From the NCBI GenBank assembly GCA_951406725.2, contig OX597827.1:36332001-36396000 (forward strand): DNA of 64,000 nucleotides. Reading direction: 5' to 3'. The DNA is from Octopus vulgaris. Taxonomy: Eukaryota. Position 1 is the first letter of the stretch. Each line of letters opens with the position of its first letter. Below, piece after piece: positions 1-64,000 of the stretch. Both the position numbers and the translations under genes were made by a program. The notes under the pieces were generated by a model. The model did no database searches and was not told the origin of the DNA. It worked only from the letters and a program-made list of their open reading frames with translations.

Positions 1-1490
1 CAACATTGTTAACTGACAAGCACTTTGGAAAGTTCTGAAAAAGTTTCACATAGCTGACAAAATGTTGAATGTTATCATCTCCTTTCATGAGGGAATGTAA
101 GCTGCTGTTGTGTCCAGCAGGGAATCTTCAGCTTCCTTTGATGTTACAAACAGCACAAAGCAAGGTTGTGTCATAGCTTGTTTTGTTTGTACTCTTCTTA
201 TCAGTGATGATGAAGTATACTTTTGGTGACTTAGAAAGGGTGTTAAATTCCAGTTTCAAATTAGTGGACTATTCAGTCATGTTTCAATACCAAAACAGTT
301 ACACACCAGTTTCATTTGTGATTTGCTTTTTGCAGATGCTTCTGCACTAGTACCAGCCTCTTTAGAGGAAACTCAGGAACTTCTAGACCAGTTTTGTGTT
401 GCATGTAAAGCCTTTGGCTTGACCAGCAACATAAAGAAGACAAAAGTGATCCACCAACCTTGCCCTACTCCTAAGCAAATTTGAGGTGTCAAGCAGAGGC
501 TGCTGGTTCACAATTTCGAACACTCATATACAGGTTGACAGGAAAAACCTAAGTGAAGTATTGACATATCTTGGTAATAAAGAGAACTTGAGGGCTTACC
601 TTGATGATGAAATCACCATCCATCTTGTGAAAGCAACCAATGCATTTGGCAAACTTTGTCATTGCCTATGGAATGAAAGGGGCATTAAACTGGACACCAA
701 AGTACAGGTCTATAAAGCTGCTATTATTACTACTCCCTTAAGATGGTGAGCCGGTAGAATTGATAGTGCACTGTACGAAATGCTTAGCAATATTTCACCT
801 GTTGCTACACTCTGAGTTCAAAGTCCACTGAGGTCGACTTGTGTTTCAGCCTTTCAGGGTTGATAAAATAAGTACCAGTTGAACACTGGGATTGATGTAA
901 TCGACCCATTCCCACCTCCCCCAAGCTGCCCTTATGGCAAAAATTTGAAATAATTATTACAACTCTCTTACATGGCTTAGGATCATGGACACCCTATAGG
1001 TGGCACATTAACCAACTAGACATCTTTCACAAAGGATGTCTCAGAACAATTTGCAGTTATTCACTAAATGACAAAGTGTTTAATGTCGACCTGTTTAGCA
1101 AGTGTAAGATTGGTAGAATTGAAAGCTTTCTAATAGTCACAAATGCACTGAGCTGGCCATGTCATCAAAATGAGTGACAAAAGTATACCCCAAAGTCCTC
1201 ATGTACAGCCAACTTGATAATGGGCACAGGAATGTTGTCGATCATAGCTCAGCTATAAGAACAAGCTGAAGAGTAACCTCTCAGCAGTCAATATAGCTCA
1301 CAACACCTTTGAATAAACAAAATGCAGATTCTTGTGTCAAAATGGCATAAGAAACTTTGTTTCAACCAGCATTAATAGGCTTAGGGCTGCAAATATACTG
1401 CCTTCACTGACTTGTAATCTTCATACTTGCAACATTGGAGGACTTCTTTGCAAATCATCGCCAGGACTCAATATGTAAATTTCACATTTG
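1..1490 (+). mobile_element. Decayed RTE-clade (BovB/Expander-like) LINE, RT and C-terminal region
   Basis: Broken translations TKQGCV, DLLFADA, FGLT.NIKKTKV, TKVQVYKAAIITT and R.AGHV.KM typical of RTE ORF; many stops and frameshifts. Confidence 0.8.
741..952 (+). mobile_element. tRNA-derived SINE (family B, core 'gaggtcgact..cctttc.gggttgataaaataagtaccag') inserted into the RTE LINE
   Basis: B-box-like gagttcaaagtcc; ~18-bp target-site duplication attattac(t/a)actc(c/t)ctta at 723-740 and 953-970. Confidence 0.8.
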
Positions 1491-3289
1491 ACATAAGTAT
1501 TATGACTAACAAAGAAAGTGTAGCTTGTTGGATCCTCATATGTTGAAACTGATAGGAGAGTCTATCATATGTCTGTATATATATCTATATAGATATAACA
1601 TATATGGGTATGTATATAGGTACACACATACATATATGTGTATACATTAAGTATGTAACATAGATGCTACTTTACTTTAATACTGTCTTAATTGCATATA
1701 CCAAGATACATATATATATCATATAGACATATATATATGTATATTAACATGGTCAGTGTAAGAAGTAACACATCTTTCTTAAAAGATTTATGATCTTTCA
1801 TGATAGATTTAAAGAAAAACCCAGTCTATCCTTAGATATATAACACTACTGACCTTCCACAAAAATACAGAAAATCTTACAGGAGTTCATACATTAACTA
1901 CACCAATGTGTATGCCATAAGCTGAAAATTGGTGAGTCAAAGTGCCTAGTGGTATTTAGTTCAGTTACATACCTTTTGTGAACTAAACCACTGAAATGAC
2001 CACATTTGATAAAATAAGTACCAATAAAATACTGGCATCAATAACATCAACTGAAAAAACTTCAAAGGCAATGTTCCATCTGCAATGACTGAAACTAGTA
2101 AAGAAAATACTAGTTTATTTTTTTTGTTCCAGTGTGATGAAATGGTATATTTGTCAAGTAGAAACCTTGTCTTCCATTTTTTAATTAATAGATGATGAGA
2201 AAATGTCAAAAATATTAAACATTTCTAATTAACAAACTATGTACTTTATCTGCAAGCTAGTTGCTTTAGAAATAGTTGCTTCTTGAATTCTTTGGAGAAA
2301 TACCTTTCTTAAAGTGTTACATATTTCAGTACTATTTTATTCATTTAAAGTTATAAAGTGATATTAATGCCCACTAACATGAATAATTTTGAAACAAAAA
2401 TTTTTATATCATTTAGGAATGTTTTTTTCCCCCAAAGTTTTCTGCATTTGAGGAAAGACAGTGGCTATAATGTCTTCTTTGATGCACCTGATCTTCAGCT
2501 TGAAACTCATAGGTTGAGATGTTCCAGAGTGAGAAGGTTGGGCATGAGTTTAGTAGAGTTTTCTGTGTGTCCAGTTACTCTTCTTGGTGGCAGGCATCAG
2601 CTAAGTAATCTTTTTTACATGTAACCTTTAACAAACAGCAGTAAGGAATGACACATTTAGAAAAAGAGCTTCAAGATATCACGGATCCTCTAACCTCAAC
2701 TGAATGTTTACAACAGAGTGATCTCTACTAAGAGCACCCTTAGACTAGAGTGTGTTGTTAAACCAGAGAGCAGGTTGGGCCAATCACACATGAATTTTAA
2801 CATGGCACTAGCACATAAGAGCTTATTTTACTGAACTCTGGTTGTTCTACTTTTTAAGCTGTCATCTTTCATTGTCTTGAGTCACTCTTTCTTCACTGAC
2901 AGTCAGTTTGGATGCCATAAGGCTTGAAGTACCAGGTAATTGCTTCTCTCTGTCAATTATCAATGGTCTCATCTTTCCTTTGAAAATTTCATTGAAAGCG
3001 GAGTTTATTGCCCTTAAGATCAAAGACTTCAACAGCATCTGATGTCAAAACAACTAACCTGCCTGTCTACTGTTTTTATGTCTCTCAATGTTGACTTGGG
3101 GTTTCTGCCAGATCACAATATTACAGTACAGTCTCTGACCTACATTCGTTCAACAGCTATGTAAGGATGGGAAAAGTATTTAATAATGAGCAAAAAATCT
3201 AATTAGAAAACACTAAGTAATTAGTTTTAACCAGCTCAAATAAGGTAGGTAAATGGGAAGCTAGATGTAAAGGCAGGGAACCATTGATA

Positions 3290-4320
3290 TTCTTTTCTTA
3301 AAGACTACATGAGAACATTTTTTAGCTAAGAGCAAGCCACTGTACCTAGCATATATAAAGAAGTATTTGACAAGGTTCCACAATCTGTGGTATAGTCACT
3401 AAAAAAACAAAGTGTAGTACTTACTTGTGAAAGCGGTGAAAACTATGTACATGGTTGTTGTCTAAAAGTTTAGTATGCTATTAGGTGTCCATCAGAGTTC
3501 ATTTCTCAATCCACTCCTATTAATTATGCTATGTTAAACTTCTTTTATGGACAATTCTCCAAGATCAACCAGTTAAATATTTAGTGAGAAAATTCCAATT
3601 ATAGAAATAAACAGAGAATGAAGAGGTTTAAAGTAATCCTAGCAAAGACAAATGTCTTAGTATGGAAGAATACTAAATTCTGTCATTAAGGATAAGGTAG
3701 AAAAGGTGTAAGGATGAATTTTATACAGTATACCTAATATAAACTATGGAGGCACAAGAGATACAATGGGTACCCAAACAAGCAGACAGATGACTTTATG
3801 TGCATCAGATGCATGGTAGATGCTACCTAGGTGACATAATCAGCAGTGGAAGTGATTGTTCTATAAGTATAGTAGCCAGAGAAAAAAACTGGAAAAGTTC
3901 AAAGAACTATTGTTTACTTAAAACAGAGGGATTATCCAAGTGAAAGACAGATTGTATAGTGCTTGCACCACAAAGTGTGATTTTGCATAGTAGCAGACCA
4001 TGGAAACTGATTGCAAAGGATGTGTGAAAACAGAGATATAGAAGCCAAATGAGTTAAGAGAAAAACTGTGTGTATATAAGTAATCAGGTGTTGTGGACAA
4101 GAGAGAACACTCAGCTAGTATAGATATGTGGTGTACATAATGGATGGCAAATGGGTAAAGAAATGCCAATGATCTGAGAGGAAGGAACCGGTTGCAAAAG
4201 AGGAAAAACAAGGAAGCTATGGGAACAAGTAGTGAAAGCTGTCTCAGAATGCTGAGCATAACAAATGGCAAGATGTTGTACTGAAGACATGTAATAAGAA
4301 AATGGATGCAAAATGTTAAG
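3290..4320 (+). mobile_element. Highly decayed RTE LINE (RT to 3' part)
   Basis: Remnants of LYLAY..K.FDKVP, GVHQ.S.L.PLL and YLGD; related to the better preserved copies at 8350-9735 and 57672-59342. Confidence 0.6.
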
Positions 4321-4476
4321 ATATGCTAACATCTAAACTAATTTATTTGTATTGCTGTAACTATCAACAAGTTTGAAAAAAAAAAGTAAAAGAAAAAGAT
4401 CAAAAACAAAATACATTTTAACCCAAGTTTTCTTTTTTGTTTAGGAAATAGGCATAAAAAAATATATCTGATGCAC

Positions 4477-4512
<36 letters not shown>

Positions 4513-4621
4513 AAACTATATATTTATTATAAGCAGTTATCTCATATTTTAACTGATAATTTAAAAAACAAAATAATAAAAGAAACTACATCAATAAATG
4601 GATATAAACACATGTAAATTA

Positions 4622-4626
<5 letters not shown>

Positions 4627-4668
<42 letters not shown>
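4627..4668. repeat. (AG)n microsatellite
   Basis: Direct reading. Confidence 0.95.
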
Positions 4669-4674
<6 letters not shown>

Positions 4675-4863
4675 AATTAATTTTTGTATTACAAATTAAT
4701 GACAAAATATATATAGAAAAATATCATTACTGAGTGATATGATAAATTACTATAAGTTAGTTTCTCCAAACTATACTTGTTATTCATCTGATGAGGTAAT
4801 TTTTTCATTAATTTTTTTTTTCAATTTATTTCAACAGTTAAAATATAAGACAGCCTTAGTAAC

Positions 4864-5229
4864 CTATTGCTTTTCATCTTGCTCAATGTTAGAGTTTCTT
4901 TTGTTCCCACTGATTTTCATTTTACTTGTATAATCTGCCAGAATGTCAGCAGTCACCTCGTCATATTTTTTCCAGATCCTTTCCACACTAGCCTCATAAG
5001 TTGCCAGGGAATCTGCAACTCTCTTGTGGTATTCTGTAACAGCTTCTGGAGTTTTTTCACTTTCCATTAACATCAAAGCAACCTTCAGTGAATTTTCATA
5101 AGCTAAACGCAGCACATCCATGTGTTGCTGGTGTTTGTCATACATGACAGAAAGCTTCTGTTCAAACACCTGCCGTGGGCCATGGTAAGAACCACCCCAG
5201 CTACGCCATGTGGAAGATTTTTTCATCAT
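4864..5229 (-). CDS. Putative 121-aa helical protein of unknown family, encoded in a probable terminal exon (about 5315 to 4810)
   Basis: Uninterrupted non-repetitive ORF; strong - strand acceptor (long polypyrimidine tract then CAG at 5318-5316); aagATG Kozak context; AATAAA at 4830-4825 shortly after the TAG; no transposon motifs seen. Confidence 0.55.
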   Translation of the reverse strand: MMKKSSTWRSWGGSYHGPRQVFEQKLSVMYDKHQQHMDVLRLAYENSLKVALMLMESEKTPEAVTEYHKRVADSLATYEASVERIWKKYDEVTADILADYTSKMKISGNKRNSNIEQDEKQ

Positions 5230-6161
5230 CTTTCTGCTTCCCGCCAGGAGTTGTTGAGACGAAAAAAGAATGAGTGTTGAAGATGAAAGTCAGCAAATAT
5301 GAAGCTGGTTTAGATCTGGAAAAAGGAGGAAAAAAAATTAATTATTATTATAATAGTTTTACTGTTATATACAAAAATATGTTTACAAGAATACACGCAC
5401 ACATACATTGTTAGTCTCAAAAATTTTGTCAACTGAGAAAGATAATTTACATGATAAATAAAGGTTTATTTATTTTATGTTTTATATTTAAAATCCAAGA
5501 AAATATTATTTTCTTTTGTTGCTATCATTTAATAATTAAACCTCATTCATGTACTAAGATTATCTTCCATTTTATTCAATGTGATTTCAGTTCATAGAAA
5601 GGGTACACTCACATGTGTGTATATTTGTTGTTTGTTTTAAAATATATTTTAAACATTTGAAATATTAATCTAAATGACTGAAATGTGTGTTATAGAAAAA
5701 CATTTTTTTAAATGGTTTTCAAAAAAAGACTTAGAAGGGAAACAATTATAAATGATGGTAGACCAATGCTGAAATGACCTAATTTGCAAAGTTCCAACAA
5801 AGAATGTATCAAACAATTATAGATTAATTTATATGAAAGAAAAAAAAAACAAATAAACAAACAAACAACATTAACTGGAAATGCAAAGTTGAATAAGTTA
5901 TTTTGTTGGCCATGCTAGTTATTTAGTTTAGAAAAAACTGTGTGGATTGATAAAGGTTACAATAATATAAATATTCTACATATGGCCATGCTAAGCATGA
6001 ACATTCCCAAAGACATAAAATCTTTAGTAGATCTTTCTTGGGAAAGTTCACATATACTTACAATTAGATGCACATAAAAGAGCATACAACAGTATAATGA
6101 AGAAGTTAAAACAGAGCTATTCTGTGATGATTGACTTGGCCATCCATTGATATGTCCCACA

Positions 6162-6928
6162 TTATGACAACGTATTTCGTCGTCTGCATGTCCGGCCTGT
6201 ACAGTGTACCTCACAGACTGACACTACTTACTGAGTCTGTCCACTATTTATTAGTAGTGGACCAGCCCATTTCTCACCTGGGGGTGTCCGCCACAACACC
6301 TTCCCCCTTTGAGATATTTTTCTTCTTTCAACAGATTTTTTTTTTCATTTCTTTTTCTTCTAACCTGAATTATTTTTCTCTTCTTATTTAGATTTCTTTC
6401 TTGTTCCACACAGAATTATATATTTTTTTTCAAAGTAAAAATCTTCAAAATGCCGCAGGTGGTACCAGTGTACATTGTTTAATGGTAGCGTATGGATTTA
6501 TTATTATTATTATATTTTTTTTGTTCCATACAGAACCAGATTTTTTTTCTTCAAAATGCTACAGGTAGTACCAGTCTACATTGTTTATTGGTAGCACTAC
6601 TACATATAGTAACCTGACTTAAATCCTTTACACAGACTTATTATTTTTCACTGTGTAGTTCAGTTCTGTGTTAGAGTTCCTGGTTTATCAGACATTTTTT
6701 TTCTTCAGAATCTTTTTTTATATATTTTTCACTGTGTGTAGTTCAGATCCCATCTTGGGATTTTTAACATTTTTTCACTATGTGAGCTCTGAATCCTCGT
6801 TGCCATTATGACGACGCATTTTGTCATCTGCATGACTGACCCATACAACATACCTCACTAACTGAGTCTGTCCACTATTTATTAGAGTGGACCAGCCCAC
6901 TCCTCAGCTGGAGGTGTCCACCACAACA
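6162..6928 (-). mobile_element. TRIM-like miniature LTR retrotransposon
   Basis: Direct repeats 6806-6928 and 6162-6298 starting TGTTG on - strand; PBS TGGCAACGAGGAT (6805-6793) matching the tRNA-Ser(GCU) 3' end; polypurine tract AAAGGGGGAAGG (6310-6299); no ORF. Confidence 0.75.
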
Positions 6929-7044
6929 TCCATACATACAAGTATGTCCTTCACATACACACATCTGTCCTCTGTTACACCCCTCCCCCACACTCCACCC
7001 CACCTATTTCTCTCTCTCTCTCTGGGATAGCTAGGTATCTCCTC

Positions 7045-8110
7045 TGTAGTGGGAATATTCAGCAATCACTTGATATCATGATTTGCTAGAATATGATCAA
7101 CAAAATTTGACCAATCATGACTTCACATCGAATAGGCTCCAAGAATGATTTTTTTGTTGCTTTTGGCGTGCTTCATTCTGAGCCTATTGAGCAGTATAAA
7201 CTTAGTAGCAGTCATAAACATTAGACAGAGAGCTTTGGCATGTAGCAAAGAAAGCACTGACTGACACTGTAGGAGTTGACCAACAGAGGCAGCAGACAGC
7301 AGCTGACAAAAGGCAAGGGAGGGCAAACAACATTAGAAGTCAGTAGCCAACAAGCAACTAGCCACACTTTATCAGTTACTACAACTACACCAAGAACAAA
7401 ATCTCTCTTGAAATTTTCTCATTCATAGTAATGATAACTATCATTTCTTGTGTATGAAAAGAATAAGGTGACCCAAGCACAAAAAATAGCAGTTAGTACT
7501 GAACATTTAAAGAACATTTCGCAGCCTCATTTTCCAACATCATTAACCAGAACCTGCAACATTGAAATATCTTTTGGACATCATCAACACATATCACTGT
7601 GTGATTCCATGTTTTGGATGCATAACCCAACAGTTTATCTATCTAGAAGTGCAGTTTTCATCCATGTGCATTACATCAGACAGCACATGCATGTCTCACA
7701 TAATCACCAGAGATTCTGCTGGAGATCCAGGATTCTCTAGATGTCATCATTTCGTATGAAACTTAAGTGAGAGTTATTAATTAAATGCATCTAGAGTTCC
7801 AGCAGTAATGGTTGTCTCAGCTTCTTATCACAGAGGAATTGAGCAACAAGAAGCATTCTCAACTTCTCTGGCACATGAAGTGGTTGCTAGGCAACAACAC
7901 CATGTATTCAGTGATATTCAAGCAGCTATTCATCAAGCGTTTGGCAACCACCATCCAGTATTTCCTTGCTGCTACAAGAGTCAACGTGCATAGAGGATTT
8001 GGCAGAGCTAGTAGATAACATTGCAGAAGTATCCACACCTTCAACAGTTGCATTAGTAGCACCGCCCAAGGAACCAATAAGATCTTGTTGTTCTCCTTTC
8101 TCTTCATCTC
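7045..8110 (+). mobile_element. Decayed Ty3/Gypsy 5' LTR plus gag (DUF7041-type) relic
   Basis: Frameshifted IP.FW.HNP..F..LEVQF...ITSDST and QLLITEEL..KK.SQLL.HMK.LLG...IFKQLFIKRL; putative LTR start TGTAG at 7045; PBS-like ggtgaccc near 7467. Confidence 0.65.
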
Positions 8111-8234
8111 CTGTCTGTTTCTTCAGATTCTTCATCATCTACAAGCTATGTGGTAGTGGCTCTCTGAGCTCAACTCATGGACAGAGATAGGCAGATAAGT
8201 AACTTATTGGCATAGATGCAAATCCCACCATACC

Positions 8235-8350
8235 ACGAAGGTATTCGTCAGGCCTGACAAGTGGCTAAAGGAGTACCCTTCATTTGGGTAATTATTCCAA
8301 GGTTCTGCTAGCTAGGAAACATGTAGCCTGGATTTTATCAACTCCATTCT
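8235..8350. repeat. Partial copy of the palindromic element at 11623-11835
   Basis: gagtacccttcatttgggtaattattccaaggttctgctagctaggaaacatgtagcctggattttatcaactccatt is the near-exact reverse complement of about 11637-11715. Confidence 0.85.
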
Positions 8351-8351
8351 C

Positions 8352-9735
8352 TATGCTGACATGGGTTGGATGGTTTGACCAGGGCTGGCAAGCTGGAAGG
8401 TTGCGCCAGACTCCAGTCTGTTTTGGCATGGTTTCTACAGGTGGATTCCCTTCCTAATGCCAAGTGTAATGGGTGCTTTTATGTGCCATTTGTGTTACAC
8501 TAGTATCTGCTACAACTGTAATTTTACTTGGCTTGATGGGCCTTCTTCTCAAGCACAGCATAATGCCAAATGGACTTGATCATTGCCCCTGTGAGGGCCA
8601 AGACTCGAAGCCTGGCATAATGCCAAATGGTCTTGGTCCTTGCCTCTGTGAGGCCCAACATTCAAAAGGAGCTCAATCATCTTATCTCTGTCAGGCTCAA
8701 CACTTGAAAGGTGCTTTTTATGTGCCACCTGCATGGGTGCCGGTTATGTGACACCAGCATCAGCCACGACTGCAATTTCACTTAGCTTGACAGGTCTTCT
8801 CAAGCACAGCATATTGCCAAAGGTCTCGGTCACTAGTCATTAACTCTGCAAGGCCAAAAGTTCAGAGATCATGCTTCACCATTTCATCCCATATCTTCCT
8901 GGTCTACCTTCTACCACAGGTTCCCTCCACAGTTAGGGATCAGCACATCTTTATATAGCTGTCCTTGTCCATGCACATCACATGACCACATCAGCGCAGT
9001 CATCTCTCTTGCACACCACATTTGATGCCTCTTATACTTTTCTCTCAAGATGCTTATACTCTGTTGAACATGCACACTGACATTGCATACCCAGTGAAGC
9101 ATACTGCCTTCATTTCTTTCAAGCCTATGCATGTCCTTGGCTGTCACAGCCCATGTTTCACTGCTATGTAGCATAGCTGTTTGCATACAGGCATTATACA
9201 ATTTGCTTTTCACTTAGGCCCTTCGTTGCCAGCAGAGGCAGGAGCTCTCTGAACTTTCCCCAGCCTATTCTTATTCTGACAGCTATGTTCTTGGAGCATC
9301 TACCTCCACTTCTAACTTGATCACCTAGGTAATGGAAGCTATCTACTACCTCTAGCTTACCCCCATGACAGTCAATGGAGTCTATCTTCTGTACATTTTC
9401 GGTGTTTATTGTACCTGTGCACCTTCCATACACAAAGGCTATTTTCTCTGTTAACCTTCCTCTGACATTGCTGCACCTTTTGTGTCCAAAGCTTACACCG
9501 GATGCATCTTTCAGAGTTACTACCTACATCTTTTTTACAGATTGAGCAGGGCCATCTACATGAAGGGTCTTCTGATTTGTCTGCCTTCCTACTTACTAAG
9601 ACTTTGGCTTTTGCTAGGTTAACTTGAAGGCCCTTTGATTCTAGACCTTACTTCCATACCTGAAACAACTGCTCTAGTTCTGGTAGTGATTCAGCTATAA
9701 GAACAAATTCATCAGTATAGAGGAGCTCCCAGCGT
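8352..9735 (-). mobile_element. 5'-truncated RTE LINE (RT end, C-terminus, 3' UTR)
   Basis: ORF fragments LEVVDSFHYLGD..GWGKFRELLPLL and AMLHSSETWAVT; YTDE at the catalytic position; family 3' UTR. Confidence 0.85.
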
Positions 9736-10099
9736 ACATATTCCCTAGTGTACATAGTCGGATCAAATGGTTTCGGACAGTGGCTCTTAAAGCTTAGGGT
9801 TAAACTCAACTACCTCTGTCAGTCTTGTAAGAAAATCCATTGAAAACCTGTGTTGATTTTCAAAGTGTTATAAGTGTAAACAACAAATTAAATAGGTGAC
9901 TTATCAGCAATTTGAACCTAAAGGCAAAATCAACAGAGGTCACAAAAGTGATGGCGGGTACTGACCAGCACCAGCTGTTGCTAGAAACAAGAGTTAAAAC
10001 AACTCAAAAGCCACAAAGCACTGTACTTACCTCCCTTTGTCAGTCATTAAGTACAGTGCTTTGTGAACCACAATGACAACAGCAACTGTTAATAAAACT

Positions 10100-11380
10100 G
10101 CTATTGAACAAAACAGAAAATACACCAAGTTCGTTCACCCTGATATGGTCGCAAACTCCATTGGAATGTTCACATATAACCCAGATGAGGGTACTACCTT
10201 TCCTGCTTGCTTTAGAAGATATACTCTTTTACTTGCTTCAGTCATTTGACTGTGGCCATGCTGGAGCACCGCCTTTAGTTGAGCAAATCGACCCCAGGAC
10301 TTATTCTTCGTAATCCTAGTAGTTATTCTATCGATCTCTTTTGCCGAACACACCAGCATCGGTTGTCAAGCGATGTTGGGGGGGGGATAAACACAGACAC
10401 ACACGACGGGCTTCTTTCAGTTTCTGTCTACCAAATCCACTCACAAGGCTTTGGTCGGCCCGAGGCTATAGTAGAAGACACTTGCCCAAGGTGCCATGCT
10501 GTGGGACTGAACCCGGAACTATGTGGTTGGTAAGCAAGCTACTTACCACACAGCCACTCATGCGCCTATATGAAGAGATTTTTAAAGAAGAATGCTCCAG
10601 CTGGCAAGATGAAAAAAAAAGTTTTGTTGAGAAAGTTGGCACTAGCCAAGCATGAAAAATATTGGAATTACATACTGCTAAAGAGATTGGATGAAATCTG
10701 TTTTAAAGAAACTGTGGATATTCTATATAAGGTTTTCAGCGAATAAAGCTCTTTATTTAATACACACTGGTAATGTTACAAAAAAAAAAAGAGGACGAAG
10801 ATTTTATTACATGCGGTGGAATTGTTAATAGGGAATAAGAGAGATTAAAAATTTAATGAATTAACATCAGACATGTTTAATTTTCGTGCAAGGTTTAATA
10901 GCAAAGAAAGACGTGGAAATTCATAACCAAATTCTGACTAAATAAGAGCAGAACCAGAAGCTAACACTACAAGAAATATCTGATGAATGCCAGAAGAAAG
11001 AAACTGCCCACATATACAATCAGTAATGAAAAAGCAGAAAATTAATCCACATTTTGGATGCGGAGAACTAACAAAACAGATTCAACTGTCCTTATAAAAA
11101 TCAAAAATGCTTCAAGTGTGGTAAGATAGGTCATTAAAAAATCACACTGTAAAAAAAGAAAACCTAGAAAATGGTCCAACAGAAACAATTATGTAAACAG
11201 TTTAGCAGTGACAAGACTAAGCGAACAAGACTAAAAGGAAATTTGTGTATGTAAAAATTAATACAAATGTAAAATTACAGTTAGATACAGGTAGTGACAT
11301 TACTTTAATTAATGAAAGCACATGGAAAAAAAATCAGGAAAACTACATTACAGAAAACATTGAAGATTTCACAGGGAGAA
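10100..11380 (+). mobile_element. Decayed Ty3/Gypsy (K02A2.6-like) gag-protease relic
   Basis: FTYNPDEG.TF.A.F..YEEIFKEEC..W.DEKK gag motif; CFKCGKIGH...C zinc knuckle near 11108-11150; aspartic protease LQLDTGSDITLI in ORF 11245-11427. Confidence 0.8.
10221..10568 (-). mobile_element. tRNA-derived SINE (family A) interrupting the Gypsy gag
   Basis: Head ggctgtgtggtaagtagcttgct..ggttcagtccca (A/B boxes) and (aagagt)n-like tail; many copies in the window. Confidence 0.85.
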
Positions 11381-11622
11381 TACTATTTACTTGTTTAAGC
11401 ATTGTACTGGATAAATTGCAAAAATAACTCAAATAGTTCAAATACTAAGAAATAAGCATACGCAATTTGATTTATACGAAATAATTTACGAACTTTCAGG
11501 AACAATAGTGGTTTATTGATGCAGATGGTTGTAAATTTTTCCCATATTGAAGTTCTATAAGTTGAAAAAGTTATTTTATAGTTTACAGTTAGCAACTGGG
11601 GTTGCTGTGTATGTGAATAAAA

Positions 11623-11835
11623 GTCCAAATTTAGGGAATGGAGTTGATAAAATCCAGGCTACATGTTTCCTAGCTAGCAGAACTTTGGAATAATTACCCA
11701 AATGAAGGGTACTCCATTAGCCACTTGTAAGGCCTGATGAATACCCTCGTTTGGGTAATTACTACTTCCAAGATTCTGCTAGCTAAGAAATATATGTAGC
11801 CTGGATTTTATCCACTCCATTCCCTAAATTAGGAC
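11623..11835. mobile_element. Palindromic foldback MITE-like element
   Basis: Arm gtccaaatttagggaatggagttgataaaatccaggctacat...tacccaaa is complementary to tttgggta...atgtagcctggattttatccactccattccctaaattaggac. Confidence 0.75.
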
Positions 11836-11842
11836 ATATATA

Positions 11843-13130
11843 TAGTGGGTTGGCCAAAAAGTCCTTTTTTGTTTTTTAGTATCAACTGTCCGGTCTTCTA
11901 ATCACTGTTCCGATATTCTTTTTCTTTAGAAACTGTATTCAGTATAACGACCAAGGTTACATCAGTGTGAAACAAGCCTCAAAGGAGAGAGATTGCAACT
12001 TGTTTGATTGCATTTGAGCCTAGACATGGAAGACAGGGCGGAGCACTATCGGCATCTTATGCTTTTTTACTTCAGAAAAAGAAAGAAAGCAACAGAAACT
12101 TGCTGAAAGTTATGCAATGTGTATGCAGAGAATGCTGTTTCAGAATGGGTGTGCCAGAAATGGTTTGCTTGATTTCGATCAGGGAATTTTTCAGTAAGAG
12201 ATGCACCTCGCTCTGGCCAGCGAAAAGAAATTGACATCAACTAACTGAGAGCTGTAGTCAAACAAGACTGCAGTCTTATGACCAGACAAATCGCAGATAT
12301 TCTTAACATATCCAAAACAAGTGTGGAAAATGAATTGCATAAACTTGGTTATGTTTCTAAACTTGATGTTTGGGTTCCCCATAAATTGACAGAAGCAAAT
12401 CTTGTCCAGAGGGTTTCCATTTGCAATTCATTGCTGAAAAGGGAAAACAACAAACCCTTTTTGAGAAGAATTGTTACTGGAGATGAAAAGTGGGTAGTTT
12501 ATAATAATGTGAAACGAAGAAGATCATGGAAAAAAGCAGGGGATTCTCCAAAGCGAACACACAAAGCAGGTCTTCACCCAAAGATAGTTCTGCTATCAAT
12601 ATGGTGGAATTGGAAGAGTTATCTTTTTTTGAACTTCTTCCCTTGAATAAAACCATCAATTCAGAGGTCTATTGTGAACAATTGGATAAATTAAAGACAG
12701 CTCTTCATCAAAAACGGCCAGAACTGGTGAATCGTAAAGGCATTGTTTTCCACCATGACAACGCAAGGCCACACACTGCTTTGATTACTCGGCAGAAGTT
12801 GCTGCAGCTTGAGTGGGAAGTTTTGCCTCACCCACCATACTATCCAGATCTGGCCCCATCAGATTTCCATCTGTTTCGGTCACTGCAAAATTCATTGAAT
12901 GGAAAAAATTTTAATTCTGATGAAGACGTGAAAACTTTCTTGGAAATTTTTTTGCTAATAAAGAACCTAAATTCTTCGAATAGGAGATTAAAGATCTACC
13001 CAACAGGTGACGAAAGGTTATAGAAGCAAATGGTAACTATTGTATTGATTAAATACACTTTTCACAATTGTTTACTTTTCTTTTGATTTTCACCTAAAAA
13101 AAACAAACGGACTTTTTGGCCAACCCAATA
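11843..13130 (+). mobile_element. Full-length mariner (DD34D) transposon with frameshifted transposase
   Basis: 1288 bp; TIRs ta(g/t)tgggttggccaaaaagtcc; TA flanks; WVPHKL, TGDEKW, HDNARPH and YYPDLAPSDFHLF split across ORFs 12278-12646 and 12526-13023. Confidence 0.95.
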
Positions 13131-13620
13131 TATTTGCAGCAGTGTCTTATCCTCGAATCTCTTGACTGCATATTTGGACCATTAATGTCAGTGATAACTG
13201 TGGTTAATGAGGCCAATCATTGCATAGAGTTCATAATTGCATTGGCCACATGCGAATGTTCGTCGTTGCTGCTGTCTGGCCTTCCATTGCTATTGTTTCT
13301 CCTCCTCTTTTATTATTCTTTCCCTTTTAAACAATATTATATTATTGTTTGTTTTGTTAGTAGTCAGAATGGTTGGTTATGGTTGTCTTAAAAGCCAATG
13401 GGTTGAAGATAAATTGCTTCAGATTTGACTTTAGCTGATCTTTGTTGTGGCGAAGAGGGGCTCCTCTTTGTCTTTTCCCAGTTCACTAAAGAGGATTTGA
13501 CAAGGAAGTTGTTCATTGTTCATCCTGGTGCCATTGTCAGCCCATCAAAGAATATGTTTGATGATTAGGGATTCGATGCTCTGGCTATTCACTCTTTCCA
13601 TTATGGAGTTATTGGAGACA

Positions 13621-14491
13621 TACAAGGTGGTATCAGAAAGTTCCTGGACTAGTTCTATAGTACACCAACAGATGGCAGCACATGGTTGTGTGCGCAGTGA
13701 GAGCTAGCAGTGACCTTCATGAGGTAGTGTGCCGAATGACACTGCGGTGTTTACTTTGCAAGTTGTGAAATTTGTGTTTTTGTGATCATGTGTATGCTGT
13801 AGTCTGTGATTTTTGTCATGGACAGGAAGTTAGAAGAGCCAGCGCGAAATTTTGTGTTAGATTTGAGATGTCTGCTACAGAGACATCGAGCATGCTTTGG
13901 CAAGCTTATGGCGACAAGGAATGGGTTGTACACAATATTTGGAGTGGCACAGTAACATGACAGAAATGCATCTCAATCAAGAGCATGTTCATTGTTTTTT
14001 TCGACATCCAAGGTATTGTACAACGAGAATTTGTCCCCCATGGCTGGACCATCAATCATGAATTCTACTGTGACCTTCTGAAGCATTTGAGGGGGAGTGA
14101 AAAGAATTAGGTTCTTCACAACAACAATGCACCCTGTCACTGAGCTCTTCTTCCTTGTGAGTTTCTCGCCAAACACAACATGACATCACTTCCAAAATTA
14201 CCCTATTCACCAGATTTAGCAATTGCAAACTTCCATCTCTTCCTCAAGATGAAAATGCAGCTCAAAGTTGCTGTTTTAACACCATTGTTGAGATCAAGAA
14301 TGAATTGCTGAAGGTCCTTGACTTGCTTACAGAAATCAATTTCCAGGCCGGGTTCCATAAGTGGCAGGAACGCTGGGACTAGTGTATTCTGCACAAAGTG
14401 ACTATTTCAAAGGAGACGATGATAAAGCTTAGGTAAATGAGTTATTTTTTTATTAAACATAAGTCCAGGAACTTTTTGATACCACCTCGTA
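13621..14491 (+). mobile_element. Internally deleted mariner-like element (second family)
   Basis: TIRs tacaaggtggtatcagaaagttcctggact / agtccaggaactttttgataccacctcgta; remnants of HNNNAP and PYSPDLA..NFHLF. Confidence 0.85.
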
Positions 14492-15900
14492 GTAAAACCA
14501 CTTGATGTTCAAGAGAGAGCAAAGTTTGGGTTGATGAAAGTGTTCAAATCTTTTGATGTCACATTGATACAAAGTCCAAGTTTCACAAACATATAATAGC
14601 ATGGATATGACAACAGCTTGGTAGATGATAATCTTTGTCTTCAAAGTTAGGTCTTTGTTTTTGAATACATTTTGTTAGTTCACTGAAATCTGAGTAAACT
14701 GATCCGATTATTCATTTCACATCTTGCTTACAATTGCATTTGGTAGAGAGCACACTTCCAAGGTATACAAAATGATTGACTTGCTCCAGTAATGAGCCCA
14801 AAATGACGTTAAAGTGCTAAAGGGCAGAATTTGGGGCTGTTTGGGCAAGGACTTGAGTTTTTTAGTAGCTACAGTGAGCCTAAAACATTGATATGCATTG
14901 ATGAAATTATTGACAACTTGTTGCAGTTCTATGCTTTGAGTGACTGAGTGCCATGTTGTCATCAGCCTACTGGAGTTCTGAGATTCGCTTGGTACTGGTG
15001 TGATTCTTTGACCAAAACATCACCAGGTTGAAGAGTCTGCCATCAAAACTGTATCTGATATTCATTCCTGGCTGATCAGAGGGAAGTTTATAGGTCATTA
15101 TGGCAAGGTATAGGAAGAAAAACATAGGAGCGAGAATGCAACCTTGTTTCAATCTACATGTAATTGGAATTCTTCTTAGAGTTGATCACAATGATAGAAA
15201 CATCCAGTCATACTATCATACTTGGATCAGTGACATGAAATAATCAGGACATCTGAAACGATTAAGAATCATCTACATGGTTGGTCTCAGTGCACTGTCA
15301 AAAGCTTTTTCTAAATCATAGAAGATAAGGAAAAGGGATTTTTGTTGTTCTTGACACTTCAGTTGGATTTGTCTGGCACAGAAGATCATGTCTGTGGCTC
15401 CATAGGATGCCTGGAAACCATGCTAAGATTCTGGAATGACGTCTGTGATGACCTGGAGACAGTTCAAGAGCATTTGAGCAAAGACCTTTTCTGCAATAGC
15501 AACTAGCAAGATTCCACAATAGTTTCCATAGGATTTTCTAACTCCTATCTTGAATATATTGATGATGATGGCATCTTCGAGGTCATTTGGGACCTGATGT
15601 GCTTCCCACATATTTAGGAACTGGGTGAAGAACTTAGTTTGCAGCAGCAATCTGCCATGTTGCAGCAATTTCAATGGGATATTATTGGGCTCTGGGCTTT
15701 TCTTACTTTCATATATTTCATTGCATTCCAGAACTCTTGATACAACAGGTTGTGAAGGATGGAAAGGGACTTTGTTGGTGAAGCAAAGACCTAAGATGTC
15801 ATTGTTTCTGGTTGGTGAGTATATGGTTTACTCTATGGACATCATTTTTGTGAAATCAAGCAGAGATTCTGCTTGATTGTGCTTTTTGCATGTCATTCCT
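14492..15900 (-). mobile_element. Decayed RTE (BovB-like) LINE fragments
   Basis: KQGCILAP.FF..Y, VP.DL.DAII..IFK.G....GNY.GI.L and TKI.IYQAVVIS.LLY.CETWT. Confidence 0.8.
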
Positions 15901-15961
15901 AACATTATATCACCTTCTGCCCCTCTGATGTCAGATGGAATAACAAATTGACAGAGTATAC

Positions 15962-16345
15962 ACCACATCCAGAAAAAAGGATCCCCTTCTCACCGTGGTA
16001 GGGACACTGGCAACGGGTAGTGTCAGAGCTATGCCGTCAGGAACTTCGGTTCCTGGTAGGGCCACCCAAGGCGGATTGGTCTGACACCGAGTGGTATTAG
16101 GGCCACAACCCGGCAGACGGGGCTCTGGTGAAAATCCTTGGAGTGTCTGCTTCGGCAACTGGCGGCTCCTCGCTCGTTCTGTCCCTGCATCTGCGGACAA
16201 TCTGCGGCAAACAGGATGTTTCCACATGTGGGATTGTTGGAGACTGCTTGTGAAAGCCACATATTCCCACAAAACTTCTTCTATGAGTAGAAGAAGCCGA
16301 CTCAACCCGCCCAGGGTGAATGTCGCCACAAGTACAAGTAAGTAC
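15962..16345 (+). mobile_element. CpG-rich, structured non-autonomous element resembling an RTE 5' UTR joined to a short-repeat tail
   Basis: gagctatgcc..hairpin..ggtagggccacccaaggc..ggtc motif recalled from RTE 5' ends; tail caagtacaagtaagta; unusually GC/CpG rich for this locus. Confidence 0.5.
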
Positions 16346-16482
16346 ACTCAAACATAGATAAATAAACATCAGACTGTGGTTGGTGAAGAGAAAATGCTTT
16401 GTCCAGTAGTGGACTAAACATGTGCAAGGATGATGTAACTTGCATAAAACTATAACATAATACACACACGCACACACACATA

Positions 16483-16840
16483 TAGGCGCAGGTGTGGATA
16501 TGTGGTAAGAAGCTTGCTTCCCAACCACATGGTTCTAGGTTCAGTCCCACTGCACGGCACCGGGCTGACCAAAGTCTTGAGTGGATTTGGTACAGGGAAA
16601 CTGAAAGAAGCCCATTATATATATATGTGTGTATCTTTGTCCCCCATCTCCATCACTGTTTGACAACCAGTGTTGGTGTTTTAATGTCCCCATAACTTAG
16701 CAGTTTGGTAAAAAAAAAAACCAATAGAATAAGTACAGGCTTAAGAAATAGGTCATGGGAGCAATTTATTTGACTAAAACCCTTCAAGGCAGTGCTCCAG
16801 CATGGCACCAGTCAAAATGACTGTCACAAGAATAAAAGAC
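16483..16840 (+). mobile_element. SINE family A copy
   Basis: aggcgcaggtgtgg..tgtggtaagaagcttgcttcccaaccacatggttc..ggttcagtccca head; ggcagtgctccagcatggc tail. Confidence 0.8.
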
Positions 16841-16941
16841 TATATATGTATATATATATATATATATATATTTTAGACATGTCTGAAACTATATATATAT
16901 ATATATATATTATATATATTTTAGACATGTCTGAAACTATA

Positions 16942-16949
<8 letters not shown>

Positions 16950-17000
<51 letters not shown>
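16950..17000. repeat. (AAT)n microsatellite
   Basis: Direct reading. Confidence 0.95.
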
Positions 17001-17659
17001 GAGTAAATAATTCCTATAATGGTTTTAAAAAAAAAAACAACAATTATTTACTGGTAGAATTCGGTATGTAAATATAACCGATTAATGGTAGGAACTTCTG
17101 TAAAGTTCAGTATATATATTGTATAAATAAATAAATATATATATATATGTTCATTGTTAAGAAGCCTGCTTCTCAACTACATGGTTCTGGGTTCAGTGTC
17201 ACTGCATGGCACCTTGGACAAGTGTCTTCTGCTATAGCAATAGACCTACCAAAGCCTTGTGAGTGGATTTGGTAAATGGAAAATGAAAGCCAATCATATA
17301 TACATATATATATATATGCATACATATGGGTGTGTGGCTGTGTGCGTGCGCAAGAGTTTGTCTCCACAACTGTTTGATAATTGCTGAATGTTTATGTCCC
17401 CATAACTTAGAAGTTCAGCAAAACAGATTGATAAAATAAGTACCAGGTTTAAAAAAGAAAATAAGGGTCAACTAATTCTAAAAAATATATATATAATATA
17501 CATATAACATTATATAAATGAGTAACAGTAGAGGTACAGGTGTCAATCCATTATGGCCATTTGGCTGTACACTGCAAGAATATCATTTGGTTGTACTCAT
17601 GTACCAAGTTTAATATTTACATAATATTGTTGTGTGTGTATATTATTTCAGCCTAACGA

Positions 17660-18010
17660 GGTGCCTCAATTTAAGTAACTAACTACTGGTACTTGTGCTA
17701 ATGGGACGTGAAAAAACATTCGAGTGAGGTCGTTGCCAGTGCTGCTGGACTGGCTCCTGTGCAGGTGGCACATAAAATGCACCATTTGAGCGTGTCCATT
17801 GCCAGTACCGCCTGACTGGCCCTTGTGCCGGTGGCACGTAAAGGCACCCACTACACTCTTGGAGTGGTTGGCGTTAGGAAGGGCATCGAGCTGTAGACAC
17901 TCTGCCAGATCAGATTGGAGTCTGGTGCAGCCATCTGGTTCACCAGACCTCGGTCAAATTGTCCAACCCATGCTAGCATGGAAAGCAGACGTTAAACGAT
18001 GATGATGATG
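17660..18010 (+). mobile_element. RTE LINE 3' UTR fragment with (GAT)n tail
   Basis: Ends ccatgctagcatggaaagcagacgttaaacgatgatgatgatg, same family as the 3' ends at 33041, 35207 and 57672. Confidence 0.8.
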
Positions 18011-18726
18011 AATTCAACTGAATTTTACTCATATAATATTATGTATAGATATAACAGTTTTTATAGCTGTATCACATATTCAAATGTTGTGTATGTGTGT
18101 ATACAATACTACTGCTGTACTTGTTTTAAAAAGATGGATATCTTATACAAATTCATATCAACACAAGAATTGCAGGTTGAATCATTGAATAAGGTCTCAA
18201 AGCAAATCGATTTACACTAAATTTCCTTTCATAGGTGGCTATTGTTTTGCTTTTTAATAGCTTATTTCCGAAAATGAAGGACAAGGTTGATTTTCCATGG
18301 TTTTGGAGACTGGAGGATGAGGAAGGGAGAAAGACATCAAGTTATCATCAGATTAAACTAGGTGACAGATTATGTCTACAATCCAAGAACAGGCACAGTT
18401 CATTCAACAGGTTTCCATCTATCTAGTTTCATTAACCCATAGCTATAGTAGAAGATACCTTTCTAAAGTGCTCAGCTGGTCACAGGAACTATATCACTAA
18501 TTACTGATTTAGTTCCTTTCACCATTTTCATGTCAGTTTGAATTAGAATTAACCTGTATTATTGTGCTGTTGGAATGGCTGTATGGCAAGTATCCTCTAC
18601 TACAGCCCTGTGTTGACCAAAACATTGTGAGTAGATTTGGTAGATGGAAATAAGCTCATCATATATATCTATGTATGTTTGTGCCCCCTTGTCTTGACGT
18701 TGCATGATAATTGCAAAATGAGAATA

Positions 18727-18945
18727 TATTTCTTTACTACCCACAGAGGGGACAAACAGGGACAGACAAACGGATTAAGTCGATTACATCGACCCCAGTG
18801 CGTAACTGGTACTTAATTTATTGACCCCGAAAGGATGAAAGGCAAAGTTGACCTTGGCGGAATTTGAACTCAAATGTAACGGCAGACGAAATACGGCTAC
18901 GCATTTCGCCCAGCATGCTAACGTTTCTGCCAGCTATCCGCCTTT
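18727..18945 (-). mobile_element. SINE family B, full length, 17-bp TSD
   Basis: A/B-box-like tggcagaaacgttag and gagttcaaattcc; TSD attgcaaaatgagaata at 18710-18726 and 18946-18962. Confidence 0.85.
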
Positions 18946-19197
18946 ATTGCAAAATGAGAATAAGCAGCATCACTCGTATCCGATATTCAGTGGAAAAACG
19001 TCCAGACATATTACCTTACTCGAAAACTGGTGAGGTGTGGCAACAGGAAGGGCACCTGGCTATAGAAAATTTTCAAACTCTGTCTGACCCATGTGCATGC
19101 AAACATGGACATTACAATAATGACATTAATGGTGATGTGTGTGTGTGTAGATAAAAGTATATGCTTGTCAATGTGTATATTTTATATTTATATACAA

Positions 19198-19582
19198 TAG
19201 GCACAGGCTGTGTGGTTAAGAATCTTACTTTGCAAACATGCGGTTTTGGATTCAGTACCACTGCTCGGTGCCTTGGCAAGTGTCTTCCAATATAGCTCCC
19301 GACTAATTAATCCCTCTGAGTAAATTTGGTAGAAAAGAAACAGTGTGGAAGTCTGTTAGATGTGTGTGTGTGTGTGCACGCGCACGCGTACGTGCCTGTG
19401 TGTGGTTGTCCCATGCCCGCCGACTGACACAGGTATTATTTTTGTTTAGGTCTCCATAACTCACTGGTTCGGTAAAAGAAACCAACAGAATACGTACTGG
19501 AGTTGATTTGTTCGACTACACTTCAAGACGGTGCTCAGCATGGTCGCAGTCCAGTGAGTGAAACAAGTAAAAGATAAAAGAT
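19198..19582 (+). mobile_element. SINE family A copy (diverged)
   Basis: ggctgtgtggttaagaatctt head; gaaacaagtaaaagataaaag tail. Confidence 0.7.
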
Positions 19583-19601
19583 ATGGCTTATATGTTTGTG
19601 C

Positions 19602-19644
<43 letters not shown>

Positions 19645-21555
19645 CGCGCGTGTATAATTTCCTTTTAGCCAAAATTAATTTATAAATTTGCTTCTCTTAT
19701 ATATTGCTCTGTAGTTCCTAAAAAAAGCAGAGGAGAAACAAAATATATTCTGTTGAACGAATTATTATGGATTAAATGTTAATTCACTCTCAAATTTATC
19801 TTTTGAGTTCTTCATCTGTAAACTTGCCACCCTTCTTATAAATACACACTTATATACACTCATATGCACGTGTATTTTAAGCATTCTTATTGAGACGAAA
19901 ATATCGAGTGCACTCAATATCACAATTTCGTTGGATCTATATATAAAGGAATTGTGCAATAAATTATGAGATTTCAATCAGCCTTATCGCAATTTTTCGG
20001 CCATGATCTTTAGTTTTTAACATTTTCACATTCATTTTTTAAACATTTCAGGTTATGATACTTAAAAACTATGCTGTGATATTTTGACATATGTACCTTA
20101 AGCCAAAAATCGCCAACTATGCCTAATATAAATCTCGCCCTCCCTCCAAAAATAAATTTCTGGAAAAATGTCCGTGTATGCGGAGGTGGGGCACAAAACG
20201 AGGTGTTTTACTCCATTTTTGACTTTGAAATACAAAAATAAATTTTTTTTAATGTTTATTACCTTACAAAAACTATATCAGCTAAATAAATGAGTCTTCC
20301 CTAAATGCATTAAAAGCATTTTGACATAATCTGATTACTATTTCAGAAAATTATCACCGTTCTCTGAGCATATAAAACACAAGTTTGGCGGGGTTAAAAT
20401 GAATAAGTCAAGATAAGGTAAACTTGCTGCTTCGATTCTCCAGAAAACAGACTCATACACATCAATATCCATTCCTAGACATCAAAAAGATCAGAAATGT
20501 AAAAAAAAATGAATATCTAGGTCAAATGAAAAAGGATCAGGGGAAAATGGCACATGATATGAAATCAACGAAACTCGACTAAAAAGAAAAAACCAACTCA
20601 ACATAAAATATCACTTATAACTTTTTCACGATCAGCTCAAGTGTCTTTATGACAGATACATTTACACACCATGCAGTTAAAGAGAAGAAATTATTGAAAT
20701 TAGCCATTACTCATTTTACCCCCCTTTAGACATTTTTTGAAACTTGAAAATGATCAAATTAGACATTAGTGTGGAAAGAAATTGACTTGGAATCCAACAG
20801 AAAAGAATATTGATTGTTACAACAGAAATTATCCAGGTATTTCATTAGCAACTTCAAATACAAAGTTGAAAAATTACTTGGAAAAATAGGACCTGCTACT
20901 TGACTGTTTCGGACTCTCTCAACATCGTTAATAGTAACTATGTTGACTAAGTTTTACTTCTAAAAATGAAACAACAGTACAAAATGATGATGCAATACTT
21001 GCAGTGTAATGATTTCAAACAAACAGAGAGAAAATAACCAGAAATCAAAAGTTTCTCATTTTGCCCCACCCACCTAATGAAATTTGGGAGAAGGAGGCAG
21101 TTAAAAATTTGAACACTGCGTACTAAAAAAAGTTTTTTCTTTTGTAAATTTCTTATTTATGTATTTGTGATTTTTTTGTGCAATAGTTAATTTTCGACTC
21201 TATTCTATAGGAATTTATATGTATGTATGTAATATTATTCCAGGAAGTAACAAGTTCAAAAAGTAGCTATGTCTAACCATAGCGAAATACAATATATATA
21301 TTTGCCAAACTAACGATTATAGATTATATATATATAATTTATACACACAAATATATATATTTAAACACACAAACACACAAATATATTTACATACACGCAC
21401 ACACGCATATATATATATGTGTGTGTGTATATATATATATATATATTCTTAGAAGTAACTCTATTCTAAAAGTGGGTGTGTATATAAAACAAAATGCTTC
21501 GCAAGTTTAAGCCATAAAAGGAGGCCGATGAAATGAACTTATACAAATATATATA

Positions 21556-21633
<78 letters not shown>

Positions 21634-22393
21634 ACACTGCTGAAACTGTTTTCCTTACCGGTATCTAAAAGTTGCGATCTGAGGATCCAATGCAGTTATA
21701 TTGCAAAAAATTTTCCTGAGACGAACAGCTTCGCAAACACTAGTTTAGAAAACTTGCCAAGCCCACTTATACATTTCTCCTTCTCCCTCCACTCCCTTTC
21801 TCTCTCTCTCTTGTTCTACATGGAAACTTGCTTTTCTCACTCACTCTTTTACTCTCCTCTATCTTTCACCTACAAACTCTCTTTTATTACTTTATCTCTA
21901 ATACTTGTTTAACAAGTACCTCTCATTTTCGTTTAACTTCTTACTCTCCCTCATACTTCTTTTTGTGTAACATTCAGTCTCTCTCTCTCTGTCTGTCTCT
22001 TTCTCCTTCGTTAAACTAACCACTTGTCTACCATCTACTCCCTATCTTTCTTCCTCAAACACTTTAATCTTGTCTAACATCTACGCTCGCTCTCTAATAC
22101 TATTTGCTGCTCATCTACTTTTCCTATATCTTATTAATTCTTTTCACACACACGTATACTCACATTCTCTCTCTCTCTTTCTAATACTTCCCAAGTTCTA
22201 CTATATATATATATATGTATGTATGTATACACACACTATTTCTATTTCACCTTAACTTTCTCTCTTACACTCCCACACTGTAATTCTCTCACTTTGTACT
22301 TTGAGACCTCCGAATTATCGTTACTCACGCTTTTATCAGTTCGAGTACGCGTGTATAAGTATACACATACATACATATATAGGCGAACTTCGC

Positions 22394-22438
<45 letters not shown>

Positions 22439-23104
22439 AGTGAAAAATTTGGTGGATTTTTTCTTATGACGTTTTTCACGCTGTACTTGATAAATTCTTA
22501 TAAAGATTTTATCCTATTTTAAAATTGTATATATATATATATACAGAGAGAGAAAGATAGACAGAAGAACATGAGTCTACGTTTTTATTAATAATCGGCA
22601 GAAGTTAGAGTGACTCAGTTTCGCCCGAAACTCTCACTGTAACTTCTACTGATAAAAATAGTGTGTGCATGTGGGCGGGGGTGTTCTCTTCAGTTTTTAG
22701 TTATTTGAATTCCTCCTCTGAAGAAAGAGCTGGTTTCTAACATAGATACAAAACCCCATCGCTGGAAAGTAGATGTGGAATCTACGTTTTATTTTCCTGG
22801 CTGAGATTCGAAACTGAATCTAAGAATTCTCGCTCGCCGGTAGCACCCGCTATTTGTTGACCAAGCGGGAAAATCTTTTTGCCCTGTCAAAAGTGATTGA
22901 TGAGTTTCCACTCGACCTCCGACCTGGCTGTGTCACAGAAAGTTCAAATGGACAGCAAGTGTCCTAAATGAACATAAGCTACCCCTATGATGGTATATCC
23001 ATCCTTCTAGTTAGAATGGGACATTATAAATGCCAGTTCCGCATTCAGGTACAAAGAGCCAGCAGAGTCAGACAAGGTAGACCCGACAGAGCAACAATGT
23101 AGAG

Positions 23105-23305
23105 CAGTGCTTTTCAACCTTTTTGTTGGAGTGGAACCCCAAGGAAACATTCCACTGGCTCGAGGAACCCCTGTGCAATAATTTAATAGTTTTATACACA
23201 CATATCTGCACAGGAGAATTAAAAATTACTGCCGATTTTCGCATTTTTGTAACTTCTTGCGGAACCCCTGGACTGTACTGGCGGAACCTTGGTTGAAAAC
23301 CACTG
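23105..23305. mobile_element. hAT (Charlie-type) MITE
   Basis: TIRs cagtg(c/g)ttttcaacc; perfect 8-bp TSD atgtagag at 23097-23104 and 23306-23313. Confidence 0.92.
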
Positions 23306-23689
23306 ATGTAGAGAGACAACACAGCTGAAGCAATAGGCGAATGCACACACAGATATAAAGTATGTCTTTCTACTGTCTTGACTCATCAACATTCTCTTTC
23401 CTTCGTTCTACTTTGCACATTTCTCTGTGTACACAACTTCACCGATTCAAAGTAGTTGGCTGCATTATATAGTGGCATATTCGGTCATATTTCAAATCAA
23501 GCTTTCAGTATCCAACAAGCGAATACAACTATAACCAAATAAATAATGTAAACTATATTCCTATTCTTTCTTCATTGTTTTTCTTTGATACTGGTCCAAT
23601 ACGCCTAACATCATCTGCTACACCTGACAGCTTACATTGATCCCTCAACATCTCATTATGTTACAAAGATAACAAAAATGTTACATTTT

Positions 23690-23885
23690 AAACTTGAGAA
23701 AAGTCTTGCATATTTTTATTGTTCCCCTTACATATTGTATTTGTATTGTACAAGTTAATTGGTTGATTTCTTATTTTGAAAACACTAGCTTATCCAGATA
23801 GTTACTTAGGCATTTACTTGTAAAACCGAGTGCACCAATTATTATTGATATAAATGTGAATTTATAATCTGGATGTTTGAAAGTT
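23690..23885 (-). mobile_element. 3' end of a restriction-like-endonuclease non-LTR element
   Basis: PDYKFTFISIIIGALG...GTIKICKTFLKF, typical RLE C-terminus. Confidence 0.55.
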
Positions 23886-24290
23886 ATAAGTGTTTTGCTG
23901 TAGAGTAGATTCATGCGTTCCTCAGATGGAAAGCAAAGGAAAGTAAATTTGAGAATAAGATATAATGAGTGATAATGATGATGGCAAAGCTGTGTCAGGA
24001 CATGCCCTCGGGGGACAGTGAGAATAGGTGTGGTGATATAGAGGCTTGGACCGGGTGAGTGGTCAGGATGAGGTGATTGTAGCAAATGATGGAGAAAAAG
24101 TATAGAAAACACTCAGGTGCGGGGTTTGAGGTAGATATGTGAGGGCATTGAGGATCATGGCAGGAAGCAAGGTGTTGATGATGGCTAGCAGCACAGAGAG
24201 GGGAGAGAAGACATAGAAAGGAGATGATTGGTGGAGACAGTAGGTGGGGAAAGAACGGTAACTGAGAAAGCCAGGTGATATGGTATATAT

Positions 24291-24484
24291 TTCTTTATTG
24301 CCCACAAGGGGCTAAACATAGAGGGGGCAAACAATGACAGACAAAGGGATTAAGTCGACTACATCGACTCCAGTATGTAACTGGTACTTTATTTACCGAC
24401 CCCGAAAAGATGAAAGGCAAAGTTGACCTCAGCGGAATTTGAACTCAGAACTTAACAGCAGATGAAATACGGCTACACATTTCA
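24291..24484 (-). mobile_element. SINE family B, 5'-truncated, 20-bp TSD
   Basis: TSD ccaggtgatatggtatatat at 24271-24290 and 24485-24504. Confidence 0.85.
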
Positions 24485-24501
24485 CCAGGTGATATGGTAT
24501 A

Positions 24502-25781
24502 TATCAAAAAGTTCTCAGACAAGTTATGTTTAATAATAAATAAGTTATTTGCCTAAGTTTTAACATCATCTCCTTTGAAATAGTCACCTTATGCAGCAAT
24601 ACACTGGTCATAGCGTTCCTGCTACTTTTGGAATCTCGCATGAAAGTCATTTCCCATAAGCGAGTCAAGAACTTTCTTCGATTCACTCTGGATCTCAACA
24701 ATGGTGCTAAAACAGCAACTTTGAGCTGCATTTTCATTTTAGGGAAGAGATGGAAGTCTGCAGGTACTAAATCTGACAAATAGGGTAGGTTTGGAAGTGA
24801 TATCATGTTGCTTTTGGCAAGAAACTCACAAGTGAGGAGAGCTCAGGGACAGGGCGCATTGCTGTCATGAAGAATCCAATTCTTTGCACTCCACAGATCT
24901 GGTGACTTTTGCTAGATGTTCTCCCTCAAACACTTCAAAAGATTGCAGTATAACTCTTGATTGACGGTCTGGCCCTGGGAGATGAATTCTCAATGTACAA
25001 TACCACAGATGTCAAAAAAAAAAAAACATCGAGCGTGCTCTTGATTGAGGTGCATTTCTGTTATACCTTCTTTGGTCATAGAGATGAAGGTCTCTTCCAT
25101 TGTGACAACAGCTGCTTCATGTCTGGGTTGTACCTGTAGACTCAACTCATGTCACTAGTGATGATCCTCGACATGAAGGATGAGTCATCAGTAGCATGAT
25201 GACAGAGATCTTGACACACTTCAACATGATGTTCTTTCTGCTCAGTGGTCAGTAGGCAAGGGAAAAAACTTGGTAGACACACACCACATGTTCAATTCAG
25301 ACATTAGGATTGCTTGAATGGACCCATAGGACAGACCAATGACATCAGCAATGTTATTGATTGTCCTCTGATGAATTTCCTCCACATTTCTGGAGGTGAC
25401 AGTTGTGGCAGGTCTCCCAGATTGCTCATCATCTTCCAGAGATGTTCTTTCACTTTTGAAGTGCCTGTGCCACTGGAAACTTTGTGTATTACCCATTGCT
25501 TTGTTGCCATAAGCTTGTTGAAACATGCTCAATGTTTCTGTAGCAGACTTCCCAAGTTTAATGCAAAATTTTATGTTGGCTTTTTCTTCCAGCATCCTAT
25601 CCATGACAAAATCACAGAATACAGCATACACGTGATCACAAATATCACAATTTGTGAAGTAAACACAGCGATGTGACTCAGCACAGAGCCTCATGAAAGT
25701 CACCGCTAACTCTCACTGCCCTCAAAACTGTGCTACCATTTGTTGGTGCACTACAGAATTAGTTCAGGAATTTTCTGATAC
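24502..25781 (-). mobile_element. Decayed near-full-length mariner (same family as 13621-14491)
   Basis: HTH IKFCIKLGKSATET..AYG..QW...FK...SLEDD..SGRP; PY.SDL.PADFHLFPKMK; TIR remnants at both ends. Confidence 0.88.
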
Positions 25782-25875
25782 GTGTCTGTATATGAAGTAT
25801 GTGCCTATATTTATATATCATCAACATCATCATCATCATTTGATGTCCACCTTCCATACTGGCATGGGCAGGACT

Positions 25876-25915
<40 letters not shown>

Positions 25916-26157
25916 ACAAATTGATGTCCTCCTAAGGGATTATAAAATCCAGGGATCAACTGGTGTTATCAATGATATATTGGGAAAATTCTTTCAATAT
26001 GTAGGGATAAACAGTCTAATTTTCATTTATTAATATAAGAAAATGGAGAAAACTATTGTGGATACTTATTTTATTTGTATCACAATAAGAACATAGCAAA
26101 TAGTTAAATTCAAATAAAATTTAAAAGAACATAAATTAACATAACATAAGCATAAAA

Positions 26158-26277
26158 AGTGCCTACACATGTTTCAATCTGGTCACTATGTAAACAGTGC
26201 TTCAGATCCACAGGGTTTGAGCCATGTTAAGAGTTTTAGATGTGAGTTTGAAAGTGATCAGATATCTTCAGGGCAGC
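26158..26277 (-). ncRNA. Type I hammerhead ribozyme motif (Penelope-type), probably partly decayed
   Basis: tgcc-CTGAAGA-t-atctgatcact..agtgaccagat-t-GAAA-C-atgt-G-TA-ggca; stem II pairs 10 of 11. Confidence 0.65.
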
Positions 26278-26842
26278 CTTATGCTAATGCTTACATATTT
26301 TTTCACAGGAATTCAAGTTGGTAGTAAAAAAACTTATTAGATAAGATGGATGAGGACCACATATTCATACGTTAAGTATTTAAGTAATGCAAACATTATC
26401 TTGTTAGAAAAGTAAGAGAAAATATCGGGCATAGTTGACCATGACAGAATTTGAACTCAGAACATAAAGACGGATGAAATACTGCTCAGCGTTTCGCCAG
26501 GCCTGCTAATGTTTCTGCCAACTCGGTGCCTTAATAATAACAAATATTGTAACACATTCGGCTACAGTGGTAACATTGACAACGCCCCCCCCTCCACATC
26601 CTGCAATAACATTACCAATGCCACCACCAACACCAAAGGCCTCAGCAACACCATCGTTGACTGCGGCACCAGCAACAACAACAGCAGCAGTGATATTGTC
26701 AACTCCAGCAGCATCATTGTCGACAGCACCAACATCAACAGCAATAACAGTAGCAACAACATCGTCTTCTTGCTGAATGAAATATATATATATATAATAC
26801 ATTAATGTACATGTGTGTATGTATATACATACATATATATGA

Positions 26843-26882
<40 letters not shown>

Positions 26883-27254
26883 TTCTATATACATGTGTGT
26901 GTATATATATATATATGTATATATATATACATATGTGCTTCCCTTTCTCTCTCACATACACTCACAGACGTGCGTAAACAGGAAAAGTTGTTAAAAATTA
27001 TCAACAAAAACAAAGCTGAGAAATACACACGTGTTGCAAATTAAGTTTAATTACCAATAAATATCAGCTTATGGCCTGGACCATGATTACCAGCATGTAC
27101 GACAGACTTCAAAAAGTAGTTAACCATTTAATGGTTTTAGTAAAGCTATACAGAAAAAATAAGCATTATACCGTCCAGCATAAATAAAAGTCAACTTTTA
27201 AATGAATCAAATTCCAGTACAAAAAAAAAATTCTGAAAAAGATCTACTCATTCT

Positions 27255-27622
27255 TTTGCAATCTTTCAGGATGATAATGCACTAATTCACACTAAAGTTG
27301 TTACTGAATGGCACAACTAGTGAAGCTGAACATCTTATCTGGCCACCACAGTCTCCAGATTTCAATATTATTGAACATTTATGGTGCATTTTAGAAAAAC
27401 AAATAAGGAGTCGATAACTTCCACCAATCATCACTACAAGAACTGGAGACTGTTTTAGCTGAAGAATGGACAAAAATTCCTTTGGAAACAATTCAAACTT
27501 TGTATGAGTCCATACCTTGTAGAGTTCAAGCTGTAATTACTGCCAAAGGCAGTCCTACTCTATATTAAAATAAATTTGTTTTAAATTTTAAGGTGTTTCC
27601 ATTATTTTGTCCCACCCCTGTA
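27255..27622 (+). mobile_element. Tc1-like (DD34E) transposon 3' fragment
   Basis: FQDDNA.IH and WPPQSPDFNIIEHLW; TIR-like end ttattttgtcccacccctgta. Confidence 0.8.
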
Positions 27623-27799
27623 TATCCATACACACACATATATATATAGGTAGTAAGGATATATATATATATATATTGGATCGTAGAGTGACTCGCTGTT
27701 CTTGAGGATCTGAAGACCCGACAAATGAAGTGAGTTCATGCTCGCAGGACAGCCTGCTGTGCTAGCCTTGGATCGTAGAGTGAACTGTTGAGTCAAGTT

Positions 27800-28115
27800 C
27801 ATTAAGACACCCATGCTGGTGACACGTAAAAGCACCATTCGAGCGTGGCAGTTACTAGCGTCCATGTCGGTGACACGTAAAAGCACCAACTGATCGTGGC
27901 CGTTTGCCAGCCTGCTCTGGCTCCTGTGCTGGTGGCATGTAAAAAGCACCCACTACACTCATGGAGTGGTTGGCGTTAGGAAGAGCATCCAGCTGTAGAA
28001 ACACTGCCAAATCAGACTAGAGCCTGGTGCAGCCTCCATGGCTTACCAGACCCTGGTCGAACTGTCCAACCCATGCTATCATGGAAAACGGACGTTAAAT
28101 GATGATGATGATGAT
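27800..28115 (+). mobile_element. RTE LINE 3' UTR fragment
   Basis: ggtg(a/g)cacgtaaaagcacc units and a (GAT)n tail. Confidence 0.8.
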
Positions 28116-28239
28116 GTAACAGTTTTAATTGATTTGTAAACAATGTTATGAAAATGTCGGAGTCAGCCGTTGCAATAAAAATTTGTTGTTGTAACGGCAT
28201 GCTGTAGGATGTGAAAGATGAACAATGCATGAAGTTTTA

Positions 28240-28815
28240 AGGAAATATTTATTTACCGTTACGTTACAATACCTTGCCTCGATGGACAGGTTATGATAAA
28301 TCCAAAAGCATGCAAAGTAAAGTTTGGAGCGGTAGAATGTTTCATTACATAGTTTGGTGTATACAAATAGTTAGTAGTAATCCACAGATAGCGATAGAAT
28401 GATGTTGTAAGAGAACAGAATTAGAACTAGAGAGGATTGTAGGGTATTATCTCACAGTTGGTTTCTCTCTCTGACCAAGGTTGGTCAGCCAGACCTCGTT
28501 GAGTCGTCACTGACTGTGACTAACTGATTTTTGCTTGGGATGCGCTGGCTTATATAACTATCCCGAAGGATAGATATATCATTGAGAACAATAGATTTAG
28601 TTGGTGGTCTTGTTATCTCTATTCTAGCTTTTGGTGAAGTAGAAAGGGTCAAGTGGTGAAGACATTATTTTGGCCTAGCTAAAGGCATCTGGAAAATGTA
28701 AAACTGCTGTCAGAGAAAAACCATTATTCCACCATGGGAACAGTTCTATTGCAGCGTTAATTTAAATTTGGCTATGGTGGATCGAATCCACTTCATGCAT
28801 GCAAGATCCACTACA
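28240..28815 (-). mobile_element. Putative solo LTR (starts TGTAGTGG on - strand); second partial copy at 36873-37090
   Basis: 28607-28815 is nearly identical to 36873-37090; both end in ctaca abutting (TA)n; left boundary uncertain. Confidence 0.55.
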
Positions 28816-28864
28816 TATATATATATATATATATTAGAAGGTTTGGAGATGATGTACAGGTATT

Positions 28865-29067
28865 ATATATTAGAAGAAATGAAGTACTCAGAAATCTGGA
28901 TGGTTTTATATTTACAGATATTTATTAATATGTCACATGTTTTTATAAATCATATATTAGCGCTTGCTAATATAAATCATATATTGGACGCAAGCGAGTT
29001 CAATTAATAAATATCTGTAAATATAAAGCCATCCAGATTTCTGAGTACCTCATTTCTTCTAATATAT
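28865..29067. repeat. 65-bp inverted repeat pair with a 73-nt spacer
   Basis: 28865-28929 versus 29003-29067, 63 of 65 complementary. Confidence 0.9.
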
Positions 29068-29579
29068 ATATATATATATGCAGATATATGTATACCTTTG
29101 TGTGTACATATATATACTTTATATATATATATATACACATACATATACACACATACACATGTTTAAATAGACAGACAGATAGATACATATACATTTATAT
29201 ATACCCATATCTCTCTCTGTATATATATATATACCAATTCCTAAATATTTATATACACCTATAAATATGCATACCTATACATGTGTATATGTGTGTGTAT
29301 ATGGTTTTTTACAGCTGGATGCCCTTCCAAATGCTAAACACTTTACAGCATGGATTGGATGCTTTTTATGTGGCATCAACATATTCTCATTCACATTACA
29401 TCTATATATTTTTTAAGTGAGCGATAATATTTTGAAAACAGGAGTGATTAATATTTAATTTCATATAGATATTTATGTGTGTGTGTATGAAACTGATATA
29501 GCAAATACAATTTCCGAGAAAAAATTGCAGTTTTATTTTCAGTAAAATCTTTGAAGGTTGTATGCTTCTGACTATTACT

Positions 29580-31005
29580 CACTCCCACTCCATTTGTTGT
29601 CAAGTTTTGTTCAAGTAGTGAGTTCTTGTTGGGTGAGTTGTATCCAGTTTTGTTCAAGTAGTGAGTTCTTGTTGGGTGAGTTGTATCCAATTATGGGTGG
29701 CTTATCTGGTATTCTTTGAAGGAATCTATCCAGACTCTGTTTAAAGTTGATGGGATCCTTTTCCTCTTTGATCTCTCTCGGGACAATGTTAAATAGGGCA
29801 GGGCCTGTTGAGGAAAAGAAATTATGTTGCAGTGTACATGTATGTTGTGATCTTGAATTGGGCAGGGGACGTATAGCCCGTGGTCCAAGTCTTGGATGAA
29901 CCTTGAAGCTAATGTTTAGGTCGTTTGGGCATAGTTGGCGGTATATTTTCCACATCATACAAATGATGTACCGCTCACGGCGACGCTGGAGGGAGTAAAG
30001 TTTCAAGGCTTTAAGGCGATCCCAATAATCGAGAGCAGCCATGCCTTCAATTCGTTCAGTGAGTGCCCTCTGGGGTGACTCAATTCTGGAGATGGTTTGT
30101 CTTGTGTGAGGAGACCACAGTGGGCAGCAGTATTCAAGGTGTGGCCGTACAAAGGAGGAAAAAAGTGGTATGATGACACCTTGTTCTCTGGACCGGAAAG
30201 TTCTTAAGATCCAGGAACTCATCCTACGAGCTATATCGACCTTCTTGTTGATGTGTGCACTCCAACTGAGATCGTCATCAACAATTACACCCAGGTCTCT
30301 GATATTGTTAGAGGCTGTGAGCGGTTCCCCTGAAGGAAGAGAGTATGGCTGTTTTAGTGAGGAGTTTCTTTCAAAATGCATCAGCTCAAATTTTCCCTCA
30401 TTCAGTTGCATTTTGTTTCTGTCTGCCCATTGACTCACAGCATATAGATCAGACTGGAGTTGATTTCAGTCTGCTTCTTCATTCACAATTTGCTGGAGCT
30501 TGGTGTCATCAGCAAATATTTTCACTTTGCAGTAATGTACGACACTGGAAAGGTCGTTTATGTAGATTATGAAGAGTAGCGGACCCAAGACAGTCCCCTG
30601 GGGGACACCGCTGGTGACTTTTGCTGGGCTTGAGTGGACTCCATCAACTACAACATGTTGTGTTCTATTCGCCAGGAAATACTTGATCCAATGTAGAACT
30701 TTTCCACGGATTCAAACATTTGCCAATTTTGAGAGTAGGATATTATGGTATACCCTGTCGAACGCTTTACTGAAGTCAAGATATATGACATCAGAGTTCG
30801 AACCTGTTCCCAAGGCTTTGAGTACATCTTCAATGTGGTGTAAGAGCTGTGTTAGACAGTCCCTGCCACAGCGAAAGCCATGCTGATTTGCATTTAGGAG
30901 TTTCTGGGTCTCCAGGAAGTCAGCCATCCTTGATCTTAACACTCTTTCAAACACTTTGATGATGTGGGAGGTGAGTGAGATTGGGCGATAGTTGAGTGCG
31001 AGGGG
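29580..31005 (-). mobile_element. 5'-truncated CR1-clade LINE ORF2 (RT plus C-terminus)
   Basis: NYRPISLTSHIIKVFER, QHGFR.GR.CLTQLL, YLDFSKAFDRV, GVPQGTVLGPLLF, FADD and RPHLEYCCPLWSP; few frameshifts, so relatively young. Confidence 0.93.
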
Positions 31006-31012
31006 ATCTGTG

Positions 31013-31063
<51 letters not shown>

Positions 31064-31191
31064 TATATATATATGTATATCGGCATGCCCGTGTAAATTT
31101 TGCGTCTGCGCAGAGATTTGAAAAGTTAAGATCTGCTAGTAGTCGGGTTTAACATATAGCCCCACATCGCTGCAGACCTCGATTAAATTCA

Positions 31192-31273
31192 GGCGACTCG
31201 CTGATGAAGCCAGCCTTAGCAAACATATTCTGTGTTTTGCTAGAAAGAAGCAGAAACCGCGGTACGAGTTGTT
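31192..31273 (+). ncRNA. Type I hammerhead ribozyme, copy 1 (predicted cleavage after GUA, 31264)
   Basis: Stem I ggcgactcg/cgagttgtt; CTGATGA 31201-31207; stem II with tagcaaacata/tgtgttttgcta hairpin; GAAA 31253-31256; palindromic stem III ACCGCGGT. Confidence 0.82.
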
Positions 31274-31636
31274 AAAGTTATCGGTAAACGTTTTTGATTT
31301 TCACTCTCGATAAATTCATCCCCTTTTTGTGTCCCCAGCACTCGGCATCTTTATTTAGGAGCCCTTAATTGTATAACCACATGAATAATATTTTTCTATA
31401 TGAATAATATTTTTGTCTTATGACTAATTCGTCTTTTGTGCTGGGCACCTGGTAGTAAATAATATTACTACCCTTCTTGCTTATATTCGCATACTACATG
31501 ATGAATTTATTCGTAAAATTCTTCCCGGCATGCCCGTGTAAATTTTGCGTCTGCGCAGAGATTTGAAAAGTTAAGATCTGCTAGTAGTCGGGTTTAACAT
31601 ATAGCCCCACATCGCTGCAGACCTCGATTAAATTCA

Positions 31637-31718
31637 GGCGACTCGCTGATGAAGCCAGCCTTAGCAAACATATTCTGTGTTTTGCTAGAAAGAAGCAGAA
31701 ACCGCGGTACGAGTTGTT
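31637..31718 (+). ncRNA. Type I hammerhead ribozyme, copy 2 (predicted cleavage after 31709)
   Basis: Identical to copy 1, offset by 445 nt. Confidence 0.82.
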
Positions 31719-31939
31719 AAAGTTATCGGTAAACGTTTTTGATTTTCACTCTCGATAAATTCATCCCCTTTTTGTGTCCCCAGCACTCGGCATCTTTATT
31801 TAGGAGCCCTTAATTGTATAACCACATGAATAATATTTTTCTATATGAATAATATTTTTGTCTTATGACTAATTCGTCTTTTGTGCTGGGCACCTGGTAG
31901 TAAATAATATTACTACTCTTCTTGCTTATATTCGCATAT

Positions 31940-31940
31940 T

Positions 31941-31989
<49 letters not shown>

Positions 31990-31995
31990 ATATAT

Positions 31996-32069
<74 letters not shown>

Positions 32070-32098
32070 ATATATATATATCATGTATATATATATAC

Positions 32099-32137
<39 letters not shown>

Positions 32138-32155
32138 CATGTATATATATATATG

Positions 32156-32214
<59 letters not shown>

Positions 32215-32310
32215 GTATATATAATATGTATATATATATATGTATGTATATATATATATGTATGTATGTATATATATATATATATATATATGTAAATATA
32301 TATATATGTA
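31940..32310. repeat. Long compound (TA)n/(TATG)n microsatellite
   Basis: Direct reading; source of the spurious YIYI ORFs. Confidence 0.95.
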
Positions 32311-33040
32311 TACGTTTATAGATACAAGCATCAATTTATATTTGAGGATATAATTGAGGCATAGATGAGTAAAATTAAGTATGTATGTATACATTTGTAT
32401 AAATGTATGCGTACAGCCATGTTATATATTTTGGTGCACAATTATATCTATACATATAAATTTGACATGAGTGATTTTTTTCTTGTCTTTGGATTCACGA
32501 TTAAATTGGCTGGGTGGAATTGTGTGAAGAATTAAACAGATGTGTAGAATGATCCAGTGTTGTTGCTGGATTTTGTATTTTTTTCATAGGTCCCATGGTT
32601 ACTGAGATAATCTACTATAATAATATTCTTGTATTTATGAATGAGAACGGAAGGGGTGATGTCATACTTGGTAGTGGGATGATGAAAATTGTACGCTGAA
32701 AAAATAAATCAAATAGCATTTCAACTCTGTGTGAATATATGTGTGTGTGTGTAAAGGGGTATGTGAATGTGTCTGCGTGTGCATATGTGTGTTTGTATGT
32801 GTATGCAGGTGTGCACGCAATGGAAGTGGGATGGTTCAGCTTTGTTTGCTTAGTATTTTTTTTTGTTGGTCATTTATTTTTAGTATTTTGACAGAAAAAA
32901 GTCATTCTAAAATTGTTTTTTAATGTAAGCATGCCCAAACAAGTTGAATGTTTACACAGAGCAGGTTTTATAGCTACATCATCCAAACTGACCAGATGAA
33001 ACTGGGCTTAGCTGCTAGTATACATATGTGTGTATGTATA

Positions 33041-34160
33041 TCATCATCATCATCATCACCGTTTAACGTCCGTTCTCCATGCTAGCATGGGTTGGACAGT
33101 TCGACCGGGGATCTGGGAAGCCAGAAGGCTGCACCAGGCTCCAGTCTAATCTGGCAATGTTTCTACAGCTGGATGCCCTTCCTAACGCCAACCACTCCGT
33201 GAGTGTAGTGGGTGCTTTTTACGTGCCACCTGCACAGGTGGCAGGCGAGGCTGGCAACGACCACGGTCGGATTGGTGTATTTTATGTGCCACCGGCACGG
33301 AAGCCAGTCGAGGCGGTGCTGGCATCGGCCACGAGTCGGATAGTGCTTTTTACGTACCACCAGACCAGGGATCCTGGCTGGTTCAATTCGATTTCGATTT
33401 CGCTTGCCCCAACATGTCTTCACAAGCAAAGGGGGTTGGCATGGGTGCCTGTTGTACGGTCGGATTGGAGTATTTTACGCGCCACCGGCACGGAAGCCAG
33501 TCGAAGCGGCGCTGGCATCGGCCACGAGTCGGATAGTGCTTTTTACGTACCACCAGACCAGGGATCCTGGCTGGTTTAATTCGGTTTCGATTTCGATTTC
33601 GCTTGCCCCAACATGTCTTCGCAAGCAGAGGGGGTTGGCATGGGTGCCTGTCGTCGGATGAGGTTCTATATCGACTTCGCTTGCCTCAACAGGTCTTTGT
33701 GTCCAAGGGAGGAAAGGCATTCATAAGTGGGCTGGGCTCACTTGTTCTGCCTGGTCTTTTCACGTACAGAATATTTCCAAAGGTCTCGGTCGCTGGTCAT
33801 TTCCTCAGTGAGGCCTAAAGTTTGAAGGTCGTGCTTCACCACCTCGTCCCAGGTTTTCCTGGGTCTACCTCTTCCACGGATTCCCTCAACTGCTAGGGAT
33901 TGGCACTTTCTCACACACCTATCTTCATCCATTCTCGCCACGTGACCATACCAGCGCAATCGTCTCTCTTGCACACCACAACTGATGCTTCTTAGGTACA
34001 ACATTTCTCTCAAGGTGCTAACACTCTGTCGAGTATGTACACTGACATTACACATCCATCGGAGCATACTGGCTTCATTCCTCACGAGCTTACGCATGTC
34101 CTCAGCAGTCACGGCCCATGTTTCACTGCCATGTAGCATGGCTGTTCGTACACACGCATC
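33041..34160 (-). mobile_element. RTE LINE 3' end (C-terminus plus expanded 3' UTR)
   Basis: ORF 33738-34139 MLHGSETWAVT..RLRWYGHVARMDEDR..RGRGRPRKTW; (GAT)n tail. Confidence 0.92.
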
Positions 34161-34209
34161 ATATATATATGTATATATGTATATATATATGTATATATGT
34201 GTATGTATG

Positions 34210-34242
<33 letters not shown>

Positions 34243-34244
<2 letters not shown>

Positions 34245-34405
34245 ACGACAGGCTTCTTTCAGTTTCCATCTACCAAATCCACTCTAAGGGCTTTGGTCAG
34301 CTTCAGGCTATAGTAGAAGGCACTTACCCAAGGTGCCATGCAGTGGGACTGAATTCGGAACCATGTGGTTGGGCAGCAAGCTTCTTACCACACAGCCACT
34401 CCTGC
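34243..34405 (-). mobile_element. SINE family A, 5' half
   Basis: Matches the head of the other family A copies. Confidence 0.75.
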
Positions 34406-35206
34406 AATATATATGTGTGTGTATGTGTGTGTGTGTGTGTGTGCATGTGTATGTATGTATGTATTTTTGTATGTATACACAGATATATATGCCTGAACTT
34501 GCACCAAGACAGTTGGGTTTAGGGTATAAATTAACATCACTCCGCATCTGAAAATCCAGGAACAACAATGGTGGAGAATGTATAATAATTAATCCAATAA
34601 TTAATTTTGAGATGAAAATATCAATTCCATATGTTTACAGCTGTTTCATAATCTGTATTCAGTTACATCCTGAATACTAAAGTGCACTGCACACATATAA
34701 GTATACAATATAGATGTTGTTATGCTCTCACCTATTTCTGTCTTTTGCTTTTCATACATTTGCACAATATGTCATATACTCTGTCAGAAGTGGACCCAAG
34801 GGAGGAGGAGGCCTGAGGGGCATGTGGTCCCCTCTGGAAAAGAAGTGCGCTCTTCTGGAATTGTATGCCCTTCTGACCTTGTGCCCTACTTTGAAAAATG
34901 CCTGCGACTTCGCCTGTATGTGGTCACCCCAGTTTGATCCCGTCTAACTGAACTTCTTTCTTTCTTGGACCTTCATCTCTACTTTACTGTCATGGATTTT
35001 GCTGTACACTATTGTTGATTTGTATCATACCAATCTACCACAACTTTTTGAACTTCTTGTAAACTGTTAACCCAAACATGTTTTGTTTTCTCTCCGTTTC
35101 CTTTCTTTGTTCCTTTGTGTTGCAGAGCATAGGCTTGAAATGTTAAAGACTTTTCCATTCTTCCTGAGCATCAAACTAACACACCTTCTTTCTTGTTCCC
35201 TCTCTT

Positions 35207-36135
35207 CATCATCATCATCGTTTAACGTTCGTTTTCCATGCTAGCATGGGTTGGACGGTTCAACTGGGGTCTGGGAAGCCAGAAGGCTGCGCCAGGCCCA
35301 GTCTGATCTGGCAGTGTTTCTACAGCTGGATGCCCTTCATAACGCCAACCACTCCATGAGTATAGTGGGTGCTTCCTACGTGCCAACCTGCACAGGTGCC
35401 AGACGAGGCTGGCAAACGGCCACGATTGGATGGTGCTTTTTATGTGCCACCAGCATGGGGGCCAGACGAGGCTGGCAACGGCCACAATCGGATGGTGCTT
35501 TTTACGTGCCAGTCGGGGCGGTGCTGGTAACAGCCACGTTTGGATGGTTCTCTTACGTGCCACCGGCACAGGTATCACATCTACAATTTCCATTGATGTT
35601 GATCGATTTCGATTTTCACTTGCCTCAACAGGTCTTCACAAGTAGGGTTTGTGTCACAAGAAGGAAAGGTATGCATAAGTGGACTGGCTACATCCCAGGT
35701 AGAGGCCATGGGTTATGGTCTCACTTGTCCTACCGGGTCTTCTCATGCACAGCATACTTCCATAGGTCTCGGTCTCTGGTCATTTCCTCGGTGAGACCTA
35801 AAGTTCGAAGGTCGTGCTTCACCACTTCGTCCCAGGTTTTCCTGGGTCTACCTCTTCCACAGGTTCCCTCAACCGCTAGGGTGTGGCACTTTTTCACACA
35901 CAACTATCTTCCTCCATTCTCGCTACATGACTATACCAGCGCAAACGTCTCTCTTGCACACCACAACTGATGCTTCTTAGGTCCAACTTTTCTCTCAAGG
36001 TATGAACACTGACATTACACATCCATAGGAGCATACTGGCTTCTTTTCTTGTGAGCTTACGCATATCCTCAGCAGTCATGGCCCATGTTTCACTGCCATG
36101 TAGCATGGCTGTTCGTACACATGTGTCATACACAT
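35207..36135 (-). mobile_element. RTE LINE 3' end
   Basis: ORF 35894-36133 VRTAMLHGSETW..RLRWY; family 3' UTR and tail. Confidence 0.9.
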
Positions 36136-36139
36136 GCCT

Positions 36140-36870
36140 TATTTAGCCCTCACAATTTGGTTTTATCCCCAACTCCAGCTGCTGTAGTCGAGTTTCTTGA
36201 GGGCATAACCTAAGTTATTGATGGCGGCTCATGGGTGGATACTGTCTACCCTGATTTTGCTAAAGCCTTCAAAAGCCACGAGGAAGAAAAGGGACCCACT
36301 TGCGTGAAAATAGGGGAAGAAGTCTGGGTTAAGCTACCGAAGGTGCGCTGTACGTCTCAATGGAGCAGAGTTACGGTGATGGCAGTCAATTCCAGAAACG
36401 TCTCCGGGGATGGATGGAATGCTGTGACATGTCTTGAACCTTTGCAGGATTGTTGCTTCATCGGATGACGATTGTGGAGAGGAGAACGAGATGCCTAGCC
36501 TGAGAAGATCTCAATGCGCAAGGCGTCCTCCCAGTTTGATGGTGGGCTTCAACGTGGAGTAGAGAGAATGTGAACTTTAAGATCAAGATGGCATTTGGGA
36601 TAACATCAACAGCTGGGGAGCTGACTGGAACTTGGGACTGACTTGAAGAGGAAGGGCGCAGGAGTGACGCGCACGCAGGCAGGGGAGCATTGGGCTTTTT
36701 CGATCAGGGTAGCCGACAGAGCTGGACGTGTGAGCGCTTTGACAAGGTAAGGGAAAAGCAGCTGCTATTTTTAGCGTTTGGGTCGGGCCACATGGAAGGG
36801 TGCGTTACCACCGGAGAGATGTGCGTCAACGAGGAGGTAGGTGTCTTTATTTCAAATCTCCCGCATACAC
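36140..36870 (+). mobile_element. Short CR1 RT scrap joined to a Gypsy integrase tail, PPT and LTR relic
   Basis: VDTVY.DFAKAF (about 36235-36270) runs directly into IGEEVWVK.P..RCTSQW, then an LRRSQ..RRPP motif near 36500-36535; CpG-rich LTR-like segment follows. Confidence 0.6.
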
Positions 36871-37095
36871 CAGTCTTGTTATCTCTATTCTAGCTTTTGG
36901 TCAAGTAGAAGAGGTTAGAAAGAGTCAAGTGGTGAAGACATTATTTCAGCCTAGCTAAAGGCATCTGGAAAATGTAAAACTGCTGTCAGAGAAAGACCAT
37001 TGTTCCACTGTGGGAACAGTTCTGTTGCAGTGTTAATTTAAATTTGGCTATGGTGGATCGAATCCACTTCATGCATGCAAGATCACTACATATAT

Positions 37096-37141
<46 letters not shown>

Positions 37142-37212
37142 TATATATGTAAAAAATGTAATATATAAATAAATATCTACAAATATGAACCATCTGATCT
37201 GATTACCTCAAT

Positions 37213-37263
<51 letters not shown>

Positions 37264-37493
37264 CAGAATCACGCTGGATGCGGAGGAGGAGTGAAAATAA
37301 TAATTCAGTGAAGGAGAAGTAGTGAGAGTAATAGCACTGAGAGGGAGTGAGAGAAAGTAATAGCAATGTGAGAAAGGAAGGGGTGATAGATGAATACGGA
37401 TGGGAGGAGTGAAAAAAAATCAGCGTTTCAACTCTGTGTGAGTGTGCGTACAAGGAAGTATGTGAATGCTTGTATGTGTGATTATTATGTACC

Positions 37494-38050
37494 TTATTAC
37501 CTCAGCCTTAGCGAAGGCAGAGGTATTGTTTCAGTTGTGTTTGTTTATTTGTTTATTCATGGACAAGATATCTCAAGAACCACTGGATAGATTCGGATGA
37601 AACTTTCAGGGATGTTTGGCCTCATGACTGACACAAACTAATTAGATTTTGGGATAGATCCGGTATCGGATAAGGATTCTGGATTATTTTTCATATTTTC
37701 TTCACTTTACATGTATATGTAAAGGCTTCATTATTAGGATCTTTTCCTTTTGATAGGCCACTCGGAACACTTTGAAACTTCGTATACTGTTAGAATGTGT
37801 CATATAGAACATCTTTTACTCTTAGCGTTGTTGAGAAAAGTTTCTACTTTCAAAGTTATTTCGTGCTAAAGTTGTCGTATTTCGGTAATTTCAACCAATC
37901 GATGCCGTGTATTCAGCTAAATAAAATTACTGCTGTTGGTTGTCAACAACTTTCGGCGGTGTATATTTCGTTTGTCACTGTTCTTTATGAAATACATCAT
38001 CACATTTTATTGCATATTTTACGAATGAAAGAAACTAGATCCCTTAGGCC
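37494..38050 (+). mobile_element. Helentron/HINE-like non-autonomous rolling-circle element (3' end not identified)
   Basis: 5' ttattacctc with hairpin cctcagcctt-agcg-aaggcagagg, (tgtt)n tract and gattcggatgaaactt motif. Confidence 0.5.
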
Positions 38051-38088
38051 TTACTAATCAGACAAGACTGGATCTATAATTTACAATC

Positions 38089-38133
<45 letters not shown>

Positions 38134-38189
38134 CAATTGATCTCAGCTTTAAACAAATACTACAACTTCGAAAGCAAAAAGGATAACGG

Positions 38190-38330
38190 ATATAACCGGA
38201 AATTACTACACGGAGTTCTATATACGAAGAACTGTTTTATTTCACCGCTTCCGGTTGCAATTTATTTTCACCACGTGTGTATAACTTGAGATAGAAAATA
38301 TACGAAAAAGAGAAAAAACAGCCGTCAATT
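38190..38330 (+). promoter_or_regulatory. Probable MAK16 core promoter and 5' UTR
   Basis: CpG-retaining; two opposed ETS-type sites, ACCGGAAAT (38195-38203) and GCTTCCGGT (38247-38255); E-box CACGTG (38272-38277) just upstream of the ATG. Confidence 0.6.
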
Positions 38331-38345
38331 ATGCAGCACGATGAG
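38331..38345 (+). CDS. MAK16: MAK16 coding exon 1 (MQHDE)
   Basis: ATG CAG CAC GAT GAG|gtatgt; matches the MAK16 N-terminus MQxD(D/E); phase 0 into the next exon. Confidence 0.85.
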
Positions 38346-39059
38346 GTATGTATGTGTGTGTATATATATATGTATGTGTATATATACGTACAGGCATAGA
38401 TACATGAAGAACCCTTTTCCTTGTTTTCTTTTTAATTCTTTTCATAGTTCTTGATATACCTATCCTTATATATATATTTCTTGTGTACATGTATTAATGC
38501 CTTAGTCGTATTGATCCCTGTTTGAGATTACTTATACTTTGTGTCAAGTTAAAAAGTCACCAGAAAACCTTCGTAAATTAGACATTTAAAGCTTTTTATT
38601 ACTTTGTTTTTATTAAGGATATTGACACTAGTGAATTTTTGTTCGCTCGCATGTAATGCCGTTATATAATTTGGGTTGCAATTGTGAACAAGTCATGTGT
38701 TGTCGGAATCTGTCATCGAAAACATACGAACCCGCTGAAAAAAAAAAAAGGAAATGTCTGTTTTGTGTGTGTGTGTGTGGAAATGTACGTGAAGTCCGCT
38801 TGAAAGGCGGGGGTGAAATTTGAAAAATTTAAAATTTGGGAAAAGGGGAGGTTGAGGTGGGCATTTTAAATTTAGAAAAAGTGGGTTTTAAAGTTTCGGA
38901 AAAAGTTCAAGATTGTAAATTGTGGGGGAGGGGGTGATTTTTGTTTTTGCTTATTCGTAATTTCCGACATCTAAAACGTATGAATCCGAAAAAATATTTT
39001 CAAAAATACATTTTTCAAGCAGAGGTGCGAAACTGCATTAGTTCCGTTACTTTTATGGT

Positions 39060-39447
39060 ACTTTACTCTTTTACTTGTTTCAGTTATTTGACTGCAGCCA
39101 TGCTGGAGCACCGCCTTTAGTCGAGCAAATCGACCCCGGGACTTATTCTTTGTAAGCCCAGTACTTATTCCATCGGTCTCTTTTGCCGAACTGCTAAGTG
39201 ACGGGGACGTAAACACACCAGCATCGGTTGTCAAGCAATGCTAGGGGGACAAACACACACACATATAGATATATACATATATACGACAGGCTTCTTTCAG
39301 TTTCCGTCTACCAAATCCACTCACAAGACATTGATCGGCCCGGGGCTATAGCAGAAGACACTTGCCCAAGATGCCACGCAGTGGGACTGAACCCGGAACC
39401 ATTTGGTTGGTTAGCAAGCTACTTACCACACAGCCACTCCTGCGCCT
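39060..39447 (-). mobile_element. SINE family A, young full-length copy in MAK16 intron 1
   Basis: Complete head, body and tail with CpGs retained. Confidence 0.88.
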
Positions 39448-39881
39448 TGGTGAAATAATTTTCGGAGATTTTTTTACGAGTGAAAATTTTGATTTATTTT
39501 TATTTGATTTTGTTCTTGAATTTTATTCTCTGTCCACCGGTGAAACGAGGGCGACACAAATTAATGAATGTAAATAAAGGGCGGAGTTAATAAACGGAGA
39601 GTGAAGTAGATATGTGGATTTAGTGGAGATATGCGCTGGTCGCATATGGATTTACAGAGCACGAATGGCATGAAATGTGACAATTCACGAGAGAATTGCA
39701 ATACGTTTATAAAGCACGTAGCGGAAATTTATCCACAAAAATTTGAAGGTTTGTTACAGATAATGGCGCTTTTTCGTTTAAGCGTGACACCTAAAATATA
39801 TTTAATAAGAAATGATGAGCCAATCCAGAATCATTTGATTGGCGTGAGAGATGTTTACAATCTATAAATGTGTGTGTATAT

Positions 39882-39986
<105 letters not shown>

Positions 39987-40947
39987 ATATATATATATAT
40001 ATATATATATAAAGAGAGAGAGAGAGAAAAGCGTGAATGAGAATAACGACGGAAGGGTTAAAATGAAACAAAATTGAAGCCAAAACATTAGAAATTATTG
40101 AAAGTGGGTAGAAATAAACACTACGTAGTATAGCACAGCATATCGCCAAAGGTCTTGGTTACTTGTCATTACCTCTGTAAGGACCATAGTTCAAAGATTA
40201 CGCTTCACCACCATGTCCCATGTCTTCCTGGGTCTACCTCTACCATAGGTTCTCTCCAGTTAGAGAATGGCACTTCTTTACACAGCCCTGTACCATGTGT
40301 TTGCTTTGTCACAAACTCTCTGTATACTAGTCTAGTCTAGAGTAGGTACCGCTGGCTTCATTACATATAACGCCATCTAACTTCCTAGCTCCCCTGTATA
40401 CACAAATCCTATCGTTCTGGTCATATCCAGAAATTGCATGCAGTACATGAAGTTCTGTACATGTTTCCTTGTTTCATAGGGTTCGCATAGGTGGGGAACA
40501 TGTTATCCATTATTCTAAGTCTGCTATCATTATGTTGATTTTCGTATTGTGACAAAACTGAGTTCTTATAAACAATATAATATATATATATATTGTTGGA
40601 AACACTAATAATAAAATGAGACCAATAACAGAGTTGCTTCCCTTGGGTTTTATCTGAATTCTGGCCAGCTCTTGTGATTCGTCAGTCTATAATTATCATC
40701 ATCATCGTTTAATGTCCATCTTCCATGCTGGCATGAGTGGGACAGTTTGACAGGAACTGGACAGGCAGAAGCTGCACCAGACTTTTGTGACTGTTTTGGT
40801 AGGATTTTTACAGATGGATGCCTTTCTGAACACTAATAAAATACATAATATAATATATCGTTCATTCTATATTTGATGTGATTATATACATATATGGTAT
40901 ATGTTATCTCTATATTACTAAGTAGTAGTATCTGAATGACATCTCTC

Positions 40948-40992
<45 letters not shown>

Positions 40993-40994
40993 TA

Positions 40995-41242
40995 GAATTG
41001 TTGCCAAAAGTTTGGAACATTTAAAAAATAAATTTAAATTGTTATGCCCAAATACAATTTGATTCAAATATATACAACGTAGAGATATACTTACTTAATA
41101 ACTGATTCAATGGTTTAATATCTAGAAGAAAAAAATAGGTAAAATCAAAAATATAGTTTTAGACCAAATTGCTCACTTTTAATAAATAGATGCTAGTACA
41201 TCATGTATGTGAAATTATGTTCCAAACTTTTGGCCACAACTG
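40995..41242. mobile_element. Tc1/mariner-type MITE
   Basis: TIRs ttgt(t/g)gccaaaagtttggaacat; TA flanks. Confidence 0.8.
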
Positions 41243-41732
41243 TAGGAATGTAATTATGGAAACACCACTCGTGTCACACGGCATACCTAAAATTAACACA
41301 CAGCATATGTTACAAACAAGATAAGCATGTGATTGTAACTTTTACAGCTAAAATATATGCCATCGTCTGTTGGCAGGAGAACACAGCCGAGAAAAGGTAT
41401 TCTCAGTAATTCTAGATCTGCTAGGTTTTTGGCCCTTGGTCTCTTCTTGCCTTTACAATCAATCATGTATATTATTATTCATTTGTTTTTATTTCCCATA
41501 CCATCTTGGGTCAGATGAATATATTATTAGTACAGCTGGATACCTTCTTTTTGCTAACCCTTACCTATTTTTCATTAAAGAGCTATCGTATTCCATGTCT
41601 TTGAAGGTGCGAAGCCAGTGGACAACCTGTTGGCAGAGGAAATGATAACATCACTCTTTGGTTTTTAGCAATATTTGGGGGATGCACAATTGTAAACACA
41701 CGGATGCACATATACAAATGCATGTGTGTGTA

Positions 41733-42215
41733 ATCATCATCATTTAATGTCTATTTTCCATGTTGGCCGAGGTTGAATGGTTTGCCCAGAGTTGACAAGC
41801 TGGAGAGCTACTTTAGGTTCCAGTCTGATTTGACTTGGTTTCTATGGCTGCATGCACTGCCCAACACCAACGACTTTACAGAGTGTGCTAGGTGCTTCTT
41901 ATGTGGCCTGGTATGGGTGCTTTTTATGTGGGTCGGCAGGTGCTTTTCATGTGGGCCAGTATTATGGGTGCTTTTTACTTGGACTAGCACAAGGGCACTT
42001 TCAAGGCAAGTCCCCACCCTCCTTTGAGGGTAGGAGTTTAACAACTCTGCTATGGTTGATGGGTCTTCTTACTAAAACAAGGTACCACGTATCTTGGTCC
42101 TTTGTCATCCTCTTTGTAAGGCTCAGTGTCCTGAGATCAGCCTTCAGTACATCTTGTGACTTTTTGGGTCTTCGTCTTCCACTGTGATTGGCAATTGGCA
42201 CTTTATGCAGCTGTC
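41733..42215 (-). mobile_element. Decayed RTE LINE 3' end
   Basis: GRRRPKKS.DVLKADLRTL.LT remnant; family 3' UTR. Confidence 0.7.
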
Positions 42216-42734
42216 TACATCCATCACAGGGCCAAGCCAAACTAGTCCAGCAAATCTCAATGCAAATAAAGCTACAAATAATAGTGTGTAAATGTCGGGT
42301 TAAAAACCCTTTGGATAGATAAAGTCGAAGGTTGCTCATGGATTTGAACCCACATGATTCACCATTCCTCATTAAGGGTGGGAGGACTATGTTGAAAAAT
42401 ACACCTAATTTGGTTAGCCAGTGACCTTTCAACTAACCCTCATACATGTGACGTATTTTAAAGTGATTTAATTTATAACTTAATGTCAAAATTCCCTATT
42501 AATTTATGTTCCAAACATTTTGAAAATGAATTGAAACAAAGTCAAATGTATCTCAACAAAAGTGTTAAGGGACACAACTCCTGAAATTTAGCATCGAGTT
42601 CTGTTTTCATCTATTGTATAAAGTATTGATCTGTGAACATGTACTTGTTCATCGTTTTTGAAAAAAAGCAGTGAAGCTTTCAACAGTTAAAATTAGAAAC
42701 TTAATATACTGTTTTAATAATAATAATAATAATA

Positions 42735-42910
42735 ATTGTGTACAGTGCTCAGGTGCACTACAACTCATCTAAAGTGTATATATAATCAGGTGTAGTTTCG
42801 GCGGATTTCGGAAAGCATGAGGGCCTTAAAGGATGCAGTGTCATGGCAGTCAACAACTGACGCAGGCAGTTCATTCCATGCTTCAGCAACTCTGATCGTG
42901 AAAAAATGTA
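42735..42910 (-). mobile_element. CR1-type LINE extreme 3' end
   Basis: FFTIRVAEAWNELPASVV...SFK followed by an (ATT)n tail. Confidence 0.75.
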
Positions 42911-43113
42911 TTGATATTGAGTATATCAAACATGGTGTACTGGATCAGCTCCATTATGGTCAGTTATATAAAGTATCAGAATCTAGAATTATTGATTAAA
43001 ATTTGCAGCTCATAACAGTTCAGTTTGTATTATCTCCTTACTAATGTTAAGTTCCTTTTAGCTAAACCTAAATGCTATGGATAAGTTAATTATTATTATT
43101 GTTATTATTTCAG

Positions 43114-43160
43114 GTCATTTGGAGTATTATCAACAATACGTTCTGCTCTTTCAAGACAAA
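43114..43160 (+). CDS. MAK16: MAK16 coding exon 2 (VIWSIINNTFCSFKTK)
   Basis: tttcag|GTC...AA|gtaagt; conserved VIW...FCSFK. Confidence 0.95.
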
Positions 43161-43720
43161 GTAAGTTTTTGATGTGTATTCCTTTGTAAATCGTTGTTGG
43201 TATGTTAATGGACTACGAAGTGGGCAGATGGTAGAGTTGACAATGAGGTGGGCTATGTAACTGAGTTAGTTGACTATTTAGTAGAGTTAACAATGTAATG
43301 GTGGCGGGTATAGTTTGGTAGTAGTTGTACTGGCATTGTATTCATAATAGTAGTTGTTGTTAAAGCCCAAAGTTGCCTTGATTTAGCAGACTTGTATAAT
43401 GAAAGACTTCCCAACTGTGACCATCCCATTTTATATTTAGGCATAGTCTGTCGATAACTACATTTATCTAATGTGTTTTTCGTCCTAATTTGTGACCAGA
43501 CCAATCACCGTTTCACTGGATTTCTGGTGTTGAGAGTGATAAGGGATCAGTGTTTAGCAAATATCTCAAAGGACTTCAAGAATTGCTGTTTTTCTTTTAT
43601 TCATTAGTTTACATAGGTCTATACATGCATGGATATACACTGACAAACTTTTATAGTTTCCTTTCACTAGATTCTGTTCAGCTAGAATGCACACTGGGAT
43701 TGAATCTGGTACCATGTGGT

Positions 43721-43914
43721 CACTCTTTTACTTGTTTCAGTCATTTGACTGTGGCCATGCTGGAGCACTGCCTTTAGTCAAGCAAATCGACCTCAGGACT
43801 TATTCTTTGTAAGCCTAGTATTCATTCTATCAGTCTCTTATGCCGAACTGCTAAGTTACGGGGACGCAAGCATGCCAGTATCGGTTGTCAGGCGATGTTG
43901 GGGGGACAAACACA

Positions 43915-43957
<43 letters not shown>

Positions 43958-44150
43958 CATCATCATCATCATCGTACACATATACACGACGGGCTTCTTT
44001 CAGTTTCTGTCTATCAGATCCACTCACAAGGCTTTGGTTGGCCCGAGGCTATAGTAGAAGAGACTTGCCCAAGGTGCCATGCAGTAGGACTGAACCTTGA
44101 ACCATGTGGTTAGTAAGCAAGCTACTTACCACACAGCCACTCCTGCGCCT
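43721..44150 (-). mobile_element. SINE family A copy
   Basis: Same family as 10221-10568 and 39060-39447. Confidence 0.85.
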
Positions 44151-44743
44151 ATAACTTCTTAATCACACTGTCAAGCTTGCATTGGTAATGTATCCTTCTA
44201 TATTTTAAGATGTTAGGGTATAATTTGAAGGAAATATTTGGCTGCAGTTTCTAGCAGTACAAAGCAATAAGATTACCTAAATAGTGATGGCAGTAGTGTT
44301 CTTTAGTTCAAAATCAATCCTAATTGAGAATTATGATGAAAGACATTTCAAGTGTGATCATCCCATCTTAGTTTATGGAGGATAACATCATACAGTGTAT
44401 CTCTCATTGATCTATATTGAATTGTTGAGGGTGAATAGCCAAGATCACTAAATCTAATTGTCAGCAACTGTAGAACTTATATAATTACAACTGCAAGTAA
44501 CATTTCCTCAGGTCCTGATGCTGACTTGAAGTTACTCTGGTTCAGTAATTTAGAGTTTAACACACAAATAACTTTACTGTCCAAACTGTAATATTTTAGA
44601 TGGTGTTCTGAAGATCTTCATAACTTTTGCTATCAAAATACTCTTCCTAATCAGGCAAAAATTCATAAACATCTATATCTGATTCATATAATGACTTCAA
44701 GTATAAATCATTTCTTACAATAGGTAACTTACTGAAGTTATAT

Positions 44744-45733
44744 CAGGGTCATTCCATGTCAAATCAACCAGAGGATACTAGGTCATCCCTTCAGATCCCC
44801 CTGAAAAAAATTCATACTAGCTCCTGTACCTATATGATGGAAAAATATCAAGTATTAGGTCAATATCTTTGATAGTTTTGAAATTGTAGGCCTTTAAAAT
44901 ATTAATTATACATTTTTTCCTAATGAGCCTCTCGGACTAACTTGAGATAGCCATTTCTACTCTAATTTAGGTAAGCACAACTTTGAAATCATGTGTTTGG
45001 GCTTATCTTTTTCTGTAGAGTTCAAATATCTTATCAAGTGTATCTTGTATAATTTTTCATCTACAAGTTTCTGAAAATTGCCAAGAATTAAACGTACAGT
45101 AAATGTATGGTTCTTTTAGGTATTTTTATCTCAATAGGTACACTAGATAAAGCAACCACAATTGTTTTCTTGTTACTTAGCATATAGTAGACCATTTCTA
45201 AGCAGTAACCATGTTAGTTACTATTATGGGAGTGTCTGAATAAGTTTTTGAAATATGTTCGATTTCAAAATTTCTAAAAAGATGCCCGAAGTTGACCATG
45301 TGCGCAGCTCAATATCATTTTCAAATGTTTACCATGCATTCTTATACTTCTGAAGAAGATGTGACAGAAATTTGGTTTTGTTGCTGAGCTTCCTTTCAGA
45401 GTTATGAAGTTTTAATGCATCATATTAAAAGTTCACGTACTCATCCTGCTATCATGGAGTTCAGTTCTATATCTCAGTGTAACCTTGGAAGTCAATTGGA
45501 AGATGGATGTCACAAAATCACTTATTCAAGAATACAGGTATTTTTAAAATGCAGTCCTTTATCTGACAATGAAAAGACTAATTCATTGGAAATCTGGAGT
45601 TTTACTGCATGAAGATGACAATGTTTGCTTTCATCATGAGGTACAGGAGCTAGTGTGAATTTTTTCAGGGGATCTGAGGGGTGACCTGGGAAATTTTTTT
45701 TGAAACAGGATGATTTGATATGGAATAACCCTC
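44744..45733. mobile_element. Non-autonomous DNA transposon with long (~95 bp) terminal inverted repeats
   Basis: agggtcattccatgtcaaatca...cagatccccctgaaaaaaattcatactagctcctgtacct is complementary to aggtacaggagctagtgtgaattttttcagggggatctg...tgatttgatatggaataaccct; superfamily uncertain. Confidence 0.75.
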
Positions 45734-46011
45734 GGTAAGTCATTAAAAAAAATCAATCTACACTTCAAAAGTTGAAAATTTCACAGTATTTACAATTGTT
45801 AGGCAGAAATGGCTTTATCTTGTATTATCTTGAAACTAAGACCTTTTGATGTTATTTTTAGAATGGTATTTCAGGGTAGGTGTGAGAGGCCTGATTTGGC
45901 CATGTTGAAAATAAAACAAAGTATATGGGTTGCATACAGATAATTTAAATACTAAACGGTTAGAAGCAAACATTGTTTCAAATTTTTTTTTTTTCGTTAT
46001 TTAATTGATAG

Positions 46012-46121
46012 GACCCAGACACAAACACTTTGTAGAAATGAATTTAATGTGACAGGAGTGTGTGGTAGGAATGCCTGTCCCTTAGCCAACAGCCAGTATG
46101 CTACAGTCAGAGAAGAGAAAG
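46012..46121 (+). CDS. MAK16: MAK16 coding exon 3 ([37 protein letters not shown])
   Basis: atag|G...G|gtaagt; hallmark [25 protein letters not shown]. Confidence 0.98.
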
Positions 46122-46149
46122 GTAAGTACTTGCATTGAAAGTCATTTCT

Positions 46150-46385
46150 GTTTGTTTTTGTTTTTGTTTTTGTTTTTCCAGTTTCAGCTCTTGAGCTGTG
46201 GCCATGCTGGGGCACCGCCATTGTGGTGAAAGAGTACAGCAGGGATCACCACCCCCTGCCGGAGCCTCATAGAGCTTTTTAGGTGTTTTTCGCTCAATAA
46301 ACACACACAACGCCCGGTCTGAGAATCGAAACCGCGATCCTGCGACCGCGAGTCCGCTGCCCTAACCACTAGGCCATTGCGCCTC
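46150..46385 (-). mobile_element. Young tRNA-derived SINE (family C)
   Basis: Head ggcgcaatggcctagtggttagggcagcggactc..ggtttcgattc (A/B boxes); shares the cagcatggcc tail with family A; (CAAAAA)n end. Confidence 0.8.
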
Positions 46386-48405
46386 TGTTGTACATATTGT
46401 TATTTTTGTGGCATCAGCAAGACATTGCTTTGAGCCACTTGTAACTTTTCAAGAATGCATGTTCAAAATATATGCTCTGTGTCATGTTTCCTATGATTCT
46501 GAGGAGCTTTTTACCTCCATTATATTTTTGCCCTTTGGGGTGAGATTTGTGATTGTTTTTGTGAAATTTACTCATTTCCTTAAAAGATTTAAATGAAGCA
46601 TGGCATAGTATATTTTGGCTAAAAGTTTGTGGGGTCAGATTACAAATTGGAAGAGTTGTGTTTATACTACTGCTAGTGCTAAATGAAACAATAGTAACAA
46701 CTGTAAAACAGAAAAGCAAAATGTTGCCTCAACACACCTGCAATTTCCAGCAATAACTACCAACTCCAACATTACCATTAAAAGCAACACTAATAAAAAA
46801 AATGCATTTTGTTTTCACAAATCAACTGTTAACGAGTTTTCAAACACTGTACAACAGAATTATTTTATTTATCTTGGATTTTAACAAATGTTAAAATCCT
46901 CCTTACCAGGTCTGACTGAAACATAACATTAAGTAATCCAGAATCCGTATGGCAAATAACCTTTCATAAAACTATAAAGGAAAGCTGGAAAGTAGAGCAA
47001 GCAGTACATCAAAAACTAGAAAAGTGCCTTAAGCTAATCTTAGATACCAGAATGTATGTTGCTTTGGGAAAAAAAAGTATGACATGGTAGGGGTAGGGGG
47101 TGAGATTTCCTATAAGATGAGGCACTCTACAGTAATTCTAAAGAGTGATAAAGTGGTCCTCATACCAATCTATCTTCACTGAAGATTAGTGAGAATGAAA
47201 GTGGTTCATGTGCTCCTTGAAGTATATATATCTGCTGATTGGTTGGTGGCTGTTCTCTTCAACATAGTAGTAATATGGGACATTTACTGTAACATCACCT
47301 CACTGTATTCATCATAGAGGACAAAAGATATATTGCAGGTCTAGAGGCTGCTGGAAAAAAAATTGAACAGGCCAAGCGATGGAATTATGGAGCCAAATTA
47401 ATCAAGAAAGTTTGGAACTCTCCCTGGACACAAAACATCTCAAGGGTTTCTGTTCACATTGAAGGAAGCCCCTCACTGACCCCACTTCAGATGAAACCAT
47501 TGGAACAACACCACTAGCAATAAAGTCAATAGCAGTATCAACAACTGCATGTGACCATGACAACAACTGCAACAGTCTTCCATACTGACGTGGGTTGGGC
47601 AGCAACAGCAGCAGTTCCAACAAGCACAGTAAAAGAAACATTGTTTCTGAACAGACTAAACAGCACAACAACAGAACAAAAGACAGTGACTTCCAAACAT
47701 GTTCCTTCTCACTTGCAGCCACTCATATATTATTAAGCGAAGGTAAATGGGGAAGAAAGCAAATAGCAAAAAATAATAAACAATAAAGTATAAGGAAAAA
47801 AACCTGTTAACATAAAAAGCTGGGAGGTTTAAATGGATGAAAGAAACACCTCCAAACAATGACATGTCAACACCATCTCCAACGATACCAGTACTATCAA
47901 CATCATTGTCACCTTATGCAATCCTAGCCGATTGCCACAGCTTATTTTATTCCCCAGAGTGTATTGCACTAGCCTTTGTCTTCCTAAACTCTTGCATACT
48001 ATCACTGGATTTCAGAGTTAACTGTCTAAACTTTGAGCTGCAAAGCATCCATATACTCCAGCAGGAACTGGAGAGAGAGGGTGTGTATTGGCAGGGAATA
48101 CTCACAACGGGCTGCATCCTGGTTCACCACATGGACTAGCTAATCATCATCATCATCATCATCGTTTAGCGTCCGTTTTCCATGCTAGTATGGGTTGGAC
48201 GGTTCTACTGGGGTCTGTGAAGCCAGAAGGCTTCATCAGGCCCAGTCAAATCTGGCAGTGTTTCTACGGCTGGATGCCCTTCCTAACGCCAAGACAGTGA
48301 ATTATCAGCAAAAGGATTGCTAACACTACAGTCCTAGATGCATCCCATGTGAGAGAGAGAGATGCACATATGTGTATATTTATATAAATATATTTTTATT
48401 TTCAG

Positions 48406-48538
48406 GTGTGTGTTATCTTTATATGAAAGAAATAGAACGTGCAGCCTTTCCACAGAGAATGTGGGAGAAGATTCAGTTGGATAACAATTTTGAAAAAGCT
48501 ATGGAACAGATTAATACAAAGATGCTTTACTGGCCTTC
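48406..48538 (+). CDS. MAK16: MAK16 coding exon 4 (GVCYLYMKEIERAAFPQRMWEKIQLDNNFEKAMEQINTKMLYWPS)
   Basis: tttcag|GT...TC|gtgagt; conserved YLYMKxIERAxFPxxxWE..YWP. Confidence 0.98.
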
Positions 48539-49109
48539 GTGAGTAGATTTCAGTTTTATAACATTTGTAACAGGATAGTGATATTGACTTGCTTGAAATA
48601 GCAACTAGGTTCCCTTAAAACAGACTGTTTTGAAAGACAAAAACTACATTGTATGAGGTAGTCCTGGAGGTTCACTACTTGAAGAAGAGATATGGTTATG
48701 ACATGAATAACTTTGACCATAGGCTTTCTCAGTTATTGATGAAATTGGTTTACAATGTGGGCAGGTATTTTACACTAATTCTTTTTCATCATCATCATTT
48801 AACATTTACTCAAGAATCCTTCAAATGGGCAAAGAATTAGAGATGTTTTTAATGAAGCCTTGGGGGTAACAAAGAACCATATCAGATAGCTAAAAGGAAA
48901 GCTCAGCATCAGGTCTATGTAGAGTTAGGGTAGAAGTAGAAAAGAAGAGGTTTGCCAATGTCTTTCAGCATGAAGATCTGAGACTTGAGGTGCTTCTGAT
49001 TGCTAAACAGTGTGTCAGAGAGAATTGAGATGTCGTGGGAAGGAAGTGTATATGAATGGATAATGGTAGGCTTGCACTTACTGATTCTGAAAAAAAAGAG
49101 ACATGAAAG

Positions 49110-49235
49110 AGCTATTGTGAAGAAAAATTTGTATCTATGTTCCTTGTCCACAAGCTGTCTAGCTGAGGCTCCCCTCCATCGTACCTCTTGCACACAGCAC
49201 ACATCTACATCACTGTTATTCTCTATCCACTCCCT
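49110..49235 (-). mobile_element. RTE APE endonuclease N-terminal fragment
   Basis: DVCCVQEVRWRGASAR....HRYKFF. Confidence 0.7.
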
Positions 49236-49809
49236 TCCTTCACTCAATCTGTCTCTCTAACTCTCTCTCCCCCTCTCTCTATTCCCCTCTCCTCTCACCC
49301 ATCCTCCTGTATTTAACATGTTACATTTGTCTTACCTGTCAGTGCTATGAATCTCCTCTCTCTCACTGTGTCTATCCCTCCTCTTTACTGCTTTACCTCT
49401 CACTTCAACTATACCTCCTATTCTTAACAAGATTTATTTTCTCTCTTTTTACCTCTTCCTTTAAAGTATGTGTGATATATACTACAGGTATGTATATAAA
49501 AGAAAGAAAAAAGGTATACTTAGGATGTGTTTGTGTACACTCAAATATGGAAAAACATTCACTACAGTAATTGTCTTAGAACGGATGTGTATGAAAACGT
49601 GGAGCTGGACTCTGAATGACTTCAGTTGCTCATAACCCAATAAGGACTAATATCTTACAGAATCAAGATAAAGAGGTTATTTCTGTATATTAGAATTATC
49701 CAACCCATGTCATGATGTAAATATAGATGTTATTAATCTTGATATTACGTTGTTTTTTAATTATTACTTTCCCCACTACTTCACTTTTTTTATCATTGTT
49801 TCATTTTAG

Positions 49810-49893
49810 GTATTATCGTCGGAAGTGTCGCTTGAGACTGATAAGAATTAGGCAGTATTTGGCCAGAATGAGAAAACTTGTTTTGCGTAATAG
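49810..49893 (+). CDS. MAK16: MAK16 coding exon 5 (YYRRKCRLRLIRIRQYLARMRKLVLRNR)
   Basis: ttttag|G...AG|gtaagt; aligns to KCKQRxxKxxQYLIRxRKL; phases consistent. Confidence 0.95.
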
Positions 49894-50519
49894 GTAAGTG
49901 TGTGTGTGGTAAGGGAGCGATATCTACTCCTTCCACAGTCAAGACTGCATTTTTTTAATCACTCAGCATAGTAATCTTTTATACATCTTCTGATACACTT
50001 TATATTCATCTACTCTCTCTTCTCACTTGTACTCCATGATTCATGTAGGTTAATATATGACGTATTCACTGGATTATATTTATGTCTCCAACCTACACAA
50101 ATCCTTCACATTCCATGTTTCATGGCTTGTAGAACCACACTTCTTACATAAATTTCATACATTAACTGGTGCTTTTGATAGTCAGCCACATAGCAGCAGA
50201 GTGAAGTTGGAGTATATTGGGTAGGGTTATGTATTAGATAGGCAGCCCACTCTATATGGGTGTACCAGCAAAGTTGTCGAAATTTTAGGTTCAACTTCAA
50301 ACTTTTGTATCTCAGGAATGCTTAAAGATAAGTTAATCGAATTATCAGAGGTTTTTCTAACTTTATTGGACTCTACTTTGATGATGATGATAATGACTAC
50401 TGCATAAGGAAGTGCTGAGTATGTCAGTTTAGTGGAAGCTCACCAGAAGAATCATGATGAAGTTGATCATGGGATGAAAATGACATTTTCATAAATAACT
50501 AACCATAGCTCAGGATTGG

Positions 50520-51706
50520 GAGCTCATAAAGAATTGGAATAAAGTTTGAATGGAAGCTTTAAGTTTATTCAGTCCTGGTTGAAATCCTGCCTGTTAAGCA
50601 TCAAGAGTTGCTCCTCTTTTGGCAATGACTGACTCAACCCTCTTCCTGACTGCACCACAAGCTTTCTTAATAAATTCCATCCCACATGGATGGAGGTTTT
50701 GAGGGCTTGCAGATTACTGCGGGGCTTCTCACAAGCTTTTCTGACCAGTTGATTTCAGATGCTGAAGTTTAAAGGGTTCAAATCAGGTGATGGAGGCCAA
50801 GTGTCCTTCAAAACCTGGTCTGAAACTTACCTCAAAACTTGGTCCCTAACTCATCCCTAAGTAATTTTTGAGCCACTGCACTTGTATGACAAGGGGCTCC
50901 ATTGAAGTTCTTAGCGATCTTGTTGGGGTTTCTCTTGTCTCTTGCCTCAAGATATTCAGAAAGAATCCAGGTTTTTACATCTTTCAAAACCTGAACATAA
51001 CAAACTCTTGTCAGTCTCTTAGCTTTCTCAAACATGATCAATGACATCTTTTTGCCATCAGAGGCCATGTATGTGAAAATCATCACCATGGCAGGGTTTT
51101 TGCACCTGAAAATGACATTTTTGGCTCACTTGTGAGGATCTGTAACCGGAAAGTGGCTGTTGTGTCTGTTCGTGTGCATATCTTGGGTAAAATTCTTCTC
51201 ATCTGTACAAGCAATCATTCCAGGATTGTGTTTCACTTTGTTCAAGATGATCTTTACCCTTTCCAACCTCCTAGCCTTCTGCCCTGGAGTAATAAGGTCT
51301 CATATATGGTTTCATTTTCAAGTCTTCTGTCTCTGCTCTTTGAACTGTCATAGCTAAAACTCCTCTCTCCTGTGCCAAGCATCTTATAGATTGACTTGGA
51401 TCTCTTCAGCTCTAGATTGAAATGATGATCCCTCTTGCAGATATGACTACTTGATCCAGTTTTCCTCTCCACTATTCCCTCTTTCTCAAACATATTCACA
51501 ACTCTGTTGGTGGGTCTTGAATGGACTTTGATGATGGAAGCCAGAAAATGAATGTTGGTACCATTACTGAAGGCCTGAATGATCTTAGGAAGACATGAAT
51601 GATCTTGGGAAGGCATGGTGAGGCTGGCACAAAATGATTTAGGCCTGTTCTCTTCCTGGTAGGGCATGGAGGCATAAAATATCAAATTTAGTCTGAATGC
51701 TCTGTA
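50520..51706 (-). mobile_element. Decayed Tc1/mariner element, probably DD37D (maT)
   Basis: MASDGKKM.L, NGAPCHTS..AQ and WPPSPDLNPLNFSI remnants; TIR-like tacagagcattcagactaaatttga. Confidence 0.65.
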
Positions 51707-51915
51707 TATATATATATAAGAAATAGTTATACATGTCATCATTTATAAATATGTGTATGTTGTATATATGTTTATATCTGTGTTTTCTGGGAAAATAAGA
51801 AAAGAGGCTGTAGTAATTTAGAAATTTGTAATACTTTTTATTCAAGAATTACCAATTAACTACATTGTCAAAATTATTGAAAACTAATTGAATGTCTTGT
51901 GTCCTTCACTTTTAG

Positions 51916-51970
51916 GCGAAAGTTGGTTCCTTTGCAGAGAAATATTGAACGTCGAGAGAAAAGACGAGAG
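51916..51970 (+). CDS. MAK16: MAK16 coding exon 6 (RKLVPLQRNIERREKRRE)
   Basis: ttttag|G...GAG|gtgagt; conserved KLVPLxxxxERRExRRE. Confidence 0.96.
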
Positions 51971-53388
51971 GTGAGTAAAATCAATTGTATTGGGGTTGTT
52001 ACTGTTACATCAGAGCATTTGTTGAAGGATTTCCAACCAATGCGATCCCACACTGGCATGGCTATGTGGTAGTGAACTTGCTTCCCAACCATATGGTCAT
52101 AGGTTCAGTCCCATCATGTGGCACCATGGGTAATTGTCTTCTACTATACCCCAGTCCAACCAAAGCCTTGTGAATGGGTTTGATGGACAAAAACTAGAAG
52201 GTGCCTGTCATATATGTATATATATATATGCATGTGTTTGTGTGTTTGTTGCCCATTGCCACTTGACAATTGGCGTTGGGCTCTTTACGTCTGTTTAACT
52301 AAACATTTTAAGGCAGTCCAGAGCCTTCAACAAGTCAGATGCAAAAGATAAGTATACCTAGGACTACATTACCTAACTCATAAAGTCCCATACCACAAAT
52401 ATCTACCACTTTTGTAAAATCCTAAATGCATGAAAGTGCAATTATGTACTCTTCAGCACATGCATATGCATATGTATGTGTAGGTATATGTATGTATATA
52501 TGTATGCATATATGTATGCATACTGTTAAGTTTACCCAATACTCATGCTCTTCTCACCTGTCAAATTTATGTCATTGGCATGTTTGATAGTCCCCAGTTA
52601 ATGTTCCTAACACTTATCCTCTTCTCCTATCATTCCCACTTCTATTTTGTTCCTCTTATCACTCTATCAAGCATACCATTGCCACCCATATCTCAGTTGC
52701 TCACACCTTTATCGCTCATACCTTGCACACTAATTGCTCATTTGTCAGTTACTCCCTCCTAAGTCTCATTGTGCTATGCTATTGGTATGACTAAGGATGG
52801 CAGCACGTCTCTTCTTTGTACAGTGCTTCCTGTATTACATAAGGATGCCACTGTATATATTTGACCCTCTCACTGATGCTCTCATCACCTCTCATCTTTA
52901 CCACCCATTCTGTTTCATTCATCTTAAGTAGATCTCATTTGATACATATGCACCTCATACGCTTTATCTAGACTTTGTTCAAAGTCAGTTGGTATTGTTA
53001 CCCATTGTTCACCCTTACTATGTATCCAGTTCATGCCATCCATCATGCTTTCACCTGTGGAGGTGCCATGGTAAAGTGTATGCAGCACACTCTATTAATT
53101 GTGGGATCAAGAGGTCACCATCATTCTTGTCAAAGACATGACAAAGTGCTAGTGTCATGAAAATGCACTCAGTACACTTTATAAAGTGATTGACGTTAGG
53201 AAAGGTATCCAACTAGGGTAACCAAGCCAAAATAAAACTTACAAATGTTACAAGGTTCCCCAACCCTTCTAGGAGCACCCTAGCCTTCTAACCCATGCAA
53301 GCATGGAAAGCAGATATCAAATGGAGATTGTGTCTGTGGTAGCAGCAACAGTTATATAAAATAAAACCTTATTTGTATTTGTTTGCAG

Positions 53389-53463
53389 GAGAAAGCATTG
53401 GTTGCTGCCCAACTTGACAATGCTATAGAGAAACAGTTATTGGAAAGACTCAAATCTGGTGCC
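53389..53463 (+). CDS. MAK16: MAK16 coding exon 7 ([25 protein letters not shown])
   Basis: ttgcag|GAG...GCC|gtgagt; conserved EKALxAAxLDxAIEKxLLERLK. Confidence 0.97.
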
Positions 53464-55329
53464 GTGAGTATTCAAGCTTATCTTTTTACATTCTTCACGC
53501 AAACAGTTCTTATTTTGTTTCTTTGTGTTTTTAAGTCCAATGTATTTTACTAACCACTTTATAGTTTGAACTATGAAAGGCTGGTGTGTGTGATTGTGTG
53601 AGTATGCATGTGTGTACATATGTCTGTGTGTGAATGTTGTTATTTCAATGTGTCACATGAGATGATTTGAATGAAAATCAGTGTCATTGTGTTTATATTC
53701 ATGGTAACATAATATCTTGTAGCTTTGAAGTAGTGAAATAAAACCCTCCTTATAAAAGCATGAATGATTGTTGACAGTTAGAGCATCTGGCCGTGAAATT
53801 ATTGTTTAAATTATTGTTTAAAAAAAAAAAAGTTCTCCCAACCTGTGTCAGCATAGAAAAAATGTCTAATGAATAACTCTCATTATATAGTTATGTATTA
53901 CAAACATATTTCTGTGTTTTGTGCTATATACTTGTATAGTGTAAGGTAACTACAATTTCAGAGATACACTGAAACCTGTTATACTAATTGTAATCCTATT
54001 TGCTTTGCTTGTGACCCACGTGCATAATCAATGCTACGTTCTTCTGTTATAAAGGTGTGTGAGAGTGTACCTATGTATGTGTGTGTATATTTGTCTGTTT
54101 CAAAATATTTTGTTTTATTGATGTATGTTTTAATGTCTGCCTGCATGTATATGTGTAAGTATGAGTATATATGCATATGTGTATATGTATGCATGCATGT
54201 ATAATTCTGTGTTTATGTATATGTGTGTATAAGTGTGTATGTGTCTGCAAATGCATGCAAAATGACTATCCTCATATTTAGTGTTTTTTAAAGCATTAAT
54301 TAAAAGTATTACATTAAAATATTACTTAAACAAATCAGTTTTATGAGTAAAGATATTAGAATGATTGTATGATGTTTAAGACATATTACCATGAAAACCA
54401 GAAACGAAATCAAAAACATGAGTTTGAAGCAACCATTTTTGCATGTATCACTCACAATGGCTTTCAAACAAAAGAACAAAGATAAACATTTTCTTCAAAC
54501 TTTAATTTCATATTTCATAAAATATTGAAACTGAATATTAAAAACGCAAAAAAGAAAAAACAATAGCAGACTTGATTTACTTGCTGATGATCAGATACAG
54601 GTAACTCTGAGTACTGGAAATTAGGGCCTTTCAGTTATAATGTATTAAAGAATACTCTGTATTTGTATTGAGTTCTGTAATTTGTTACTTCTAGTGAATC
54701 AGCAATTACGTATTGAATGCATTTAATATGTATGTTTCAGATAATTGTTCAATTGATAAAAATGGGTATTTCGTCCACTTTCCATGCTAGCATGGGTTGG
54801 ACGGTTCAACTGGGGTCTGTGAAGCCAGAAGACTGCATCAGGCCCAGTCTGATCTGACAGTGTTTCTACGGCTGGATGCCCTTCCTAACGCCAACCACTC
54901 CGTGAGTGTAGTGGGTGCTTTTTACGTGCCACCGGCACGGGGGCCAGGCGAGGCTGGCAACGGCCACAAACGGATGGTGCTTTTTACACAAATCTTCCTC
55001 AGTTAAGACATATCAAAATATAAACAAATTGATGGTATTCACACTTTATTAAACCGGAGCAACTTAGGGACAAGGCATGCTCAGAAGGGGTAGAATATTT
55101 AGAGGGAGGGAAATGGAATAGCAGGGAGGGATTAGTAGTGTATGAAGGCAGGACAAAAATGAGAGAAATTGCAACTATGTGGAAACAGAAGGAAGAGTCA
55201 ACTAAATAAATAAATGTACAAAAGAGCATGTGACAGAATACAAAGAGTAAAAACAAAATAAATGAATAAATAAATGTATCAGAATTATTATTATTATTAT
55301 TATTATCATCATCATCATCATCGTCTCTT

Positions 55330-56090
55330 TATCACAGGTTTTGTTGGCACTCCTGGAGTCTTGCATGCACAGCAGGCTTACCATCCGCAGCCTATGAGAC
55401 CATGCTATTCATTCTTTTCAGCTATCTAATTACTTTCCTGATTATTCTGGCTGTGCCAAAGAGGCAAACCTTTTCTAACTGGGCACTCTATTTCAATTTC
55501 CTTTATATTCCTCTTGATGGCTTCTGATACTGTTCCCAAGGACCCAACAATAATTGGCCCTAGCTTCACCTTCTTTATTTTCCATAAGCCAGGCTATTTC
55601 GTACTTAAGAGGGTGGTATCTATCTTTTCAACTTCCTTCTTGACTATTTATGGGTCAAAGGGGCATGCAACATCAACTATATAGCATATGTGGTGCACCA
55701 TGTCCACCACGACTAGGTCTGGTCTGTCATGCTCTAGCGCCTATTTGGATTGGGAAATCCCAGAAGATTTTTCTAGTCTCTGACCCGGCCACTCTGTGGT
55801 TTATGCACATGCCACGTCTTGCCTCCAGCCCCAACTTTTTGCACAGTTTCCAATGGAGCTCTTTTGCTACCTGGTCATATTGCCACAACTTGTAGGGGTT
55901 TTGGGCCAAGTTTAGGGCATTGGTTTCATCCACTCTATTATAGATGCAGCACAACAGACACACTTGCTCATTCTTAAGGTTGATCCTCCAGTCCATGGTC
56001 AGATCTTGGTCCTGCTCTTCCAGTATAGTGCTCTTGGTTTCTTTTTAGGGTTCCTTTCATCAGCCAATCCCACCTAATTTTACCAGCTGC
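55330..56090 (-). mobile_element. Decayed R4/Dong-like RLE non-LTR retrotransposon 3' region
   Basis: DQVAKELHWKLC, KIFWDFPIQ, VDVACPFD and LFGTARIIRKV; (GAT)/(AAT)n tail. Confidence 0.75.
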
Positions 56091-57394
56091 TGCTACTTAT
56101 CATTATTATGCTTTCATTCTTTGTTTACAGTCATGTTCTTTGGTACATTTATTTAATCTATAATAATAAATGCCAAAATATATCTCTGTGTGTCAGTGTG
56201 TCACACTTTGACCCCTTCTCACACTATTCAATAACACTTGTACTTTTTCTCTTGATGGGGTAAGAGTAATAGTAGGCATAGAGACGGTGATGGTGGTAGT
56301 AGATTGATGGTTGTGATGATAATGGGGTGATAGTAATAGTGTGAGTTGTAGTTGTGATAGAGGCGGAGGCGGTGGTGAATATGGTATGGGTGGTGGTAGC
56401 GAAGGCAGACATGGATTACAGTGATAGTAAGTGATGTGAAAGACAGTGGTGATGGTGGTGGAGGGAAAGGCAGCGACGCCAAAGGTATTGATGGAGGTGG
56501 CATTAGAAGTCTGAATGGTGCATGTATGGCAGTTGTGGCAATGGTGGTGGTACTGGTGATGGTGATGATGGTTGAATACAATCAACAGAAAGGGAGAGAG
56601 AGAGAGAGGTTAGACAGAAAAAAAAATTGTACTGTCCCCTGAATGGGAAGACAAAAAAAATGTTTATCATGCAGCTTTGCAATAAGTTCCAAATCGACAA
56701 ATTATATCATTGTTTTGATGAAAATTGTTCATTGCTTGAAAAATATTGGTCAAGTTTAATAAAATTTAATATGTACTCAATGCATGAAATGTCACTGTTG
56801 GGCCCAAGGCCCAATGTAGAGCCTTCCACAGGAGCTAGCTTAAAAATCACCTCATCGGGCAGCTTTTAGGCTAGATTCTTATATATCTAGTTGACCCTTC
56901 CTTCTTCTCTTGCCATATTGTTCTATCTCCATCACCATTCCTTTATCTTCATACCTACGGTACTGATCCCTTTTCCTCCTTTTTTTCTCTCTTTTCCTTT
57001 CCAATCTTCTCTCTCTTTTCTACTTCCCACTCTTTAGCTATTTTACCCCTTCTGACCATGTTCTTCTCTCATCAAGTAGGCAACATGAACTGCTCCAACC
57101 ATATATACTATGTCTTAACTGAAGTAGATTTTATGTAAGAGAAGAAATTCCTTTTTATCTCTTGCACGATTATCTGAAACATAGATATTAAATGCATGCA
57201 AAATATTACTTGATATGACTTTATTATTATAACTTTGTAATTATGACTCATGCCAGTATAAGCCGTCCAGTTCTAACTCCATCCACATGGATACTATAAG
57301 GATTTGGGGTGGCTTGTTCGATTTGACTTGCATCAGAAAATCTGGTAGCATGCATCACTTCTAAGTCTAACATGAATTATATATAAATCATCCT

Positions 57395-57626
57395 TGCTAG
57401 TGCCATGTAAAAAGTTCCTGTACCTGTGCCATGTAAAAAAGCACCATTGCTGGTGCCACATAATAAAGTAGCACCCAGCAAGTCTGTAAAGTGGTTGGCA
57501 TTAGGAAGGACATCCAGCTACAGAAACCAAGCCAAATCTAACCAGAAACTGTTCTAGCTTGCCAGTTCTGGTCAAACCATCCAACACATGCCAGCATGGA
57601 AAATATATGTTAAATGATGATGATGG
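57395..57626 (+). mobile_element. RTE LINE 3' UTR fragment, tail-to-tail with the next copy
   Basis: gtggttggcattaggaaggacatccagct...catgccagcatggaaaa..gttaaatgatgatgatg. Confidence 0.75.
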
Positions 57627-57671
57627 ATAATATATATATATATATAAATACATGCACATACATATATATAT

Positions 57672-59342
57672 ATCATCATCATTTAACATCCGCTTTCCAT
57701 GCTAGCATGGGTTGGACGATTTGACTGGGGACTGGCGAACCAGTCTCCAATCTGATCTGGCAGAGTTTCTACAGCTGTATGCCCTTCCTAATGCCAACCA
57801 CTCCAAGAGTGTAGTGGGTGCTTTTACGTGCCACCAGCATGAGAGCCAGTCTGGTGGTACTGGCAATGGCCACACTCAAAAATGGTGTTTTTTATGTGCT
57901 ACCTGCACAGGAGCCAGTCCAGTGACACTTCCAACGACCTCGCTCGAATATTTTGTTCACGTGCCATTAAGGTGGTGCTGGTAATGATCACGCTCAAATG
58001 GTGCTTTTTACATGCCCACTGGCACAGAAGCCAGACAGCTGCTCTGGCAGTGATCCTGCTTGGATGGAGCTGTTAGAGCTCCATTGTCACGGGTGCCAGT
58101 CATCAAATTTGGTTCAATTTCGATTTCACTTGCCCCAAAAGGTTTTCGCAAGTAGAGTTTAGTGTCCAATGAAGGGAGGTTGGCATGGGTGCCAGTCGTC
58201 GAATTTAGTTCGATTTCGATTTCACTTGCCTCAACAGGTCTTCATAAGCAGTTTTGTGTCCAAAGAAGGAAAGGTATGCATAAGTGGGCTGGCTACATCC
58301 CTGGTAAAGGCCATGACTTATGGTCTTGCTTGTTCTGCCGGGTCTTCTCATGCACAGCATATTTCCAAAGGTCTTGGTCACTAGTCACTGCCTCGGTGAA
58401 GCCTAATGTTCGAAGGTCGTGCTTCACCACCCCATCCCAGGTTTTCCTGGGTCTACCTCTTCCACAGGTTCCTTCAACTGCTAGGATGTGGCACTTTTTC
58501 ACACAGCTATCTTCATCCATTCTCGCCACATGACCATACCAGCGCAATCTTCTCTCTTGCTCACCACAACTGATGCTTCTTAGGTCCAACTTTTCTCTTA
58601 AGGTACTTACACTCTGTTGAGTATGTACACTGACATTACACATCCATCGGAGCATACTGGCTTCATTCCTTGCAAGCTTATGCATGTCCTCAGCAGTCAC
58701 GGCCCATGTTTCACTGCCATGTAGCATGGCTGTCCGTACACATGCGTCATACAGTCTGCCTTTTACTCTGAGTGAGAGGCTCTTTGTCACCAGCAGAGGT
58801 AGGAGCTCTCTGAACTTGGCCCAGACTATTCTTATTCTAGCTGCTACACTTTCAGCACACCCACCCCCGCTACTGACTTGGTCCCCTAGGTAACGGAAAC
58901 TATCAACTACTTCTAGTTTTTCTCCCTGGAATGTGACAGAAGTTATTCTCTGCACACTTTCAGCGTTTATTGCTCCTGAGCATCTGCCACAATCAAAAAC
59001 TATTTTCTTAGTTAGCCTTCCTTTGACATTGCTGCACCTCTTATGTGTCCATAGTTTACACTGGGTACATCTTATAGAGTTTCTACCTATGCCTTTTCTA
59101 TAGATTGAGCAGGGCCATCAACCTGAAGGGATTTGTGGTTTGTCTATCTTCCTACTTATTAGGACTTTGGTTTTAGCTAGGTTGACTCTAAGGCTCTTCG
59201 ATTTTAATCCTTGCTTCCACATCTGAAACTTCTCTAGTTCTGATAGTGACTCAGTAATTAGAGCAAGGTCGTCAGCATAGAGGAGCTCCCAGGCACATCC
59301 TATCTTGAATTCCTCTGTTATTGCCTGGAGAACTATGATAAA
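57672..59342 (-). mobile_element. 5'-truncated RTE LINE (RT YADD to 3' UTR)
   Basis: WELLYADDL in ORF 59118-59468; ORF 58293-58955 LEVVDSFRYLGD..RLRWYGHVARM..GRGRPRKTW. Confidence 0.93.
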
Positions 59343-59726
59343 TCTCTCTCTATATAAACGGCAGTTTGTCTGTGCGTTTTCTGTGTGTCTGTTTTCTCGT
59401 ACCCTCACTCTGACCACGGCTTTCAACCGATTCTGATGAAACTTGACACACACATAGCCCAATGTCATAATTCAAAACTAACGCAGCGAAAATTTTGAAA
59501 AGTTCCCCCAGTTCTGAAAAAGATCGATAAATTCGACATGGGGTCGAGAATCTGAAACCCAAACCACAGACCGTCTAGGGGACGCAACTCCACCTTTTTT
59601 ATCCATCAAAAAAAATTTACCATCATTTTTTTCCCATTTTTTTGCTATTTTTTGGCTATAACTCTCTAAAAATGCTTTATAGTTATTTCCCTTACAAACC
59701 TGAGCAACGCCGGGCGATACTGCTAG
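59343..59726 (+). mobile_element. Non-autonomous Helitron
   Basis: 5' TC after host A; 3' hairpin cctgagcaacgccggg, then CTAG (59723-59726) before host T; no TSD. Confidence 0.85.
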
Positions 59727-60549
59727 TAGTTTATATATATAAATAGATGTGTGTATTTTTAGTTATTAAGAAAATATACATTAAAAAATTACATAGTTTT
59801 TACATAAAGTAGAATATAATATTATATAACTTTACTGTTTGTTATTACATAGGTTACTACATGCATGTCTACATGTATATGTGTATATATAGATATGTAT
59901 GTATTGATTTATACGTTAAGATATGTATATATAAATATTATAAACATTTTCAATTATTCATGATATTTACAATTAGTTTTAATCATTCGGTCTTCAATCA
60001 ACCAACCGTAACTGAGACAAAGAAATTCAAATTTGTTAAGCAATTAGATTTAGCTTATGATTAAAAATAATTGCTCCCCAATCCCCGATAGATTTAAATC
60101 ACTAAAATATTAAGATATAACGAATAACAAGACTCTTGTAGCTAATCTATTATCTCTTAACACATGAACTCTTATTACGAAATATTCTGTGAAATTATAT
60201 TATTAATTCGGTGTAGAAACATGTATGTATAATTTCGTCATAACAAAAAGAAAAAAATTTTCATATAGATATTGGTGTATATTTGTACATATGAATATAT
60301 ATGCATGTTGCTTCAATTTGTTGCCCACGTGCATGGACTTATGTGTATGCAGAAGAATAATATTGTAATAACTCTGGTCTAACTGTATGTTATATGTATA
60401 TATTGACTGTGATTTTAAAATTGATAAGATTACCTCTTTCGTAACTATCTGTTTATATTATATTATGGTATACTATATATTGGAATCTCCTATAATATAT
60501 ATTGTGAACTGAAGATTACACTGAATCTATTATTATTATTATTATTATT

Positions 60550-60580
<31 letters not shown>

Positions 60581-62266
60581 GTAATAATTAAATATTATGT
60601 GTGTATTCATGGATATGGATGTATATGTATGTTCCATATATGTATATATATATGTATATAATTAATTGTCTATATGCTTGTGCGTATGTTTAATTGTGCC
60701 TATTTATGTACATGTATAGGCAGTGGCCGGGCAACAAAATTTGCTGTTGGACTTATAAAACTTTAATTCAACCCCTTTAATTCTTGATATCATTTCTATC
60801 CTGTGTAAGCTGGACATTTTTTATATGTAAACATATGTACACTTTTTGTATTAAATGCATTTAATATTTTTTGTATATCAACTTGCCTAACCTCACATTT
60901 ACTCCTCCACCTCTTGAGTACTATGAAGTGTATTCTGTACAGAGAATATCTGTTTCTCATCTATAAACCATGTGTGTGTGTGTGTGTGTGTGTGTTGATA
61001 TGTGTGTATGTGTATAGCTGTGTGTTATATTTATAAGCATGTGTATATTCTTGCATAGATGTGTTTCTGTGTATGTTTGTGTGTGTATTTTGTATATTCA
61101 AGATTAATACACTGTATGGAAAGTATATGGAGATATGGTTGGTGTGAAAGTGTGATTGTTGAAAGTTCAGACTTCTTTTGTGGATATTAGATGATTTTGA
61201 ATAAAAGTTTATAACTAAAGAACACAGTTTGTTGGTGTTAGGTTGACTTTCTGCCTAGAAGCACTTGTCCGTGACTTCTTTAAAATCTTTACACCAACTG
61301 TCTTGTCCCTAAACCAGCTGACCACCCGTGTAATTACTTTGGTAGTTATTTTAGATCATTTGGTTATATTTTTAAGTTACTTTATCTCTGTTATTTAGCT
61401 TAAATTTTTTTATTTGGCATTTAAACTTAACTGATCTAAGGGCATTCATATGTGAAGAAATTTTTTTCTATACTAGATAGCAACACAGCTTGTCTTTGCT
61501 CTGTTGTTGAGCTTTTATTGGTCAAATCACTGTAATTTTATTCACTTTTGGCCTTCTATACATTGTAAGTATAGAGTGAATTTTATGTGATCTGATGAGC
61601 TTTCTTTATTTGCACTTATTTGTAAATATGCAATTGTATAAAACTGAGCATACATACATACTAGTATGTATTATACTAATGTATACTTTGTATAATTTCT
61701 TATACACTGATTTACTCATATAAATATAAATACATACACACATACACACAATGGTACAGCCCTGGCTAAGCTAAATCATAAAATATATCTGAAGTTCCAG
61801 ATTAGGCAGATAAGTTCATGTGAAAGACAATAGCCATCTTTGGCACAATTACCTTTAATTAATTTGATGGGGGTGAGTGTAAGATAGTGATAAATTTGGG
61901 TTGTACAAAGTTGATCTGAGTGGTAACAATGGTTGAAGGAAGGGTATGTGTGTGTGTGTGTAAGGAAAATTAGAAGGTCATCCGGGAAGGAGCTGTCATA
62001 ATCATGTTCTCTACATAATCTTAGGTTTGGACTGGGGCGATGGAAAAGAAAATTGTGAAGGAGTAGAAGGTGGGAGGAGGGGGCATTAAGATGTTTACTT
62101 TTTTTTCCTATTTTGTACTTGATTTTACATTTTCGTGTGTGTGTGTATATACACATATACATATGTATGCATGCATATATACAAACATAGAAAAGGAGAA
62201 AGGTGGTCATGCTCAAAAGCATGTGAATAGTTATAACATTTATACATACACACATCCTTGAGACTC

Positions 62267-62298
<32 letters not shown>

Positions 62299-62422
62299 GT
62301 TGGTATATAATGTGATGAGCAGATATTCATAGTAACATCACTAGTTAATGCCCCCACCTGCCCTCTTTTCCCCACTTCCTTCTCCACCACTAATTTATCA
62401 CTAATTTGCTCTTGTCTTGCAG

Positions 62423-62605
62423 TATAATGAAGTGTACAACTTCCCAATGAAGGCATTTACCAAGGTGTTAGATGGAGAAGAGGTAGAAGAGGAGGAGGAG
62501 GAGGATGAAGAAGAAGAAGAAGAGATAGACAGTGAAGAGGAAGGAAACCGAGGGCAGATTGCAGAGGAGGTGGAAGAAGAGATGGAGAAAGTGAAAGGCG
62601 AGAAG
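62423..62605 (+). CDS. MAK16: MAK16 coding exon 8 (YNEVYNFPMKAFTKVLD plus acidic tract); gene continues beyond the window
   Basis: ttgcag|TAT...AAG|gtaaaa; conserved YxxxYNFP..AF...L followed by a Glu/Asp-rich tail; donor less certain. Confidence 0.92.
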
Positions 62606-62689
62606 GTAAAAATATTAAAATTTTTGTTGTTGTTGGTTTGCTGTTGCTCAGAGTGATGATTGTGATATAAATATTTGTGTAATAACTAT

Positions 62690-62975
62690 TTTTTTATTCT
62701 TTATTGTTTCAACCATTTGACTGCAGCCATGCTGGAGCACCGCCTTTAGTTGAACAAATCGACCCCAGGATTTATTCTTTGTAAGCGTAGTACTTACTCT
62801 ATCAGTCTCTTTTGCCGAACCACTAAGTTACGGGGACGTAGACATGCCACCATCGGTTGTCAAGCCTGAGGCTATAGTAGAAGACACTTGTCCAAGGTGC
62901 CATGCAGTGGGACTGAACCTGGAACTATGTGGCTGGTAAGCAAGCTACTTACCACACAGCCACTCCTGTGCCTAT
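62690..62975 (-). mobile_element. SINE family A, internally deleted copy
   Basis: Head and tail present, middle missing. Confidence 0.8.
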
Positions 62976-63799
62976 ATGCAAAAATATCGAAGTTTATGCA
63001 TATATACAAACATACTTTCTGTTTCTTTTGTGATGCTTATACATATCAGCATCATCATCATTTAAATGTCCATTTTCCATACTGGCAAAGGTTGGATGAT
63101 TTGAAAGGAACTGACAAACCAGAGGACTATTTCAAGCTCCAATAGCTACTTTGGCATGGTTTCTATGGTTGGATGCCCTTGCTGGTGCCAACCACTTTAC
63201 AGTGTAGTGAGTACCTCACAAAACTCAGAGATGTAGTATTGAGAGAAAGGCTTCATACCAGTTGATGAAATTAAAGTATAATAGAGGAACAGGAAAGCTG
63301 GAAAAAATGAGAAAATGGTGGCTATGAGGTATCTGAGCACCCTTCAAGTTACAGGAAGGTGAATATAAGAGAAGTGGTACAAAGGATTTGATAAAGTGAG
63401 TGGGTTGGTAAGTTCTTGAGGGTGTGAAAGGAAAGGTAGATGGATTAAAATGAGGTGAATGCAGTGAATAGTAAAAATGGGTGGGGGCATGGTCAGAGGT
63501 AAACATGGTTGGTGGTGGTGGGGAATTGGAGTATATCAGGGAGATAACAAATAATGCGAAGTATGTGGAGGGTGTAAGAGAGATGCATGGTGCTAGAGAC
63601 GAGTGATACATAGTGGTGAGAATAGTGAGTGAGGAATAGAGGTAGTGGGGTGTTACTGGAAAAGGAGTGGTGAAAGGAGTATTCAGTAGGGATTTGCACC
63701 CCACATCAGCTTTAACTTAAGCTGATGTCGGGTGCAGAAATGTATGTCGCGATCCACTGTTAAAGCCTGTTAACTTCCATCCTTGTGTTTTATTCATCA

Positions 63800-64000
63800 G
63801 CATCATCATCATTTCATGCTGGAATGGGTTGGATGGTTTGACCAGGGCTGGCAAGCTGGAAGGCTGCATCAGACTCCAGTCTGATTTGGTATAGTTTCTA
63901 TAGCTGGATGCCCTTCGTAATGCCAATCATTCTGAGAGTGTAATGGGTTCTTTTATGTGCCACCAGTACAGGTGCCATTTGCATGACACCAGAATCAGCC
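63800..64000 (-). mobile_element. RTE LINE 3' UTR running off the window end
   Basis: catcatcatc..catgctggaatgggttggatgg..gctggatgccctt family tail. Confidence 0.75.

Follow-up and report, generated by a model that had tools for sequence, protein, structure and literature searches.

How does a short repeat that encodes no protein come to stand twice, head to tail and almost unchanged, inside a (TA)n tract of the Octopus vulgaris genome? The question is raised by a locus in a stretch of 64,000 nucleotides (contig OX597827.1 of assembly GCA_951406725.2, positions 36,332,001 to 36,396,000, forward strand), here called the window. A preliminary description of this locus had proposed a recent, non-autonomous tandem retroelement that carries hammerheads and belongs to the non-LTR retrozymes. 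Animal non-LTR retrozymes, with units of about 150–450 bp, have been described in coral, mussel and axolotl (PMC7229834) and in vertebrates (10.64898/2026.07.22.740005), and are reviewed in PMC7761336. In the portions of the retrozyme literature available to us, an involvement of Penelope-like elements (PLEs) is proposed from co-occurrence and shared ends, and a circular RNA is proposed, but not shown, as the template. The searched literature, outside of which most subscription papers fall, contained no paper on a cephalopod retrozyme, although supplements could list one. The class of element is already known; what we present here is genomic evidence for the proposed Penelope link.

The repeat unit and its surroundings

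The non-coding 445-bp unit is present at the locus in 1.93 copies within (TA)n (repeat period analysis: 445, 1.9 copies). Unit 1 (31081–31525, + strand) is complete and covers q1–445, where q is the position in the unit and q1 is 31081; its 5′ end is a truncation point, 5′ ends being scattered in the family. Unit 2 (31526–31938, + strand; q1–413) stops at the family's distal 3′ end site. The flanking (TA)n tracts, on the left at 31013–31080 and on the right at 31943–32312, represent the target site. Over the 413 bp covered by both copies (31081–31493 and 31526–31938) the sole difference is C at 31472 against T at 31917, and the preliminary description was right in this near identity within (TA)n as well as in the lack of a protein, since the longest open reading frame in the circular unit has 56 codons from stop to stop and 25 from ATG. 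The CpGs it had called intact have an observed/expected ratio of 1.16 in the unit versus 0.40 in the window, and the interval it had given between the predicted cuts, 31265–31709 (+ strand), indeed measures 445 nt. This predicted excised monomer, the putative circular RNA, has a folding z of −2.79.

Other repeats surround the locus. The left flank (30400–31000, − strand) resembles by eye a decayed reverse transcriptase (RT), LINE-type to judge by its motifs; the adjacent frame 29614–30465 has no Pfam match. Mariner-type transposase fragments (PF01359, PF17906) and a PigN match below the cut-off are found at window positions 12508–13020, 25245–25712 and 61779–62456, and a short-period tandem repeat family with a GGTGCTTTTTA-like word recurs at 33263–33651, 35368–35511, 41891–41977 and 57394–57458.

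A complete type I hammerhead motif in each copy

All parts of the type I hammerhead that had been claimed for each copy could be located. Motif 1 (31192–31273, + strand), identified from the sequence, from a pattern scan with shuffled controls and from covariation with a sister family, has a 9-bp stem I (31192–31200 paired with 31265–31273), a core of CUGAUGA (31201–31207) and GAAA (31253–31256) separated by a 45-nt stem II region, the palindrome ACCGCGGU (31256–31263) and a GUA triplet with predicted cleavage after 31264, that is, after q184. Motif 2 (31637–31718, + strand) is identical at a distance of +445, with predicted cleavage after 31709. Dinucleotide shuffles of the unit reproduced the pattern in 28 of 20,000 cases with a stem I of at least 4 bp, and in 0 of 20,000 with at least 9 bp. 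The search with hammerhead models that the preliminary description had suggested was negative, Rfam returning no hammerhead match at E ≤ 10 at the locus; its microRNA matches were below the cut-off and were rejected as TA-tract noise.

The motif does not belong to the minimal type. Minimal hammerheads of PLEs are described as having no helix III, a short helix I and a highly conserved G10.1–C11.1 pair (PMC4209133), whereas the motif at the locus has a 2-bp helix III, a long helix I of 9 bp and an A·A at 10.1–11.1. This A·A (31208/31252), located at the base of the long stem II hairpin and already pointed out as atypical, is real and is fixed in the family to which the locus belongs, family A (196 of 197 and 217 of 217 copies). 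A U·U mismatch at the stem II base did not prevent the cleavage of an axolotl retrozyme, which was cleaved better as a dimer (PMC7229834). In the monomer fold the probability of stem III is 0.06–0.10 and the palindrome duplex reaches −14.1 kcal/mol, a combination that fits the cleavage as dimers described for motifs with a weak stem III (PMC4209133). For Xenopus, one of nine retrozyme dimers is reported to have been cleaved in vitro (10.64898/2026.07.22.740005).

Several observations count against hammerhead function. The active monomer fold lies 3.8–3.9 kcal/mol above the minimum fold, in which the core is paired. The cleavage triplet is GUU, a weak hammerhead cleavage site, in 81 of 218 copies, a subfamily with a 454-bp unit being among the carriers. 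Purifying selection on the core within family A was not significant in two tests (P = 0.11 and P = 0.55), the former comparing inherited variants (0 of 66) with singletons (7 of 183) at 29 constrained positions. Together with the A·A, the GUU subfamily, the non-significant selection and the inactive minimum fold weaken the case for a working ribozyme.

Hammerhead patterns are not confined to the typical unit. Loci L054 and L062 have a 2-base insertion in common at q178–179, which adds one pair to stem III and leaves the segment self-complementary with G·U pairs. At 11730–11800 (+ strand) the window contains a second, unrelated single pattern with a long stem II region, an A·A base and a near-palindromic stem III, which probably belongs to another family. 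Further patterns with a long stem II and a palindromic or long stem III were seen in unrelated flanks of L050, L055, L111, L122, L131, L155, L160, L164 and L169, and the genome seems to hold many hammerhead-bearing families.

A dispersed family and a diverged sister family

A search of the same genome (2.8 Gb, 227 contigs) gave at least 152 matches, with 40 of 979 first-look candidates scored. The exact 22-base core motif occurs in 210 copies genome-wide, against 0 for the reversed-pattern control; 194 of the 210 copies were positioned, and 114 loci, including the present one, were fetched. All 114 are built from the same unit, without LTR architecture. Intact motifs follow each other on one strand two or more times in 29 loci, while 73 loci have one and 12 have none, and the longest array among the 194 positioned motif copies has 10 units (L036). 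At least two consecutive complete hammerheads, the criterion for an active retrozyme copy in 10.64898/2026.07.22.740005, are carried by the present locus and 28 others of the 114. Family A contains subfamilies.

The preliminary description had asked for such a genome-wide search, and in particular whether the core is conserved in other copies and whether the tandem could be an assembly duplication. The core is conserved across the genomic copies, and the dispersal of the 210 exact motifs over at least 114 loci, with tandem arrays in 29, is genomic evidence against such a duplication and bears out the type of element that had been proposed. That a single repeat copy was duplicated locally, or in the assembly, would suit two copies that differ at one base; however, period and fixed ends recur unchanged in the 29 loci with two or more tandem hammerheads, and L031, located on a different contig, covers the same stretch of two units, which leaves this explanation barely credible.

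Sister family B (L071–L082 and L111–L122, for example L122:3756–4555, − strand) has a 430-bp unit, 67–70% identical to that of family A along its length, and forms the same arrays, inversions and TA ends. Its hammerhead has G–C at 10.1–11.1 and the palindrome ACUGCAGU. The hammerhead core is invariant between the two families, which are ~68% identical. In this comparison, which spans two lineages only and in which both-sided changes are not independent events, both sides change in 4 of 16 named hammerhead pairs (two in stem I, one in stem II, one in the palindrome) and in 9 of 75 predicted pairs outside the ribozyme, including the cccagcac/gtgctggg helix that had been put forward as extra pairing of the monomer. 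For the hammerhead pairs, slid controls score below the true pairing. A conserved structured domain at 31309–31511 (+ strand) shows two both-sided changes per helix; its outer helix pairs 31309–31320 with 31500–31511 and its inner helix 31334–31341 with 31438–31445, and both 3′ end zones discussed below lie inside it. Judged from this comparison, the predicted hammerhead and body helices are retained between A and B through compensatory changes.

Two neighboring repeats of other kinds were seen. An array of 12 or more ~535-bp units (L068:410–3619; L170:7635–9775, − strand), all carrying a hammerhead and a palindromic stem III, lies ~1 kb from a family A copy. At L038:4707–5955, a family A copy is directly fused, at its 5′ end, to a repeat of another kind (~375 bp, tandem and inverted), possibly by a template switch between two non-autonomous elements.

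The insertion footprint

The strongest feature of the family, absent from the preliminary description, is a Penelope-type insertion footprint. The 173 family 3′ ends fall into a distal zone (91 ends, mostly q406 and q413) and a proximal zone (74 ends, mostly q295), with 8 ends elsewhere, and TA-rich DNA follows directly in 153 of 173. The proximal site, TTGTATA at q295, is located at 31369–31375 and again at 31814–31820 (+ strand); the distal sites lie at 31481–31493 (+ strand), and their second copy, 31926–31938, is the 3′ end of the present insertion itself. Both are putative priming sites in zones predicted to be largely unpaired. As the unit contains 16 TA-like six-mers and its ends concentrate in two zones, the choice of site is narrow.

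Arms stand back to back in 59 of the 114 loci, and typically each arm ends in a different zone. Of the first 74 loci, 26 were classifiable, and 24 of these had one zone per arm. Another 40 loci, fetched once the pattern had been put to a first test, added 17 of 17, next to 6 of a distal-plus-other type. Pooled, 51 of 54 classifiable two-armed loci show this arrangement (P = 1.4e-12), using zones that were widened after seeing the data (q265–345 and q395–431, originally q290–345 and q400–420) and blast ends that at 296–345 are mostly overruns into TA. Matches below 85% identity (80% for the end counts) and segments of up to 60 bases were excluded from the variant counts, as were a unit of L040 rich in single-base deletions and a fragment standing apart near L041. 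Target-site duplications, which in animal non-LTR retrozymes are described as longer than 4 bp when present, are unreadable inside TA tracts.

Penelope-like elements in the same genome

Two intact-looking PLE-like families with many near-identical copies are present in the genome, with ORFs of 1,311–1,312 codons and of 781 codons; we assume them, from motifs rather than from a tree, to be Hydra-like and Neptune-like. The insertions of the 1,311-codon family stop, next to TA, in either of two zones that lie ~56 bp apart; in all 11 of the two-armed loci where both ends are visible, each arm has a zone of its own, as counted by eye after merging overlapping fetches. The 781-codon family encodes RT and GIY-YIG domains by Pfam, and the alignments from which its end pairing would be read overrun into TA.

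The ends of the octopus element, with one zone per arm, match what is described for PLEs, namely a "tail" restricted to one of the ends (PMC8557442, Fig. 2 legend) and two internal start sites used by a purified PLE (PMC11167929). The length of this tail differs, with 111–118 bp in the octopus element, 30–40 bp in the published PLEs and ~56 bp in the 1,311-codon family, and the start site of the purified PLE is described as non-homologous to the cut DNA (PMC11167929), whereas the octopus sites are TA-like.

Both PLE families also have hammerhead-like motifs. In the 1,311-codon family (L103–L110; L037:155–3123), which has a tandem period of ~4.6 kb and 150 scored copies that are 96–100% identical, the motif lies upstream of the ORF with C replacing A9. 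In the 781-codon family (L153–L162, for example L155:3206–5548) it is found by eye in the 3′ region, with U3/A8 replacing C3/G8, and a frame of as many as 479 codons lies upstream in the full-length copies.

Is an ORF of this kind linked to the retrozyme unit? Within flanks of ~2–6 kb, 0 of 114 loci have an ORF in the pseudo-LTR position, so the absence of an adjacent RT or GIY-YIG ORF, first reported for the present locus, extends to the family, as does that of the constant Penelope linkage by which the element was to be reclassified. As far as sampled, the element is non-autonomous. Among 29 long frames near the first 40 loci, Pfam detected no domain at the 5′ edge of a unit; the same frames held LINE-type RT pieces and one GIY-YIG piece. 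With two PLE protein queries, PLE-like fragments were found near 19 of the 114 loci (13 of 74 and 6 of 40), and those inspected are set apart by TA tracts or unrelated DNA, except at L228. PLE ORFs near L037, L205, L238 and L243 were considered and rejected as linked partners; TA tracts separate them, and we read them as independent insertions into the same target. At L228 (4732–6144) a decayed PLE-like ORF abuts an inverted 39-bp retrozyme arm, an arrangement that could be an insertion into an old PLE copy or a chimera and that we read as an insertion. A low-stringency comparison of the untranslated regions (UTRs) of nine PLE copies from several families with units A and B gave AT-rich matches only, the best of which (E = 1e-4) is antisense and of low complexity, and thereby yielded no partner.

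These data also bear on whether the units are pseudo-LTRs, left as truncated ends by an autonomous PLE that has its ORF-bearing copy outside the sample. The 24 of 57 Xenopus retrozyme families reported to match known elements, nearly all of them PLEs (10.64898/2026.07.22.740005), speak for this, as do the PLE-like fragments in the flanks of 19 loci, one of them abutting, and the 16 of 210 motif copies that are unpositioned. At every locus, however, a unit is preceded by a further unit, by an inverted arm or by unrelated flanking DNA. The 445-bp unit leads back into itself and nowhere out into an ORF, the decayed ORF at L228 is cut off by the 39-bp arm, and the UTRs of the sampled PLE families show no similarity. 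We regard this explanation as most improbable.

The template of the insertions

Units diverge by 0.0064 within a locus and by 0.029 between loci, and in 23 loci the divergence between arms is 0.005, compared to 0.028 to other loci. Among locus-private variants, 18 are fixed in every covering unit and 7 are partial, next to 183 singletons. One haplotype per locus, shared by both arms, argues for one template per insertion. Near the cleavage site there are 6 of 173 5′ ends (6.2 expected), and none of the 218 passages through this site contains an indel (background 130 in 10,637 six-base windows). Given these clean passages and the lack of a 5′-end pile-up, the template is unlikely to have been a bare cut monomer.

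A cut linear monomer could still yield tandem copies without a covalent circle if the reverse transcriptase, on reaching the 5′ end of this template, jumped back to the 3′ end again and again. Retroelement enzymes are known to jump templates, and this route likewise implies a one-unit bottleneck and requires cleavage. Such jumps should nonetheless have left traces at the junction, where the indels do not exceed the background and the 5′ ends do not accumulate, and we therefore find it very unlikely.

Alternatively, the same element and PLE enzymes may have used an uncleaved linear multimer transcribed from a tandem array, the hammerhead being derived from a PLE end and weak or dispensable. An anole PLE used uncleaved RNA as its main substrate in vitro and did not need its own hammerhead, mutants of which were still inserted (PMC11167929), and the A·A, the GUU subfamily and the non-significant selection on the core point in the same direction. 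Clean passage of the cut site is equally expected, and variants that are partly shared inside L034 and L036 favor a multimer. Under 5′ truncation, however, arrays could only shrink, yet the longest ones (L034, L036, L041, L056 and L065) carry differing fixed haplotypes; no array exceeds 10 units among the positioned motif copies (194 of 210), and homogeneous source arrays are unseen. New variants fixed across all units and both arms need a bottleneck of one unit, and the core is invariant between families as diverged as A and B. On balance, we consider the linear multimer unlikely.

A circle explains the shared haplotypes, the clean passages, the differing arrays and the lack of a longer source array all at once. 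The 7 private partial variants and 32 shared variants that are never fixed, chiefly in L034 and L036, are a misfit with a pure circle and need later conversion or recurrent mutation.

Discussion

By every sequence criterion tested, the octopus element is an animal non-LTR retrozyme. It resembles the described ones in its non-coding tandem unit (445 bp), in the type I hammerhead with a weak palindromic stem III in each unit, in a GC content below 50%, in its dispersed dimers and multimers and in the predicted self-pairing of the monomer. It differs in the long stem II hairpin with an A·A base, in its copy number of hundreds instead of thousands, and in its footprint, as a TA target and two fixed end zones, one per arm, are not among the features described in the accessible parts of those studies.

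Similar to endonuclease-bearing PLEs (PMC4209133, PMC8557442, PMC11167929), the element has TA-microsatellite targets, partial tandems, an inverted 5′-truncated arm, a tail at one end only and a type I hammerhead with a palindromic stem III; unlike them, it has no RT/GIY-YIG ORF and no sequence similarity to the sampled PLE ends. Non-autonomous PLEs of Chlamys such as MRC1 (PMC8557442) are likewise multicopy, head-to-tail and inserted by PLEs, but, as far as described, their 3′ sequence is generally found in autonomous families too and most of them are without a hammerhead, whereas for the octopus element no shared end was found. With plant LTR retrozymes (PMC7229834) the element shares two hammerheads that bound a monomer expected to circularize. 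Those retrozymes, however, are described with type III hammerheads in LTRs, a primer-binding site, a polypurine tract, 4-bp target duplications and a unique middle, whereas here the topology is type I and the whole unit is repeated.

What, then, moved this repeat into the TA tract? That it is a non-autonomous element mobilized by PLEs is, in our view, very probable. It is also likely, with somewhat less assurance, that it is a young, protein-free hammerhead tandem repeat, present at more than 100 sites, which PLEs inserted into TA from an RNA template of one unit, probably a circle. Cleavage of the transcript and the 445-nt circle are steps that we infer, and the sequence of events may have been as follows. 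A locus with at least two tandem hammerheads, such as the present one (29 of 114), would be transcribed, and the 8-nt palindromes of the transcript would pair into a double hammerhead that cuts after 31264 and 31709. A host ligase may close the 445-nt monomer, by analogy with the coral, mussel and axolotl retrozymes. A PLE protein, the presumed maker of the observed footprint, would cut (TA)n, and the free DNA ends could prime at TA-like sites that lie exposed, one end at q295 and the other at q406/413. Reverse transcription would then run around the template for part of a turn up to about ten turns. Joining of two cDNAs would produce back-to-back arms, whereas a single productive primer would leave a one-armed copy like that at the present locus. 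The most specific form of this scheme, in which the insertions record a Penelope RT dimer that primes twice on one circular RNA, at two fixed sites, and copies it by rolling circle, we put forward tentatively and with slightly more doubt than belief.

These results bear on how animal retrozymes move. The family is young, its footprint is as in an intact PLE of the same genome and its putative priming sites are named, so that the role of PLEs and the circular template can be put to the test using a defined RNA and a pair of candidate enzymes. If double priming proves true, an animal circular RNA would be a true transposition intermediate, the PLE "tail" would be the gap separating two priming sites on one template, and the octopus genome would hold both the template families and the intact candidate enzymes with which to rebuild the reaction.
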